Part shown: piece after piece, positions 1-40,833 of the stretch
Layout of the letters: the number at the start of each line of letters is the position of its first letter
How positions within the stretch are numbered: position 1 is the first letter of the stretch
Virus record (IMG/VR): IMGVR_UViG_2534682161_000025
Source: a virus
Taxonomy: Duplodnaviria; Heunggongvirae; Uroviricota; Caudoviricetes
Length of the DNA stretch: 40,833 nt
Direction: 5' to 3' (one strand)
Translations under genes and position numbers: made by a program
The notes under the pieces: generated by a model
Seen by the model: the letters and a program-made list of their open reading frames with translations, nothing else
Databases searched by the model: none
What the model was told of the DNA's origin: nothing

Positions 1-9209: not shown

Positions 9210-9350
9210 TTATGACAAGCCTATGTATCCTGCTACACCAGATAATATCAAAATAACTGCAACAGCAAATTCGCCATCGTCAATGATACATTTACGGTTC
9301 ATAACGCCAAGTGCAACAAGCGCAAACACAACAAGAATAAAAGCAATCAT
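9210..9350 (-). CDS. Small hydrophobic protein (46 aa), not in the ORF track
   Basis: ATG at 9350, 10 nt after the upstream gene stop; two hydrophobic segments (MIAFILVVFALVALGV...AVAVILILSGVAGYIGLS); sub-threshold length. Confidence 0.35.
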   Translation of the reverse strand: MIAFILVVFALVALGVMNRKCIIDDGEFAVAVILILSGVAGYIGLS

Positions 9351-9359
9351 TTCTCATCC

Positions 9360-11834
9360 TTATTGCGGAGTGACATCCTGTGGTCGCCACCAGTATGTCT
9401 GGTTAAACTCTTTCTTCGAACGTTGCTCCATTTTACGCAAATAGCCTGGTGAAAAATACTCCTGCATCTGGTTAAAGATCATGTGATCGAGAGCCGCCTT
9501 CAAGTACCAGAGATTCGCACCTGGCATCAGCCCCTTCCCCAGCTTAACCAGATCACCACCAGTCTGCTCATTCTTCCCTTCCACAGCATTTAACGGTATG
9601 CCCTGAGCAATCTTCACTACGTCATCAACCAGACCAGCTACCGGGCCAAGCATCGACGCCAGCGCGCCGCTTCCGTACCTAGTGTGATCTGACAATAAAA
9701 AGTCACCGTAAAGGCCAAGACCACCACCTTTCAGTAGAGCACCAAGCCAAAATTTAGCAGCATCTTCTCCTGTCATCTCGCGATGATTACGACCAGACGC
9801 AAGGTCGTTAAGTTGCTGAGACAAAGCGCCAAGAATGGTCGTGCTGGCAATAAACGTCGCAATATATGCCGCACGCCCACCAGCAGACGGCATACCCATA
9901 GCGCGTGACCAGTGACGCATAACCACCGAGATAGGGAACGATTTAAACAGGAAAACACTTCTCGTTAATTCACCTTTCCATGTTCCACGCTGAATACCAG
10001 AACCGGTTATCAGTTGCTCACGTGCTCCCGGTGTAATAACAGCCATATCAACTTCTTCAGTTACGGCACCGAGCAGTTTACGCATTGCCTCAAATTTCAC
10101 GCGTTCAGGCTCACCAAGATGTTTAACTGCTGAATCAGGGATACGCATAATGCTTTCCGGTGTCAGCATCGTATTATTACCGTTCCCCCAGTCCTCCTGT
10201 TGCGCCAGCTTCCATACGCTCCAGTCTGTGTCAGTAATCCCTTTGCTTTTCAGGATACGAAAATCAGAGTCATCGAGGCTACGAAGGTCTGGTGTCCGTG
10301 ACACTACTTCTCCCAGGCTTCCCATCATGGTTACGCCATAGGCGCGCTTGTGCGCATCTGACCATGCTGTAAGCCCACTGGCACGCATTACCGCCGTTGC
10401 AGCCCAACGAGACACTGACGGCCCCATATTATCCATCGCCCAGCGGTTAACGCTGCCAAGTAGAGATTCCATCGCCAGACCAGCGCGGCGCGCCCGCGCA
10501 AGCTCAGTACGGTTCGTTGGGTCCATAGCTTCAAGCTGGTTGCGGAATAACTGGTTCATTGGAAGGTTGGTCACCTTCGCAGACAGATACATGGTTCCAA
10601 GATCAGAGAACGATGACAGCAACGCGGATCCGAGTCTGCTGGCAACCAGCCAGTTGCGGATATTGTCAGACCATCGCGCGATGTGCGGATTTGCTACAGG
10701 CTGTGTCTTTCCGGAAATAAAGTTGTACAGATTCTCTGTGTTGTTCGCCAGCCGCTCGACTTTACCGGTTTTACTCGGGTTAGCTGTTGCCGTTTCTGCC
10801 TTCACCTGATCAAGAAGAGAGCGGAAAACATGATCGGGGTTTGGGCCATATGTTTCCACCAGTGCAATATCTTTACTGATACCTTCCAGGTGACCGACCA
10901 TGATTTCCCATAGAGAGCGATCGCCATAAAGTTGCTGATATTGCAGATAGGAATCTGCATCTTTGAAATGTATCTGTCGTGATGCATTACCACGGTTAGC
11001 ACGTGCGCCGGAAATTCGCATTCCGGTATCAGTAAGCTTATTCAGCCCACCAGTAGCGATCGTGTTATAAGCCTCTCCAAGAAATGCAGACAACTCGGCA
11101 TCGTTCATCAGTTGTCCATCGGCTCGGATATAATATTTGCGATCCAGCTTACCTATAACATCGCTAACCCACTTATCCTTTGATACCGCCCCAACCTTTT
11201 CCATAGAATGATGTTGAGGGATCCCCCAGTTTTCGAGATAGCCAATGTCCCCACCAGCATCATTAAACCGGCGGCGCAGCAGCTCTGTAACTTCTCTCCA
11301 CGCCTTAGCACCTTTTCTTGCTTTAGCATTGCCAGTATTTTGCCCCCGCATTTCATATACCAGGTCACGTACGCCCGCTTCATCTTCAAACAGACCAAAA
11401 AAGCGAGGATCAACTGCTTCGAATGCCTCCTGCAATTGACTCAATGCATAATCACGGGTGGCTTTTGTTCTGGATTCAACAGAGAGGAAATTAGATTTAC
11501 CGTCTGCATTAAAAGCTATAGTACGGTTAAGAGCGCCAAGTTTCCCATCAGCCCCTTGATAGCTATTGATAAATTTATCCAATCTCTGACGTGCAGCTAT
11601 AGTGAGAGCCACACGACGTTTCTTTAATGCCGCTTCTCGCTGTAATTCTTCAGATGCCAATTGTGCTGCACGATACAGCCGCTCTGACTCGGAAAGTTGT
11701 CGCCACGACATAGGGTCATCACGAGCAATGGAGCGCATATTGCGATAAATGCGGTCTTCAATGTTCTGTATTTCTCGCGCCGTTAACGTGCGCTGCGCCG
11801 CCTGCTGGACCGCTTGTATACATTCCTGTCTCAT
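9360..11834 (-). CDS. Large virion internal/ejection protein (824 aa)
   Basis: Position between internal-core-sized genes and tailspike; long mixed helical/Gly-rich sequence; function by synteny with T7-like internal core proteins. Confidence 0.65.
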   Translation of the reverse strand: MRQECIQAVQQAAQRTLTAREIQNIEDRIYRNMRSIARDDPMSWRQLSESERLYRAAQLASEELQREAALKKRRVALTIAARQRLDKFINSYQGADGKLGALNRTIAFNADGKSNFLSVESRTKATRDYALSQLQEAFEAVDPRFFGLFEDEAGVRDLVYEMRGQNTGNAKARKGAKAWREVTELLRRRFNDAGGDIGYLENWGIPQHHSMEKVGAVSKDKWVSDVIGKLDRKYYIRADGQLMNDAELSAFLGEAYNTIATGGLNKLTDTGMRISGARANRGNASRQIHFKDADSYLQYQQLYGDRSLWEIMVGHLEGISKDIALVETYGPNPDHVFRSLLDQVKAETATANPSKTGKVERLANNTENLYNFISGKTQPVANPHIARWSDNIRNWLVASRLGSALLSSFSDLGTMYLSAKVTNLPMNQLFRNQLEAMDPTNRTELARARRAGLAMESLLGSVNRWAMDNMGPSVSRWAATAVMRASGLTAWSDAHKRAYGVTMMGSLGEVVSRTPDLRSLDDSDFRILKSKGITDTDWSVWKLAQQEDWGNGNNTMLTPESIMRIPDSAVKHLGEPERVKFEAMRKLLGAVTEEVDMAVITPGAREQLITGSGIQRGTWKGELTRSVFLFKSFPISVVMRHWSRAMGMPSAGGRAAYIATFIASTTILGALSQQLNDLASGRNHREMTGEDAAKFWLGALLKGGGLGLYGDFLLSDHTRYGSGALASMLGPVAGLVDDVVKIAQGIPLNAVEGKNEQTGGDLVKLGKGLMPGANLWYLKAALDHMIFNQMQEYFSPGYLRKMEQRSKKEFNQTYWWRPQDVTPQ

Positions 11835-11839
11835 TTAAT

Positions 11840-13642
11840 TTAACCTCTCAAGAAACACGCCACAGCAACATCAAACAGGCTGGAATCCTGTATTGCCTGC
11901 TCACTTTCCCTGTTAGCTTCATCCAGTACTTCACGCGCACTGCGCGATTGTGGATTACCATCATCATCCAGCACGGTGATTATCATGTCAGGTGATTCAA
12001 GCAGCGAGTCTTCAGCTATACGCAGATCAATATCTCCTGCCGGATCTGCCATCATTTTTTGTTCTGTCTGTTGCAATATCTTACCGGGCTCAAAAGGAGC
12101 TACTTCGTCTGGCGTCCTGACCTCTGCTGTTTTATAGAATGAAACAGCCTGAGCATTAAGTTCACTTTCTGCCTGCTGTCGCCGTGCCAGTTCTGCTCGA
12201 GCTTCAAAAAACTGACCTCCAGGCTCGTGCGGTGCCAACGCGTTACGGGAAAATTCCAGGCGTTCTTGTGCCTGCCGGATTCGTTGATCAATATCACGAA
12301 GTCTGGCCTGTTTATCTGATCGAGCACGAGACAAAGCTTTACCGCTACCGGTTGGCTCTTCTGCAAGAATTTGTGCACGCTGTTCAGTGAGATTTTCAAT
12401 AATTCGTTGGCTATTAGCGATTTCAGACTGGTAAACCTGTCTATCTCCACGCGGCAAAAGCTGCGCGGCCTGTTCTTCAAGCAACCGATTTTCTATAGCG
12501 CGCGCCGTTACTCCATCATCTACAGATGACAGAGCCTCATTAACTGCCTGAGACAGCAGACTCTTGCGCCCAGGAATTTCACTGAAAGATGCAGACTCAA
12601 CAATGCTGGCAACGTCTACAGGTCTCCCCTGGCTAACATCAGACATAGCTTTTCGCAGAGCCTGAATGTGAGAATTGCGCGAAAGCACGTTGATCGGCAC
12701 GCCGGGCGCAATATCAATTTCAGCATGATGAGCGGCATTCGCCGCCAGTGCAGCATCAATATCAACTGGTGAAAAATTTGGTGCGCTTGTAGACTCGCCG
12801 CGAGAGTTAATAAATCTGCCGACACCACCAAACGCCACCCCAAGAACAGCATCAATAGCAATTGCCTGTCGATCCAACACATCATACTGGTTAGCCATTT
12901 CGCTATAGCCACCATCACGAAGCGTTTTTGCAGTAAGCCCACGCTGTGCCATACCGAACGCAATATTTGTACCTGCGGCATAGGCAATATCTGGCGTTGC
13001 ACTTACTGCTGTTGCTGCGGCGCGTCGCACTGAACTTTCACCCGTCCGCGCAAGCTGAGCCGCCACACCTTCCGCCAGCGCACCACCAGCACGTAACCCG
13101 AGGCTCATAGGGATCATTGTTCCGGCACCAGCAGTAATACCCTGCACTAATCCCGCTTCCTGCGCCGTCCTGAAATCAACACCCTGTGCTGTCAGCCGTT
13201 CAAACTCAGAAAAACCCTGTAGCGAAGTTACCGCCGCAGCACCTCCGGCCGGACCACCGAGCGTTGTACCGATAACAGCCTGCCCGCCCATATCGAACAA
13301 CCCATAAAGAACCTGCCCGGCGGTTCCGGTTGTCGCGGCATCAGGCGTCAGCCGCTTAACCTGCTGCTCTGCTAGTTTTCTCTGCTCGGCAATGTATGAA
13401 ACTGAAGTGTCATTGAGCGAGGTGTTTTCGTTAACAAACTGAGCAATCGGGGATACGATTTTATCCATCCCTGCCCAGAGCAACTGATCTGGCTTTGCCA
13501 CCAGCCCGGAGTACAAACCAGACAATGCCGCTCCTACAGCATTGTCGAAAAAACCAACATCGCTGTTAAAGCCAGCTGGATTTGATGCTGCTTCGTCAAG
13601 CTGCTGATTCTGGTTTACTGGATTAAGGCCAAAGTAACTCAT
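11840..13642 (-). CDS. Virion internal/ejection protein (600 aa), Gly/Ala-rich
   Basis: Tightly linked in the structural operon; ATGA overlap with the downstream gene start. Confidence 0.65.
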   Translation of the reverse strand: MSYFGLNPVNQNQQLDEAASNPAGFNSDVGFFDNAVGAALSGLYSGLVAKPDQLLWAGMDKIVSPIAQFVNENTSLNDTSVSYIAEQRKLAEQQVKRLTPDAATTGTAGQVLYGLFDMGGQAVIGTTLGGPAGGAAAVTSLQGFSEFERLTAQGVDFRTAQEAGLVQGITAGAGTMIPMSLGLRAGGALAEGVAAQLARTGESSVRRAAATAVSATPDIAYAAGTNIAFGMAQRGLTAKTLRDGGYSEMANQYDVLDRQAIAIDAVLGVAFGGVGRFINSRGESTSAPNFSPVDIDAALAANAAHHAEIDIAPGVPINVLSRNSHIQALRKAMSDVSQGRPVDVASIVESASFSEIPGRKSLLSQAVNEALSSVDDGVTARAIENRLLEEQAAQLLPRGDRQVYQSEIANSQRIIENLTEQRAQILAEEPTGSGKALSRARSDKQARLRDIDQRIRQAQERLEFSRNALAPHEPGGQFFEARAELARRQQAESELNAQAVSFYKTAEVRTPDEVAPFEPGKILQQTEQKMMADPAGDIDLRIAEDSLLESPDMIITVLDDDGNPQSRSAREVLDEANRESEQAIQDSSLFDVAVACFLRG

Positions 13643-16152
13643 TGCGGAATATCTCCGGAGAATCTCTGACGCTTCTGTGTCAGATCAAGAACAACGGGAG
13701 AACCATCATCTTTTAGCAGATAACCAGTACCAAGTTTCACCAGGTACTGACTATCGCCGTAACTTTGCAAACCATACTGACCAGGCGGTGTTTTTATCCC
13801 TGTGCCAACAACTTGTTCATTCCAAGCCTGATTAACCTGCTTATCGAATTGCTCTGCAGACATTCCCCACGGCAAAAGAACATTCCCCATTCCGTTATAG
13901 TCATGCACGCCACCTGTAGCTACGTTAACAGCCTGTTTCCAGATATCATTGTCAATTTCGCCTGATACCACGCCTTTTTTCGCCATCACACCAGCGTAAT
14001 AGTCCTTTGCGATCTCGTATGCCATTGATGCCCCCTGAGCATCACCAGCAAATGCATCCTTCACCATGTCAGAAAACTCAAGGCGGAGATCAGCATCTTT
14101 AGGCATCGGAATACCTTTCGCGTCATCAGTACCTTTACGAGCCGCCGCGCCAGCAAGAATTGTCTGCGCAGCGGTTTCAGGAGACACGGAAACATCCGGA
14201 TTAAACCAGTTTTTTTCTGCCAAAATACCACCTGGCTTATCCATCAGTATCCCGGCAACGGCAGCAGATGGAGCGTTGGCACTGATCTGCTGTAGTGCTG
14301 ACATATACACCTGCCCACCACCAGTGCTCTGCCTGATGGTATCGAGATATGCTGCCTGTTGGGAAACGGGCGCATCACGAAAGAAAACACCGATCTGATT
14401 GGCCTCGTCTTTGGAAAAGAACGTCAGTGGAGTGCCATATGACTTAGCAAGGTCACTGACCTGAGCAGCACGCAAGGCAACGCTCTGTCCAAAGTTATCC
14501 TTATTGCTCATGTCGATAGGCTTTGCCTGTCCGGCGGCAAGAGAGAACTGTACAGGATCAGCCTGTCGCTGCTTTATCACCTGACTTGCAGCCGACACAA
14601 CGTTGTCATAAAGAGCGGCTCGTGCCGCATAACCCTCCCCTGTCTCACCAGTATCCGGGCGTAATTGCTCAACATATGCTGTAATGCTGCTTGTCGGCAT
14701 GTTGCGGAAAGAGCCTATATACTGTCCGGCGATTTGCGTATTTCTGAACTCGGTATATCGCAGTTTTCCTTCTCTGACTCCATAAGCTGCAATAAAATCA
14801 GCCTCACCAGGTGGGTTAGGAAATTCAACGCCACGCATATACGCAGCTGTCGCATCGCGAACCTGGCTGTCAATCATCGTTTTATATTCAGCCTGCTGCT
14901 GCCGACGCAGTTGATCCGCCTGTCGCATAAAACTTGCCTGCGCCTCAGGAGATGCCGCATCGAATGCTGCATTACCGGTATAGCGTTTGGTGTTGGTTGG
15001 AATTGTTGATAAACCAAGTGCTGCACTGACACCAGCAGTTAACTGCTGATCACTGTATGGCTGGCTACCGTTCTCATGATGGATAATGGCTGCACAAAGC
15101 GCCTTCAGGGTATCAGGATTAGATGCATCGAGAGGCTCATCAGCAGAAACGCCAAGTTGTTCGCACACTGCTTTGATATACGACATAGTGTCATTTTTAT
15201 CAGTAGGCGGTGCCCAGCGATTAATTATCTCGCTGACGGTATCAATACCCTGCCTCTGATACGACATCAGGTTCCGCCCTAATGCACGAATCCCGTGTTC
15301 AGGTGTTTCGAATTTAGCAAATCGACCATCATCACCGGTCTGGCCTACCCACGGATTAGTTTTGCTGTATTCGAGATTTCCTGGGTTATTGTTGCGTATG
15401 CCACGGGCACGCTCGGAAGAGTCACTATCTGCTACAGCACGGCGAGCTCCAGCAGCAGTATCGCTTAACTCGCCATTACTTTGGATAAATGAGATCGCAT
15501 TGTTTGCCGACCACTGGGACAATGCTGCATCAGCAACCTTCTCTTTAAACTCGATTTTCTTGGCCTGTATTTGCTCGTCGCTCCAGCCATGTGCAGCACC
15601 GTACTCCTCAATTTGCTGGAAAGTTTGCTTATTAGCCAATACGTATGCGGCATTGTCGCCATACAATGCTGCGGCATTTTTACCATTGTTCAGCAGCGTC
15701 GCCTGAAACTGACCTTCTTCGTAGGCATTTATTTGCCCTATCTCGTGCCGCCCGGCCTGCGTAGTGAACTGAATACGCTGCTGCTGCGCCTGCTGCATGA
15801 AAGCATTACGAGCCTGTTCATCCGGCAGCGACATAGCCAGTTGTTCGATCTGAGCATCAAACTGCTGCGTATACTCCTGACCTTTTCCAATAGCATTTTT
15901 CCCTTTCAGGTTAAGCAAACCTGTTTCAGGGTTATTCAGCAGATCGCTGCCTGTCTGACTGAGTTTAAGGGATGCCTCCTGAGCCAGAGCGATATTGGCA
16001 CGCTGTTTTGCCTGACCAAAAACATCAATTGTCTCTGCCCCTGCCCGAACAAAAGCATCACCAATACCTGGCTGAGAAAACGTCTGCAAGCCTGCTGACT
16101 GAACTCCACGGCTCTCAACCTGACGTCCGGATACTGTTGGTACGACTGGCAT
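13639..16152 (-). CDS. Internal virion protein with putative peptidoglycan-hydrolase-like segment (about 837 aa)
   Basis: Start refined to ATG at 16152 (GGAGGA SD; TAATG overlap with upstream stop); internal motif GIRNNNPGNLEY...W.G common in phage virion-associated cell-wall hydrolases. Confidence 0.65.
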   Translation of the reverse strand: MPVVPTVSGRQVESRGVQSAGLQTFSQPGIGDAFVRAGAETIDVFGQAKQRANIALAQEASLKLSQTGSDLLNNPETGLLNLKGKNAIGKGQEYTQQFDAQIEQLAMSLPDEQARNAFMQQAQQQRIQFTTQAGRHEIGQINAYEEGQFQATLLNNGKNAAALYGDNAAYVLANKQTFQQIEEYGAAHGWSDEQIQAKKIEFKEKVADAALSQWSANNAISFIQSNGELSDTAAGARRAVADSDSSERARGIRNNNPGNLEYSKTNPWVGQTGDDGRFAKFETPEHGIRALGRNLMSYQRQGIDTVSEIINRWAPPTDKNDTMSYIKAVCEQLGVSADEPLDASNPDTLKALCAAIIHHENGSQPYSDQQLTAGVSAALGLSTIPTNTKRYTGNAAFDAASPEAQASFMRQADQLRRQQQAEYKTMIDSQVRDATAAYMRGVEFPNPPGEADFIAAYGVREGKLRYTEFRNTQIAGQYIGSFRNMPTSSITAYVEQLRPDTGETGEGYAARAALYDNVVSAASQVIKQRQADPVQFSLAAGQAKPIDMSNKDNFGQSVALRAAQVSDLAKSYGTPLTFFSKDEANQIGVFFRDAPVSQQAAYLDTIRQSTGGGQVYMSALQQISANAPSAAVAGILMDKPGGILAEKNWFNPDVSVSPETAAQTILAGAAARKGTDDAKGIPMPKDADLRLEFSDMVKDAFAGDAQGASMAYEIAKDYYAGVMAKKGVVSGEIDNDIWKQAVNVATGGVHDYNGMGNVLLPWGMSAEQFDKQVNQAWNEQVVGTGIKTPPGQYGLQSYGDSQYLVKLGTGYLLKDDGSPVVLDLTQKRQRFSGDIPQ

Positions 16153-16697
16153 TATAATCCTCCAGGTAATCTGGTTCCTGCTGCTGCCCCGATTGGCGCA
16201 GGAGTGCTTTGAGTAAACGGACTCCACGTCCCACCAAACATCTGGTACGCACCGTATGCCTTCAGAGGCGCAGTGAGCAATGTTGTTGCTGCTCCCACAT
16301 TCCCCTGTTTACGGGCTGAACTGGCTTCTGCTTTATAGTTAGCAGCCTGAACCTGATAACCGTAAGCCTCGCGTTGCGCGTTATTCACCGTCGTCAGCGA
16401 ATCAAGGGCGCCAAACTGAGCAGTGTCACCAAATATATCCAGCGCGTTACCTGTAGATAAATCGGCGCCGGTCGCCCCCATTGTCGCCGCCTGTGTACCA
16501 AGCCGCTGTCGGGTCTCTCTGCGCCGTTGCTCAGCTTCAGCGTTACCCCTATTTATTGCATCATTTGCCTGAGCTGTGGCTATATCTGCGTTCGCTTCTG
16601 CAACCTTCGAGGCATACTTTCCCTGTTGGTACTGGGTGTATGCCTGAATGCCACTCATGGCGAGCATTGCGCCACCAGCAATAACCGGATCGCACAT
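16152..16697 (-). CDS. Internal virion protein (181 aa)
   Basis: TAATG-coupled on both sides; Ala/Gly/Gln-rich; size and position like T7 gp14. Confidence 0.55.
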   Translation of the reverse strand: MCDPVIAGGAMLAMSGIQAYTQYQQGKYASKVAEANADIATAQANDAINRGNAEAEQRRRETRQRLGTQAATMGATGADLSTGNALDIFGDTAQFGALDSLTTVNNAQREAYGYQVQAANYKAEASSARKQGNVGAATTLLTAPLKAYGAYQMFGGTWSPFTQSTPAPIGAAAGTRLPGGL

Positions 16698-17161
16698 TAT
16701 TTTCTCTCCATGTGAAATCTGTGGAAATTAAGACCAAGAGCACCATAAGGCGCGGCTTCTTCAAGCCTGAATCCAAGCCAGTGGAGCCATGCTTTGGCAA
16801 CATGGTTTCGCTCGTCGACGTAGTTTTCCAGGCGCGGATAAACTGCCAGCATCTGCCGCAATACAGGGTGGCAGTGGCGAAGAAATGTCTTCTGATATTT
16901 TTCAATACGGCTGGTCCCGACCAGCCAGGGCGTACCATTGCCACCGATCATTGACGCCGGAGATACACCAAACATGGTTACCAGTTCTCCGTTCGCGAAC
17001 CCTGACCAGGCCATAGTCGCAGTGCGCAGACCAACACGCAGCGCATCTTCGGTAGTCATCAGCGATACCGCATACAGTTCGTCAATATCAGCCTGACGAA
17101 CATCCGGCAAAATCATCTGAAGATGCTCTTCGGTTGCGGGAATAATTTGAACACCAATCAT
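16697..17161 (-). CDS. Virion protein (154 aa)
   Basis: ATGA overlap with upstream gene stop; size and position like T7 gp13. Confidence 0.55.
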   Translation of the reverse strand: MIGVQIIPATEEHLQMILPDVRQADIDELYAVSLMTTEDALRVGLRTATMAWSGFANGELVTMFGVSPASMIGGNGTPWLVGTSRIEKYQKTFLRHCHPVLRQMLAVYPRLENYVDERNHVAKAWLHWLGFRLEEAAPYGALGLNFHRFHMERK

Positions 17162-19632
17162 CAGAATCCCCCAACAGTAAGGCGAGGAATAACGGCAAGA
17201 ACAGACAGCGGCAACGGATCAAGCTGACGGATTTTTACACGTCCGTTTTTGCCCCAGTTACTGTCCAGTTTCACTTCTACTTTTCCGGTAGCATCATCAA
17301 CAGGATCATCGTAGAACTCGAATTCACGCTGTGGATATTCGTACCATTTACCGCCGGGCGTAGTCGCCCAGATGCCGCGGCTGGCATTCACAACCAGAGT
17401 AACGGATGGGATCACCTGTTTTTTGTCCAGCAGCGTTTCCTGTCCGTTAATGTTGATATCCAGTGTTTCGAATTCAGCAGTTATTGGCAGGCCGATGTGC
17501 ACTACAGCCCCCGGAGATTCCAGCGTGACGGCACCTCCGGAAACCACTTTCTGTGGTTCCACGTTCGCATCAGAGAGAATGTTTACGGTCTGGCCTTCAA
17601 GATGAGACAGGCCTCCAAATGTCCGGCGCGCCATCTGCCAGTTCGTGGTGGCCACATTCCTGAGGGATGGCGGGACGTTCCTGTTAGCACGAACCACTAC
17701 AGCGGTATTGCTGGTTACAGAAATAATGTCGCAACGTAATTCTTTTGACACTTCATCGCCAGTATCAGGATCAGTTCCGGTATAAGGGAATTGTAGTTGC
17801 GCACCGACATCACTACTGGTGAAGTACGCACCACCAGAAATACTGATTGTATATTCCACGCGGTAATCCCATTCACCAGAACCACCAGTGATGGTCATCG
17901 TTCTGTCAGACGTATTTCTTCCATCATAGCTAAGGCCAGAATCAACAAAGAAAGCATCTTCATCGCTGGTAAATAAACGGCTGGACAGCCGCTCGATGTA
18001 TCTCACTGTTTGCCCGTTAACGGTTCGGTTAACGACGAAATACACCGCATCTTCATTTCCTTCGCTGATACTGCATGTGCTTTCATATTTTCCGGTACTG
18101 GACTGTGGTGCCCATGCAAAAACCTGTTGATCACGCAAATAGGTCATCACCAGTAATTTACCGTCATCACGAATGCAGAAGGCGCTGGAGTAAGGGACAA
18201 TAGAGAAGCACCAGTCAACAATGCTGTGCTTCTGAAAAAGATGATTGGCAAGGATAGTAAGGTCGTTCCCCTGATAGCCGTCAACATCGAATGAGTAGGC
18301 CAGATCACGGACAACACTGCCTTTCTCCTGGACGAACAGAGCAATATTCGCCACAGCAATTGGTGGGACGTTGCTTGAGCCATTTGATCCCTGAGAGCTA
18401 AATGCAAATGATGATGGGGTTAACACTTTGTTCTGGTCGCCGGTGATGACGTACTCACCTCCGGAAGTCAGCGCCACCAGCGAACCAACATCAATCAGGT
18501 GACGGATCTCATTAACCTGACGCCCGGCATAGGTGTAGATAATTCTGTCATCATCCTGCGTAGGATTGCTTTTGCCAAAATCCTTATAATCCCCAGTACG
18601 GCTGGCCCAGATAGTCTGAGGGAACGCAGTCGATGCGGCGAAGTAAAGACGTTGTTGATAATAAACAACAGTGCCAGGATAACCATTAACACTGTTCCAG
18701 GCATATTTAGCCCATTTATAGCTGGCATTATCCTCGCCAACGACCTGCGAAGGGATATAGGAAATCACCTCGGCAGTTGCAGTAGTTCCATTTGCAGCAG
18801 AGATACGGGCAATGCCAAAACCACTGTGCAGATACTCCCACTCAATGCCGGTATCATCATCACCGGATCCGCCCCAGCCATCCCATGATGTGCCTTCTGT
18901 ATGCGAAGGGCGCAAAGTGCCTGTTTTGCCTGCTGTAACGGCGCGATAGTAGTTACTGTCTGCACGGCGAATATCGCCAATCGACGTACTCTTACTGGTT
19001 TCCCATACCGGCACAGAATCCACTGCAGGCTGTTCCAGATAGAACAATTTGCCTACCTGCTCCGCGCCAAAAATAGAGGCGCTTGCCGTTAACGTAATTG
19101 TCCCGGTGCTGGCGCTGGCATAAACCGTCACTGACTCGTCAATATTGATATCTTCAAATGGCCCGTTCTTCGTTACCACATCAACCAGTTGCCAGTTATC
19201 ATGCGCATAGCGGCGCAACTCTTTCGGCGGGTATGCCGGGTGAACCAGCGTAAGCACGTCGGCGCTTTGCGTGAATTTAATTCGGAACAGATCGGCTTCA
19301 GTATATGGCGTGGCAATTTCATAAATAACATTGCTGCTGTTCAGCACCAACGCACCATCTTTGATAACGCGCATGTACTGGTGTCCGAACTCCAGAGCGT
19401 AGGTCTGAACCGTCGAGAACTGGAACGGGATCAGGCGGCATTTCCGATTTGGGTATTTGGCGGCACCGACAAAACGCGTACCAGGTCGATTCTCAACGCC
19501 GCCATACTGCCGCACGATAAAGTTATCGCACTTGCGCAATGCCACCTGGTACTTCGCCATGTCGATACGACCGTACAACGACGGTCCAATCTCACCACCG
19601 GCAAAGCTGGGCTGGATCCAACTGATAGCCAT
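17161..19632 (-). CDS. Tail tubular protein B-like (823 aa), by size and synteny
   Basis: Large protein directly after a ~200-aa protein, as T7 gp11/gp12; no motif-level confirmation. Confidence 0.6.
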   Translation of the reverse strand: MAISWIQPSFAGGEIGPSLYGRIDMAKYQVALRKCDNFIVRQYGGVENRPGTRFVGAAKYPNRKCRLIPFQFSTVQTYALEFGHQYMRVIKDGALVLNSSNVIYEIATPYTEADLFRIKFTQSADVLTLVHPAYPPKELRRYAHDNWQLVDVVTKNGPFEDINIDESVTVYASASTGTITLTASASIFGAEQVGKLFYLEQPAVDSVPVWETSKSTSIGDIRRADSNYYRAVTAGKTGTLRPSHTEGTSWDGWGGSGDDDTGIEWEYLHSGFGIARISAANGTTATAEVISYIPSQVVGEDNASYKWAKYAWNSVNGYPGTVVYYQQRLYFAASTAFPQTIWASRTGDYKDFGKSNPTQDDDRIIYTYAGRQVNEIRHLIDVGSLVALTSGGEYVITGDQNKVLTPSSFAFSSQGSNGSSNVPPIAVANIALFVQEKGSVVRDLAYSFDVDGYQGNDLTILANHLFQKHSIVDWCFSIVPYSSAFCIRDDGKLLVMTYLRDQQVFAWAPQSSTGKYESTCSISEGNEDAVYFVVNRTVNGQTVRYIERLSSRLFTSDEDAFFVDSGLSYDGRNTSDRTMTITGGSGEWDYRVEYTISISGGAYFTSSDVGAQLQFPYTGTDPDTGDEVSKELRCDIISVTSNTAVVVRANRNVPPSLRNVATTNWQMARRTFGGLSHLEGQTVNILSDANVEPQKVVSGGAVTLESPGAVVHIGLPITAEFETLDININGQETLLDKKQVIPSVTLVVNASRGIWATTPGGKWYEYPQREFEFYDDPVDDATGKVEVKLDSNWGKNGRVKIRQLDPLPLSVLAVIPRLTVGGF

Positions 19633-20237
19633 CAGGACAACCTCGCAATGGTAAACTCGTCAACCGGTGGCTGTGGTTCCTGTGATTCATTCTGGCTATG
19701 CGAGCCAGCACTAAGAATCACGCGATTGTACATATTGAGAGCAAATGTACCGAGATCCGCATTCCCAGTCAGCGCCATGTTAATGGCTGCCGCAAGACGC
19801 CAGGCCAACGCCTCCATAAAAATGGCATCAAACATGTTCACATCTGAAACGCGAGAGACATACTTGAGCCATGCCTGCGGCTGGTCTGTGTAGATCAACT
19901 TTCCTGTTCCGTCGGTGTCTGCACCAACTTCGTACTGAACGCGCATTGCTGCTGTTGGATTGCGTACACCAGGAAGCATAATTTCAGTAATGCGCAGACA
20001 ATCTGACGGGTACTGATACGCATATTCCCAGTCAGGCGGTGGATTGCTCGTATCTGCAAGCGCCACGCGTTTGGTAGCAAAGTTCCAGTCAAAATCAGAA
20101 AGCACAGCATCACGGCAGGCCTCAAAGTGCAGCGAACATTCCCCCGCTTCCTTACTGGCTTCCGTCAGGCTGTTAATGCTGCGGCTATTGCCAATATTGG
20201 ACAGCGCACGATTGCAGATCTCTACTACAGAGGCCAT
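19632..20237 (-). CDS. Tail tubular protein A-like (201 aa), by size and synteny
   Basis: Position directly before the 823-aa protein; start overlaps upstream stop. Confidence 0.55.
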   Translation of the reverse strand: MASVVEICNRALSNIGNSRSINSLTEASKEAGECSLHFEACRDAVLSDFDWNFATKRVALADTSNPPPDWEYAYQYPSDCLRITEIMLPGVRNPTAAMRVQYEVGADTDGTGKLIYTDQPQAWLKYVSRVSDVNMFDAIFMEALAWRLAAAINMALTGNADLGTFALNMYNRVILSAGSHSQNESQEPQPPVDEFTIARLS

Positions 20238-20566
20238 TACTCACCCCCATTGCCGTACAGGGTTTCAGCCGCTGATTTTTCTACATCCCTGGAAACAGGA
20301 GCGATCGCCATATCAGTGATCTGCAGATCGGCGCTGCGATTAACACCATCGTCAGTTTCTCTGGCAGACAGGCCTCGAATAACAGCCTTTGCAGTTATCA
20401 TCACTTCTGTTCCGACGCCCTGAGGTTGTGCCTTCAGCTTATTCAATGTGTCGTTATTAAGAGTGATGCACAGCCCCCACGGGTATTCATCGCGAGTTCT
20501 GGTTTCTCCGCTCTCATCCTGGTAGCTGTCAGTGCCGGTTTTGAGGTTTACGAGTTCCATATACAC
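20237..20566 (-). CDS. Hypothetical virion-module protein (109 aa)
   Basis: ORF in operon context; preceded by a GC hairpin at about 20580..20598. Confidence 0.5.
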   Translation of the reverse strand: MYMELVNLKTGTDSYQDESGETRTRDEYPWGLCITLNNDTLNKLKAQPQGVGTEVMITAKAVIRGLSARETDDGVNRSADLQITDMAIAPVSRDVEKSAAETLYGNGGE

Positions 20567-20610
20567 TCCTGCAATAAAGGGGCCGAAGCCCCTTGTCTGA
20601 TTCGCGAGGC

Positions 20611-20955
20611 TTACACGCCCAGTTCTTTACGCTTATCTGCGATCTTCTCGCGGAGCGTTTCGGCTTTGGCGTTATGGTGTGGCTCCTCGTTAAAGAGCAA
20701 TTCGTACTCTTCACGGAGCTTATCCAGTTCACCATCATCTGACACATCGTTGATGATTTTGGTGCTGGTTGCTGCCATAGTCACCTTTCCTGCTACCTTT
20801 GCTTTTGCCTGTCTGGCTGCATCGTTAACAGGTTCCAGTGCGCTACCAGGCTCACCTTCGTATTCGATTTCTGCCCCCTCCGGCCACAGAGTGTTATGGA
20901 TATGAGAGAGGCGCATAACGCGGTATCTTGGTTTCTCACCTGACATCGATATCAC
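20611..20955 (-). CDS. Hypothetical head-module protein (114 aa)
   Basis: ORF in operon context between decoration-like and tail genes. Confidence 0.5.
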   Translation of the reverse strand: MISMSGEKPRYRVMRLSHIHNTLWPEGAEIEYEGEPGSALEPVNDAARQAKAKVAGKVTMAATSTKIINDVSDDGELDKLREEYELLFNEEPHHNAKAETLREKIADKRKELGV

Positions 20956-20956
20956 C

Positions 20957-21394
20957 TTAACCAGTTACTTTTGAGCGGATCGGATACGGCGTATTGGCAT
21001 CAACATCAAGACTGATACCAGCAGTGAATTCGCCAGCCGTTAGTGGGCCAGTTGCGACGGAGTAGTTAACACGCAGATATCGCTGAACACCGGCAGGCAC
21101 CTTTGCAGAAACAACTCGTTTACCTGCTGTCAGGGCGGTCTTTGCCAGTGCGCCACTATCATAAATAGTGGTCCATGAGCTGTTATTCTCACTCGTCTGC
21201 AACTGGATGTTTACAGTTGCATCACCGCTTGCCGCGGCGGCTGTGTTAACCAGCGCCCAAAACTCAAGCGGGTAACCCACGCCGATATCACGACGTTTTC
21301 CGTCAATTGGACCGAGATCGATTACGTCAGTAGAAGCCGCGGTATTCGTAACCGCCTGAGCTTCGGAGAACATCAACAGTTTGTCGGTGATCAT
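20957..21394 (-). CDS. Putative capsid decoration/accessory protein (145 aa)
   Basis: Immediately downstream of the major capsid gene; Ala/Thr/Gly-rich. Confidence 0.55.
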   Translation of the reverse strand: MITDKLLMFSEAQAVTNTAASTDVIDLGPIDGKRRDIGVGYPLEFWALVNTAAAASGDATVNIQLQTSENNSSWTTIYDSGALAKTALTAGKRVVSAKVPAGVQRYLRVNYSVATGPLTAGEFTAGISLDVDANTPYPIRSKVTG

Positions 21395-21445
21395 CTTCTT
21401 TCTCCATTAGTGGGTCTGTTACGACCCACAGGTTAATAACAGGCG

Positions 21446-22438
21446 TTACACCACGCGGGCTTCTGTTTCCAGAAGCGCATCAGTTTCACGGATTGGTACA
21501 CCACGGAATGAAGTCCACCACTCGCCTTCTGTCTCTTTTACGCTGATCGCCAGAGATGTTTTCTCCAGAGATTGCAGATCAAGAGCCTGGCCTACAGTGC
21601 GGTTCATGTAGAACACCGGGCGGCCCATGCCACGGTTTGGAATGCGATGCAGTGCTTTAACCATCAACTTCGCAATATTTGCGGCAGAGGAAGGTTCTGA
21701 AAGATTGCTGACATCGATGTTTGCAATGCGAACAACATAACGCCAGTCACGCAGAGCAAGTCCGTTATCCCATTTATAATGGGTGCGATAGCCTTCGTAC
21801 TTGCCGCCATTAGCATCTTCCAGTGTCACCTGGCCTTTATCTTCCATCTGGATGCCAGCCTTCTGCCCTTTCGGGAAGATGCCATGCACGGTGTTTTCGC
21901 CCCACACCACTAACCAGATTGAGGTGTTATCTGTACCCGTGCCACCAGCATCAATGATGTTCTGAGCATTACCCGCAGACAGGCTGGAATAGCGGGAGGA
22001 CAGTCCCATAAACTGCTGAGGGTTAACGCTGGAATCACCATAAAACAGCGTCTGCGCCATCTGCTGATTCATCGCTTCAATAAATGCGCGGTCTTCAGAC
22101 AGGCGGAATTCGGCGGTATTGCCGTTCAGATCAGCCAGTGACTTATCGACTTCAGCATAGGTTTCCAGCATGCCAACGGAATCGGTTACCTGCACTGTGG
22201 TTGATTTGCTTGGCTGTACGCCATAGTTCAGCAAACGCCAGGTAGCTGAAGGTAAACCAGAACGAATGGTGGTTCGGTGTCCGGTAGGAAGGTTCCCTTC
22301 GACAAAAGGCATATCCTGAAGGATCGGGTTAGTTTGACCGAGAAGCTCGATAATCTTATCGACTTTCCCGTTTGGATCGACGCGCTTACCCCAGTCAGCC
22401 AGCGTTAGCGCAGTTAAGCCTTTAACAGCCATTGTCAT
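21446..22438 (-). CDS. Major capsid protein (330 aa)
   Basis: Position after scaffold gene; size typical of podovirus capsid proteins; followed by a hairpin at about 21405..21428. Confidence 0.7.
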   Translation of the reverse strand: MTMAVKGLTALTLADWGKRVDPNGKVDKIIELLGQTNPILQDMPFVEGNLPTGHRTTIRSGLPSATWRLLNYGVQPSKSTTVQVTDSVGMLETYAEVDKSLADLNGNTAEFRLSEDRAFIEAMNQQMAQTLFYGDSSVNPQQFMGLSSRYSSLSAGNAQNIIDAGGTGTDNTSIWLVVWGENTVHGIFPKGQKAGIQMEDKGQVTLEDANGGKYEGYRTHYKWDNGLALRDWRYVVRIANIDVSNLSEPSSAANIAKLMVKALHRIPNRGMGRPVFYMNRTVGQALDLQSLEKTSLAISVKETEGEWWTSFRGVPIRETDALLETEARVV

Positions 22439-22446
22439 TTCCTCTC

Positions 22447-23148
22447 TTATTTGCCATAGAGCACTTCGGCCGCACTACGCTGGCCTTCATTACCACCGGT
22501 GACCATGCCATCTTCAGACATCGCCTTTCCGATTTTCACGAACGTTTTGACCAGATCAGGGTGATTACCCAGCCCGGTGGTGTTCAGATATTCTTTGAGT
22601 TCAGGTGTCCCGAACTGGTCAAGCGCACGCTGTGCGGCGCTAAGGTTAGAAATCAACTTGTCGCCACCGATTTCTTTGTCAGCTTTTACATCAGCAGCCC
22701 ACTGCTCGGTTGTTTTCTGCCAGGCTTCTGCCTGGCGCTGCTGCACACCTGCCAGAATCTTCGGATAAGCATCAACCAGCTTTTGCGCTTGCTCGTTGGT
22801 CAGGTTAAGTTCTCGCGCCACCGGCTCGAATTCCTTCAACGCTTCTGTATCCAGCTCTACGCCTTCGGCAGCCTGAAACTCGTACTTCTCAGGCGCACCC
22901 TCTGGTTTATCGCCGTCCTTTTTTTCATCCTGCTTATCGTTTTCAGGCTTTTTGTCATCAGCAGGTTTATCGCCATCAGCAACAGGTTGTGGCTTATCAC
23001 CTTCCGATTGTGATGGATCACCAACTGGAGCAGGGTTATCACCTGCAGGCGCTGACGGTTCTGACGCAGCCGGAGCTGCTCCACCATCGACTGGTTGCTC
23101 ATTGCAAAGACGGCGATACAGCAAACGCTCAAATAAATTCATGATCAC
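22447..23148 (-). CDS. Scaffolding protein (233 aa)
   Basis: Acidic, Pro/Ala/Asp/Lys-rich N-terminal half (repeated DGDKPA-like segments) and helical C-terminus; between portal and capsid. Confidence 0.55.
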   Translation of the reverse strand: MIMNLFERLLYRRLCNEQPVDGGAAPAASEPSAPAGDNPAPVGDPSQSEGDKPQPVADGDKPADDKKPENDKQDEKKDGDKPEGAPEKYEFQAAEGVELDTEALKEFEPVARELNLTNEQAQKLVDAYPKILAGVQQRQAEAWQKTTEQWAADVKADKEIGGDKLISNLSAAQRALDQFGTPELKEYLNTTGLGNHPDLVKTFVKIGKAMSEDGMVTGGNEGQRSAAEVLYGK

Positions 23149-23441
23149 TCCTGTTCACTGGCCTCTTTGGCCATCTTCAAATACTGTTCAGGGCAATGCG
23201 CCATAACGCGCTGAAACAGTTCCAGCGCCAGATTGCGTTGCCCCTCATTAAATGCCATTGCCATAGCATCCATCGGAGAGATAGCGGAAAACACCCGGCC
23301 TTTCTCCAGCACAGACCAGACAACGCGACGCCCCTGTTCACTGCTCATGACAAAGCGAATGTCATCAATTTCACGTTGTGCCATGTCACGTTGCTTACGG
23401 GCGTTTTCTTCTTTCAGTTGATCGTCTTCGTAATCTGTCAT
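23145..23441 (-). CDS. Hypothetical small acidic head-module protein (98 aa)
   Basis: ATGA-coupled to portal stop and scaffold start. Confidence 0.5.
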   Translation of the reverse strand: MTDYEDDQLKEENARKQRDMAQREIDDIRFVMSSEQGRRVVWSVLEKGRVFSAISPMDAMAMAFNEGQRNLALELFQRVMAHCPEQYLKMAKEASEQE

Positions 23442-25117
23442 TGTGATTGCCCACCCTGACCACTAACTGCATTCGCCATAGCTGACAAAACACTCGGATC
23501 CGAAGTTTTAGCTTCGCTTAGCGTCTTGGCACCCTGTGCCGCCGCCATCCCCATCTCCATCATTTGTTGCTGCTGTTGTTGCTGTGCCCGTTGCTGGCGA
23601 GCCTGCTCAACCTGTTCCTGCGGAACAATGACGGTTGGAGACACTCCGGACATATCAGCGAATGCATCGATTGCCTGATCAACGTTGAGTTTGTCGAGAG
23701 CTTCTGGTTTCGCTTGCGCAAGTTGACCAATGAAGTTGACCGTAGACGCCAGACTGGACAGGCCGATAGACTTCTGCGCCTGAGCCATGACGGAAATGTA
23801 TTCGACCTTCAGGGGCATACCTTCCATCGCGTCAGGCGGGGGCGGCAGCATGTTTTTACGCACCATCATCGAGAAAGCGCGGTCAATGAGAGGATTAAGA
23901 CATTCGTCGTTCAGACGCTCCAGAACCGGCCCCAACATCAGAAGTTTTTCTTCTTTCATTTCGATCACCGCTTCAACAGGCATCGAACGGGTATTGATGT
24001 TCTGCAACATCATGAACAGATCGACAAAGTAGGCACTGTTAATGATTTGACGAGTGTCCTGAATGTCTGCCACCAGATCTGCTGTACTGGGGTTAACCAG
24101 ATAAGCAGGCCTGAAACCATCCTGACCAGTAATCTGATCGATATACGTGATGTCGCCAGGAAGAAGGGAGGCGCGCTGATTCTTGAGGGAAGTCGGAGCA
24201 ATCATCGGCGGATTGGTGGCTTTATCAATCAACTGCGACTTGCGCTTCTGGAGAAGCTGCAATGCCTTAACAGGTCCAAGCGCCAGCATACCCGGGCATG
24301 ATGATCCATAAACATCTTCGCCGTTAACTTCCCAGCGCGGAGCCATAATTGGAAACTCATCGAATCCTGACTCACGCAACAACTTGTCGTTATCACCGCC
24401 AACCTCGTAATAAACCGATTTGAATGGCTTGTTCTTGCTATCCAGCTTCGATGTATCGCGGTCAATGTTCGGGTAAACCGAATGCATCACTTCAATCCAC
24501 TTCTCGTAGGTGCCGCTTTCCCACATGCTTTTTACGGATTCGCTGACGTTATTTAGCCCGAACTCCTGAACAAGCTGACGAACAGTCATAGAGAACTTGC
24601 GAAAACAGGTGTCCACACTGCCACGAGGTGAGTTAGCCAGGTAGTAACTGCCTATCGGGAATGGCATTGTGCGAATGATGTCATCGTCATCCTCCAGTAC
24701 CGCCATTGCACCAGTGCTGTATGTGCCGAGGCTTCCGTATAACTGCGGCAGCGACTGATAGAGATTCGACTTATTGAACATATCGTTCATGCGGTTCTGC
24801 ACCGCCTCAAGCCACAACTTAACAGGGCCATAATCCATCATTTCAGGATCTGGCGTAGCCAGGCGAAACCACGGACGCGCGGGGCTTGTGATGCCTGACA
24901 TCATGCCGCTGGCGAGAGTGCGCGCCGCCATAGTCCCGGTCGAATCAATAATGCGTGTATTGCGTCGATCGTTACGGTTGACCTCAGAAGTCAGAAAGCG
25001 GGAACCACGCGGGTTGATGTAATCACTCAACTCGCGCCAGTGCGGCTCGAACGACTGACGCTCGCTTTCAAGTTGTGCGAACTGTTTGTTCAATCGCTCT
25101 TTAGTTGTTTCCGCCAT
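23438..25117 (-). CDS. Portal (head-to-tail connector), T7 gp8-like podovirus type
   Basis: 559 aa; Q-rich/Ala-Met-rich C-terminus (QQRAQQQQQQQMMEMGMAAAQGA) and N-terminal region resemble the T7 connector; GGAG SD. Confidence 0.7.
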   Translation of the reverse strand: MAETTKERLNKQFAQLESERQSFEPHWRELSDYINPRGSRFLTSEVNRNDRRNTRIIDSTGTMAARTLASGMMSGITSPARPWFRLATPDPEMMDYGPVKLWLEAVQNRMNDMFNKSNLYQSLPQLYGSLGTYSTGAMAVLEDDDDIIRTMPFPIGSYYLANSPRGSVDTCFRKFSMTVRQLVQEFGLNNVSESVKSMWESGTYEKWIEVMHSVYPNIDRDTSKLDSKNKPFKSVYYEVGGDNDKLLRESGFDEFPIMAPRWEVNGEDVYGSSCPGMLALGPVKALQLLQKRKSQLIDKATNPPMIAPTSLKNQRASLLPGDITYIDQITGQDGFRPAYLVNPSTADLVADIQDTRQIINSAYFVDLFMMLQNINTRSMPVEAVIEMKEEKLLMLGPVLERLNDECLNPLIDRAFSMMVRKNMLPPPPDAMEGMPLKVEYISVMAQAQKSIGLSSLASTVNFIGQLAQAKPEALDKLNVDQAIDAFADMSGVSPTVIVPQEQVEQARQQRAQQQQQQQMMEMGMAAAQGAKTLSEAKTSDPSVLSAMANAVSGQGGQSQ

Positions 25118-25131
25118 TTCAATGACTCCGG

Positions 25132-25338
25132 TTACTGACCAAGCAGCGTTTTACCGCTGGTATTAGCGGTTGATGTGTCACCCTGAGAACCGGTAAGCAG
25201 CGTAGAACTACGACCAGCAGCAGCGCGACGGCGACGTGTTTCTTCGTCGCGGGCATCAACAACGGCGGCATCCTGCTCCTGTGGTGCTGCCTGAACTTCT
25301 GGTGTTGCAGGCACTGATGGTGAGCTACCCATGCACAT
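25132..25338 (-). CDS. Hypothetical small protein (68 aa)
   Basis: ATG preceded by CGGAGTCATTGAT, nearly the same initiation region as the portal gene (CGGAGTCATTGAA). Confidence 0.4.
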   Translation of the reverse strand: MCMGSSPSVPATPEVQAAPQEQDAAVVDARDEETRRRRAAAGRSSTLLTGSQGDTSTANTSGKTLLGQ

Positions 25339-25428
25339 ATCAATGACTCCGTACGCAATTAAATTATTACCAATTTAACCACATATGATTTATTTATCGT
25401 AGACAGTTGACATTTAACGCACGAATTA

Positions 25429-25443
25429 TTACCTTTCAGGTAA
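25429..25443. promoter_or_regulatory. Dyad site TTACC-tttca-GGTAA (site C), preceded by TTGACA
   Basis: AATTATTACCTTTCAGGTAA; TTGACA at 25407..25412; heads the plus-strand tRNA island. Confidence 0.45.
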
Positions 25444-25765
25444 GCAGAGAGTGCATTCCTGTTATTAACCTGACTGGCTTGTCGTTAAATTGAACAGGTG
25501 GAGTGAGATTTTATTTTGAGCAGTACGGCGTATGGCACATGCGCCGATAGCGGTCTGGATACGTTTAATGGGCACCCTCCCTTGCTCGGGCAAACGAACC
25601 AGGTAGCCGGAATGTGCAAGTCGAGCGGTTTTATTCCGCGCACGGGGATTCACCATCCCGGCGATTCGGTGTGACGCCTCGGAAGAGACGAGGGTGCAAC
25701 GATGAGAGCATTTATGGAGCCGCGACAAAGTGTGGCGCCTTAACAGGCTAAGTGCTCTCAGCGTT

Positions 25766-25842
25766 GTGGCATTAGCTCAGTTGGACAGAGCAACCGCCTT
25801 CTAAGCGGTCGGTCGCAGGTTCGAATCCTGCATGCCACGCCA
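25766..25842 (+). tRNA. tRNA-Arg (anticodon UCU, reads AGA), phage-encoded
   Basis: 77 nt; 7-bp acceptor stem GTGGCAT/ATGCCAC, D-arm GCTC/GAGC, anticodon loop CTTCTAA, T-arm GCAGG-TTCGAAT-CCTGC, encoded CCA; related to but distinct from host argU. Confidence 0.85.
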
Positions 25843-25886
25843 GAATCACGCCTAAGGACCGTGATGCCAGAAGTTCCAGGGGCTTG

Positions 25887-25927
25887 GCGGTGATGGTTTC
25901 CCTTGAAGGACTATCACCGCCCTTTTT
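25887..25927 (+). terminator. Intrinsic terminator after the tRNA
   Basis: ggcggtgat...atcaccgcc stem followed by CTTTTT. Confidence 0.5.
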
Positions 25928-26045
25928 ACAGCAGGACGCCATTGCGATGGCTTCATGCTGTAAACCAGTACAGCCACGGAAGGCATAACTCATTGCTTCC
26001 AGTTCGCCCGGTTCGCCGGGCATTTTTTTAAGGTGAGATTAGACT

Positions 26046-26417
26046 ATGAGTGACAAAGACATTGAATCTGAAATTCAGGCTAAAGGTTTAGCCGCGCCGC
26101 GCGTTACGCCAGACCATATCGAGAGTATTATTGCTCAGGAGGCATATTTCACAGCAGAAGATGGTATCTTTGGCGTAGCCATAAAAGCGAAACATACTGG
26201 CGGAGAGGTAAACTACCAGCCGCACGAATCACTTTCTCTGCTGACGTTCTGCGTTCTGGTGCTGCGCAATGGCTTCACCGTCACCGGAGAGAGCGCCTGT
26301 GCAAGCCCGGAAAACTTTGATGCGGAAATTGGTCGGAAGATTGCCCGGCAGAATGCTGTAAACAAAATCTGGATGCTTGAAGGTTACTTGCTGAAGCAGA
26401 AGTTAAGCGAGCAATAA
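26046..26417 (+). CDS. Conserved phage protein, possibly N4 Gp49 / Sf6 gp66 family; moron
   Basis: 123 aa; ATG with AGGTGAGA SD; family assignment from memory of similar prophage proteins, not verified. Confidence 0.6.
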   Translation: MSDKDIESEIQAKGLAAPRVTPDHIESIIAQEAYFTAEDGIFGVAIKAKHTGGEVNYQPHESLSLLTFCVLVLRNGFTVTGESACASPENFDAEIGRKIARQNAVNKIWMLEGYLLKQKLSEQ

Positions 26418-26421
26418 CACC

Positions 26422-26433
26422 GTGACATGTCAC
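26422..26433. repeat. Perfect 12-bp palindrome GTGACATGTCAC (copy 2 of 3)
   Basis: Lies 4 bp after the stop of the 26046 gene and 4 bp before a terminator hairpin. Confidence 0.8.
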
Positions 26434-26437
26434 AAAC

Positions 26438-26465
26438 AGCCAGCCGATGAGCTGGCTTTGTTTTA
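26438..26465 (+). terminator. Intrinsic terminator
   Basis: agccagc-cgatga-gctggct followed by TTGTTTT. Confidence 0.6.
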
Positions 26466-26507
26466 TCCTCACCAGAGGATATCTCCGTCATTATCCCCGC
26501 TAACGGA

Positions 26508-27983
26508 TTAAGCATAGGGATCGTAATCTGTAATGGCCTTGCCTTGCTGGTTCTGCTGCCCGGGAATTCGCAGACGCTTAGACACAGGGAACGCAAACGT
26601 CAGCAGTAGCGCATCGCCTTTACCCGGCGAACGCCCAAGCCGCTCCTTGATATCTTCCTTCGGTTCGATAACGATTTTACCGTCCACTCGAACTTTGTAC
26701 TCTGCCGCCGACAGGTCGTCCGCTGTTTCCTGGTCATCCAGCATGCCGCCCAGCCTCAGCCATGTCTTGCATGAGTTGAACATCTCCCCACGCTTGTTGA
26801 GCATCTGCGGGTCAGTAGACGCGCCACCGAACGGAACAAGTTGCCATGTGCGCCCCCAACCGTCACCGATTGACTTCAGCCCGGTACCGTAACCGAAGTC
26901 GATGAACACCGCGTCAGCCTGATACTGGTCTTCAAAGTCAGCGATACGCTTCGCCATAATCAGATCATCAGTGGTCTTGTTGCCGGTCCACAGCACCTTA
27001 CTATGCAGCCCCTGCCGCAGGTATATCACAGCGTCATCAACGCCGGAGTATGCCGGGTCAACGCCGATTATCACCGGAGCATGTGCAACCTGCGCAGCGG
27101 TTACCACCCGTTTCATTGCCTCGTCAGTAAGTCCGGTAGGGATAAACTGCAATTCAGATGCATCCGGGAATATGCCGCGCACACGGATTTTAACGAAGTC
27201 GCTGTCTTCCCCGTAGTCATCAACCCATTTCTGCAACTGCTGTTTGTTAGTGCCTTCCACCGTCCGGCTGTCAATCTGCGCAGTTTTCCAGCGGTGTTTA
27301 TATTTGCGGAAACATTCGCGGAAACGCCCGGTGTTACGTGTAGGGTTTCCGAACGCCACCCAGATAATCTCAGTGTCTTCGTCCGTAAGCGCACCCTCAG
27401 CAACTTCCCACACCAGATCCGCAATGTTCGACGCTTCATCGAATACCACGATGATGCGTTTGCGCTCGTTGTGTAGTCCGGCGAATGCCTCAGTGTTGTG
27501 CTCAGACCAGGGGATTGCGTCAGCTCGCCACCGCTTGTCGTGCCCAGGATCATTGCTGTACATCGCGGTAGCGGTACAGGTAAACCAGTCTTTCGTGATA
27601 GCAAGGTTCGACCACTTGATAATTTCCGGCCAGGTCTTCGTTCGTAGCTGGTTGTCGGTGTTGGCGGTCACCACGACCTTACAATCCTCGCAAGTGGACA
27701 TGCCCCAGTTGATCAGCATTGAGATGAATGCGGATTTACCAATACCGTGACCAGAAGCGCGTGCCAGCATAAGCGGCTGATAGCGCGTCGCTGGATTCTG
27801 CAGGTGATCACGTATCTCTCGGAACGCATCAGCCTGCCACTGACGTGGGCCGGTAGCATGTGCCAGTTCAGTCCCTTCTTCCCCCCACGGGAACGCATAG
27901 AGGGCATAGCCAAGCGGATCGTGAGTGAACCCTGCAATATCCTCGATCAACTGCTCTTCAGGAGATAACGCTGTATCTGTCAC
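26508..27983 (-). CDS. Terminase large subunit
   Basis: 491 aa; Walker A-like GHGIGKS near the N-terminus; GTG start overlapping small-subunit stop (GTGA). Confidence 0.8.
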   Translation of the reverse strand: MTDTALSPEEQLIEDIAGFTHDPLGYALYAFPWGEEGTELAHATGPRQWQADAFREIRDHLQNPATRYQPLMLARASGHGIGKSAFISMLINWGMSTCEDCKVVVTANTDNQLRTKTWPEIIKWSNLAITKDWFTCTATAMYSNDPGHDKRWRADAIPWSEHNTEAFAGLHNERKRIIVVFDEASNIADLVWEVAEGALTDEDTEIIWVAFGNPTRNTGRFRECFRKYKHRWKTAQIDSRTVEGTNKQQLQKWVDDYGEDSDFVKIRVRGIFPDASELQFIPTGLTDEAMKRVVTAAQVAHAPVIIGVDPAYSGVDDAVIYLRQGLHSKVLWTGNKTTDDLIMAKRIADFEDQYQADAVFIDFGYGTGLKSIGDGWGRTWQLVPFGGASTDPQMLNKRGEMFNSCKTWLRLGGMLDDQETADDLSAAEYKVRVDGKIVIEPKEDIKERLGRSPGKGDALLLTFAFPVSKRLRIPGQQNQQGKAITDYDPYA

Positions 27984-28577
27984 TGATTACCATCCTGACG
28001 TTCTTTGAGTCGCTTCCTGGCTGCTGCTATGCGATCAGCAATTGTCACATTCACATTAACATCCAGACGTTCTTTGAACGCGTTGACATCAACATGCTTA
28101 CCAATCAGCTCAAGGTTCTTCACCTTGTCAGGCCATTTAATTTTTTTGAGGATTGTCTCTATCGAATCCTCGTTCATGTTCATGATGGTCGACGACAGAT
28201 CAAAGCCACTAAGCGTAGTGCGCCAGATTTTCGGCCACTCACGGATTGGTTTAAGGCTCCCATCGTCGTTGAGGATGTCGATCACGTCCATCTGGTCGAT
28301 CTCCACCAGGCGCATGAGAACGTAATCAGCACTGACGCGCATTCGTTTGTTGCGCTCCTCCATCAACTCGGCAATCCGTTTCTGAATGCGTTCATCGCGC
28401 ATCATGACACTGGCTTTAACTGCCGCTGTGTTTGGGGAGAATCCTGCGTTAATCGCTGCCTGAGTCTGGTTTTCAGGCGTTTTGATGTATGACTGGCAAT
28501 AAGCCTCCTGCATTGCTGTGAGCGGCTTAAATTGCGTTGATTTGCGTTTATAGGTTTTAGGTTCAGCAGGCATCATA
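27980..28577 (-). CDS. Terminase small subunit
   Basis: Start refined to ATGATG at 28577/28574 (track ORF extends through an upstream terminator); typical small-terminase helical N-terminal region. Confidence 0.65.
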
Positions 28578-28609
28578 ACCACCGTGGTAATAGTTACCGT
28601 TGTGGTAAT
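28577..28609. promoter_or_regulatory. Two dyad sites (TAACC-accgt-GGTAA and TTACC-gttgt-GGTAA) right upstream of terminase small
   Basis: Centres 18 bp apart; also readable as direct repeat ACTATTACCAC x2 on the minus strand; overlaps the start codon. Confidence 0.4.
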
Positions 28610-28620
28610 AGTACCATGCA

Positions 28621-28645
28621 AAATAAAGCCGCCATAGTTGGCGGC
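28621..28645 (-). terminator. Intrinsic terminator between early genes and terminase
   Basis: gccgcca-tagt-tggcggc hairpin followed on the minus strand by TTTATTT. Confidence 0.5.
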
Positions 28646-28686
28646 AGTATTCAAAATCCATCAAATTCATCATGCATAATCTACTC

Positions 28687-28698
28687 GTGACATGTCAC
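28687..28698. repeat. Perfect 12-bp palindrome GTGACATGTCAC (copy 3 of 3)
   Basis: Between the stop of the 115-aa Cys-cluster gene and the terminator upstream of terminase small. Confidence 0.8.
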
Positions 28699-29042
28699 AC
28701 TATTAATTTCGTTTCATGCCAGCCTTTAGTCACCCAGCATTGCGAGTCACCATTACACGGGCATGAATTAACTGGAACTCTCTCGCCGCACTTACCGCAA
28801 CGTTTTCTGCTGATCGATTTTATACGCCCGCGCACGCGTGCATCATCCTGGCGGATCAGTAACGCGATGTATTCGCTCATTTCATACGGCGCACGACCAG
28901 GGCGACGGGCGGCACAGTTACGCTCCAGCATTTCCTGCTCCTGCTTATCCAGCACCAGTTCAATTTTGCGCTCACCGGCGGCGGACTGCCGAGCGCGCTG
29001 CGCGGCTTTGCGTTCTGCGGGGGATTTAGCCACGAATCGCAC
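28695..29042 (-). CDS. Cys-cluster (putative zinc-binding) basic protein; candidate late-gene regulator
   Basis: 115 aa from GTG; C-terminal CGKCGE...CPCNGDSQC cluster; basic N-terminus; last early gene before terminase. Confidence 0.5.
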   Translation of the reverse strand: MRFVAKSPAERKAAQRARQSAAGERKIELVLDKQEQEMLERNCAARRPGRAPYEMSEYIALLIRQDDARVRGRIKSISRKRCGKCGERVPVNSCPCNGDSQCWVTKGWHETKLIV

Positions 29043-29148
29043 TCCACGCCAGATTGATTAATGACTCCCAGGCAATATAAACCCGGATACCAGCAGCCAG
29101 GCCGAAACCAATCACCATGGCATAAAGCAGAGCGTTGCACTTGTTCAT
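29026..29148 (-). CDS. Possible 40-aa hydrophobic peptide
   Basis: ATG overlaps upstream stop as TAATG; single hydrophobic helix; overlaps the 5-prime end of the 115-aa ORF, so only one of the two starts may be real. Confidence 0.25.
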   Translation of the reverse strand: MNKCNALLYAMVIGFGLAAGIRVYIAWESLINLAWSAIRG

Positions 29149-29933
29149 TACTTCACCTCCTGCGGCGGTTCCGGTAGCGGCATCCAGTGAGTTGCCTGCT
29201 CAATACCATTACCCGGCTTAATCGTTGCTTCTCCTCGCCGGAATGTGCTTCCGGTATAGCGTGCGGAGCATATTAGCGGTTCAACCAGAGAGCTGTCGAA
29301 ATTCACCGAAATAAGCACGTTCTTGTTCTTTTCCGGCATTCGCTCACTACAGCTTATCCAACTATCCGGAGTTGCCGGATAGTTGCCAGATAGCTCGTTC
29401 AACTTGTAAGTTTGGCTTACGGGTTCGGCACCATGAAGCATGGCGTCGCTCCGCTCTATGCCATCCAGCGCGATTCGCAGTGCCTGAATTGTGGTAATGC
29501 TATCGTTTGGGGCTATTCCATATCGCTCGAATACAGCGATATGACCGCGCATAATCTCAGGCGTAAGCTCTTTGTAAGCATAAGCAAGCGACCCTGATGC
29601 ATCATCCGGCACAACCGACGCAGGCGCGGCAGCATAAACAGGAATAACGTCCGCTTGCTCTTTATTGCTTTCATCCGTTAAAGCCCAGAATAATTTCCCG
29701 GCCGGATGTTTGAAAATATAAGCAACTGGTTCTGCTTCCAGCGATGCCAGCACGATACGCGCCAGCTCACGCACAACTTCCGGCGGCGCGTAACGGTCAT
29801 TCAGGTCATCCCACAGGCGTAGCATGTTATCGCTACCAGGGTGAACATCCTCGTTAGTTCCGGCCAGCGCACTAATAACCTCATCGGCTGCTTCAATAAT
29901 TTTCTGTGCCTGTTCTCTGGTAATAGTGGTCAT
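29148..29933 (-). CDS. DUF551-like phage early protein
   Basis: 261 aa; C-terminal W/C-rich segment (WISCSERMPE...) resembling DUF551 proteins of lambdoid nin-like regions. Confidence 0.6.
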   Translation of the reverse strand: MTTITREQAQKIIEAADEVISALAGTNEDVHPGSDNMLRLWDDLNDRYAPPEVVRELARIVLASLEAEPVAYIFKHPAGKLFWALTDESNKEQADVIPVYAAAPASVVPDDASGSLAYAYKELTPEIMRGHIAVFERYGIAPNDSITTIQALRIALDGIERSDAMLHGAEPVSQTYKLNELSGNYPATPDSWISCSERMPEKNKNVLISVNFDSSLVEPLICSARYTGSTFRRGEATIKPGNGIEQATHWMPLPEPPQEVK

Positions 29934-29943
29934 TTGTTATGCC

Positions 29944-30141
29944 TCAATACACGAAATCTGTTTTAAATTCATGGTTACATTCTGGACAGCATGTTTCGTA
30001 ACCTTTTATTTCTTCACATGCCTGTTTAGCTCCAGAAAACTCCCAGAAATCAGCATCACAAAGCAGATCGAAATTGTGACCGCATTTTGGGCATTCGGTA
30101 TCAAGTGACAGATTCCAGTAAGCAGTGGTGTTTTTATCCAT
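29944..30141 (-). CDS. Small zinc-ribbon protein (65 aa)
   Basis: ATG with AAGGAG SD; CPKCGH...CCPEC pattern. Confidence 0.5.
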   Translation of the reverse strand: MDKNTTAYWNLSLDTECPKCGHNFDLLCDADFWEFSGAKQACEEIKGYETCCPECNHEFKTDFVY

Positions 30142-30142
30142 A

Positions 30143-30364
30143 TCAGTCTCCTTTACCCGCTGCTTTCTCCTGCTCTTTAGCAAGCCGCTCCGCTTCTCTG
30201 AAATCCCAGTCAACTCGACGTGCTATATCAATTGCAGAACGCACGGTACGTTCAATTAGCGTATCCAGATTATCGATTGTCATTGCCATATCTGGATTGC
30301 GAGATAAAATCTCCGCCCTCTGAATCTGCCAGTTGTTGCAGGTTTCAAGTAATGAGTTAGCCAT
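30143..30364 (-). CDS. Hypothetical small protein (73 aa)
   Basis: ATG with AGGAAAG SD; starts 1 nt after upstream stop. Confidence 0.5.
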   Translation of the reverse strand: MANSLLETCNNWQIQRAEILSRNPDMAMTIDNLDTLIERTVRSAIDIARRVDWDFREAERLAKEQEKAAGKGD

Positions 30365-30365
30365 A

Positions 30366-31205
30366 TCACTTTCCTTTGATGCGAATGCCAGCGGCGCGGG
30401 GCACATTAACTTCCACGATGCGCACAGTTGGTTTGTACATCTCAATCGCAGTCAGCCAGTCAGCGCCAGTCATGCGCTTTTCTGCATCGCCATTAGTCCA
30501 CTTAACCGGTACACCAATAGCCTTCATCGCGATTTCTATTTCCCCGGCAATGGCGCTTTTTCCGCAACCAGTAAAACCAGATACAACGACCAGAACTTCA
30601 CCTTTGGCTGGTTTTATTTCCCGCGCTTCCAGTTCTGCTATGCGCTTACTTCCATCCGAGATAACACCTTCGTAATACTCACGCTGCTCGTTGAGTTTTG
30701 ATTTTGCTTCCTCAAGCTCAACTCTCAGCTTCCCTACCGTTAGCGCAATATCCTCGTTCTCCTGGTCACGGCGTTTGATGTATTGCTGGTTTCTTTCCCG
30801 TTCATCCAGTAGTGCCAGCACGGTTTCTGGTCCGGCCAGAAATTTGAAGGCGTTGAGCGCATCAATATCCACACCGTAATCTTTAAGTTCCTGTTCACTT
30901 AACAAATCATCATCAGCTGGCAACATTAACAGGCGTTCCATTGCTGGAATTGCACGTTTCGCCGCCAGCGCCGAAAACTTCTCGTGTGCCAACTTAACAG
31001 CCGAATCAGCCTGTTTAATTGACTCAATGGCTCTCTGGTTGTCTTCGTCCTGCGCATTAGCACGCACCAGTTGCACTTCCAGTTGCGTTGCCAAATCGCT
31101 GATCAGCTTTGCCACACTGCGCATATCAACGGCACCACATTCTGCTTTCAGTTCCGAAGCCATCTCATGCCCGGCGGAAACTAACCCTTTGATATTACTT
31201 TCCAT
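30366..31205 (-). CDS. Ea22-like coiled-coil protein with C-terminal P-loop motif
   Basis: 279 aa; long heptad-like central region; Walker A-like GFTGCGKS near the C-terminus. Confidence 0.6.
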   Translation of the reverse strand: MESNIKGLVSAGHEMASELKAECGAVDMRSVAKLISDLATQLEVQLVRANAQDEDNQRAIESIKQADSAVKLAHEKFSALAAKRAIPAMERLLMLPADDDLLSEQELKDYGVDIDALNAFKFLAGPETVLALLDERERNQQYIKRRDQENEDIALTVGKLRVELEEAKSKLNEQREYYEGVISDGSKRIAELEAREIKPAKGEVLVVVSGFTGCGKSAIAGEIEIAMKAIGVPVKWTNGDAEKRMTGADWLTAIEMYKPTVRIVEVNVPRAAGIRIKGK

Positions 31206-31266
31206 CTTTACCCTCGCTTATCCACATAACTTATTGATTACATTGATAACTAAAAAGATCGTCGAT

Positions 31267-31614
31267 TCAGAACTCTTCGATGTTCCAGCCACCACCTGCT
31301 TTCTTTGGCTTAACCGTTACCCCGATGATTCGGAACGGATACTGATCTGCGGCGACTTTGGTTTTCACTCTGGCGTCATCGGTCCAGAATCCCCCTTTCA
31401 CTTCGTGCAGCTCCATCTCGCCGGTGGCGAGCATCACAGCGAAATCGGGCGTATAGAACGTGTTGTCAGCTAACCGCAGCTTGATACCCTCGAATCGATA
31501 CCAGGCGATTTCCCCTGCACGTTTACGCTGCTCAAGGTGCTGGCAATACGCAGATTCTGTTTTGTTCATCTGGCCTGTTTTGAGTCGACCAAGAGCCTGT
31601 ATCTGTTTTCTCAT
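31267..31614 (-). CDS. DUF1064-like phage protein
   Basis: 115 aa; sequence pattern recalled from phage DUF1064 proteins; unverified. Confidence 0.55.
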   Translation of the reverse strand: MRKQIQALGRLKTGQMNKTESAYCQHLEQRKRAGEIAWYRFEGIKLRLADNTFYTPDFAVMLATGEMELHEVKGGFWTDDARVKTKVAADQYPFRIIGVTVKPKKAGGGWNIEEF

Positions 31615-31617
31615 GAT

Positions 31618-31694
31618 TTACCTCTGAGGTAATTAAAAACCACATAAGACACTAAATCAATAGAGTTTAGAATATTTTGTTACCTTATAGGTAA
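31618..31694. promoter_or_regulatory. Two dyad sites (TTACC-tctga-GGTAA at 31618 and TTACC-ttata-GGTAA at 31680) between the P-like and DUF1064-like genes
   Basis: Same motif family; a weak hairpin with T7 run follows the P-like stop. Confidence 0.4.
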
Positions 31695-31731
31695 TTATTG
31701 AGACGTAAAAAAATGCGCTATCGCGCTGGTA

Positions 31732-32463
31732 TTACTTGATAAATCCTGCCGCCTTTCCCCGCCTGTATTCCTCCATTAGCCACTGCGCCGGTGTTATTCC
31801 CCCCAGGGTGGCGGCGTTAGGCATACACCCGAAACTTCGCCCTGGTGGATGGTAAACGTCTCTCCCTGTGTCCGGAGGCGTACTCATGGGCTCTGGCTTT
31901 GCCTGTATGCTGATCACCGGATCGGGTATCTGCTGTCCGGAAGCCACCTTTTTCGCCCAATCATCGAGCAGCCTGCGCGCGTGTTTCTCAACCTCAATCT
32001 CGCTAAGCTGGCGCTGATACATTGCACGGCGGGTATCACATACGACCCAGTACATAACCGGATGTCGCCACGGGAATCTTTCGGGACCACCAGGATATAA
32101 ACTTTTTTCCTTGCTGTACCGGTGAAACTCCGCCATCACATCGTCAATGGTGACGCCAAGAACCATCTTGCTGTCTTTACACCACTTGATGAATTGCCCT
32201 GGCGACGGCCAGAACGGAGACTCACTGGCGCGAGCGTGGCGCATACCAGCAGAAACCTGTTCACGGGTTCGGATCCCACCTTCGGCAAACGCAGCAATCC
32301 ACTGCTGTTTTGCAGCAACTTCCTGCTCTGGCGTCTTCAGGTTGGTTACTACTGCCGCCGGAAACAGTTGTTTCAGCTGTTTGAAAAGGGCATCAACAAG
32401 CCTCTCTGCTGACATGTTCACCACATTGTCATTGTTGACGTATTGATGCTCATAACCTGACAT
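31732..32463 (-). CDS. Replication protein P-like (helicase loader)
   Basis: C-terminal half aligns by eye with lambda P (SAGMRHARASESPFWPSPGQF...IPDPV versus lambda NAGMRVARRQNRPFLPSPGQF...IPEPV); start set to ATG at 32463 after the O-like stop. Confidence 0.75.
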   Translation of the reverse strand: MSGYEHQYVNNDNVVNMSAERLVDALFKQLKQLFPAAVVTNLKTPEQEVAAKQQWIAAFAEGGIRTREQVSAGMRHARASESPFWPSPGQFIKWCKDSKMVLGVTIDDVMAEFHRYSKEKSLYPGGPERFPWRHPVMYWVVCDTRRAMYQRQLSEIEVEKHARRLLDDWAKKVASGQQIPDPVISIQAKPEPMSTPPDTGRDVYHPPGRSFGCMPNAATLGGITPAQWLMEEYRRGKAAGFIK

Positions 32464-32513
32464 GCGAGAAAGGGCTTCTCCGTCACGGTTTTGTATCGCG
32501 GTAAAAACGTTGT

Positions 32514-33353
32514 TCACAAGAAATCCTCCCACGCTTCAGGGCTGTTCCAGTGCGGAACGTTGTTATCAGGTAATGTTGATTGCTTCTGTCTGCTAATCTG
32601 CAGCCGCCTTGCCAGCTTCTGCTCCCACTGTGCCTGATGGTATGCCTTACCCTCAGCCATCCAGTAAATTCTGAACTCTGCAAGTTCCTGTGCCGTTGGC
32701 AGACTGTCCAGGTAGATTCCCTGCAATGAGCTTTTCCGAAGAAAGTCATCTGATGGTTGCCATTGTTCATGCATGACAAATTTGCCTAATTGCCCTGGCC
32801 CACCAGGAGGAACAAAGTTATTCATCACGGCGTTGTTTGCGCCGGGGTCATGAGGCACAGAATCCCCGGTTTTTGTCCTGCTCCCCCTCTCTTGGTTAAA
32901 TGACTGGTTATATGACTGGTTCTGGATCCCGTTTTTGGGATCATTCAACATCCCGTTTTTGGGATCATTCAACATCCCGTTTTTTGGATCATTCAACATC
33001 CCGTTTTTGGGTATATTCCCGTTTTCGGTAACATTTCCGTTTTCGGGTTCATTACTCCCTTCCCGGTTGCCTTTAATGTTCCCGTTTTTGGTTATATTAA
33101 GAGAGAAAACCCGCACTCTTTTCGTCGCTCCCTTTCTCTCTCCGGTATCTGAAATAAGCCCCATTTTCATGAGCGATATAAGCCCGGCCTGCACGGTTTT
33201 TTTATTCAGGCAAGTGTCTTTAACGAGGCGTTCTATGCTGGGGTAGCAGAGGTTATATTCATCGGCTCTGTCAGCCATCGAGAGCAGTATGAGCTTTAAT
33301 GATGAGCTGCCTGGATCTGTCTCCCAGGCCCAATCTGTTGCATGTCTGCTCAT
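32514..33353 (-). CDS. Replication initiator, O-like, with N-terminal HTH and internal iteron-encoded peptide repeats
   Basis: HTH-like N-terminus; three tandem NGMLNDPK repeats encoded by DNA iterons; precedes the P-like gene. Confidence 0.7.
   Translation of the reverse strand: MSRHATDWAWETDPGSSSLKLILLSMADRADEYNLCYPSIERLVKDTCLNKKTVQAGLISLMKMGLISDTGERKGATKRVRVFSLNITKNGNIKGNREGSNEPENGNVTENGNIPKNGMLNDPKNGMLNDPKNGMLNDPKNGIQNQSYNQSFNQERGSRTKTGDSVPHDPGANNAVMNNFVPPGGPGQLGKFVMHEQWQPSDDFLRKSSLQGIYLDSLPTAQELAEFRIYWMAEGKAYHQAQWEQKLARRLQISRQKQSTLPDNNVPHWNSPEAWEDFL
32925..33095. repeat. Origin-like iteron array inside the O-like gene
   Basis: Seven copies of CCCGTTTT(T/C)GG; first four in a 24-bp unit GGGATCATTCAACATCCCGTTTTT with internal GGGAT/ATCCC dyad, then 18-bp spaced degenerate copies. 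Confidence 0.75.
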
Positions 33354-33368
33354 GATTAATCTCCGCTA

Positions 33369-33569
33369 TCAGCTTGAATGTTGTGGGGAGGAATTAATCA
33401 TGATCTGCTTAATCTCTGCCCTAATGCGACGGTTTGATTCCATGGTGCACTCAACACAGTGTCCGTTGTAAACCCAGCGTTCACTGTCATGTCCGTGCTT
33501 ACATGGTTTTCCGGTGTAGTAGCGTTTAAGTCCGCGCTTTGCGGCATCAATACGTGTAATGATTTCCAT
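33369..33569 (-). CDS. Small zinc-ribbon protein (66 aa)
   Basis: ATG at 33569; CKHGH...CVEC pattern; between cro-like and O-like genes. Confidence 0.45.
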   Translation of the reverse strand: MEIITRIDAAKRGLKRYYTGKPCKHGHDSERWVYNGHCVECTMESNRRIRAEIKQIMINSSPQHSS

Positions 33570-33649
33570 GGTAAGCCCTGTTATTAGTATTGGGATTACG
33601 GTTATTTTGTGCTGACACAAAAAAAAGATCAACCAGATTTGGTTTTTTA

Positions 33650-33664
33650 TTACCTTTAAGGTAC
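33650..33664. promoter_or_regulatory. Dyad site TTACC-tttaa-GGTAC (site F)
   Basis: Motif family member just downstream of the terminator that follows the cro-like gene. Confidence 0.35.
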
Positions 33665-33670
33665 GAATAG

Positions 33671-33697
33671 ATATGAAAAGACCGCCGGATGGCGGTC
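33671..33697 (-). terminator. Intrinsic terminator after the cro-like gene (tR1-like position)
   Basis: gaccgcc-ggat-ggcggtc hairpin followed on the minus strand by TTTTCAT. Confidence 0.5.
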
Positions 33698-33719
33698 TAC
33701 AGAGGGTTGTAGCTGGATA

Positions 33720-33950
33720 TCATGAGTAGAAGAAGTATGCCAGTTCTGCTTTTGAGCGCAGCCATTGTCTTGTTTTACAGGCTTTAAAAAGCCCATTCAT
33801 CAATACTTTACCTGGCATTTTTCGCTTACCTGTTAAGTGAGTCTGGATATAGTGACTCGTCGTTCCGGCTTCCTGTGCGAAGGCTTCACGCTCATCCGGA
33901 GTAAGTGCAAGCCAGTGCTTTTTGAAATCGAAATGTCCGTTATCGCTCAT
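33720..33950 (-). CDS. Cro-like small DNA-binding protein
   Basis: 76 aa; HTH-like segment; first gene of the minus-strand early-right operon, divergent from the repressor candidate. Confidence 0.55.
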   Translation of the reverse strand: MSDNGHFDFKKHWLALTPDEREAFAQEAGTTSHYIQTHLTGKRKMPGKVLMNGLFKACKTRQWLRSKAELAYFFYS

Positions 33951-33975
33951 AGCTATTGCCTGATATTTATTTCAG

Positions 33976-34049
33976 ATAATAAATATTCACCCATAAGGTA
34001 ACAAAAATCAAGGATAGTTACCTATGAGGTGCATTTACCTGTTGGGTAA
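33976..34049. promoter_or_regulatory. Immunity-region operator/promoter cluster: three dyad sites plus a PR-like promoter
   Basis: Sites TCACC-cataa-GGTAA (33987), TTACC-tatga-GGTGC (34018), TTACC-tgttg-GGTAA (34035); minus-strand TTGTTA (33999..34004), 17 bp, TATTAT (33976..33981) overlapping the first site. Confidence 0.5.
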
Positions 34050-34104
34050 TATTGCTTTAAATTGAATCATCTACTGATTCATATATGAGGCGATTTTCCA
34101 GAAA

Positions 34105-34689
34105 ATGAAAAGTATCCAGGACGTCCGCAGGCAAAATCTCAACGACTTGATCGACCGTGAATTCAATGGTGTTCAGACGCGGATGGCAGAAAAACTTGGA
34201 ACTCAGGCAAATCTGGTAAACCGCTGGGCTCTTGGCAAGAAGGTTATCGGCGACCAGGTTGCGCGAAAAATTGAAGCTGCCGCCAATAAACCCCGTAACT
34301 GGCTTGATATCGATCGCTCGCTTTCTCAGGAAGGTTTTCAGCCTGTCGGCCCAAGCGACATTGGTCAGCTGGCGGCTCACAACCTGGAACGCTGGATGAG
34401 CGAAAGCCGCGACCTTTCAACACAGGGAAAACTTCACCGCGCATCCGGCGTCGCCCAGGTGACAATCAGCCGCCTGTTAAACAATGAGGTCAGCGTTTCC
34501 ATTTCCACCCTGGAGAATGTTGCATCTGCATTCGGGCGTCACGGATATGAACTACTGATTCATCCGCATGACCCTGCAACTATCAACTATGACCGCTCGC
34601 GCTACGCATTGTTACCTGAAACAGAGAAGGCAAAGATCGAAAGTTACATTGAATTTGTCATCAACCAGAACGAAAAAAACAAACAATAA
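34105..34689 (+). CDS. Candidate prophage repressor: two-HTH DNA-binding protein, no recognisable LexA-like autocleavage domain
   Basis: 194 aa; HTH-like segments near residues 25-45 and 110-135 (SGVAQVTISRLLNNE); own terminator downstream. Confidence 0.5.
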   Translation: MKSIQDVRRQNLNDLIDREFNGVQTRMAEKLGTQANLVNRWALGKKVIGDQVARKIEAAANKPRNWLDIDRSLSQEGFQPVGPSDIGQLAAHNLERWMSESRDLSTQGKLHRASGVAQVTISRLLNNEVSVSISTLENVASAFGRHGYELLIHPHDPATINYDRSRYALLPETEKAKIESYIEFVINQNEKNKQ

Positions 34690-34709
34690 AATCATATTTT
34701 TCAGTAAGT

Positions 34710-34735
34710 AAGCCGCCTTATGGCGGCTTTTTTAT
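34710..34735 (+). terminator. Intrinsic terminator after the repressor candidate
   Basis: aagccgcc-ttat-ggcggctt followed by TTTTTT. Confidence 0.65.
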
Positions 34736-34746
34736 TGCCTATTCGA

Positions 34747-34823
34747 TTACCTAACGGGTAATTTTTTTAACTCATATCTATTGACATCAAACCAGATACG
34801 CATAATTATTACCTCAACGGTAA
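34747..34823. promoter_or_regulatory. PL-like promoter with two dyad sites
   Basis: TTACC-taacg-GGTAA (34747), TTGACA (34781..34786), then AATTATTACC-tcaac-GGTAA (34809) over the -10/+1 region. Confidence 0.5.
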
Positions 34824-34842
34824 CAGACCGAGGTAACAAGTT

Positions 34843-35004
34843 ATGCAGTGGAAAATCATCAACGGTTGGTACTGCGTTACTGCATGCGGATTCATGAGCT
34901 GGAAGTTCCGCACCTTACAGGAAGGCATTAAGTGGGCTTTCGTCAGCAAAGAAGCTCGCGATGTGGCCAACGATAACGAGATATGGGAGGAGGTTAGCAA
35001 ATGA
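34843..35004 (+). CDS. Small hypothetical protein (53 aa), not in the ORF track
   Basis: ATG with GAGGT SD 9 nt upstream; stop overlaps next gene start (ATGA). Confidence 0.4.
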   Translation: MQWKIINGWYCVTACGFMSWKFRTLQEGIKWAFVSKEARDVANDNEIWEEVSK

Positions 35005-36035
35005 GTGAATTATCAATCATCGAAATCACACCAGACATGGCACCAAGAATTTACGTTGAAAAAGGGCTGGAAAAGTTTCTCGAGCAGATCCGTGAAGGTG
35101 TTAATGAAGTGCCTGACATTAGCACAGACAAAGGCAGAAAGCGCATTGCATCTCTGGCTGCGAAGGTTTCAAGAAGTAAAACAGCGGTAGAAAAACCAGG
35201 ACGTGATTATCTGAAACGCCTGAAAGAACAGCCGAAAGTAGTTGAAGCAGAGTTACGACGCTTCGTAACCGAATGCGATCGGCTTCGTGATGAAGTACGC
35301 CGCCCACTCACCGAGTGGGAAAATGCGGAGAAATTACGCACTGAAGCACTGCAACAACGCCTGACAAATTTGCGAGCACTAGCTGACGTGATCGATCTCT
35401 CCGGAAACTACTTGCCATCATCTGATATTCAGGAACGAATTCAAGAGGCTAAATCAGTAGCACTTGATGAAAGTTGGCAGGAGTACGCAGCAGAAGCTGG
35501 AGTAGCCAAGGATTCAACCATCCAGAAACTGGAAGAATCACTCGCAGTAGCTCAAAAACGCGAGCATGAAGCCGCTGAGCTGGAGCGACTTCGCAAAGAA
35601 GCGGAGGAAAAAGCGCGCATTGAGCGAGAAGAGAATATCCGCCGGGAAGCTGCTGAACAGGCCAGGCTCGAAGCTGAACAAAAAGCGAAAGCTGAAATTG
35701 AGGCTGCGGAACGCCTGGCGGCGGAAGAAAAAGCACGTGCTGAAGTAGCAGAACGTCAGCGAATTGAAGCAGAGCAGCGTGCACGACGCGAAAAAGAAGA
35801 AGCCGTTGCCGAGGAACGCCGACGCCAAGAGGCGGCAGAAAAAGCCCGCCTTGACGAACAGAAGCGTATCGCCGACGAAGAATCGCGCCGAGCTGCAGAT
35901 AAAGAGCATCGCCGTACCGTTAACAGCAGAGTAATCGCAGATCTGATAGCCCAAGGCATTCCCGAAGAATTCGCGCAGAAAGCAATGTTGGCTATCGCTG
36001 GCGGCAAAGTGCAGGACGCGTATATCAAATATTGA
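35001..36035 (+). CDS. Hypothetical early protein with E/A/R/K-rich coiled-coil C-terminal half
   Basis: 344 aa; strong SD GGGAGGAGG; low-complexity charged repeat region 35560..35900. Confidence 0.6.
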   Translation: MSELSIIEITPDMAPRIYVEKGLEKFLEQIREGVNEVPDISTDKGRKRIASLAAKVSRSKTAVEKPGRDYLKRLKEQPKVVEAELRRFVTECDRLRDEVRRPLTEWENAEKLRTEALQQRLTNLRALADVIDLSGNYLPSSDIQERIQEAKSVALDESWQEYAAEAGVAKDSTIQKLEESLAVAQKREHEAAELERLRKEAEEKARIEREENIRREAAEQARLEAEQKAKAEIEAAERLAAEEKARAEVAERQRIEAEQRARREKEEAVAEERRRQEAAEKARLDEQKRIADEESRRAADKEHRRTVNSRVIADLIAQGIPEEFAQKAMLAIAGGKVQDAYIKY

Positions 36036-36042
36036 GGTGGGT

Positions 36043-36342
36043 ATGAACGTTAATCAGCAGAAAAATCTTCAAAAAATCATGCTGGCATTCGACAAGGACT
36101 ACCGCCTGTCAGAACAGCTATATGACCGACAAGTTGAACTGATTGATAGCATCCGGCTTCATCAACTGGCCTCAACTTTTGACGGTGTAACAGGCAAAGG
36201 CGTTCGCCAGGAAGTGCTGGAGGCAGCTAAAGACAGCCCTGAGTTCGAAGAACTTATGGATGCCTACCGTCGCGAGGCAATGGCAATTATCGCCCGCTGG
36301 GATCTGGCGGATCGGATTGATGGGCAGAGGGAAGCGGCATGA
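36043..36342 (+). CDS. Hypothetical small protein (99 aa)
   Basis: ATG with GAGGTGGG SD; stop overlaps exonuclease start (ATGA). Confidence 0.5.
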   Translation: MNVNQQKNLQKIMLAFDKDYRLSEQLYDRQVELIDSIRLHQLASTFDGVTGKGVRQEVLEAAKDSPEFEELMDAYRREAMAIIARWDLADRIDGQREAA

Positions 36343-37160
36343 AACCGGGAATTTATTTCGACATCAGCAACGAAGACTACCACGCCGGTGACGGCGTGAG
36401 TAAGTCGCAACTGGACATGGTTGCCAAGAATCCGGCGCTTCTTAAATGGGTTCAGGCAGCACCAGAAGACGAAGAGAAAAAGTCTGCACTGGATATGGGA
36501 ACCGCATTGCACTCTCTGCTTCTGGAGCCTGGAGAATTCGACAAACGCTTCATTGTTTCACCGAAGTTCGATCGTCGGACGAAACAAGGTAAAGCTGACG
36601 AAGAAGCATTTCTTCGTGATGTAGCGGATATGGGGATTACGGTACTTGATGCCGAGCAGTGGCGGAAACTGGAGCTGATGCGTGATAGCGCAATGGCTCA
36701 CCCGGCGGCACGCTGGATGCTGGAAGCACCTGGTTACTGCGAAGCATCAATGTACTGGAATGATGAAGAGACTGGTGAGTTGTGCCGCATTCGTCCAGAC
36801 AAATGGCTGAACGAGCACAACGTGATCGTCGACGTGAAAAAGGTTGCAGATATGGATCGTTTTGCACGCCACATCGAGGAATTCCGCTACCACGTGCAGG
36901 ACGCAATGTACCGCGAAGGCGCAATGAGGGTTACTGGTCAGTCGCATGGTTTTTTCTTTCTTGCCGTGAGCGAAAGCATTGATTGTGGTCGGTATCCGGT
37001 ACGCGTGTTCGAGCTGGATGCGCCGGATGTCGATGCCGGGCACGCTCTGTTCCGCCGGGATCTGAATACCTATCACGAATGCCGCATCAATGATGAATGG
37101 GGCGGCGTGGAAATTATTAAACGCCCTGACTGGGCACGTAAACAGGATATGTACGTATGA
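36339..37160 (+). CDS. RecE/exonuclease VIII-like PD-(D/E)XK recombination exonuclease
   Basis: 273 aa; paired with and translationally coupled to the annealase gene; family from remembered similarity, unverified. Confidence 0.6.
   Translation: MKPGIYFDISNEDYHAGDGVSKSQLDMVAKNPALLKWVQAAPEDEEKKSALDMGTALHSLLLEPGEFDKRFIVSPKFDRRTKQGKADEEAFLRDVADMGITVLDAEQWRKLELMRDSAMAHPAARWMLEAPGYCEASMYWNDEETGELCRIRPDKWLNEHNVIVDVKKVADMDRFARHIEEFRYHVQDAMYREGAMRVTGQSHGFFFLAVSESIDCGRYPVRVFELDAPDVDAGHALFRRDLNTYHECRINDEWGGVEIIKRPDWARKQDMYV

Positions 37161-40833: not shown

What the first reader, a model, noticed from the sequence alone, without database searches (positions are those of the whole stretch)
25118..25352. 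Duplicated translation-initiation region upstream of the portal gene and the small gene before it
CGGAGTCATTGA(A/T)ATG occurs before both the portal start (25117) and the 68-aa ORF start (25338). This suggests a local duplication or shared translational control element and supports the 68-aa ORF being real.
Basis: seen in the sequence. Interest (0 to 1): 0.22.

Follow-up and report, generated by a model that had tools for sequence, protein, structure and literature searches.

The report
Twin ribosome-binding sites before portal gene
Two neighbouring head genes of an E. coli prophage, a small conserved gene and the portal gene, begin with almost the same 16-base ribosome-binding stretch, but this occurs in only one narrow phage lineage and is otherwise ordinary.

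Summary
On the minus strand, CGGAGTCATTGA(T/A)ATG occurs exactly twice, 221 nt apart, ending in the start codons of a 68-aa ORF (25338) and the portal gene (25117).

The window is a phiV10-like (epsilon15-like, Uetakevirus) prophage. The 68-aa ORF is a genuine and already annotated gene: PhiV10p06, epsilon15 gp3, PHROG 831. It always lies directly upstream of the portal gene, and dN/dS is 0.01-0.10. Its reality rests on this conservation, not on the repeat.

The repeat is not a conserved element. It exists only in the tight phiV10/Tyrion clade. It is absent from about 20 other lineages, which keep gp3, the portal gene and usually the 14-nt intergenic length. Within the clade the two copies mutate independently.

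Both copies are ordinary, rather weak Shine-Dalgarno sites (GGAG, 8-nt spacer). I found no RNA structure, no Rfam match and no antisense partner.

Most likely the 14-nt gp3-portal spacer was overwritten once by a copy of gp3's own leader. It has since been kept by the general purifying selection seen on almost all initiation regions in these phages.

Low interest.

The parts
25336..25351 (-). Repeat copy 1: CGGAGTCATTGATATG. It holds the Shine-Dalgarno GGAG, an 8-nt spacer and the ATG of the 68-aa gp3-like gene.
   Evidence: The same sequence is present in phiV10. The gp3-type spacer is related by descent to those of other lineages (eps15 GGAGCTATTGCTATG).
25115..25130 (-). Repeat copy 2: CGGAGTCATTGAAATG. 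It holds the Shine-Dalgarno GGAG, an 8-nt spacer and the ATG of the portal gene.
   Evidence: In other lineages the portal spacer is unrelated (eps15 GGAGTAGGCAGAGATG and others).
25118..25131 (-). The 14-nt intergenic spacer between the gp3 stop codon (TAA, 25134-25132) and the portal ATG. In this clade it is a near copy of the last 14 nt of the gp3 leader.
   Evidence: 12/14 identical in the window and phiV10, 13/14 in Tyrion. The 14-nt length is kept in most relatives.
25132..25338 (-). The 68-aa gene, equivalent to PhiV10p06, epsilon15 gp3 and PHROG 831. Function unknown. Met1-Cys2, an RRRR patch and a C-terminal GKTLLG motif are invariant.
   Evidence: PHROG 831, E = 2.4e-36; dN/dS 0.01-0.10; 684 clusters of homologs, all named 'hypothetical'.
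23438..25117 (-). Portal (head-to-tail connector) gene, 559 aa.
   Evidence: PF12236, E = 3.5e-187; PHROG 332.
25352..25445 (-). Highly conserved AT-rich leader and regulatory block upstream of gp3. It includes the palindrome TTACCTTTCAGGTAA (25429-25443) and two copies of GGTAATAATT.
   Evidence: near-invariant across genera; repeat D4; 12 copies of TTACC-N5-GGTAA in the window against 0.59 expected. The homologous site in the epsilon15 record is annotated as repressor and IHF binding sites.

Best explanation
These are two ordinary Shine-Dalgarno-type translation initiation regions that happen to be near copies of each other in one narrow phage lineage.

How they work, as read from the sequence and established knowledge of SD-led initiation:
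- GGAG pairs with the 16S anti-SD sequence.
- An 8-nt A/T-rich spacer places the ATG in the P site.
- gp3 is the first gene behind a conserved operator/leader block.
- The portal ATG lies 14 nt after the gp3 stop codon. Ribosomes finishing gp3 can therefore reinitiate, or fresh 30S subunits can bind.

Origin (inferred): in the common ancestor of the phiV10/Tyrion clade, the 14-nt gp3-portal intergenic spacer was overwritten by a copy of the last 14 nt of the gp3 leader. The mechanism would be a short-tract copying event, either gene conversion or a template switch. It could have been seeded by the older shared GTA(A)CGGAG on the left and ATG on the right.

Since then the identity has persisted only because initiation regions in these phages are generally under strong purifying selection. 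Identity between the two sites is not itself selected.
For: 1. The repeat is exact and unique in the window.
2. It is the top pair among 1431 real initiation-region pairs in phiV10.
3. The shared part is the non-SD spacer TCATTGA, which SD consensus does not explain. The SD itself is a 4-bp GGAG at -6.1 kcal/mol, rank 37-38 of 53.
4. The gp3-side sequence belongs to a family of related gp3 leaders in other lineages (GGAGCTATTGCT, GGAGTTATCGCT, GGAGTATCGAT). The portal-side spacers of other lineages are unrelated and G/A-rich (TAGGCAGAG, CGCGCAGAG, TCTGAAGAG). This points to the direction gp3 to portal.
5. In this clade the SD-to-ATG spacing of the portal site changed from 9 to 8 nt, matching gp3, while the intergenic length stayed at 14 nt.
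6. The repeat is confined to phiV10, Tyrion, L106 and L107 (portal at least 93% aa identical) and is absent from about 20 other lineages.
7. The copies drift independently. Examples are TCATGGA in the portal copy (L015/L146), TAATTGA in the gp3 copy (L163), GGGG in the portal copy (L106), and about 4 differences between the two copies in L107.
8. Control: between phiV10 and Tyrion, synonymous sites are half saturated (pS 0.42-0.77). Even so, 13 of 17 structural-gene initiation regions are 19-22/22 identical, so the retention of both copies is not special.
Against: - A single historical event cannot be proven. No intermediates with 85-93% portal identity were found.
- Some portal-side spacers elsewhere contain ATTGA (Buttiauxella/Hafnia GGGCTTATTGAATG) or GGAGTC...TGAA (Pseudocitrobacter). 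Part of the resemblance could therefore predate the clade or be convergent.
- About half of all initiation regions differ between phiV10 and epsilon15, so turnover of the portal spacer is not unusual in itself.
- Position -3 is A in both copies in phiV10 and T in both copies in Tyrion and L106. This could hint at repeated conversion or co-selection, although L107 has A in one copy and T in the other.
- No expression data are available.
Confidence: 0.7

Rival explanations
1. Chance or convergent drift. Both spacers evolved independently under the same generic constraints (A/T-rich, unstructured, 8-nt spacing) and ended up identical without any copying.
For: The pair leads the runner-up among real initiation-region pairs by only 2 nt (12 against 10). 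Fragments of the motif (ATTGA, GGAGTC) occur in the portal spacers of unrelated lineages. Portal-side spacers turn over freely.
Against: Eight extra identical non-SD positions in adjacent genes have an expectation of about 0.01. The portal spacer of this clade is an outlier among portal spacers and looks like the gp3 type. It also adopts gp3's 8-nt spacing.
Confidence: 0.2
2. A shared translational operator. A phage or host factor (a RegA-like protein or a small RNA) binds the common sequence and co-regulates gp3 and the portal, or the identical sites are selected to give equal, stoichiometric output.
For: The identity covers the ribosome landing site of two adjacent genes that are always linked. 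Both copies are retained between phiV10 and Tyrion despite pS of about 0.6. Position -3 changed in both copies in Tyrion.
Against: The repeat is absent in about 20 lineages with the same gene pair. Single-copy mutations are tolerated in nature, including in the SD. Retention is no better than for other initiation regions. Fold z-scores are not significant (+0.58 and -0.32), and there is no Rfam family. No complementary copy exists anywhere in the window.
Confidence: 0.06
3. An insertion or recombination scar. The direct repeats flank a 221-bp unit because gp3 was inserted as a moron with a target duplication, or because they act as a recombination joint that allows gp3 to be gained or lost.
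For: The repeats bracket exactly one gene plus its leader. DNA homology to two Klebsiella phages breaks off at the gp3 start (query positions 1254 and 1270).
Against: gp3 is ancestral: it is present upstream of the portal in every lineage sampled, including those without the repeat and distant Cloacibacillus prophages. The predicted deletion junction is absent from IMG/VR. In E. coli genomes the best hits to that junction are all two-piece matches with gp3 intact. The Klebsiella phages do carry a diverged gp3 and lack the 12-mer.
Confidence: 0.03

Closest known systems
Canonical Shine-Dalgarno initiation regions with short-distance translational coupling in phage late operons
   Same: A GGAG motif lies 8 nt upstream of each ATG. 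The portal SD starts 2 nt after the gp3 stop codon, and the intergenic spacer is 14 nt. The Tyrion GenBank record already annotates a ribosome_binding_site before both genes.
   Different: The two sites also share the 7-nt non-SD spacer TCATTGA. This is unusual, being the top of 1431 pairs, but it is restricted to one lineage.
epsilon15 gp3 / PhiV10p06 / PHROG 831 (small protein of unknown function encoded directly upstream of the T7-type portal)
   Same: The 68-aa ORF is 100% identical to PhiV10p06 and 88% identical to epsilon15 gp3. It matches PHROG 831 over its full length at E = 2.4e-36.
   Different: Nothing differs; it is a member of this family. The family has no Pfam or NCBIfam model and no assigned function.
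T7 gp6.7 (DUF5476), a small virion protein ejected into the host, encoded upstream of the T7 portal gene
   Same: It is a small protein encoded upstream of a PF12236-type portal, with an N-terminus of Met-Cys followed by a Ser/Pro/Lys-rich stretch (MCFSPKIKTPK against MCMGSSPSVPATP).
   Different: There is no detectable homology. hhalign gives probability 1.7% over 9 residues only. T7 gp6.7 falls in a different PHROG (1391 against 831), and Pfam DUF5476 does not hit gp3. In T7, several genes separate gene 6.7 from gene 8.
Translational operators shared by several mRNAs (for example T4 RegA targets) - comparison from general knowledge
   Same: A common sequence overlaps the ribosome-binding site of more than one gene.
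   Different: There is no conservation across relatives, no cognate factor and no structure, and the copies drift independently.
Short conserved 'boundary' sequences at gene junctions of mosaic lambdoid phages - comparison from general knowledge
   Same: A short repeat sits at gene boundaries, and a homology breakpoint with two Klebsiella phages lies at the gp3 start.
   Different: The 12-mer is not shared with those phages, and no recombinant or deletion products were found.

Membership tests
Shine-Dalgarno-type translation initiation region | A purine-rich motif complementary to the 3' end of 16S rRNA | tested here: met
   GGAG in both copies. The duplex with ACCUCCUUA is -6.1 kcal/mol for each, rank 37-38 of 53 phiV10 genes.
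Shine-Dalgarno-type translation initiation region | A spacing of about 5-10 nt to a start codon that opens a conserved reading frame | tested here: met
   An 8-nt spacer leads to ATG in both copies. The N-termini MC(M/I/V)G... and MAET.KE.L are conserved in relatives.
Shine-Dalgarno-type translation initiation region | Demonstrated ribosome binding or translation from the site | not testable with these tools
   No ribosome profiling, toeprinting or proteomic data were available.
epsilon15 gp3 / PHROG 831 protein family | Full-length sequence similarity to the family profile | tested here: met
   PHROG 831: E = 2.4e-36, residues 1-68 against profile positions 3-70 of 70. 88% identity to epsilon15 gp3. 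30 invariant columns in 13 diverse members.
epsilon15 gp3 / PHROG 831 protein family | A position directly upstream of a PF12236 portal gene | tested here: met
   True in the window and in 13 of the 15 genome loci. The other 2, the Cloacibacillus prophages, were not hit by tblastn and carry only a gp3-like ORF of similar architecture. Also true in the 4 further annotated phages whose gp3-portal junction was extracted, in unannotated Klebsiella phage Kp4865-1 by reading the sequence, and at all 12 loci (8 lineages) from the contig look-ups; at 11 of these the next gene has a PF12236 hit on record, at L200 the downstream 556-aa gene has no Pfam hit on record and is called portal from its N-terminus MAETEKERLL.
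T7 gp6.7 / DUF5476 | Sequence or profile similarity to gp6.7 | tested here: not met
   hhalign probability 1.7% over 9 aligned residues. No Pfam hit at E <= 1. Different PHROGs.
Conserved cis-regulatory translational operator | Conservation of the shared sequence at both sites across related genomes | tested here: not met
   Present only in the phiV10/Tyrion clade. The longest shared stretch is 5 nt or less in the 8 lineages. Repeat also absent from the about 12 lineages (epsilon15 shares only ACGGAG).
Conserved cis-regulatory translational operator | A defined RNA structure or a match to a known RNA family | tested here: not met
   Fold z-scores are +0.58 and -0.32 for the two 76-nt contexts and -1.85 for the 351-nt region. 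Rfam found only the nearby tRNA.
Target-site duplication / moron insertion scar | Related genomes that lack the insert and carry a single repeat copy | tested here: not met
   The deletion-junction 28-mer has 0 hits in IMG/VR. The best E. coli hits to the 90-nt junction are all two-piece matches spanning 311 nt, with gp3 intact. gp3 is present in all lineages sampled.

The most novel reading that the evidence does not exclude
The matched initiation regions are not neutral. In the phiV10/Tyrion clade, a micro-gene-conversion copied gp3's leader onto the portal gene and was fixed because it equalises translation of gp3 and the portal. This would imply that gp3 is a stoichiometric, so far unrecognised partner of the portal, perhaps a functional analogue of small virion proteins such as T7 gp6.7. 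Position -3 changed in both copies in Tyrion, and both copies are retained at pS of about 0.6. These facts are compatible with this reading, but general conservation of initiation regions explains them equally well.
Probability: 0.07. Interest if true: 0.3.

Novelty: already known. Interest (0 to 1): 0.07.

Why it matters
It matters very little. The result confirms that a small, easily overlooked gene upstream of the portal is real and widespread. That is useful for annotation, but the gene is already annotated in phiV10, epsilon15, Tyrion and RefSeq E. coli genomes. The repeat itself is a small example of how a short intergenic spacer can be overwritten by a neighbouring sequence. The analysis also shows that initiation regions in these phages are far more conserved than synonymous sites. 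No new regulatory principle is indicated. The gp3 protein family would deserve attention only if it turned out to be a portal-associated virion protein.

Tried and rejected
- Homology of gp3 to T7 gp6.7, a lead from memory based on the MC... N-terminus: rejected.
- Pfam, NCBIfam and PDB sequence searches for gp3: nothing. The best PDB E-value was 0.58.
- RNA structure or riboswitch/leader motif around either copy: no significant fold, and Rfam found only tRNA-Arg.
- A sigma-70 promoter on the gene strand upstream of gp3: none found by the simple scan.
- A trans-acting antisense partner or further copies of the 12-mer in the window: none. The near-match at 29058-29069 lies inside an ORF (28877..29140) and not at its start.
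- Repeat-mediated deletion of gp3: no junction in IMG/VR or in the E. coli genomes.
- A search for relatives of intermediate divergence. Two IMG/VR scans with the phiV10 and Tyrion portals returned almost only near-identical contigs. Only L106 and L107 added information.
- Literature. Two papers that mention epsilon15 contain nothing on gp3 of epsilon15. The original epsilon15 and phiV10 genome papers were not located in the library.
- The L107 portal translation in the tree is unreliable (apparent 50% identity, probably a frameshift in the contig). I placed L107 in the Tyrion clade from the tblastn result (96%).

Full report
**The observation**

On the minus strand the window reads ...TTAATTGCGTA CGGAGTCATTGAT ATG TGC ATG GGT... 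at 25351-25336, and ...GGT CAG TAA C CGGAGTCATTGAA ATG GCG GAA... at 25130-25115. The shared string is 12 exact bases (CGGAGTCATTGA), one mismatch at position -1, then ATG. The two copies are 221 nt apart (family D2).

A pattern search that allowed two mismatches found only these two sites on either strand. The expected count was 0.04, and no shuffle out of 100 gave two matches. The two ATGs open a 68-aa ORF (25132-25338) and a 559-aa ORF (23438-25117).

**What the locus is**

The window is a phiV10-like prophage of the genus Uetakevirus, the epsilon15-like podoviruses.
- The region is 99.1% identical to Escherichia phage phiV10 and 100% identical to a prophage in E. coli MFDS1019527.
- The 559-aa protein is the portal: PF12236, E = 3.5e-187, and PHROG 332.
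- The 68-aa ORF is already annotated as PhiV10p06, which the record notes as 'similar to epsilon15p03'. It corresponds to epsilon15 gp3, Tyrion gp04 and RefSeq WP_000335899.1.
- It matches PHROG 831 (unknown function) over its full length at E = 2.4e-36. It has no Pfam, NCBIfam or PDB relative.

**Is the 68-aa ORF real?**

Yes, and this does not depend on the repeat.
- A homolog lies immediately upstream of the portal gene in 13 of 15 loci from different species found with the portal as query. These include Scandinavium, Kluyvera, Citrobacter, Buttiauxella, Rahnella, Providencia and an Advenella MAG.
- The same holds in further phages from Klebsiella, Enterobacter and Salmonella.
- It also holds in eight additional lineages retrieved through a family search that found 684 clusters, all named 'hypothetical protein'.
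- Thirty of 68 columns are invariant in 13 diverse members: Met1, Cys2, an RRRR patch, ST.LT and a C-terminal GKTLLG.
- Pairwise dN/dS against nine relatives is 0.01-0.10. Of the 384 substitutions, 292 fall at third codon positions.
- Even Cloacibacillus prophages, whose portals are only 36-39% identical, carry an 80-aa ORF of the same architecture directly before the portal.

**Is the repeat conserved?**

No. I extracted the 24-30 nt before both start codons in every relative.
- The repeat is present in phiV10-type contigs; 146 of the 160 IMG/VR loci fetched in the two scans, which overlap in contigs, carry exactly the window's pair. It is also present in Enterobacter phage Tyrion, as ACGGAGTCATTGTTATG and ACGGAGTCATTGTCATG.
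- These all form one tight clade with portals at least 93% identical.
- Outside that clade it is absent. Epsilon15, SPN1S and Citrobacter have GGAGCTATTGCTATG before gp3 but GGAGTAGGCAGAGATG before the portal. Eleven other lineages show no repeat by eye either, and eight further lineages share at most 5 nt.
- Most of these lineages keep the 14-nt intergenic length and a GGAG or GGGAG motif, while the spacer between SD and ATG is free to vary.

**Behaviour within the clade**

The two copies change independently.
- One contig has TCATGGA in the portal copy only.
- One has TAATTGA in the gp3 copy only.
- Two have changed the first C of the portal copy.
- L106 has GGGG instead of GGAG in the portal copy.
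- L107 differs between its two copies at about four positions.

The only parallel change is at position -3. It is A in both copies in phiV10 and T in both in Tyrion and L106. L107, however, has A in the gp3 copy and T in the portal copy.

**A control for conservation**

phiV10 and Tyrion are 84% identical in gp3 DNA, and about 57% of synonymous sites differ. One could therefore argue that retaining both copies implies special constraint.

It does not. Across 17 structural genes, pS is 0.42-0.77. Even so, 13 of the 17 regions from -22 to -1 are 19-22/22 identical, including purely intergenic spacers before the major capsid gene, p11 and p13. The gp3 site (21/22) and the portal site (19/22) are typical.

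Against epsilon15, roughly half of the initiation regions have diverged, the portal's among them. The persistence of the repeat is thus explained by the general purifying selection on initiation regions in this phage group.

**What the sequence does**

Both copies offer only a 4-bp SD (GGAG). The duplex with the anti-SD is -6.1 kcal/mol, rank 37-38 of 53 phiV10 genes, and the spacer is 8 nt. The shared TCATTGA is not part of the SD consensus.
- Folding of the two 76-nt contexts and of the whole 351-nt segment gives energies no better than shuffled sequence (z = +0.58, -0.32 and -1.85).
- Rfam finds only the neighbouring tRNA-Arg.
- There is no complementary copy of the motif elsewhere in the window that could encode an antisense partner.

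gp3 is the first gene behind a strongly conserved leader/operator block. The portal ATG follows the gp3 stop by 14 nt here, and by only 1-5 nt in Rahnella, Klebsiella phi13.3 and Pectobacterium relatives. Translational coupling of the portal to gp3 is therefore plausible. That is inference from sequence, not a measurement.

**Origin of the repeat**

The gp3-side spacer of this clade (TCATTGAT) belongs to a recognisable family of gp3 leaders: CTATTGCT, TTATCGCT, TATCGAT and TTAATGCT. The portal-side spacer (TCATTGAA or TCATTGTC) is an outlier among portal spacers, which elsewhere are G/A-rich and unrelated.

In Tyrion the entire 14-nt intergenic spacer matches the last 14 nt of the gp3 leader at 13 of 14 positions. 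In the window the match is 12 of 14. The SD-to-ATG distance of the portal site shifted from 9 to 8 nt, the gp3 value, while the intergenic length stayed at 14 nt.

Both sites already shared GTA(A)CGGAG in all lineages. That microhomology could have seeded a short-tract conversion or a template switch. I consider a single copying event in the clade ancestor the most likely origin, at roughly two-thirds probability. Chance or convergent drift is the main alternative, for two reasons:
- Fragments such as ATTGA or GGAGTC...TGAA occur in the portal spacers of Buttiauxella/Hafnia and Pseudocitrobacter.
- The statistical excess over real initiation-region pairs is modest, 12 nt against a runner-up of 10 nt.

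**Rejected readings**

An insertion scar or recombination joint is unlikely.
- gp3 is ancestral to lineages with and without the repeat.
- The predicted deletion junction is absent from IMG/VR.
- In the 531 complete E. coli genomes that match the junction query, the best hits are all two-piece matches spanning 311 nt, with gp3 intact.

A resemblance of gp3 to T7 gp6.7 (both begin MC..S/P/K-rich) did not survive testing. hhalign gave a probability of 1.7%, and the two proteins fall in different PHROGs.

**Verdict**

The feature is real but ordinary. It consists of two annotated genes with annotated ribosome-binding sites that are near copies of each other in one narrow lineage. It is not a conserved control element, and the gene's reality was never in doubt once relatives are examined.

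Noticed in passing
window 25352-25445 (minus strand), palindrome at 25429-25443: The roughly 90 nt upstream of gp3 are almost invariant across genera in which synonymous sites are saturated (TTACCT.AAAGGTAATAATT ... GTCAATA.CCTACG.TAAATAA..CATATGTGGTTAAATTGGTAATAATTTAAT). The block holds two GGTAATAATT copies 62 nt apart. The homologous palindrome in the epsilon15 record is annotated as repressor and IHF binding sites, so the gp3-portal operon appears to sit directly behind a prophage-repressor operator.
   Followed up: partly
window-wide: 3177, 8819, 25429, 28576, 28594, 31618, 31680, 33650, 33987, 34035, 34747, 34809: The operator-like palindrome TTACC-N5-GGTAA occurs 12 times with up to 1 mismatch, against 0.59 expected. 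Copies cluster in the 31.6-34.8 kb part of the window; further copies lie near 28.6 kb (inside the 5' end of the small terminase ORF 27980-28654) and upstream of gp3. This fits the repressor sites annotated in epsilon15.
   Followed up: partly
window 25766-25842 (+) and 26046-26417 (+): A tRNA-Arg(TCT) gene and a Gp49/Sf6-gp66 family gene (PF13876) lie on the opposite strand between the large terminase gene and gp3. Relatives carry different cargo at this position (DUF551, DUF2829, other small ORFs), so it is a variable moron slot. The phiV10 CDS PhiV10p04 (the 83-aa ORF at 25772-26023, minus strand) overlaps the tRNA in antisense and is probably spurious.
   Followed up: partly
window 25525-25772: This stretch, just upstream of the tRNA-Arg on the + strand, is about 83% identical to unannotated DNA in lambdoid phages (mEp460, cdtI, 2H10) and in many E. 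coli genomes and plasmids (many of the 1,325 of 5,426 genomes that match some part of the 1.7-kb query; not counted for this stretch alone). ARAGORN found no tRNA and Rfam found no family there.
   Followed up: no
window 25332-25338; alignment A1: The gp3 family has an invariant Met1-Cys2 N-terminus in all Enterobacterales members, followed by a Ser/Pro/Lys-rich stretch. T7 gp6.7 begins in a similar way (MCFSPKIKTPK) without detectable homology. This could point to an N-terminal Cys modification, which I did not investigate.
   Followed up: partly
L098:2230-2475 and L099:2244-2480 (Cloacibacillus MAG prophages): An 80-aa ORF (MGGLFGG...RKRRGYASTM...GKKQKLGE) with the same architecture as gp3 ends 1-2 nt before a portal gene that is only 36-39% identical. 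The small-gene/portal pair is therefore much older than the Enterobacterales phages.
   Followed up: partly
phiV10 (L105) against Tyrion (L187), structural genes: Translation initiation regions (-22 to -1) are 19-22/22 identical in 13 of 17 gene pairs, although 42-77% of synonymous sites differ. This includes spacers that lie wholly in intergenic DNA, and is a clear example of strong selection on initiation regions.
   Followed up: yes
window 23438-23600 (portal C-terminus): The portal ends in a glutamine-rich, low-complexity tail (QQRAQQQQQQQMMEMGMAAAQG...) that lies beyond the PF12236 domain. The peptide patterns differ in this region between phiV10 (QQQQMMEM) and Tyrion (QQQQQQAM).
   Followed up: no

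Follow-up and report, generated by a model that had tools for sequence, protein, structure and literature searches.

The window, by which we mean the whole 40,833-nt stretch of the IMG/VR virus record IMGVR_UViG_2534682161_000025, contains an island of plus-strand features that is flanked on both sides by minus-strand genes, namely the large terminase (26508-27983) on one side and gp3 (25132-25338) and portal (23438-25117) on the other. The names of these three genes were taken from the record of phage phiV10, which is 98.7% identical. A preliminary description had placed such an island between terminase and portal, headed by a TTGACA and a dyad, and had listed about 320 nt without a plausible open reading frame, a tRNA with its own terminator and a Gp49-like ORF; all of these elements were found in place (Table 1). 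The ORF-free stretch of about 320 nt between the TTGACA promoter with its operator dyad and the tRNA-Arg(UCU), all on the plus strand, contains only short ORFs with non-ATG starts, and no frame is kept in the homologs. Terminator-like hairpins with T-runs are present on the plus strand at 25886-25921, 26006-26021 and 26438-26457. In related loci we found a recurring order of an early promoter with operator, a structured RNA core (M1), a long stem with a variable insert (M2), a tRNA or tRNA-like cloverleaf, a terminator and then ORFs.

Table 1. Features of the plus-strand island, in positions of the window
Feature	Position	Strand	Basis
Putative sigma-70 early promoter	25408-25436	+	read from sequence
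Operator-like dyad TTACCTTTCAGGTAA, overlapping the -10 hexamer	25429-25443		pattern scan
5' leader, from the predicted start to the M1 core	25444-25519	+	alignments, extracts
M1, conserved structured RNA core	25520-25699	+	covariance model, covariation
M1 helix P1	25526-25531/25541-25546	+	
M1 helix P2, enclosing a variable arm	25554-25557/25600-25603	+	
M1 invariant block GUAGCCGGAAUGUGCAAG	25603-25620	+	
M1 helix P4	25645-25648/25656-25659	+	
M1 pseudoknot (partly supported), CACC with GGUG	25651-25654/25668-25671	+	
M1 helix P5, loop GAAGAGA	25677-25681/25689-25693	+	
M2, long stem P6 (25695-25710 with 25753-25768)	25695-25768	+	RNAalifold
tRNA-Arg(UCU), encoded CCA	25766-25842	+	ARAGORN; Rfam tRNA 72.2 bits
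Intrinsic terminator T1, 14-bp stem GGCGGUGAUGG...CUAUCACCGCC, then CUUUUU	25886-25930	+	terminator scan
Hairpin UUUACAGCA...UGCUGUAAA, 5' strand including the T1 U-tract	25925-25964	+	read from sequences
Intrinsic terminator T2, GCCCGGUUCGCCGGGC then AUUUUUUU, 17 nt before the ORF start	26006-26029	+	terminator scan
Cargo ORF, 123 aa, Phage_gp49_66 family	26046-26417	+	Pfam, phrog_322
Terminator T3, closing the island	26438-26457	+	terminator scan; phiV10 annotates a terminator at the same place

The putative promoter at the head of the island consists of a -35 hexamer TTGACA (25408-25413), a spacer of 17 nt and a -10 hexamer TACCTT (25431-25436), and transcription would start near 25443-25445. 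A consensus scan favoured an overlapping arrangement, TAGACA-18-AATTAT (25400-25429), over the TTGACA promoter; the TTGACA followed by the dyad also precedes the element in the related loci L065 and L141. The dyad is perfect, and its pattern, TTACCTNNNAGGTAA, had 16 matches in the window compared to 0.83 expected when up to two mismatches were permitted. Exact copies lie at 25429, 31618 and 31680 and near-exact ones at 33650-34823, with clusters at 31.6 kb and 33.6-34.8 kb. Because the matches are so clustered and exceed the expectation, the dyad behaves like a repressor operator. At the level of consensus signals, the island appeared to be served by a promoter, an operator and terminators of its own. 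In the 5' leader, the relatives share a conserved box, GGAGUGCGCUUCCAGGUGUGA, which has diverged in the phage of the window.

The tRNA-Arg is the single ARAGORN call in the whole window. It scored 72.2 bits against the Rfam tRNA model RF00005, for which the gathering score is 29, and its 3' CCA is encoded at 25840-25842. With its anticodon UCU, it was thus correctly described before as a tRNA reading AGA, and the rare-codon rationale given for it is reasonable, as AGA and AGG occur at 6.1 and 4.0 per 1000 codons in the 38 ORFs of the window. This usage is about three times that typical of E. coli, the latter being a general background figure and not one computed here. Among the guesses made for the leader, a separate small RNA came closest to our findings, and a degenerate second tRNA did not hold, since there was neither an ARAGORN call nor a tRNA-clan match in 25444-25765 even at E <= 10. 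To regard the RNA as the leader of a tRNA is misleading, because it is conserved also without a tRNA behind it, as in the PL leaders of lambdoid phages, in a Stenotrophomonas phage and in the 5'UTRs of P1 ban and of an RdgC-like gene. Conservation therefore attaches to the RNA, and the tRNA is one among several 3' partners that can replace each other. We propose that the main conserved product of the island is a structured non-coding RNA and not the tRNA.

M1 comprises four covarying helices (P1, P2, P4 and P5), one pseudoknot and several invariant single-stranded blocks, and its variable hairpin is P3. Our covariance model R1 identified it as the sole copy in the window (147.9 bits, E = 1.5e-47). 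In a MAFFT alignment of M1 (A3), 99.1% of the cells were paired and 10 pairs had double changes; none of 500 shuffles was as good, and slid controls were 25-49% paired. A model-based alignment (A7) of 91 distinct copies was 98.2% paired, with compensatory changes in 13 of the 23 pairs (239 cells), and here again no shuffle out of 500 was as good and the slid controls reached 31-47%. Covariation demonstrates the structure and the strand of M1 and M2, and partly supports the pseudoknot. The plus strand is indicated by G-U pairs that are invariant or frequent. The lengths of the core leave remainders of 0, 1 and 2 on division by three in 19, 9 and 16 representatives, respectively, and since they differ by non-multiples of three M1 is not coding. 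RNAalifold proposed a kissing helix between the P1 loop GCACAU and AUGUGC, which is unsupported, as both sides are invariant and single variants break the pairing; moreover, truncated copies keep AUGUGCAAG without P1.

The M2 stem closes a variable insert that measures 24-333 nt in the relatives. For 26 spliced M2 stems, RNAalifold returned 17 pairs, four of them with compensatory changes, and many G-U pairs; in the insert, changes between the window and mEp460 preserve the structure. We discarded the idea that the insert is an antisense guide, for this reason and because its complementarity within the phage did not exceed an 11-mer, and also a boxA/boxC reading of the M2 3' strand, which covaries with its partner. 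The tRNA-Arg(tct) follows M2 despite the differing lengths of the insert. In the window, position 1 of the tRNA (G25766) has C25697 as its pairing partner in M2, and the stem can extend over tRNA positions 1-3. In the locus L171, a different tRNA with an insertion begins at the same GUGG (Rfam tRNA 42 bits), and in the lambdoids and L065 a segment of 90-130 nt closes with GUGGU...ACCAC and folds as a cloverleaf. It is possible that these tRNA-like segments are tRNA genes in decay and not processing handles kept by selection.

A terminator comparable to T1 is located 120-145 nt past the end of M2 in most of the relatives and contexts. The lambdoid copies also have a feature analogous to the hairpin that follows T1, with a different sequence. 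The cargo ORF scored 121.3 bits against PF13876 (cutoff 27, E = 2.4e-35), which agrees with its earlier assignment as Gp49-like, and a promoter scan detected no promoter of its own. No pairwise homology was found between this Gp49/66 protein and the Tad2-like protein of the same slot. The RNA and protein modules are separable. In L065, the protein gene is reduced to eight codons and the RNA cassette is intact, and in epsilon15 the ORF is kept and the RNA is degenerate (43 bits). Because the deletion of the ORF looks recent, the retention of the RNA in L065 is weak evidence of selection.

The RNA did not belong to a family in Rfam 15 (4227 models). A search of the whole window at gathering thresholds returned the tRNA only, a search of 25300-26100 at E <= 10 gave just noise outside the tRNA, and five related loci had no match on the element at E <= 0.1. 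We found no earlier description of the RNA in the literature, and it was absent from the annotations examined.

Carriers of the RNA included phiV10/epsilon15-like phages, N-less lambdoids of the SfV/cdtI/mEp460/Stx2 group, in which it lies in the PL leader, P1/P7, in which it lies between tRNA-Ile and ban, and phages of Klebsiella, Enterobacter and Stenotrophomonas. The RNA is about 83% identical in otherwise unrelated lambdoid phages. In IMG/VR, it was present in at least 120 contigs with each of two independent anchors; it also occurred in 1064 of 5426 complete E. coli genomes (about 20%) and in 591 plasmid records. CPS-53 of E. coli K-12 is without the element, though the downstream yfdPQRS operon is present. 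In a scan of genome contigs (596 Gb), the 14-mer query was too short and nearly all matches were due to chance, with Kosakonia sacchari as the sole real copy. The taxonomic breadth is therefore based on GenBank phages and IMG/VR.

In 87 of 116 contexts, the element was co-oriented with and upstream of early ORFs, and most of the exceptions were spurious antisense ORFs. In cdtI/mEp460-type lambdoids, Uetakeviruses, the Stenotrophomonas phage and truncated copies, a consensus early promoter flanked by an operator precedes it at a distance of 40-120 nt; the truncated copies keep the 3' part (GGUGUGAC and the P5 hairpin) directly after the promoter. The order in the cdtI/mEp460-type lambdoids is the cI terminator, a TTGACA-N16/17-CATAAT promoter and the element; the lambdoid copies are thus not morons expressed in the lysogen downstream of cI, as the terminator and the operator-flanked promoter intervene. 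Type-C copies consist of half of M1 plus M2, followed by an RdgC-like gene, and the P1 copy is far downstream of the first terminator of its operon. There was one copy per phage and none at PR, both in the window and in lambdoid loci covering cro and PR-proximal genes. A second copy in the locus L024, which we considered as one half of an L/R pair, is instead a degenerate duplicate beside an inserted moron.

We suggest, with confidence that falls somewhat short of even, that the island is an early RNA gene cassette, the product of which is released by RNase P. The island would be repressed in the lysogen, and the TTGACA promoter would fire when the repressor leaves the dyad over the -10 hexamer. 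The first 320 nt or so of the transcript would fold into the M1 core and the long M2 stem, for which covariation supplies the structure and strand. A cut by RNase P at 25765/25766 would then yield an M1-M2 RNA with a defined 3' end and a usable tRNA-Arg(UCU). This release is suggested by the junction, at which M2 ends on the first base of the tRNA, and by the recurrence of this arrangement in other phages, where another tRNA or a tRNA-like cloverleaf takes the 3' place. T1 and T2 would stop most of the transcription, and the Gp49/66-family gene would be reached only by read-through. Soon after induction or infection, the released RNA may act in trans on a component that is conserved among gamma-proteobacterial hosts. 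Because the same RNA is found in phages without shared proteins, it probably acts on a machine of the host, protein or RNA, such as those of transcription, RNA processing or defence. The promoter, the RNase P cut and the terminators are predicted from consensus features.

A cis-acting leader would fit at least as well, since the element is co-oriented upstream of the early ORFs and no promoter is detectable after the terminator. In P1, where ban follows M1, and in the type-C copies, the RNA would stay a 5'UTR because no tRNA-like handle or terminator is present there. According to the main rival reading, which we find possible but somewhat less likely, the element would be a cis-acting early-leader RNA that resembles the put RNAs of HK022 in function and is structurally unrelated to them, with nascent M1 binding the elongation complex and allowing read-through of T1/T2 and Rho into the early genes. 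The short distance to operator-flanked early promoters in several phage groups and the co-orientation with downstream ORFs in most contexts are consistent with this idea, as is the finding, made in three independent phage groups, that a strong intrinsic terminator follows the element and that no promoter could be detected between it and the ORFs. The truncated copies, in which GGUGUGAC and the P5 hairpin are retained right after the promoter, point in the same direction. In addition, the first PL gene product of the lambdoid carriers is not N-like; these carriers are in the SfV/SfII/SfIV group, which was reported to lack N, cII and cIII (PMC3851460), and HK022, which uses put, is also N-less (PMC9378689). 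However, similarity to put is absent: model R1 reached at best 5.6 bits (E = 0.059) on the PL-nun interval of HK022, and inspection of the sequences revealed no resemblance. The single copy per phage, the lack of one at PR and the position of the P1 element far past the first terminator of its operon also argue against an action like that of put, which would moreover give no role to the conserved tRNA or tRNA-like partner and does not agree with the independent loss of the RNA and the ORF.

If nascent M1 had no specific partner, it could be a passive structured leader that shields the early RNA from Rho or RNases, or that acts from the 5' side to stabilise the precursor of the tRNA or the mRNA downstream. 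We consider this unlikely. The element is always within 5' regions that are long (about 600 nt in lambdoids) and untranslated, the flanking RNAs are heavily structured too, and in P1 the processing of tRNA-Ile would leave the element at the 5' end of the ban mRNA; however, generic stabilisers need no invariant single-stranded blocks such as GUAGCCGGAAUGUGCAAG, AGCGG, GGCGAU, GGUGUGAC and the loop GAAGAG, and the pseudoknot is conserved from Escherichia to Stenotrophomonas phages. The pseudoknotted core with invariant junction nucleotides, the 5' leader position and the terminator downstream might also recall a riboswitch-like sensor or factor-dependent attenuator, in which M1 binds a small molecule or host factor, sets the passage through the terminator and couples the early genes to host physiology. 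Such a role is quite improbable, and we rejected membership of a riboswitch class, because no expression platform overlies the conserved core. P5 has no U-tract behind it and is not a terminator, about 190 nt or more separate it from the nearest terminator, which lies past M2 and the tRNA, and the downstream genes are unrelated between contexts. Very improbable is the notion that the leader is a remnant of a tRNA or tRNA array, a protein-coding sequence or a site at the DNA level. Arrays of tRNA genes are frequent in phages, both strands contain short ORFs and some records annotate CDSs over the element, but the lack of tRNA matches in the leader and of a frame conserved among the homologs is contrary to this notion, and the compensatory changes and strand-specific G-U pairs that were seen instead point to RNA. 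The annotated CDSs over the RNA or tRNA (PhiV10p04, mEp460_037 and cdtI orf40) look spurious.

Whether released by RNase P or acting in the leader, M1, in our opinion with slightly better than even probability, is the first known case of a new class of phage RNAs whose target is a conserved host machine when lytic growth begins. It could be a processive antiterminator that consists of RNA only and is not related to put, or an RNA that binds a host factor and matures via a tRNA or tRNA-like RNase P handle. As a cassette, it would have been transferred horizontally between lambdoid phages (those with Stx2 included), P1-like, epsilon15-like and further temperate phages, and would have escaped notice in roughly a fifth of the sequenced E. 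coli genomes. If this is true, model phages with decades of study behind them (P1, the Stx2-converting and SfV-type lambdoids and epsilon15/phiV10) have a pseudoknotted RNA at the start of their early transcripts that was not recognised before, and there is a candidate answer to how N-less lambdoids other than HK022 pass the terminator of the PL leader. A new RNA family would become available for annotation, in place of the blank or the spurious CDSs that PGAP and GenBank now have over the element. Many "phage tRNA-Arg genes" would be the 3' module of an RNA cassette, so that the tRNA is maybe partly a processing handle. In Stx and other prophages, the cargo downstream of the element is of early and anti-defence type, and for this reason the element could also affect the dynamics of induction.

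Small phage RNAs that RNase P cuts from longer early or immunity transcripts are represented by C4 of P1/P7 and CI of P4, and the theme is present in P1 itself. The element differs from the C4 and CI RNAs in size and architecture, and the Rfam C4 model RF01695 had no match on it, yet detected true C4 genes elsewhere in the lambdoid loci. The stable RNAs C and D of T4 and the GOLLD/ROOL RNAs are structured phage RNAs that are encoded beside tRNA genes or transcribed with them, and that mature along with the tRNAs. The element shares the neighbourhood of tRNA genes with these RNAs without homology, as the Rfam scan, which included GOLLD and ROOL, was negative. They occur in lytic T-even phages or in prophages of Firmicutes, and no link to early promoters under repressor control is known for them.

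The lambda leader with nutL and N has a boxA, a boxB and an RNase III hairpin, and the boxB loop of nutL is GAAGA. The element resembles the nutL/N leader in being the first element of the PL transcript, and its P5, a 5-bp hairpin with the loop GAAGAGA, is loosely similar to boxB. The M2 3' strand, GUGCUCUYNNCG, is reminiscent of lambda boxA, but this string is paired and covaries with its partner, so that its structure and not its sequence is conserved. We rejected a lambda-type nut site, as no N-like protein or gene is present; the element is also much larger than nutL and occurs outside the lambdoids.

HK022, which has no N, uses put RNAs of about 70 nt with two stem-loops, which need no phage protein and target a conserved host machine (PMC9378689). 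In comparison, the element measures 165-250 nt or more, with at least four helices and a pseudoknot. It is present once per phage, whereas put occurs twice (L and R), and unlike put it is also found in non-lambdoid phages. The put RNA binds the zinc-binding domain of the RNA polymerase beta-prime subunit and suppresses termination; antitermination by the element would be hypothetical. The likeness to putL and putR is in position, with the element just downstream of the early promoter in N-less SfV-type lambdoids and upstream of the terminators.

The preliminary description had presented the island between the terminase and portal genes as a tRNA-Arg(UCU) with an unusually long leader, and all of the elements that it listed are present: the tRNA, the terminators, the flanking late genes, the Gp49/66-family ORF, the TTGACA and the dyad (table). 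ARAGORN placed a tRNA-Arg(tct) at 25766-25842 on the plus strand, the sole tRNA that it called in the whole 40.8 kb, and the Rfam tRNA model matched it with 72.2 bits. A tRNA behind a long leader is ordinary as such and was rightly described, but the content of the leader is out of the ordinary, because it holds a structured RNA, M1, that is conserved independently of the tRNA.

Features of the island in the window and of related loci (L-numbers)
Feature	Position	Strand	Remarks
Portal	23438-25117	minus	late gene flanking island
gp3	25132-25338	minus	late gene flanking island
TTGACA	25408	plus	putative -35
Dyad TTACCTTTCAGGTAA	25429-25443		overlaps plausible -10 hexamer TACCTT, 17-nt spacing
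Terminator-like hairpins (T1, T2, T3)	25886-25921, 26006-26021, 26438-26457	plus	terminator scan
ORF, Pfam Phage_gp49_66	26046-26417	plus	E = 2.4e-35
Large terminase	26508-27983	minus	late gene flanking island
Antisense annotated or possible CDSs	window 25772-26023; L001 3433-3684; L003 2943-3311; L004 3282-3737	minus (window)
tRNA-like gene	L171 8173-8299		starts exactly at M2 junction; ~50-nt insertion; Tyr(GUA)-like by eye
Tad2-like ORF (Thoeris anti-defence, PF11195)	L131 3011-3532		Klebsiella phage ST512-KPC3phi13.3
Rfam matches, C4/isrK/STnc100-like	L003 706-894; L004 777-965; L005 2058-2177; L136 690-881		unannotated in those records

The window represents a phiV10/epsilon15-like podophage (Uetakevirus), with 98.7% identity to phiV10 over 25340-26480 in BLAST. 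Its segment at ~25525-25770 was also ~83% identical to unannotated sequence of the lambdoid phages cdtI, mEp460, 2H10, Ayreon, Stx2c and Stx2a, which otherwise share nothing with the window phage, and BLAST found a shorter core in P1, P7, D6, RCS47 and SJ46 and in Klebsiella, Enterobacter, Salmonella and Stenotrophomonas phages. When IMG/VR was scanned for exact motifs, each of two independent anchors yielded at least 120 contigs. The element is carried by 1064 of the 5426 complete E. coli genomes, where PGAP leaves it unannotated, and by 591 plasmid records, P1-like for the most part; its taxonomic breadth is undersampled because the pattern of the genome-wide scan was too short. No Rfam 15 family matched it, whether gathering or permissive thresholds were applied (window and five related loci), and the literature searched held no description, which may exist elsewhere. 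The element is thus an unannotated, widespread and strongly covarying RNA family found in textbook phages. It counts among the regulatory or structured RNAs of phage early transcripts, with a substantial chance of forming a new class.

In A3, a MAFFT alignment of 31 diverse copies, M1 consists of a covarying 5' hairpin (helix P1), a long-range helix around a variable arm (P2), a central block GUAGCCGGAAUGUGCAAG between P2 and P3, a variable hairpin (P3), a hairpin (P4) whose loop (C/A)ACC pairs as a pseudoknot with GGU(G/U) further 3', and a hairpin with the loop GAAGAGA (P5). Pairing held in 99.1% of cells and 10 pairs had compensatory double changes; 0 of 500 shuffles reached the observed score, and a shift of the 3' partners by 1-3 columns left 25-49% paired. 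The covariance model of M1, R1, found exactly one copy in the window (25520-25699, 147.9 bits, E = 1.5e-47) and 96 full-length copies among the related loci examined. The R1-based alignment of 91 distinct rows, which leans toward structure by being fitted to the model and with which the MAFFT-based A3 agrees, had 98.2% of cells paired and double changes in 13 of 23 pairs (239 cells), with no match among 500 shuffles and 31-47% paired in the slid controls. The predicted pseudoknot has limited support, from a single pair, a C-G that is replaced by A-U in one clade. The central block owes part of its invariance to an ascertainment artefact of the first anchor; copies found with the second one vary in the 5' half of the block (GTAGCCGG, ACAACCGG, TCCGGAAG) and retain AUGUGCAAG.

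Several M1 pairs are invariant or frequent G-U, which would become A-C mismatches on the opposite strand, and the RNA is therefore read from the plus strand of the window, also that of the tRNA, of the ban operon of phage P1 and of the lambdoid PL operon. A protein-coding reading of the core was excluded because its length differences are non-multiples of three. Directly 5' of M1, many copies (the leaders of L130, L131, L133 and L006) have a conserved box, GGAGUGCGCUUCCAGGUGUGA, that resembles the 3' strand of the next stem, M2, and has diverged in the window's lineage (25495-25519); the box may represent a remnant of tandem units or an additional helix.

M2 (helix P6), a long stem which runs CAACGAUGAGAGCA ... 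UGCUCUCAGCGUUG, lies 3' of P5 in 103 of 135 unique contexts and encloses an insert whose length ranges from 24 to 333 nt; 4 of the stem's 17 pairs have double changes and many pairs are G-U. In the window, the first nucleotide of the tRNA, G25766, is the pairing partner of C25697, and the stem can be extended over tRNA positions 1-3, where the 5' partner changes are pairing-preserving transitions only. The junction ...GUUG-UGG joins tRNA-Arg(tct) to M2 inserts of differing length, and in L171 it joins a different tRNA with a large insertion (Rfam tRNA 42 bits, no ARAGORN call). In lambdoids and the Uetakevirus locus L065, the junction is followed by 90-130-nt segments of unrelated sequence that close as GUGGU...ACCAC-A and have cloverleaf-like predicted folds. 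A strong intrinsic terminator lies 120-145 nt past the M2 end in most contexts. Because M2, junction and terminator recur across settings, we recognize a recurring cassette of early promoter/operator, leader, M1, M2, tRNA or tRNA-like segment, terminator(s) and ORFs. One locus (L024 3994-4963, minus) has two core copies ~640 nt apart, with an AT-rich opposite-strand ORF inserted in M2 and then a degenerate partial M1 duplicate; morons may integrate preferentially within the M2 insert.

AGA and AGG occur at 6.1 and 4.0 per 1000 codons in 38 window ORFs, roughly three times what we take to be the usage of the E. coli host, and the earlier idea of a codon supplement is therefore reasonable. Since the tRNA-Arg(UCU) is interchangeable with the non-tRNA cloverleaves that hold its slot in other copies, its position is suggested to be at least partly structural.

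Against an expectation of 0.83, the window has 16 occurrences of the dyad pattern, which cluster in the presumed immunity region, so that the copy heading the island behaves like a repressor operator. Sites of the form TTACCT-N3-AGGTAA include 31618, 31680, 33650, 34035, 34747, 34809, 8819 and 25429. From this recurrence, the dyad probably marks the operators of the phage repressor and the immunity region and probably puts the island in the repressor's regulon, to which the site near 8.8 kb possibly also belongs. A long hairpin, whose 5' strand takes in the U-tract of the terminator, directly follows the cassette terminator (window 25925-25964; L003 3425-3515), and is formed in the window phage and the lambdoids from unrelated sequences. 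It may be where read-through transcripts undergo RNase III-type processing; the epsilon15 record has an 'RNaseIII' feature in this region. The CDSs annotated antisense to the tRNA or structured RNA (PhiV10p04, mEp460_037, cdtI orf40) are probably spurious gene calls because they overlap covarying helices and a tRNA gene.

In cdtI and mEp460, the element comes after the terminator of cI and then a promoter of consensus form flanked by operators (TTGACA-N16/17-CATAAT), which puts it at the head of the PL transcript; a place downstream of cI in the PRM transcript was rejected for the same arrangement. These phages are of the SfV/SfII/SfIV type, reported to be without N, cII and cIII (PMC3851460), and the first PL protein (YfdP-like) has no N likeness. 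The order in the Stenotrophomonas phage is promoter, M1-M2, GC-rich terminator and ORFs. Phage P1 has M1 alone, 15 nt past tRNA-Ile and ~90 nt before ban, far downstream of a C1-controlled promoter and of a terminator behind a dicF-like region. Truncated copies, which keep the 3' half or only GGUGUGAC and P5, directly follow a consensus promoter as the 5'UTR of an RdgC-like gene.

In 87 of 116 contexts, the ORF closest to the element on its downstream side has the same orientation, and most of the others are spurious antisense ORFs over the RNA itself. RNA and ORF are separable modules, because L065 has an intact RNA cassette with the protein gene reduced to eight codons between T2 and T3, and epsilon15 has kept the ORF with a degenerate RNA (43 bits). 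In a Klebsiella relative, a Tad2-like anti-defence protein replaces Gp49/66; pairwise comparison detected no homology between the two, and they match separate parts of phrog_9467. This suggests that the slot is an exchangeable accessory or anti-defence slot. Rfam also matched C4 antisense RNA and isrK beside antirepressor genes of lambdoid loci, and STnc100-like RNAs in P1 and L136.

We observe a conserved, pseudoknotted plus-strand RNA in a modular cassette behind early promoters; what it does we infer. Our first-ranked proposal, held tentatively and at less than even probability, is that the RNA itself is the product. A repressor-controlled promoter would make M1-M2-tRNA, RNase P cleavage at the 5' end of the tRNA or tRNA-like segment would free M1-M2, the terminators would close the unit, and the freed RNA would act in trans, its target being a component of the host that is conserved among the gamma-proteobacteria. 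This best explains why unrelated sequences at the junction have all kept an acceptor-like closure, why RNA and ORF are lost independently, and why a phage has only one copy.

The main rival, by analogy a put-like cis antiterminator, is possible but doubtful. It accounts best for the closeness of the element to the promoter in lambdoids without N, for terminators that precede ORFs lacking a promoter in three phage groups, and for the copies of 5'UTR type; its weak points are the position in P1, the one copy per phage and the tRNA-like partner, which it leaves unexplained. A passive stabiliser is unlikely, and a sensor or attenuator still more so. An RNA released as product and a put-like antiterminator are not mutually exclusive.

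A 10-mer, GAACGGCAAU, is common to HK022 putL (L326 ~655-664, minus) and the leader directly 5' of the core in one subfamily, the type-B copies (e.g. L135, L142), and is probably shared by chance. The element is no homolog of put; HK022 put and the RNase P-processed phage regulators are its closest functional analogues, both without homology to it.

What the first reader, a model, noticed from the sequence alone, without database searches (positions are those of the whole stretch)
28621..29042. Candidate late-gene control point: Cys-cluster protein, palindrome and terminator immediately upstream of terminase
I could not recognise a lambda Q or N homologue. The last early gene (115 aa, basic N-terminus, C-terminal Cys cluster) is followed by palindrome copy 3, a terminator that would block readthrough into the late operon, and two dyad sites at the terminase start. 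This looks like a qut/tR-prime-type or Ogr/Delta-type late switch with a non-standard factor.
Basis: inference. Interest (0 to 1): 0.55.

Follow-up and report, generated by a model that had tools for sequence, protein, structure and literature searches.

The report
Phage regulator with terminator-linked palindrome operator
The last early gene of this epsilon15-like phage encodes a small DNA-binding protein whose probable target, a 12-base palindrome over its own stop codon, recurs beside terminators at operon ends, which marks an untested control point between early and late genes.

Summary
The window is an epsilon15/phiV10-like (Uetakevirus) genome. The gene is more likely 112 than 115 aa. 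It belongs to PHROG 536 (epsilon15 gp49, N15 gp46) and has no Pfam or NCBIfam hit. The model looks like a ribbon-helix-helix fold followed by a conserved four-cysteine motif.

New here: the palindrome YGTGAC-NN-GTCACR travels with this gene family. It overlaps the stop codon in Citrobacter, Klebsiella, Pantoea and Xenorhabdus prophages, phiKO2 and a P2-like Yersinia phage, even where the downstream DNA is unrelated. It is most likely the protein's operator.

Three exact copies lie at the 3' ends of three transcription units, each near an intrinsic terminator. The same three sites occur in epsilon15 and Tyrion.

The "two dyads" are 2 of 10 copies of the immunity-repressor operator ATTACC-N5-GGTAAT. 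They overlap a conserved extended -10 promoter for terS.

The "late switch" reading is only partly supported. The protein is not a Q or Ogr homologue, and its relatives coexist with Q and Ogr elsewhere. Whether it promotes read-through or blocks it is unresolved. This is a new variant of a known kind, of moderate interest.

The parts
28695..29033 (-). Gene for the 112-aa regulator with a predicted ribbon-helix-helix fold and a C-terminal four-cysteine motif. The alternative GTG at 29042 gives 115 aa. It is the last gene of the early-right operon.
28687..28698 (.). PAL1: the palindrome GTGACATGTCAC, which contains the gene's TGA stop codon. Probable cognate operator.
   Evidence: 4 matches against 0.02 expected. 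The same motif lies 0-14 nt from the stop codon in 23 of 34 genome loci, and at the stop in phiKO2, the Yersinia phage and Pantoea AH07.
28620..28645 (-). T1: intrinsic terminator, GCCGCC-AACTAT-GGCGGC followed by TTTATTTT.
   Evidence: Folding energy -13.8 kcal/mol, z = -4.4. Conserved in 7 relatives.
28608..28616 (-). Candidate extended -10 promoter element TGGTACTAT for terS. This is inferred from sequence only.
   Evidence: Read from the sequence. TGnTAnTAT is conserved in epsilon15, L009, L010, L011, TL-2011b, ZX5 and Tyrion. The consensus promoter scan did not find it, because it has no -35 element.
28575..28609 (.). Two immunity-repressor operator copies (28593-28609 and 28575-28591). 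The second contains the terS ribosome-binding site.
   Evidence: The equivalent epsilon15 site is annotated as a repressor binding site.
27980..28573 (-). terS, the small terminase subunit.
   Evidence: Pfam Terminase_2 at 1.4e-29. Start codon taken from the TL-2011b and ZX5 annotation.
26508..27983 (-). terL, the large terminase subunit.
   Evidence: Annotation of relatives.
26422..26433 (.). PAL2: an exact copy lying between the convergent genes terL (-) and ORF123 (+).
   Evidence: It is always 4 nt from the hairpin in 9 viral contigs. In Tyrion it stays with the ORF123 homologue.
26438..26465 (+). T2: intrinsic terminator of the plus-strand island, 4 nt after PAL2.
26046..26417 (+). ORF123 (Pfam Phage_gp49_66), the last gene of an island that runs antisense to the late genes.
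9191..9202 (.). PAL3: an exact copy at the end of the structural operon, abutting T3 and facing the antirepressor gene.
   Evidence: It lies 0-2 nt from the hairpin in 12 viral contigs whose upstream genes differ.
9165..9190 (-). T3: intrinsic terminator, AGGCCGC-TTTC-GCGGCCT followed by TTTCTTTA.
8892..9167 (+). Antirepressor-like gene with a LexA box at 8873-8888. It converges on PAL3 and T3.
   Evidence: PHROG 450 and 1760. LexA box. Tyrion gp20 is annotated as an anti-repressor.
34105..34689 (+). Immunity repressor gene. Its operators lie at 34034, 34746 (a perfect copy) and 34808.

Best explanation
The 112-aa product most likely binds DNA as a ribbon-helix-helix dimer and carries a C-terminal four-cysteine motif that probably binds zinc. 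Its cognate operator is the palindrome YGTGAC-NN-GTCACR (PAL).

The gene and the operator form one cassette, because the operator overlaps the gene's own stop codon. The phage keeps three operators. Each lies at the 3' end of a transcription unit, next to an intrinsic terminator:
- PAL1-T1 lies between the early-right operon and terS-terL.
- PAL2-T2 lies behind the antisense tRNA/ORF123 island, facing terL.
- PAL3-T3 lies at the end of the structural operon, facing the antirepressor gene.

The protein is made last from the early operon. I infer that it acts on RNA polymerase as it crosses unit boundaries, as a gate coupled to terminators.

At this locus the gate sits in front of terS. terS probably also has its own extended -10 promoter under two immunity-repressor operators.

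Basis of each step:
- Shown by computation: the anatomy, its conservation and the gene-operator linkage.
- Inferred: DNA binding, dimer formation, zinc binding and any effect on transcription.
- Not shown: the direction of the gate. For PAL1-T1 I lean towards delayed read-through into terS-terL, which is Q-like in logic but not in family. The PAL2 and PAL3 geometry fits a barrier better.
For: Gene-operator linkage:
- There are 31 PALs in 172 kb around the gene in 34 genomes, where about 0.16 would be expected. Of the 34 loci, 23 have a PAL 0-14 nt from the stop codon, even where the downstream DNA is unrelated.
- PAL is also at the stop codon in phiKO2, a P2-like Yersinia phage and Pantoea AH07.
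- Relatives only 35-44% identical keep PALs. Vibrio K233 has 3 and phiKO2 has 3 identical copies.
- Of 80 IMG/VR stretches holding the 14-mer, 41 carry the gene or Uetakevirus marker genes.

Coupling to terminators: the same three PAL positions occur in the window, epsilon15 and Tyrion. PAL3 is always 0-2 nt from its hairpin and PAL2 always 4 nt, although the flanking genes differ. Of 49 stop-codon PALs, 20 have a strict terminator within 101 nt. T1 is strong and conserved.

For the read-through leaning:
- The gene is the last early gene before the terminase or lysis genes in Uetakevirus and in Vibrio K233.
- No Q, N or Ogr family hit was found in either phage.
- In K233 the gene is followed by a PAL, a promoter-like site, a strong terminator and then the holin gene. 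Another PAL lies 19 nt before the terS start codon.
Against: - No experiment or transcript data exist for any family member.
- Ribbon-helix-helix proteins are nearly all repressors, and none is known as an antiterminator.
- The family coexists with a Q-like protein in phiKO2 and with a 72-aa regulator gene at the ogr position in the Yersinia phage.
- terS and other late units carry immunity-repressor operators. terS also has a conserved extended -10 element. Late genes may therefore need no extra factor.
- Read-through at PAL2-T2 would send antisense transcripts into terL.
- About 60% of stop-codon PALs have no nearby terminator.
- In several contexts PAL lies 0-9 nt before the ribosome-binding site of a co-directional gene, or 6-7 nt before the -35 of a promoter with a LexA box. 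Its role may therefore depend on context.
Confidence: 0.4

Rival explanations
1. Barrier or insulator only. The PAL-bound dimer is a roadblock. It turns one-way intrinsic terminators into two-way stops and seals unit boundaries during lytic growth. Late units fire from their own repressor-controlled promoters. The protein is not a late activator.
For: - PAL2 and PAL3 lie 0-4 nt from the hairpin, on the side that lacks the T-run, at convergent junctions (terL against ORF123, and the structural operon against the antirepressor gene).
- In P2-like prophages the PAL and terminator lie at the end of the early operon and face minus-strand ORFs that I did not identify. One locus (L020) has 0-nt spacing.
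- Ribbon-helix-helix proteins are typically repressors.
- Ten repressor operators, including ones at the late units, point to autonomous promoters.
- This reading is compatible with the coexistence of Q and Ogr.
Against: - In Vibrio K233 a PAL lies 19 nt before the terS start codon. In at least 7 other contexts PAL lies directly before the ribosome-binding site of a co-directional gene, with no room for a promoter. A strong roadblock there would silence downstream genes, including terminase.
- At PAL1 the roadblock would be redundant with the strong terminator T1.
Confidence: 0.25
2. Conventional promoter regulator, comparable to the P22 Arc and Mnt proteins that control the antirepressor gene. 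The protein represses or activates promoters next to PAL, in particular SOS-controlled antirepressor promoters. Its place beside the terminase genes is incidental.
For: - In 8 loci PAL lies 6-7 nt upstream of the -35 of a promoter carrying a LexA box, although the spacer sequences differ.
- phiKO2 has a PAL in the leader of its antirepressor operon.
- In the Yersinia phage PAL precedes a gene with a LexA box.
- P22 Arc and Mnt are ribbon-helix-helix regulators of the antirepressor gene (established knowledge).
Against: - In the window PAL3 lies at the 3' end of the antirepressor gene, about 300 nt from its promoter.
- PAL1 and PAL2 are not next to any recognisable promoter.
- The PAL-to-promoter distance is not constant across contexts: about -47.5 in the loci with a LexA-box promoter and about -66 in phiKO2.
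Confidence: 0.15
3. RNA-level action. The transcribed palindrome forms a small hairpin (GUGA-CNNG-UCAC). The protein binds it through its basic N-terminal helix or its cysteine motif. Binding then modulates the adjacent terminator hairpin, the translation of the next gene, or the stability of the transcript's 3' end.
For: - PAL is always in transcribed DNA.
- It is often 0-9 nt before a ribosome-binding site or 0-4 nt from a terminator stem.
- The predicted RNA folds show the small hairpin stacked directly against the terminator hairpin.
- The Com protein of phage Mu is a zinc-finger protein that binds an RNA hairpin (established knowledge).
Against: - Both arms are invariant in sequence, and no compensatory changes are seen.
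- The flanking bases include C...A combinations that cannot pair.
- A 4-bp stem is weak.
- The predicted fold and an exact palindrome point to binding of double-stranded DNA.
Confidence: 0.08
4. DNA organisation or packaging, comparable to MatP binding matS. The protein bridges or marks phage DNA at dispersed sites, two of which bracket terS-terL, and does not regulate transcription.
For: - The PAL half-sites (GTGAC) are identical to those of matS, GTGAC[AG]N[TC]GTCAC (PMC3603311, PMC3116907).
- There are three dispersed sites per genome. PAL1 and PAL2 flank the terminase genes. In K233 a PAL lies in the gap between the HNH endonuclease gene and terS.
Against: - The central spacing differs, 2 nt against 3 nt.
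- There is no sequence homology to MatP. Profile comparison gave a probability below 1%, and no MatP Pfam domain is hit.
- The phiKO2 and Yersinia sites are far from the cos site and the terminase genes.
- The fixed juxtaposition with terminators is not explained.
Confidence: 0.07

Closest known systems
Lambda Q with its qut site, the PR' promoter and the tR' terminator
   Same: - The regulator gene is the last early gene and its DNA site lies immediately downstream, forming a cassette.
- A strong terminator stands between the site and the late genes.
- Lambda Q also binds zinc.
- Vibrio K233 shows the order gene, PAL, promoter-like site, terminator, holin gene.
   Different: - There is no sequence similarity and the predicted fold differs.
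- The site is an exact palindrome and is not embedded at a fixed place in a promoter.
- There are three sites per genome.
- The family coexists with a Q-like protein in phiKO2.
- No promoter-proximal pause element was identified.
Ogr of P2, Delta of P4 and B of phage 186 (zinc-finger late activators)
   Same: - It is a small phage protein with four conserved cysteines.
- There are several dyad sites in the late region.
- In the P2-like Yersinia phage the gene sits just after gene A, where phage 186 carries its B gene.
   Different: - There is no hit to the Ogr/Delta family.
- The cysteine spacing is CxxC-x8-C-x7-C rather than CxxC-x22-Cx4C.
- The sites are GTGAC-N2-GTCAC and not TGT-N12-ACA at -55.
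- The Yersinia phage also carries a 72-aa regulator gene at the P2 ogr position.
MatP and its matS sites (organiser of the E. coli terminus macrodomain)
   Same: - Both proteins have a ribbon-helix-helix fold (predicted here) preceded by a basic helix.
- The 5-bp half-sites (GTGAC) are identical.
- The hosts overlap: Enterobacterales and Vibrio.
   Different: - The site is 12 bp rather than 13 bp.
- No sequence homology is detectable.
- The protein lacks MatP's four-helix bundle and coiled coil and has a cysteine motif instead.
- The sites lie at operon ends in a phage.
Arc and Mnt of phage P22, and other ribbon-helix-helix repressors (CopG, antitoxins)
   Same: - The predicted fold is the same and the operator is a short palindrome.
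- It is a phage-encoded regulator found near antirepressor modules.
   Different: - It has an extra cysteine motif and a conserved basic N-terminal helix.
- The operator lies at the 3' end of its own gene and beside terminators, not at its own promoter.
Epsilon15 gp49, N15 gp46 and phiKO2 gp45 (PHROG 536, labelled 'transcriptional regulator')
   Same: These are true homologues, 35-97% identical, with the same length, the same cysteines and the palindrome at the stop codon.
   Different: None of them has been characterised. The label rests on annotation alone.

Membership tests
PHROG 536 (epsilon15 gp49 / N15 gp46 family) | Full-length similarity to the family profile | tested here: met
   E = 4.6e-54 over residues 5-114 of 115. 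tblastn matches epsilon15, Tyrion, SPN1S and phiKO2. There are 155 representative proteins at E < 1e-3.
PHROG 536 (epsilon15 gp49 / N15 gp46 family) | Conserved four-cysteine motif and basic N-terminal RK..QR.R motif | tested here: met
   Alignments A1 and A3. C79 and C82 are invariant and C99, P87 and G95 are at least 90% conserved across 58 diverse relatives. C91 is invariant only in the narrower alignments.
Lambda Q-type antiterminators | Sequence membership in the Q families of Pfam | tested here: not met
   No Pfam, NCBIfam or PHROG antiterminator hit.
Lambda Q-type antiterminators | Binding site inside a late promoter with a sigma-dependent promoter-proximal pause | tested here: inconclusive
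   One weak promoter-like match uses the palindrome as its -35 (GTGACA-18-CATGAT, 9 of 12). The spacing is not conserved, because the palindrome-to-terminator spacer is 41 nt here and 23 nt in epsilon15.
Lambda Q-type antiterminators | Terminator between the site and the late genes, read through only when the factor is present | not testable with these tools
   The terminator T1 is present and strong. Testing read-through needs transcript data.
Ogr/Delta zinc-finger late activators | Ogr_Delta domain with CxxC-x22-Cx4C | tested here: not met
   No Pfam hit. The cysteine spacing is CxxC-x8-C-x7-C.
Ogr/Delta zinc-finger late activators | TGT-N12-ACA dyads centred near -55 of the late promoters | tested here: not met
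   The sites are GTGAC-N2-GTCAC and lie at the 3' ends of units.
Ribbon-helix-helix (Arc/MetJ/CopG) superfamily | Strand-helix-helix fold | tested here: met
Ribbon-helix-helix (Arc/MetJ/CopG) superfamily | Significant match to a ribbon-helix-helix sequence family | tested here: inconclusive
   Only sub-threshold hits were found in some relatives: RepB-RCR_reg, RHH_5, RHH_1 and TacA1, at E = 0.01-0.07.
Ribbon-helix-helix (Arc/MetJ/CopG) superfamily | Dimer binding to a palindromic operator | not testable with these tools
   This is inferred from the co-occurrence of gene and palindrome. It needs gel-shift assays or a structure.
MatP/matS | MatP N-terminal and C-terminal domains | tested here: not met
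   No Pfam hit. Profile comparison with MatP gave a probability of 0.25%.
MatP/matS | 13-bp site GTGAC[AG]N[TC]GTCAC | tested here: not met
   The half-sites are identical but the centre is 2 nt. No 13-bp matS is present in the window.

The most novel reading that the evidence does not exclude
The protein would be the founding member of a new class of phage factors that control termination. A ribbon-helix-helix protein with a cysteine motif would be loaded at a palindromic DNA site with matS-like half-sites. It would then decide locally whether RNA polymerase reads through or stops at the adjacent intrinsic terminator. In epsilon15-like phages and in some Vibrio phages it would replace Q as the timer between early and late genes. 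In N15-like and P2-like phages it would gate other terminators.
Probability: 0.2. Interest if true: 0.8.

Novelty: new variant of a known kind. Interest (0 to 1): 0.55.

Why it matters
Epsilon15/phiV10-like prophages are common in Salmonella, E. coli O157, Klebsiella and Citrobacter. As far as I could find, how they switch on their late genes has not been described.

This work gives a concrete and testable pair, one small protein and one 12-bp site. The pair is conserved across podophages, N15-like phage-plasmids, P2-like phages and Vibrio siphophages, and the sites lie against terminators.

If the protein controls read-through, it would be a new way to build a phage timing switch, and a compact part for synthetic circuits. 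If it is a barrier, it shows how compact phage genomes insulate convergent units.

The shared half-site with the host matS also raises the question of cross-talk with chromosome organisation.

Tried and rejected
- **Sequence families.** Pfam and NCBIfam scans of the protein found nothing.
- **Solved structures.** Foldseek against the PDB gave nothing for the monomer model. A profile search against PDB sequences gave nothing.
- **MatP homology.** Profile comparison of the family with MatP was not significant. I spent my last homologue search on MatP and it returned only 98-100% identical sequences, so I could not build a MatP profile.
- **The palindrome as a -35 element.** The spacing to a -10-like element is not conserved, and PAL3 has no -10 element at all. 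I rejected this as a general reading.
- **Sigma-70 late promoters.** The consensus scan found none on the late strand upstream of gp3 or the tailspike gene.
- **Known RNA families.** Rfam gave only the tRNA at the curated threshold. A weak rseX-like match (28.6 bits against a threshold of 50) covers PAL1 to T1 and rests mainly on the terminator, so I rejected it.
- **Literature.** No paper holds the palindrome sequence. The vB_EcoP_ZX5 paper says nothing about late control. The SPC32H repressor paper (PMC3807360) is not held.
- **Packaging role.** I considered it, but the phiKO2 and Yersinia sites are not near the cos site or the terminase genes.
- **Coding constraint as the cause of the palindrome.** I rejected this because 8 of its 12 bases lie after the stop codon and the C-terminal residues differ between relatives.

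Full report
**What the window is.** The region around the finding matches epsilon15/phiV10/TL-2011b-like podophages (genus Uetakevirus) at 94-98% identity. The genes in question run on the minus strand. After that come terS (27980-28573) and terL (26508-27983). The finding therefore lies at the junction between the early-right operon and the packaging genes.

**Checking the observation.**
- The ORF 28695-29042 (-) exists. Relatives are almost all 112 aa, so GTG 29033 is the likelier start. It overlaps the upstream ORF by 8 nt.
- GTGACATGTCAC lies at 28687-28698 and contains the TGA stop codon. Exact copies lie at 9191 and 26422, and a variant with a CC centre lies at 2590. That is 4 matches to GTGACNNGTCAC against 0.02 expected.
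- The terminator has its stem at 28645-28628, followed by TTTATTTT, and folds at -13.8 kcal/mol (z = -4.4). It is conserved in seven relatives.
- The two dyads, at 28575-28591 and 28593-28609, are real.

**The protein.**
- It has no Pfam or NCBIfam hit. It matches PHROG 536, labelled 'transcriptional regulator', at E = 5e-54. Epsilon15 gp49, N15 gp46 and phiKO2 gp45 are homologues.
- An exhaustive search found only 155 representative proteins at E < 1e-3 among 1.84 billion.
- Alignments of relatives down to about 25% identity keep a basic N-terminal motif (RK..QR.R) and a PY...EY...LI motif. Two cysteines are invariant and a third nearly so. The fourth is invariant among closer relatives.
- The AlphaFold2 model (pLDDT 80) has a helix at 5-18, an extended segment, helices at 30-41 and 52-75, and then the cysteine knuckle.
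- Some relatives give sub-threshold Pfam hits to ribbon-helix-helix families.
- I conclude that the fold is ribbon-helix-helix plus a four-cysteine motif. This holds at the level of fold only.

**The main new result: the palindrome belongs to the gene.**
- I fetched 34 genomic loci that encode relatives. GTGAC-NN-GTCAC lies 0-14 nt after the stop codon in 23 of them (Citrobacter, Klebsiella, Pantoea, Xenorhabdus and others).
- The stop codon is usually the TGA inside G-TGA-C. This holds even where the DNA beyond the palindrome is unrelated.
- In all, 28 of the 34 loci hold at least one copy. That is 31 copies in 172 kb, where about 0.16 would be expected.
- The palindrome is also at the stop codon in phiKO2, a P2-like Yersinia phage and Pantoea AH07.
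- Vibrio phage K233, whose protein is 37% identical, has three copies elsewhere. phiKO2 has three identical copies.
- The flanking bases extend the motif to YGTGAC-NN-GTCACR.
- Of 80 IMG/VR stretches that hold the 14-mer, 41 carry the gene or Uetakevirus marker genes.
- Eight of the 12 bases lie after the stop codon and the C-termini differ, so coding constraint cannot explain the conservation.
- The palindrome (PAL) is therefore most likely the protein's operator. No paper in the library holds this sequence.

**Where the copies sit.** The window, epsilon15 and Tyrion keep the same three positions.
- PAL1 lies at the regulator's stop codon, 41 nt before T1 here and 23 nt in epsilon15.
- PAL2 lies between terL and a plus-strand island. 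The island holds tRNA-Arg (25766-25842) and ORF123 (26046-26417, Pfam Phage_gp49_66). PAL2 is 4 nt before the island's terminator T2.
- PAL3 lies at the end of the structural operon and abuts T3. It faces an antirepressor-like gene on the plus strand that has a LexA box.
- Across viral contigs PAL3 is always 0-2 nt from its hairpin and PAL2 always 4 nt, although the neighbouring genes differ. In Tyrion PAL2 stays with the ORF123 homologue.
- PAL plus terminator is therefore a conserved composite module.

**The dyads.**
- They match ATTACC-N5-GGTAAT, which the epsilon15 record annotates as repressor binding sites.
- The window has 10 copies with 1 mismatch or fewer, against 0.02 expected. They flank the repressor gene (34034, 34746, 34808). 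Others precede terS (two copies), the gp3 unit, the divergent region between the tailspike and antirepressor genes, and the lysis unit. Two more lie between the P gene and the DUF1064 gene.
- Directly after T1 lies TGGTACTAT. This extended -10 motif is conserved as TGnTAnTAT in all aligned relatives, and its last two bases begin the first operator.
- terS therefore probably has its own repressor-controlled promoter. This is inferred from sequence.

**Mechanism.** The steps shown by computation are the cassette of gene plus operator and the coupling of operators to terminators at unit ends. The effect on transcription is inferred. Two directions are possible.

*For read-through (licence):*
- The gene is the last early gene before the late genes in two unrelated phage groups. 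I found no Q, N or Ogr family hit in either.
- PAL precedes T1 and T3 in the late direction.
- In K233 the order is gene, PAL, promoter-like site, strong terminator, holin gene. Another PAL lies 19 nt before the terS start codon.
- Many PALs lie directly before the ribosome-binding site of a co-directional gene, where a strong block would make little sense.

*For a barrier:*
- Ribbon-helix-helix proteins are nearly all repressors.
- At the convergent junctions PAL2 and PAL3 lie against the hairpin on the side without a T-run. A bound dimer there would stop polymerase coming from the other direction.
- Read-through at T2 would send antisense RNA into terL.
- The late units carry their own repressor operators.

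*Against the idea of a universal late factor:* relatives coexist with a Q-like protein in phiKO2 and with a 72-aa regulator gene at the ogr position in the Yersinia phage. Only 20 of 49 stop-codon PALs have a strict terminator within 101 nt.

*A third context:* in 8 loci PAL lies 6-7 nt before the -35 of a promoter with a LexA box. This recalls Arc and Mnt control of the P22 antirepressor gene.

My estimates: 0.4 that the protein is a terminator-coupled gate at unit boundaries, with a slight lean to read-through at PAL1-T1. The rivals are barrier only (0.25), conventional promoter regulator (0.15), RNA-level action (0.08) and DNA organisation or packaging (0.07).

**Comparison with known systems.**
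- The logic resembles lambda Q with its qut site and the tR' terminator. The cysteines recall Ogr. Both memberships fail the sequence and site tests.
- The family itself is uncharacterised.

**Verdict.** The "late switch" reading is partly supported, and the direction of action is open. This is a new variant of a known kind. Interest is 0.55.

Noticed in passing
window 25766-25842 (+): A tRNA-Arg (anticodon TCT) gene lies antisense to the late genes between terL and gp3. A promoter-like site at 25400-25429 (+) has a -10 element that overlaps a repressor operator (25428-25444). Plus-strand terminator-like hairpins follow at 25886-25921 and 26006-26021.
   Followed up: partly
window 38446-38745 (+): A PerC-family gene (Pfam PF06069, E = 6e-7; PHROG 868 'transcriptional activator') lies in the early-left operon. 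It is another candidate regulator with no known target here.
   Followed up: partly
window 8873-8888 and 25958-25973: A LexA box (CTGTATAAACATACAG) lies upstream of the antirepressor-like gene 8892-9167 (+). A second sequence of the form CTGT-N8-ACAG (CTGTAAACCAGTACAG) lies upstream of ORF123.
   Followed up: partly
window 2590-2601 and 23378-23389: A fourth GTGAC-NN-GTCAC (centre CC) lies inside the holin gene. A copy with one mismatch (GTGCCATGTCAC) lies in the small gene after the portal gene. Neither is conserved in epsilon15 or Tyrion.
   Followed up: partly
window 28621-28706 (-): There is a sub-threshold Rfam match to the sRNA rseX (28.6 bits against a threshold of 50, E = 0.06-0.2) spanning PAL1 to T1. 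It rests mostly on the terminator and is probably not meaningful.
   Followed up: yes
window 28565-28620 (-): The predicted terS leader RNA folds into a long hairpin, formed by the two operator dyads, that buries the GGUGG ribbosome-binding site and the AUG. The whole 141-nt stretch has z = -3.3.
   Followed up: no
window 32936-32979 (+): Two tandem copies of TGGGATCATTCAACATCCCG lie inside the O-like replication gene. They are probably origin iterons.
   Followed up: no
L043 (Vibrio phage K233) 33227-33514 and 35942: After the regulator gene come a PAL, a promoter-like site (33336-33364), a 12-bp-stem terminator (33469-33495) and the holin gene. This resembles the lambda layout of late promoter, terminator and holin. 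Another PAL lies 19 nt before the terS start codon.
   Followed up: partly
L044 (phiKO2) 31182, 36062, 41939: There are three identical palindromes (GTGACTGGTCAC). One lies at the gp45 stop codon. One lies in the leader of the antirepressor operon, about 115 nt before its terminator. One lies inside the replicase gene.
   Followed up: partly
L007, L008, L012, L047, L048, L051, L065, L076: In these relatives the terminator after PAL1 is replaced by a promoter with a LexA box. Its -35 starts 6-7 nt after the palindrome, although the spacer sequences differ. A small gene follows, and then terS.
   Followed up: partly
L025, L032, L037, L038 (Providencia and Proteus prophages): These relatives have no palindrome at the stop codon. 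Instead one lies 1.0-1.3 kb upstream. In the two loci I read (L025 and L038) it lies inside the early operon, directly before the ribosome-binding site of a gene. In L038, and by sequence in L037, a different hairpin (TTGGTTGAC...GTCAACCAA) lies between the regulator gene and terS.
   Followed up: partly

What the first reader, a model, noticed from the sequence alone, without database searches (positions are those of the whole stretch)
32925..33095. Replication origin iterons embedded in the O-like gene and translated as peptide repeats
Seven copies of CCCGTTTT(T/C)GG sit inside the initiator gene, four in a strict 24-bp unit with internal GGGAT/ATCCC dyad symmetry and three degenerate copies at 18-bp spacing. 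The three NGMLNDPK protein repeats are a by-product. The two spacings suggest two classes of initiator binding site.
Basis: partly seen in the sequence, partly recalled or inferred. Interest (0 to 1): 0.45.

Follow-up and report, generated by a model that had tools for sequence, protein, structure and literature searches.

The report
Phage replication-origin repeats inside initiator gene
A cluster of seven short DNA repeats inside a phiV10-like phage's replication-initiator gene is very probably the phage's replication origin, built like the textbook lambda origin but paired with a different initiator protein, so it is a solid but conceptually ordinary find.

Summary
The repeats are real. Seven same-strand copies of CCCGTTTTYGG (five exact, two with one mismatch) lie at 32928-33091 and nowhere else in the 40.8-kb window. 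They sit in the linker of a minus-strand gene (32514-33353) that encodes an HTH_36 winged-helix domain plus a DnaT-like C-terminal domain. A lambda-P-family gene follows it.

In 63 non-redundant homologous genes from many genera the core is about 60-fold enriched. It keeps one orientation and one position, and a third of the copies are read in another codon phase. The DNA is therefore conserved, not the peptide. The motif variant tracks the N-domain subfamily. In Edwardsiella phage GF-2 this N-domain plus array replaces the lambda O N-domain plus ori-lambda, colinearly.

It is conserved family-wide and occupies the position of lambda's AT-rich region.

The two spacings (17-18 and 24 bp) are a family trait of unknown meaning. 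The gene is O-like in role only, not in Pfam family. Binding and origin activity are inferred, not shown.

Verdict: a new member of a known kind.

The parts
32514..33353 (-). Replication initiator gene, 279 aa. It has an N-terminal HTH_36 winged-helix domain, an Asn/Gly/Lys-rich linker that contains the repeats, and a C-terminal DnaT-like domain.
   Evidence: ORF list. Pfam HTH_36 E 1.9e-10 (aa 18-67) and DnaT domain E 1.3e-15 (aa 192-260). PHROG 1032 'replication initiation protein' E 9e-113. The C-domain matches E. coli DnaT chains in the PDB at E 7e-21.
33153..33302 (-). Coding region of the HTH_36 domain (aa 18-67), the presumed iteron-binding domain.
   Evidence: Pfam. The motif variant co-varies with the subfamily of this domain.
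32926..33013 (.). Distal iteron class: four core copies in 24-bp register, with cores at 32929-32938, 32953-32962, 32977-32986 and 33001-33010. The coding-sense unit is GATCCCAAAAACGGGATG, with an ATCCC/GGGAT dyad around an A-tract.
   Evidence: The number of 24-bp units varies from 1 to 5 among near-identical relatives. In the family the last spacing is mostly 24 bp.
33014..33053 (.). Proximal iteron class: two copies at 18-bp spacing, with cores at 33019-33028 and 33037-33046. In coding sense they read CCGAAAACGG, with a CCG/CGG dyad.
   Evidence: The 18-bp units vary from 2 to 4 among relatives. A 17-18 bp spacing is the second family-wide mode.
33078..33095 (.). Isolated seventh copy, first in gene order, with its core at 33082-33091. 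It lies 45 bp from the next copy, in the least stable 30-bp stretch of the region.
   Evidence: The stability profile puts it at the 98th percentile.
32886..32921 (.). Second conserved element: tandem 12-mers, in coding sense AACCAGTCATAT / AACCAGTCATTT / AACCAAGAGAGG, directly after the last iteron. It is the candidate unwinding or single-strand-binding region and occupies the position of lambda's AT-rich tract.
   Evidence: TRF. A tandem pair AAYCHNNCA at 11-13 bp occurs in 46 of 68 homologous genes, always after the last iteron: 0.80 per kb against 0.0038 per kb in the flanks. A 13-bp spacing shifts the frame between units, so the conservation is in the DNA. It aligns with lambda's AT-rich region in GF-2. 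The 30-bp stability percentile is 94.
32862..32876 (.). Degenerate eighth motif copy beyond the 12-mers, in coding sense ACAAAAACCGGGGAT.
   Evidence: (D6). The key position is polymorphic (AAC/ACC/AGC) among close relatives, so it is probably weak or decaying.
32574..32780 (-). Coding region of the DnaT-like C-terminal domain (aa 192-260). It is presumed to contact single-stranded DNA and/or the P-like loader-DnaB complex.
31732..32532 (-). Lambda-P-family helicase-loader gene. It overlaps the end of the initiator gene.
   Evidence: Pfam Phage_lambda_P E 1.5e-56. PHROG 109 'P-like helicase loader' E 4.7e-92.

Best explanation
The array is the iteron part of this phiV10-like (Uetakevirus) phage's origin of replication. 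The origin lies inside the gene of the initiator that binds it, as in ori-lambda.

Proposed sequence of events:
1. Early leftward transcription expresses the 279-aa initiator and the P-like loader.
2. Dimers of the initiator's N-terminal HTH_36 winged-helix domain bind the seven dyad/A-tract sites (core CCRAAAACGG in coding sense).
3. The resulting nucleoprotein complex distorts the DNA and opens the adjoining tandem 12-mer region (32886-32921).
4. The DnaT-like C-terminal domain and the lambda-P-like protein bring in the host DnaB.

What is shown here: the repeats, their uniqueness in the window, their frame-independent conservation at the DNA level, their co-variation with the N-domain, and their positional equivalence to ori-lambda. 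What is inferred: binding, unwinding and helicase loading. The NGMLNDPK peptide repeats are a translation by-product in a low-complexity linker.
For: 1. There are seven same-strand copies, none elsewhere in 40.8 kb, and 0 of 100 shuffles reach that number. The only tandem arrays in the window are here.
2. In 63 non-redundant homologous genes (N-domain 40-87% identical; Escherichia, Vibrio, Acinetobacter, Edwardsiella, Pseudoalteromonas and others) the core CNRAAAAYGG occurs 130 times in sense and 2 times in antisense inside the genes (2.34 per kb). The flanks hold 10 and 4 copies in about 263 kb. All copies fall in the linker after the HTH domain.
3. The copies lie in codon phases 89/31/10 and are read as PKNG, xQKR or PKTE. 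Selection therefore acts on the DNA, not on the peptide.
4. The variant motif follows the N-domain subfamily. Genes with the 7-aa insertion have 2 type-A and 65 type-B copies; genes without it have 140 type-A and 6 type-B. More distant members carry other dyads in the same place.
5. Relatives with the same DnaT-like C-domain but other N-domains (Tyrion, SPN1S) have no such array.
6. The GF-2 initiator consists of this N-domain plus array fused to a C-domain 62% identical to lambda O aa 156-299 (E 2e-67), and is followed by a lambda P gene. The GF-2 and lambda ori DNA align colinearly: iterons, then the 12-mers/AT-rich region, then the conserved palindrome.
7. The annotated lambda iterons (ATCCCTCAAAACGAGGGA and relatives) resemble the unit here. 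They also lie in three codon phases, at 20-24 bp spacing.
8. Copy number varies in whole units among near-identical relatives, as it does between lambda with 4 iterons and Stx phages with 6 (PMC7466680).
9. Among 46 alleles the cores vary less than the spacers: 2 of 60 sites against 14 of 85, p=0.015.
10. The linker is only 16% hydrophobic, against 37% for the rest of the protein.
Against: - There is no experimental binding or replication data for this family. None was found in the held literature.
- No pronounced AT-rich tract like lambda's exists. The 12-mers are only 67% AT and reach only the 94th percentile of instability.
- Sequence homology of the N-domain to lambda O is weak in my own test (hhalign probability 13.6%).
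- The polymorphism test does not separate the cores from the rest of the gene (p=0.29 for cores plus 12-mers).
- The co-variation counts are not phylogenetically independent.
- The cumulative GC-skew minimum at 32-34 kb is confounded by the switch of gene orientation at about 34 kb.
Confidence: 0.8

Rival explanations
1. The sites do bind the initiator, but their role is control rather than initiation. They might act in autoregulation, as a transcriptional roadblock inside the gene, or in copy-number 'handcuffing', while the actual start site lies elsewhere in the genome.
For: The comparative evidence shows a DNA element tied to the N-domain, not origin firing as such. The region has no strong AT-rich tract. 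Iterons of plasmids are known to serve in both initiation and control (established knowledge).
Against: No further motif copy exists anywhere in the window, including promoter regions. No other repeat cluster is present. The element is colinear with ori-lambda in the GF-2 chimera. A conserved tandem 12-13-mer element sits where lambda unwinds.
Confidence: 0.08
2. The repeats are selected at the protein level as a repetitive flexible Asn/Gly/Pro/Lys linker (NGMLNDPK units), and the DNA repeats are the by-product.
For: The peptide motif PKNG/PENG recurs in many homologues, and PHROG profiles extend through the linker.
Against: A third of the motif copies (41 of 130) are translated in other frames, as xQKR or PKTE, often within the same gene. 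Spacings of 17 and 13 bp shift the frame between neighbouring units. Orientation is strict and the DNA dyads are conserved.
Confidence: 0.04
3. It is a neutral, slippage-prone minisatellite in a tolerant linker, with no function.
For: Unit number varies freely among near-identical relatives: 1-5 units of 24 bp, 2-4 of 18 bp and 1-3 of 12 bp.
Against: The same core is kept across genera whose N-domains are only 40-60% identical. The cores vary less than the spacers. The variant follows the N-domain subfamily.
Confidence: 0.03
4. The dyads act as RNA or DNA hairpins, for example weak intrinsic terminators of antisense (+ strand) transcription or an mRNA structure, or they are sites for a host protein.
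For: A consensus scan flags two terminator-like hairpins on the + strand at 32936-32955 and 32960-32979, each GGGAT-N8-ATCCC followed by a T run.
Against: The stems are only 6 pairs with 3 G-C. The mRNA-sense fold is not unusual (z = -1.54). Many family members keep the core without the flanking dyad. By inspection there is no resemblance to DnaA boxes or to the IHF consensus.
Confidence: 0.02

Closest known systems
ori-lambda with the lambda O / P replication module (including Stx-phage variants)
   Same: - Direct repeats with internal dyad symmetry around an A-tract lie inside the initiator gene, between the DNA-binding N-domain and the C-domain.
- The sequences are similar: lambda ATCCCTCAAAACGAGGGA against GATCCCAAAAACGGGAT here.
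- Spacing is about 20-24 bp, and the repeats are read in several codon phases.
- A P-family loader gene lies immediately downstream.
- Iteron number is polymorphic (4 in lambda, 6 in Stx phages).
- The two origins are colinear in the GF-2 chimera.
   Different: - The initiator N-domain is Pfam HTH_36, not Phage_rep_O, and the C-domain is DnaT-like, not the lambda O C-domain.
- There are seven sites in two spacing classes.
- There is no marked AT-rich tract. Conserved tandem 12-13-mers stand in its place.
Edwardsiella phage GF-2 gp62 'replication initiation O-like' (and the Vibrio, Acinetobacter and PPompW prophage initiators with the same N-domain)
   Same: They share the HTH_36 N-domain (about 40-60% identity), the same core motif, the same 24-bp distal spacing and the same 12-13-mer element.
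   Different: The C-terminal domains and partner genes differ: lambda O C-domain plus P in GF-2, a DnaB-like helicase in AB1, and DnaT-like plus P here. None has been characterised experimentally as far as I could find.
DopC/DopE of Cellvibrionales and Oceanospirillales (Brezellec et al. 2017, PMC5509034)
   Same: The two-gene architecture is the same: an HTH_36 + DnaT C-terminal domain protein next to a lambda-P-like protein.
   Different: DopC/DopE are domesticated chromosomal genes. The authors found no iteron-like sequences in dopC, and the locus is not the origin. The phage gene here keeps a full array.
Iteron plasmid origins (RK2 oriV/TrfA, F/RepE, pPS10/RepA)
   Same: A winged-helix initiator binds directly repeated iterons, next to an unwinding element made of tandem 13-mers that Rep proteins can bind as single strands (PMC4081077, listed; established knowledge).
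   Different: Those origins are normally outside the rep coding sequence. The Rep families are different, and DnaA boxes are usually present.
E. coli primosomal protein DnaT
   Same: The C-terminal domain is clearly homologous (E 7e-21 to PDB DnaT chains).
   Different: DnaT has no origin-binding HTH domain and no iterons. It acts in PriA-dependent replication restart.

Membership tests
Lambda-type phage origin (iterons inside the initiator gene) | Cluster of at least 4 direct repeats with internal dyad symmetry inside the initiator ORF, between the DNA-binding and C-terminal domains | tested here: met
   Seven copies at aa 88-142 of a 279-aa protein, between HTH_36 (aa 18-67) and the DnaT domain (aa 192-260).
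Lambda-type phage origin (iterons inside the initiator gene) | AT-rich unwinding region flanking the iterons on the gene-distal side | tested here: inconclusive
   Tandem 12-mers of 67% AT occupy the right position (aligned with lambda's AT-rich tract through GF-2). They reach only the 94th percentile of 30-bp instability in the window.
Lambda-type phage origin (iterons inside the initiator gene) | Helicase-loader gene of the lambda P family immediately downstream | tested here: met
   PF06992 E 1.5e-56; PHROG 109 E 4.7e-92.
Lambda-type phage origin (iterons inside the initiator gene) | Initiator binds the repeats, and the fragment supports replication with the initiator and P supplied | not testable with these tools
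   Only indirect evidence is available: frame-independent conservation, co-variation with the N-domain, and a natural module swap.
Lambda O protein family (Pfam Phage_rep_O, PF04492) | N-terminal domain matches PF04492 | tested here: not met
   The window protein hits HTH_36 and DnaT only. Lambda O hits PF04492 at E 5.7e-36. hhalign against the lambda O N-domain gives probability 13.6%. A remote relation through HHpred is reported in PMC5509034.
Lambda O protein family (Pfam Phage_rep_O, PF04492) | C-terminal P-interacting domain homologous to lambda O aa 156-299 | tested here: not met
   The C-domain here is DnaT-like. GF-2, not this phage, carries the lambda O C-domain.
HTH_36 + DnaT_C initiators paired with a P-like loader (phage counterpart of DopC/DopE) | HTH_36 N-domain, DnaT C-domain and an adjacent P-family gene | tested here: met
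   The architecture is described in PMC5509034.
Iteron-plasmid origin | Rep protein of a plasmid Rep family (Rep_3, RepA/RepE, TrfA) and DnaA boxes | tested here: not met
   No such Pfam hit. No DnaA-box-like sequence was seen by inspection of 32850-33110.

The most novel reading that the evidence does not exclude
The tandem 12-13-mers (GAAYCWNYCA-type, window 32886-32921) could be a previously undescribed, sequence-specific origin element. It might be a defined unwinding or single-strand-binding site recognised by the HTH_36 initiator, comparable to Rep binding of DUE 13-mers in plasmids. It is kept across gamma-, beta- and delta-proteobacterial prophages whatever the iteron variant, the C-terminal domain or the helicase loader. 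Together with the two fixed iteron spacings (17-18 and 24 bp), it would define a distinct, widespread origin architecture rather than a copy of ori-lambda.
Probability: 0.3. Interest if true: 0.55.

Novelty: new member of a known kind. Interest (0 to 1): 0.38.

Why it matters
- It gives a precise, testable origin for phiV10-like phages, which are used as O157 reporter and engineering phages. The same region is present in 424 of 5426 complete E. coli genomes.
- It also predicts the origin for a large set of prophages in Vibrio, Acinetobacter, Edwardsiella and other genera that share the N-domain.
- It shows that [DNA-binding domain + origin] moves as one module between initiators with different C-domains and loaders.
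- It supplies the iteron-bearing phage counterpart of the domesticated DopC/DopE and DnaT-type genes.
- In practice, the array explains the length polymorphism of this gene, and it warns that recoding or deleting this linker would destroy replication.

Tried and rejected
- AlphaFold2 on the single sequence gave mean pLDDT 38, which is uninformative. No fold search was run. The only homologues the tool would accept for an alignment were near-identical E. coli proteins.
- hhalign of the N-domain against the lambda O N-domain was weak (probability 13.6%).
- Literature searches for phiV10/epsilon15 origins, for iterons with DnaT-like initiators, and for the literal motif found nothing on this element.
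- The mRNA-sense fold of the array is not unusual (z = -1.54).
- The promoter scan found no more sites than shuffles do.
- Duplex-stability profiling showed no lambda-like AT-rich tract.
- The cumulative GC-skew minimum at 32-34 kb coincides with the array, but also with the switch in gene orientation, so I do not count it as evidence.
- My first polymorphism test was invalid twice: once through misaligned alleles and once through a peptide filter that biased it. The unbiased version is.
- Small 'plasmid' records carry a related initiator plus P: the 8.46-kb circular E. coli record NZ_CP148379.1 and the 8.6-kb linear Klebsiella record NZ_CP130688.1. They look like lambda-dv-type prophage fragments, but they could be assembly products, so I treat them only as a hint of autonomous replication.
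- The initiators of Tyrion and SPN1S have no in-gene array.

Full report
**1. What is there**

Window 32925-33095 lies inside a minus-strand ORF of 279 aa (32514-33353).

- The pattern CCCGTTTTYGG with up to one mismatch matches seven times in the whole 40,833-base window. All matches are on the + strand, at 32928, 32952, 32976, 33000, 33018, 33036 and 33081. Chance expectation is 1.33, and no shuffle of 100 reaches seven.
- Five copies are exact and two have one mismatch.
- Tandem Repeats Finder reports a 24-bp array (3.6 copies, 96% matches, 32926-33011), an 18-bp array (3.1 copies, 32999-33053) and a 12-bp array (2.4 copies, 32893-32921). These are the only tandem arrays in the window at score >=50.
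- The spacings are 24, 24, 24, 18, 18 and 45, so the seventh copy is isolated.
- The ATCCC/GGGAT dyad is intact in the first two 24-bp units and decays in the third and fourth.
- In coding sense the unit is GAT CCC AAA AAC GGG ATG TTG AAT. This gives three NGMLNDPK repeats, and all seven cores are read in one phase as xKNG or xENG.

**2. The genes**

- The ORF has an N-terminal HTH_36 domain (aa 18-67, E 1.9e-10) and a C-terminal DnaT DNA-binding domain (aa 192-260, E 1.3e-15).
- The C-domain matches E. coli DnaT chains in the PDB at E 7e-21.
- The ORF does not match Pfam Phage_rep_O. Lambda O does, at E 5.7e-36.
- The next gene (31732-32532, minus strand) belongs to the lambda P family (E 1.5e-56; PHROG 'P-like helicase loader').
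- The repeats encode aa 88-142, in a linker that is 16% hydrophobic against 37% for the rest of the protein.
- The window is a phiV10-like Uetakevirus: 96.5% identity to phiV10 over this stretch. The stretch is present in 424 of 5426 complete E. coli genomes.
- The phiV10 record annotates terminators but no origin.

**3. Is DNA or peptide conserved?**

This is the decisive question. A tblastn search showed a mosaic. The N-terminal half including the repeats (aa 1-~150) matches initiators of Edwardsiella GF-2, of Vibrio and Acinetobacter phages and of PPompW prophages. The C-terminal half matches other uetakeviruses (Tyrion, SPN1S) that have different N-domains.

Reading the homologues codon by codon, the same DNA core appears in other reading frames:

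- ACC CAA AAA CGG GAT (TQKRD) in GF-2.
- The same core read as TQKRE in PPompW.
- GAC CCA AAA ACG GAA (DPKTE) in Vibrio phage Her.

I then fetched 68 diverse loci from bacterial genomes, with N-domains 40-87% identical to the window's. In 63 non-redundant genes:

| Location | Sense copies of CNRAAAAYGG | Antisense copies | Density of sense copies |
|---|---|---|---|
| Inside the genes | 130 | 2 | 2.34 per kb |
| Flanks (about 263 kb) | 10 | 4 | 0.038 per kb |

The copies cluster in the linker after the HTH domain. Their codon phases are 89 (PKNG/PENG/TENG/TKNG), 31 (xQKR) and 10 (PKTE/PKTG), often mixed within one ORF. Selection therefore acts on the DNA word, in one orientation, and the peptide repeats are a by-product.

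**4. Link to the N-terminal domain**

- A subfamily of Acinetobacter-type genes with a 7-aa insertion in the N-domain uses CCAAYARYGG instead of CCRAAAAYGG. With the insertion the counts are 2 type-A and 65 type-B copies; without it they are 140 and 6. These counts are not phylogenetically independent.
- More distant members carry other dyads at the same place: GTGCCAAAAGTGGCAC in a Zoogloeaceae MAG, GTCCCAAAAGTGGGAC in Halodesulfovibrio, and CCCGAAC...GTTCGGG in a Desulfovibrionaceae genome.
- Tyrion and SPN1S keep the DnaT-like C-domain but have other N-domains, and show no array in the gene.

The array therefore travels with the HTH_36 domain, not with the C-domain or the loader.

**5. Equivalence to ori-lambda**

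- The lambda record annotates four iterons inside O at aa 117-145, in codon phases 0, 2, 2 and 1, spaced 20, 24 and 23 bp. They are ATCCCTCAAAACGAGGGA, ATCCCCTAAAACGAGGGA, ATCCCTCAAATTGGGGGA and ATCCCTCAAAACAGGGGG. The unit here, GATCCCAAAAACGGGAT, resembles them.
- The GF-2 initiator is a natural chimera. It has an HTH_36 N-domain plus CCCAAAATTGGG iterons, followed by a C-domain 62% identical to lambda O aa 156-299 (E 2e-67), followed by a lambda P gene.
- The GF-2 and lambda origin DNAs align colinearly. Iterons lie over iterons. The GF-2 12-13-mer region lies over lambda's AT-rich tract. A nearly identical palindrome region follows (CGTCnGAGAATTCTGnCGAATCCTCnGAC).

So [this N-domain + this array] substitutes for [lambda O N-domain + ori-lambda] as a unit.

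A published analysis describes the same HTH_36 + DnaT_C / P-like architecture for the domesticated DopC/DopE pair (PMC5509034). It relates the DopC and lambda O N-termini, and it notes that dopC has no iterons and is not an origin. That fits iterons being kept only where the gene still serves a mobile replicon.

**6.

Directly after the last iteron come tandem 12-mers. In coding sense they are AACCAGTCATAT, AACCAGTCATTT and AACCAAGAGAGG, at window 32886-32921.

- A tandem pair AAYCHNNCA at 11-13 bp occurs in 46 of 68 family genes, always at this position: 0.80 per kb against 0.0038 per kb in the flanks.
- A 13-bp spacing puts neighbouring units in different frames (QNQSLEPVIEP), so the DNA is again what is conserved.
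- The element persists in members with different iteron variants.
- In the window it is 67% AT and only at the 94th percentile of 30-bp instability. The least stable spot of the region is at the first iteron (33070-33100, 98th percentile).

It is the best candidate for the unwinding or single-strand-binding site, but this is inference.

**7. The two spacings**

Family-wide, spacings between successive cores are bimodal: 17-18 bp (57 cases) and 24 bp (60 cases). The last interval is mostly 24 bp and the first mostly 17-18 bp. The layout is inherited, not peculiar to this window.

Among 80 near-identical relatives the 24-bp units number 1-5 (mode 2; the window has 3). The 18-bp units number 2-4 and the 12-mers 1-3. 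Proteins of 287 and 311 aa also exist.

In Stx phages the four iterons next to the AT-rich tract bind O well. The two distal ones bind weakly yet are needed (PMC7466680). This is a plausible parallel for strong distal 24-bp sites and auxiliary proximal sites here. Whether there are two classes of site cannot be settled computationally.

**8. Weaker evidence**

- Among 46 alleles of the modal length, variable sites are 2 of 60 in the cores, 14 of 85 in the spacers (p=0.015), 2 of 31 in the 12-mers and 51 of 637 in the rest of the gene. Cores plus 12-mers do not differ from the rest of the gene (p=0.29).
- A degenerate eighth copy at 32862-32876 is polymorphic at its key base.
- The cumulative GC-skew minimum falls at 32-34 kb, but is confounded by gene orientation.
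- PLSDB holds two circular 41-kb phiV10-like 'plasmids'. It also holds an 8.46-kb circular E. coli record that consists of a cro-type regulator, YdaT, a related initiator, P and a few other genes, which is reminiscent of lambda-dv. These may be assembly products.

**9. Rivals**

- A protein-level repeat is contradicted by the frame analysis.
- A neutral minisatellite is contradicted by conservation across genera.
- Hairpin or terminator roles are weak: 6-pair stems, an mRNA fold with z = -1.54, and a dyad that is not conserved across the family.
- The remaining serious rival is that the initiator binds here for control rather than initiation. Against it stand the absence of any other site in the genome and the colinearity with ori-lambda.

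**10. Verdict**

This is a lambda-type origin embedded in its initiator gene, belonging to a widespread but experimentally uncharacterised initiator family (HTH_36 N-domain; here with a DnaT-like C-domain and a P-like loader).

It is a new member of a known kind. The conserved 12-13-mer element and the fixed two-spacing layout are the parts worth an experiment. Binding, unwinding and origin firing remain to be shown.

Noticed in passing
They turned out to be conserved family-wide in DNA, at 12-13 bp spacing, in 46 of 68 homologous genes.
   Followed up: yes
window 32862-32876: A degenerate eighth iteron-like copy (coding sense ACAAAAACCGGGGAT) lies beyond the 12-mers. In relatives the key codon is AAC, ACC or AGC, so some phages have an intact copy flanking the 12-mers on the other side.
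   Followed up: partly
window 32842-32869: A 6-bp G+C inverted repeat (coding sense CCGGGG-N16-CCCCGG) follows the 12-mers, roughly where lambda has its palindrome to the right of the AT-rich tract. It could be chance.
   Followed up: no
window 32936-32979 (+ strand): A consensus scan calls two terminator-like hairpins antisense to the initiator gene (GGGAT-N8-ATCCC plus a T run). They are formed by neighbouring iteron units and are weak (6 pairs, 3 G-C).
   Followed up: partly
window about 32000-34000: The global minimum of the cumulative GC skew of the window falls here. It coincides with the array, but also with the divergent-transcription switch near 34.0 kb.
   Followed up: partly
L002 (PP488543.1, Escherichia phage BP9, 133290-137342) and PP350014.1 (phage PH444): A 138-kb record classified as a Vequintavirus, and a 115-kb unannotated record, each carry a phiV10-like repressor/initiator/P module (94-96% identical) near one end. 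This may be a chimeric assembly or contamination.
   Followed up: no
L160 (NZ_CP148379.1, 8461 bp, circular) and L159 (NZ_CP130688.1, 8600 bp, linear): Small 'plasmid' records consist of a prophage regulator/YdaT/HTH_36-DnaT-like initiator/P block plus a few other genes, with no other rep gene listed. They are either lambda-dv-like natural mini-replicons or assembly artefacts.
   Followed up: partly
NZ_CP079771.1 and NZ_CP079768.1 (PLSDB, 41027 bp): phiV10-like genomes are recorded as circular non-mobilizable plasmids of duck E. coli isolates. The phage genome was therefore present as a free circle in those cultures.
   Followed up: no
L009 (Salmonella phage SPN1S, 1530-2345) and L004 (Enterobacter phage Tyrion, 3054-3821): Uetakeviruses with the same DnaT-like C-domain but unrelated N-domains have no iteron array in the gene, and SPN1S has no P-like gene after it. 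Their origins must be organised differently.
   Followed up: partly

What the first reader, a model, noticed from the sequence alone, without database searches (positions are those of the whole stretch)
34105..34689. Repressor candidate is a bipartite two-HTH protein rather than a lambda CI-type repressor
The gene divergent from cro has two separate HTH-like segments and no recognisable Ser-Lys peptidase domain, and it has its own terminator. A tandem-HTH repressor could bind two half-sites or two operators at once, which would fit the paired dyad arrangements (centres 17 to 18 bp apart at 34018/34035 and 28577/28595).
Basis: inference. Interest (0 to 1): 0.45.

Follow-up and report, generated by a model that had tools for sequence, protein, structure and literature searches.

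The report
Known antirepressor-controlled phage repressor (Rep)
The gene is the immunity repressor of a phiV10/epsilon15-type E. coli prophage, a relative of a Salmonella phage repressor with a solved structure that is switched off by a small SOS-controlled antirepressor instead of cutting itself, so the finding is real but already known.

Summary
ORF 34105-34689 (+) encodes a 194-aa protein with two HTH-type helical domains, no S24 peptidase domain, its own terminator, and a divergent cro-like gene.

It is not new. The protein is 100% identical to phiV10 gp40, whose GenBank note already says "two helix-turn-helix motifs". It is also 100% identical to vB_EcoP_ZX5 ORF21, whose overexpression blocked lytic growth. 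It is 42% identical over its full length to Salmonella phage SPC32H Rep (PDB 5D50/5D4Z).

In that family the N-terminal HTH binds DNA. The second HTH-like domain is described as a dimerisation domain, and the C-terminal tail tetramerises and binds the antirepressor Ant. The window also encodes Ant (8910-9167, 89% identical) behind a LexA box.

The TTACC-N5-GGTAA dyads, with the same 31+17 bp layout, also occur upstream of repressors that carry only the N-terminal HTH, two of the three fused to an S24 peptidase.

One modest addition from this work: the second HTH plus tail is homologous to complete single-HTH phage repressors, so Rep looks like a domain chimera. Interest is low.

The parts
34105..34689 (+). 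rep: immunity repressor gene, 194 aa plus stop codon
   Evidence: ORF. 100% aa identity to phiV10 gp40 and ZX5 ORF21. 42% identity and E=4e-42 over the full length to PDB 5D50 chain A, SPC32H Rep. The top Foldseek hits of the AF2 model are 5D50 and 5D4Z.
34105..34320 (+). Rep N-terminal HTH domain (aa 1-72), the likely operator-reading domain; helix 3 is aa 35-43, ANLVNRWAL
   Evidence: AF2 helices. pI 10.3, net charge +5. 53% identical to the SPC32H domain, with helix 3 matching at 6 of 9 positions. The same domain type heads S24-type repressors whose upstream regions carry the same dyads.
34321..34356 (+). Flexible linker (aa 73-84)
   Evidence: pLDDT below 50 for aa 74-83. Highest entropy in the family alignment, 3.09 bits.
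34357..34560 (+). Second HTH-fold domain (aa 85-152), equivalent to the SPC32H 'middle dimerisation domain'
   Evidence: Pfam HTH_3 1.2e-9. The model matches 5D4Z with TMt 0.77 and rmsd 2.9 A. Domain naming comes from PMC9986798. Homologous to the only HTH of single-HTH phage repressors.
34561..34686 (+). C-terminal tail (aa 153-194), equivalent to the SPC32H CAD/TetDloop that tetramerises and binds Ant
   Evidence: Aligned to 5D4Z and 5D50. 43% identical to SPC32H. Function taken from PMC9986798 and PMC9638917.
34710..34737 (+). Intrinsic terminator of rep
   Evidence: 8-bp stem with 6 GC pairs, 4-nt loop and a T run. The equivalent site is annotated as a terminator in phiV10.
33987..34049 (.). 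OR: three 15-bp dyads between the cro-like gene and rep. 33987-34001 TCACCCATAAGGTAA (1 mismatch), 34018-34032 (2 mismatches), 34035-34049 (exact). Start-to-start spacing is 31 and 17 bp.
   Evidence: SPC32H, epsilon15, BUCT711 and Tyrion have dyads at the same place, with a 17-bp pair in the first three. The equivalent dyads at OL are annotated 'protein_bind: repressor' in epsilon15.
33976..34004 (-). Candidate PR for the cro-like/replication operon (-35 TTGTTA 34004-33999, -10 TATTAT 33981-33976), overlapped by dyad 33987-34001
   Evidence: Consensus scan, 9 of 12 matches. This is a pattern match only.
33720..33950 (-). cro-like gene (76 aa), homologue of epsilon15 gp39 and phiV10 gp41
   Evidence: PHROG_35 at 5.6e-13. 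phiV10 annotation. Homologues lie opposite the single-N-terminal-HTH repressors in L011, L013 and L015.
34747..34823 (+). OL/PL: exact dyads 34747-34761 and 34809-34823, 62 bp apart, flanking a promoter-like site (-35 TTGACA 34781-34786, -10 AATTAT 34804-34809) for the early-left operon that includes recET
   Evidence: The same 62-63 bp pair occurs in SPC32H, epsilon15, BUCT711 and Tyrion. These sites are annotated as repressor-binding in epsilon15.
31618..31694 (.). Two exact dyads, 62 bp apart, flanking a promoter-like site upstream of the DUF1064 gene
   Evidence: Syntenic pair in SPC32H at 35972 and 36034.
28576..28608 (.). Dyad pair (1 mismatch and exact), 18 bp apart, immediately upstream of the terS start codon
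   Evidence: SPC32H has a dyad at 12-26 upstream of its terS gene.
8910..9167 (+). ant: small antirepressor (85 aa)
   Evidence: 89% identical to SPC32H Ant. E=5e-48 to PDB 5D50 chain E, 'Anti-repressor protein'. Same position beside the tailspike gene as in SPC32H.
8871..8890 (+). LexA box TACTGTATAAACATACAGTT upstream of ant (core CTGT-N8-ACAG at 8873-8888)
   Evidence: SPC32H has TACTGTATGTTTATACAGTG at the equivalent place.
8819..8833 (.). Rep-type dyad (1 mismatch) in the ant/tailspike intergenic region
   Evidence: SPC32H has an exact dyad at 20013, in the equivalent region.

Best explanation
The gene encodes the immunity repressor (Rep) of a Uetakevirus prophage of the phiV10/epsilon15/SPC32H type.

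How it most likely works:
- The basic N-terminal HTH domain (aa 1-72) reads 15-bp TTACC-N5-GGTAA dyads. Two copies of the same domain sit on one dyad.
- The second HTH-fold domain (aa 85-152) dimerises.
- The C-terminal tail (aa 153-194) joins two dimers into a tetramer. One particle therefore carries four DNA-binding domains and can hold two dyads at once. The dyad pairs are 17-18 bp apart at OR and upstream of terS, and 62 bp apart flanking PL and one other promoter.
- Bound Rep occludes PR, PL and other promoters.
- Rep has no protease and is not cleaved. Induction runs through DNA damage: RecA* leads to LexA cleavage, which de-represses the small ant gene (8910-9167, behind a LexA box). 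Ant then binds Rep and releases it from DNA.

Shown here: homology, fold, the operator map, and the presence of Ant and its LexA box. Shown in the literature for the identical protein: its overexpression blocks lytic growth. Inferred from the 42%-identical SPC32H homologue: tetramerisation, the role of each domain, and the action of Ant.

In evolutionary terms the protein looks like a chimera. A DNA-binding domain, operator set and cro-like gene that are otherwise found with S24 self-cleaving repressors have been joined to the body of a different, single-HTH tetrameric repressor family.
For: Identity and function:
- 100% aa identity to phiV10 gp40 and ZX5 ORF21.
- Overexpressed ORF21 gave no free phage and about 99.99% less endolysin and holin mRNA (PMC9782041).

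Family membership:
- Full-length hit to PDB 5D50_A 'Repressor' at E=4e-42, and to 5D4Z (C-terminal part) at 4e-20.
- 42% identity to SPC32H rep.
- AF2 model with pLDDT 83; its best Foldseek hits are 5D50 and 5D4Z, the latter at TMt 0.77.
- The epsilon15 GenBank record calls its homologue 'repressor', cites HHpred 5d50_A, and annotates the dyads as repressor-binding sites.

Domain roles from papers I could read:
- N-terminal DNA-binding domain, middle dimerisation domain, and a C-terminal domain that tetramerises and binds Ant (PMC9986798).
- Rep binds DNA as a tetramer, the dimer binds only weakly, and Ant splits the tetramer (PMC9638917).

Operators:
- 7 exact dyads in the window against 0.05 expected.
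- 18 sites with at most 1 mismatch in SPC32H against 0.65 expected, at syntenic positions.
- The same layout in BUCT711 and Tyrion.

The N-terminal domain reads the dyads:
- Repressors that have this domain but no second HTH (P0139, P0163, P0206) carry the same dyads upstream, with 0 of 200 shuffles reaching the observed counts.
- P0206 has the identical 31+17 bp spacing, and all three lie opposite homologues of the cro-like gene.
- Single-HTH relatives of the second domain sit in prophage immunity regions that have no repeated perfect 5-bp dyad of any sequence, so no TTACC-N5-GGTAA operator set.
- The N-terminal domain is basic (pI 10.3, net +5), whereas the second domain is neutral.
- Against SPC32H, helix 3 of the N-terminal domain matches at 6 of 9 positions and helix 3 of the second domain at 2 of 8, although both phages use the same half-site.

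Induction module:
- Ant is 89% identical to SPC32H Ant and matches 5D50_E at 5e-48.
- The LexA box lies at 8873-8888, and SPC32H has one at the same place.

No self-cleavage: no S24 domain.
Against: - Rep is only 42% identical to the crystallised protein, and the second domain only 32%. Tetramerisation, the Ant interface and the 'trans' pairing of the N-terminal domains are extrapolated.
- I could not read the primary SPC32H papers (PMC4983836, PMC3807360) or the epsilon15 paper (PMC2698709); searches failed. I therefore cannot say whether DNA binding by the second domain was ever tested.
- The second domain keeps the three residues that are invariant in the single-HTH family, where that HTH must be the DNA binder. 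These are Q107, Q118 and R123. SPC32H has E and P at the first two.
- Helix 3 of the second domain is as conserved across the two-HTH family as helix 3 of the N-terminal domain (1.12 against 1.35 bits). A residual DNA contact is therefore not excluded.
- The ZX5 study tested a different, Bro-N antirepressor, not the small Ant. That Bro-N gene is absent from this window.
- The promoters are consensus matches only.
Confidence: 0.85

Rival explanations
1. One reading: both HTH domains of each chain contact DNA. Either each reads one half-site, or the second domain reads a separate motif or flanking DNA. The tandem HTH would then be what matches the paired dyads.
For: - The second domain scores as a bona fide HTH_3 (1.2e-9).
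- It is homologous to the only HTH of a large family of phage repressors (77 of the top 150 representatives).
- In the phiV10 clade it keeps that family's invariant Q, Q and R.
- Its helix 3 is well conserved.
- In the SPC32H tetramer, pairs of second domains sit where p53 and Rco place their DNA-binding domains (PMC9986798).
Against: - Both half-sites of each dyad are identical, yet the two HTHs show no detectable similarity to each other.
- The same dyads, with the same 31+17 spacing, occur with repressors that lack the second HTH.
- SPC32H and epsilon15 use the same dyads although their second-domain helix 3 differs at 6 of 8 positions and has lost two of the three invariant residues.
- The second domain is electrically neutral.
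- The literature calls it a dimerisation domain.
Confidence: 0.1
2. Rep is a lambda CI/LexA-type repressor that RecA-stimulated self-cleavage inactivates.
For: The N-terminal domain belongs to a domain type that is often fused to S24 peptidases (P0139, P0163, P0158, P0185, P0195, P0176).
Against: - No S24 hit even at E<=1.
- The C-terminal half aligns to the non-protease part of 5D4Z.
- The sequence has no Ala-Gly or Cys-Gly site.
- A LexA-controlled Ant is present instead.
Confidence: 0.01
3. The ORF is a regulator, but another gene in the prophage is the true immunity repressor.
For: The window contains other small regulators: the cro-like gene, and AlpA-like and PerC-like genes.
Against: - Overexpression of the identical protein blocks the lytic cycle.
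- Its position, the divergent cro-like gene, the flanking operators and its own terminator are those of a repressor.
- The homologues are annotated and characterised as Rep or repressor.
Confidence: 0.03

Closest known systems
Salmonella phage SPC32H Rep-Ant system (PDB 5D50, 5D4Z; Kim & Ryu 2013; Kim et al. 2016, as cited in PMC9638917 and PMC9986798)
   Same: - Same genus.
- Same three-part Rep: N-terminal HTH, middle HTH-fold dimerisation domain, C-terminal tetramerisation and Ant-binding tail.
- Same 15-bp TTACC-N5-GGTAA operators at syntenic positions.
- Same small Ant beside the tailspike gene, behind a LexA box.
   Different: - Rep is only 42% identical (N-terminal domain 53%, second domain 32%, tail 43%), while Ant is 89% identical.
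- The phiV10-clade second domain keeps Q107 and Q118, where SPC32H has E and P.
- The middle OR dyad is degenerate here (2 mismatches).
- OL has two dyads with at most 1 mismatch here against three in SPC32H.
phiV10 gp40 and vB_EcoP_ZX5 ORF21 (E. coli Uetakevirus repressors)
   Same: Identical protein sequence. The phiV10 record already notes 'two helix-turn-helix motifs' and 'putative transcriptional repressor'. ZX5 ORF21 was shown to block lytic growth.
   Different: ZX5 carries an extra ash gene and a Bro-N antirepressor gene downstream of ant, which this prophage lacks. This prophage also has an IS2 inserted in its O-acetyltransferase gene.
Lambda CI / P22 C2 / LexA-type S24 repressors
   Same: A divergent repressor/cro arrangement, three operators at OR, further operators at OL, and an SOS-linked induction route. 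The N-terminal domain type of Rep is also found fused to S24 peptidases, with the same dyads upstream.
   Different: No S24 domain and no cleavage site. The SOS signal arrives through LexA-controlled Ant. The working form is a tetramer, and there are operators at several additional promoters.
Rco of plasmid pLS20 and the p53 tetramerisation domain (TetDloop)
   Same: A DNA-binding domain followed by a C-terminal beta-strand/helix tetramerisation domain. A partner protein relieves repression (PMC9986798).
   Different: Rep has an extra HTH-fold domain between the DNA-binding domain and the tetramerisation domain. I did not test the structural similarity of the tail here.
CTX-phi RstR family (NCBIfam NF041951)
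   Same: A single HTH plus a short C-terminal oligomerisation region. 21 of 32 single-HTH relatives of the Rep second-domain-plus-tail module, and Rep itself, hit this profile over nearly its whole length.
   Different: All scores are far below the curated cutoff (19.7 bits for Rep against 80), so this is a distant resemblance and not membership.
Antirepressor-induced prophages (Gifsy/Fels-2, coliphage 186 Tum, P22 Ant)
   Same: A non-cleavable repressor is inactivated by an antirepressor that LexA keeps off (general knowledge; PMC7380047 lists these systems).
   Different: The repressor and antirepressor folds are unrelated. I detected no homology to them here.

Membership tests
SPC32H-type Rep (Uetakevirus repressor, PDB 5D50/5D4Z) | Full-length sequence homology to Rep | tested here: met
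   phmmer E=4e-42 over aa 1-190. BLASTP 42% identity, 2e-53.
SPC32H-type Rep (Uetakevirus repressor, PDB 5D50/5D4Z) | Three-part fold: N-terminal HTH, middle helical dimerisation domain, C-terminal tail | tested here: met
   AF2 pLDDT 83 with two helical bundles, a disordered linker and a C-terminal helix. Foldseek best hits are 5D50 and 5D4Z, with TMt 0.77 for the C-terminal half. The monomer model shows no beta-strand in the tail; my inference is that any strand there would form only on oligomerisation, which the monomer model cannot show.
SPC32H-type Rep (Uetakevirus repressor, PDB 5D50/5D4Z) | Cognate small Ant encoded beside the tailspike gene | tested here: met
   8910-9167 (+). 89% identical to SPC32H Ant. 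5D50_E at 5e-48. Synteny.
SPC32H-type Rep (Uetakevirus repressor, PDB 5D50/5D4Z) | LexA box controlling ant | tested here: met
   CTGTATAAACATACAG at 8873-8888, 21 bp upstream of the ant ATG. SPC32H has one at the same place. This is sequence evidence only; LexA binding was not tested.
SPC32H-type Rep (Uetakevirus repressor, PDB 5D50/5D4Z) | TTACC-N5-GGTAA operators at OR, OL and other syntenic promoters | tested here: met
   Annotated as repressor sites in epsilon15.
SPC32H-type Rep (Uetakevirus repressor, PDB 5D50/5D4Z) | Tetramer is the DNA-binding form; Ant disassembles it | not testable with these tools
   Known for SPC32H only, through secondary sources. It would need SEC-MALS or EMSA, or a multimer prediction.
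SPC32H-type Rep (Uetakevirus repressor, PDB 5D50/5D4Z) | Confers immunity and blocks lytic growth | not tested
   Not testable in silico. Reported for the identical ZX5 ORF21 (PMC9782041).
Lambda CI/LexA-type self-cleaving repressors | C-terminal S24 peptidase domain with a Ser-Lys dyad | tested here: not met
   No Peptidase_S24 hit at E<=1. The C-terminal half aligns to 5D4Z instead.
Lambda CI/LexA-type self-cleaving repressors | Ala-Gly or Cys-Gly cleavage site in the linker | tested here: not met
   Neither dipeptide occurs anywhere in the 194-aa sequence (sequence).
CTX-phi RstR family (NF041951) | Score above the curated NCBIfam cutoff (80 bits) | tested here: not met
   19.7 bits, E=7.7e-4, over aa 106-192.
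   The same dyads and the same 31+17 spacing occur upstream of repressors that have only the N-terminal HTH.
   The sequence keeps HTH_3 hallmarks (Q107, Q118, R123). No binding data or coordinates were available.

The most novel reading that the evidence does not exclude
Rep may be an evolutionary chimera whose second HTH is a former DNA-binding domain that still works.

What the evidence shows: a cassette of DNA-binding domain, operators and cro-like gene, otherwise found with S24 self-cleaving repressors, has been joined to a complete single-HTH, tetramer-forming, RstR-like repressor.

What remains possible: in the phiV10 clade the former DNA-binding domain keeps its invariant Q/Q/R residues and may still touch DNA. 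A tetramer would then carry eight HTHs, which could help wrap or bridge the 62-bp dyad pairs that flank promoters.
Probability: 0.1. Interest if true: 0.5.

Novelty: already known. Interest (0 to 1): 0.15.

Why it matters
The finding matters little as a discovery. The two-HTH note is already in the phiV10 GenBank record, a 42%-identical homologue has crystal structures alone and with its antirepressor, and the identical protein has been shown to block lytic growth.

It is useful for annotation. About 10% of complete E. coli genomes (562 of 5426) carry this immunity region, where the repressor is labelled only 'helix-turn-helix domain-containing protein' and the 85-aa Ant falls among the unnamed 'hypothetical proteins'. 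Together they can now be read as a Rep/Ant/LexA induction switch.

The modest new point is evolutionary. The operator-reading domain and the oligomerisation/induction body of this repressor have separate histories. This shows how a phage can change its induction route from RecA-driven self-cleavage to a LexA-controlled antirepressor without changing its operators.

Tried and rejected
- **Primary papers.** The SPC32H papers (PMC4983836, PMC3807360) and the epsilon15 genome paper (PMC2698709, PMID 17825342) are not held. Domain roles therefore rest on secondary descriptions.
- **Internal duplication.** BLASTP of the N-terminal domain against the second domain gave no alignment, so I found no evidence that the two HTHs arose by duplication.
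- **Covariation between helix 3 and operator within the genus.** This was uninformative. All five Uetakevirus genomes share both the ANLVNRW-type helix and the TTACC half-site.
- **A shared operator in the single-HTH relatives (L006, L009, L010).** I found no repeated perfect 5-bp dyad and no TTACC sites. Their own operators remain undefined.
- **Pseudomonas phage PseuP_224 cI, a hit to the N-terminal domain.** Dyad matches were not above chance.
- **P0138 (two HTHs plus S24).** The contig is too short and has no divergent intergenic region to examine.
- **A ZX5-type Bro-N antirepressor in the window.** None was found among the window ORFs I scanned. Only the small Ant is present.
- **A PRM promoter for rep.** The consensus scan found no site upstream of rep, so I make no claim.
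Full report
**1. What is at the coordinates**

ORF 34105-34689 (+) encodes 194 aa.

- Pfam places a significant HTH_3 at aa 106-147 (E=1.2e-9, 38.5 bits against a 23-bit cutoff). It gives only sub-threshold HTH hits (YdaS_toxin, DUF739) at aa 20-61, and no S24 peptidase even at E<=1.
- PHROG repressor and regulator families cover both halves.
- An AlphaFold2 model built on 54 homologues (mean pLDDT 83) has a four-helix N-terminal bundle (aa 4-59), a disordered linker (aa 74-83, pLDDT below 50), a five-helix second bundle (aa 85-151), and a C-terminal tail ending in a long helix (aa 172-193).
- A hairpin at 34710-34729 followed by a T run lies after the stop codon.
- The divergent 76-aa gene at 33720-33950 matches PHROG_35 'transcriptional repressor'.

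**2. Where the window comes from**

The region is 98-99% identical in DNA to Escherichia phage phiV10 and its relatives (genus Uetakevirus). It occurs in 562 of 5426 complete E. coli genomes. The window is a nearly complete prophage, with lysis genes, tailspike, structural genes, terminase, replication genes, recET and integrase.

The protein is 100% identical to phiV10 gp40 and to vB_EcoP_ZX5 ORF21.

- The phiV10 GenBank note already reads 'two helix-turn-helix motifs (PF01381); similar to putative repressor epsilon15p38'.
- In ZX5, overexpressed ORF21 left no free phage and lowered endolysin and holin transcripts by about 99.99% (PMC9782041).

**3. A solved homologue**

The protein matches PDB 5D50 chain A ('Repressor', 199 aa) over its full length at E=4e-42, and 5D4Z (the C-terminal 107 aa) at 4e-20. 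These chains are Rep of Salmonella phage SPC32H, which is 42% identical. The AF2 model finds the same entries first by Foldseek, with TMt 0.77 and rmsd 2.9 A for the C-terminal half. Generic Xre-type HTH proteins follow.

I could not open the primary papers. Two later papers summarise them.

- Rep has an N-terminal DNA-binding domain, a middle dimerisation domain, and a C-terminal domain that tetramerises and binds the antirepressor Ant (PMC9986798).
- Rep binds DNA as a tetramer and the dimer binds only weakly. The pairs of DNA-binding domains on a palindrome come from different dimers. Ant, itself a tetramer, binds two Rep dimers and breaks up the tetramer (PMC9638917).

The epsilon15 GenBank record also labels its homologue 'repressor; HHpred 5d50_A'.

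**4. The induction module is present**

Between the tailspike gene and the neighbouring virion gene lies an 85-aa ORF (8910-9167, +). It is 89% identical to SPC32H Ant and matches 5D50 chain E, 'Anti-repressor protein', at 5e-48.

Twenty-one bases upstream of its ATG is a LexA box, TACTGTATAAACATACAGTT (CTGT-N8-ACAG at 8873-8888). SPC32H has one at the same place.

The Bro-N antirepressor tested in the ZX5 paper is absent from this window. ZX5 also has the small Ant (99% identical), annotated only as hypothetical.

**5. Operators**

The 15-bp dyad TTACC-N5-GGTAA occurs 7 times exactly in the window against 0.05 expected. With up to 2 mismatches there are 37 sites against 10.8 expected. The sites cluster as follows:

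| Location | Sites (mismatches) | Spacing | Context |
|---|---|---|---|
| OR | 33987 (1), 34018 (2), 34035 (0) | 31 and 17 bp | 33987 overlaps a PR-like promoter |
| OL | 34747 (0), 34809 (0) | 62 bp | flank a strong promoter-like site, TTGACA-17-AATTAT |
| Upstream of the DUF1064 gene | 31618 (0), 31680 (0) | 62 bp | flank a promoter-like site |
| Upstream of terS | 28576 (1), 28594 (0) | 18 bp | directly before the start codon |
| Single sites | 25429 (0), 33650 (1), 8819 (1), 3177 (1) | n/a | 8819 is in the ant/tailspike intergenic region |

SPC32H has 18 sites with at most 1 mismatch against 0.65 expected, at syntenic places and with the same 17-bp and 62-bp spacings. Epsilon15, Klebsiella phage BUCT711 and Enterobacter phage Tyrion show the same pattern. 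In epsilon15 the OL dyads are annotated 'protein_bind: repressor'.

The quoted 'centres' are actually the first bases of the dyads.

**6. Which HTH reads the dyads**

Within the genus there is no variation to exploit. All members share the half-site and an ANLVNRW-type helix 3 in the N-terminal domain. I therefore searched 1.84 billion representative proteins with a family profile and sorted the top 150 hits. Twelve have both domains, 77 have only the second HTH plus tail, and 37 have only the N-terminal domain.

*N-terminal domain alone.* It is commonly fused to an S24 peptidase (P0139, P0163, P0158, P0185, P0195, P0176). I could fetch contigs for three such repressors, and all have the same dyads in the region upstream of the repressor gene:

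- P0139: TCACCAAAACGGTAA and TTACCGATTTGGTAT.
- P0163: two exact dyads 48 bp apart.
- P0206: three dyads spaced 31 and 17 bp, exactly as in this window.

In each locus, 0 of 200 shuffles reached the observed counts. All three repressor genes lie opposite a homologue of the window's cro-like gene, at 42-49% identity.

*Second HTH plus tail alone.* These proteins sit in the repressor position of other prophages: divergent from a small gene, with replication genes on one side and recombination or integrase genes on the other. Those loci have no repeated perfect 5-bp dyad of any sequence, so no TTACC-N5-GGTAA operator set.

The dyads and their pairing therefore travel with the N-terminal domain and the cro-like gene, not with the second HTH. 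Three further points fit:

- The two half-sites are identical, while the two HTHs show no mutual similarity.
- The N-terminal domain is basic (pI 10.3, net +5) and the second domain is neutral.
- SPC32H uses the same half-site although its second-domain helix 3 matches ours at only 2 of 8 positions.

**7. What remains open**

The second domain is clearly derived from a DNA-binding HTH. The three residues that are invariant in the single-HTH family (Q19, Q30 and R35 of alignment A2) correspond to Q107, Q118 and R123 here. R123 is kept in all 25 two-HTH sequences examined, Q118 in 22 and Q107 in 17. SPC32H and epsilon15 have E and P at the first two positions. Helix 3 of the second domain is no less conserved than helix 3 of the N-terminal domain (1.12 against 1.35 bits). 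This could reflect a structural or dimer-interface role, or some residual DNA contact. I rate the second possibility at about 10%. Checking the 5D4Z coordinates, or an EMSA with Rep(85-194), would settle it.

The single-HTH family also resembles the CTX-phi RstR family, but only below the curated cutoff. That is a lead and not a membership.

**8. Mechanism proposed**

Rep tetramers use four N-terminal domains to occupy two dyads at a time. Candidates are the adjacent pairs at OR and upstream of terS, and the 62-bp pairs that bracket PL and one other promoter. This shuts down early and probably late transcription while rep is expressed and ends at its own terminator. DNA damage removes LexA from the ant promoter, and Ant then binds Rep and releases it from DNA. 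Rep is not cleaved.

- Shown here: homology, fold, the operator map, and Ant with its LexA box.
- Shown in the literature for the identical protein: its overexpression blocks lytic growth.
- Inferred from a 42%-identical homologue: tetramer formation, domain roles and the action of Ant.

**9. Verdict**

The system is already known, so interest is low. The chimera observation and the multi-promoter operator map are small additions.

Noticed in passing
window 3228-6423: An IS2 element (TnpB 4105-5010, TnpA 4968-5378, both on the - strand) splits the prophage O-antigen acetyltransferase gene into an AT3 part (3228-4271) and an SGNH part (5290-6423). The serotype-converting or immunity function described for phiV10 is probably inactivated in this lysogen.
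   Followed up: partly
window 28576-28608, 31618-31694, 25429-25443, 33650-33664, 8819-8833, 3177-3191: Rep-type dyads lie well outside OR and OL. A pair sits directly upstream of the terS start codon, after a terminator hairpin. A second 62-bp pair brackets a promoter-like site upstream of the DUF1064 gene. Single sites lie upstream of a head-region gene, in the ant/tailspike intergenic region and near the lysis genes. The positions are syntenic in SPC32H, which suggests that one repressor acts directly on many transcription units.
   Followed up: partly
window 32893-33053: Tandem repeats lie inside the DnaT-like replication initiator gene (32514-33353, - strand): 24 bp x 3.6 at 32926-33011, each unit with an ATCCC...GGGAT inverted repeat, and 18 bp x 3.1 at 32999-33053. 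They look like origin iterons, as in lambda O.
   Followed up: no
L017 (vB_EcoP_ZX5) 1078-2346: ZX5 has the SPC32H-type small Ant (99% identical to the window's Ant, annotated 'hypothetical protein'), followed by an ash gene and a Bro-N antirepressor gene. The published ZX5 experiments tested only the Bro-N protein. The window's Ant also hits the C-terminal part of a PHROG antirepressor family weakly (phrog_1760, 5e-7).
   Followed up: partly
proteins P0100-P0224; loci L006, L009, L010: A large family of 150-170 aa single-HTH proteins is homologous to Rep aa 85-191 and ends in a basic tail. They occupy the repressor position in unrelated prophages, and 21 of 32 hit the CTX-phi RstR profile below its cutoff. 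Their operators are unknown.
   Followed up: partly
proteins P0138, P0146, P0156, P0191, P0127: Other multi-HTH architectures are built from the same N-terminal domain type. P0138 (290 aa) combines the two-HTH pair with an S24 peptidase. Other proteins carry two or three tandem copies of the domain.
   Followed up: no
window 8910-9167 compared with 34105-34689: Ant is 89% identical between this prophage and SPC32H, while its presumed partner Rep is only 42% identical. Either the Ant-contacting surface of Rep is a small conserved subset, or the two modules have different recombination histories.
   Followed up: no
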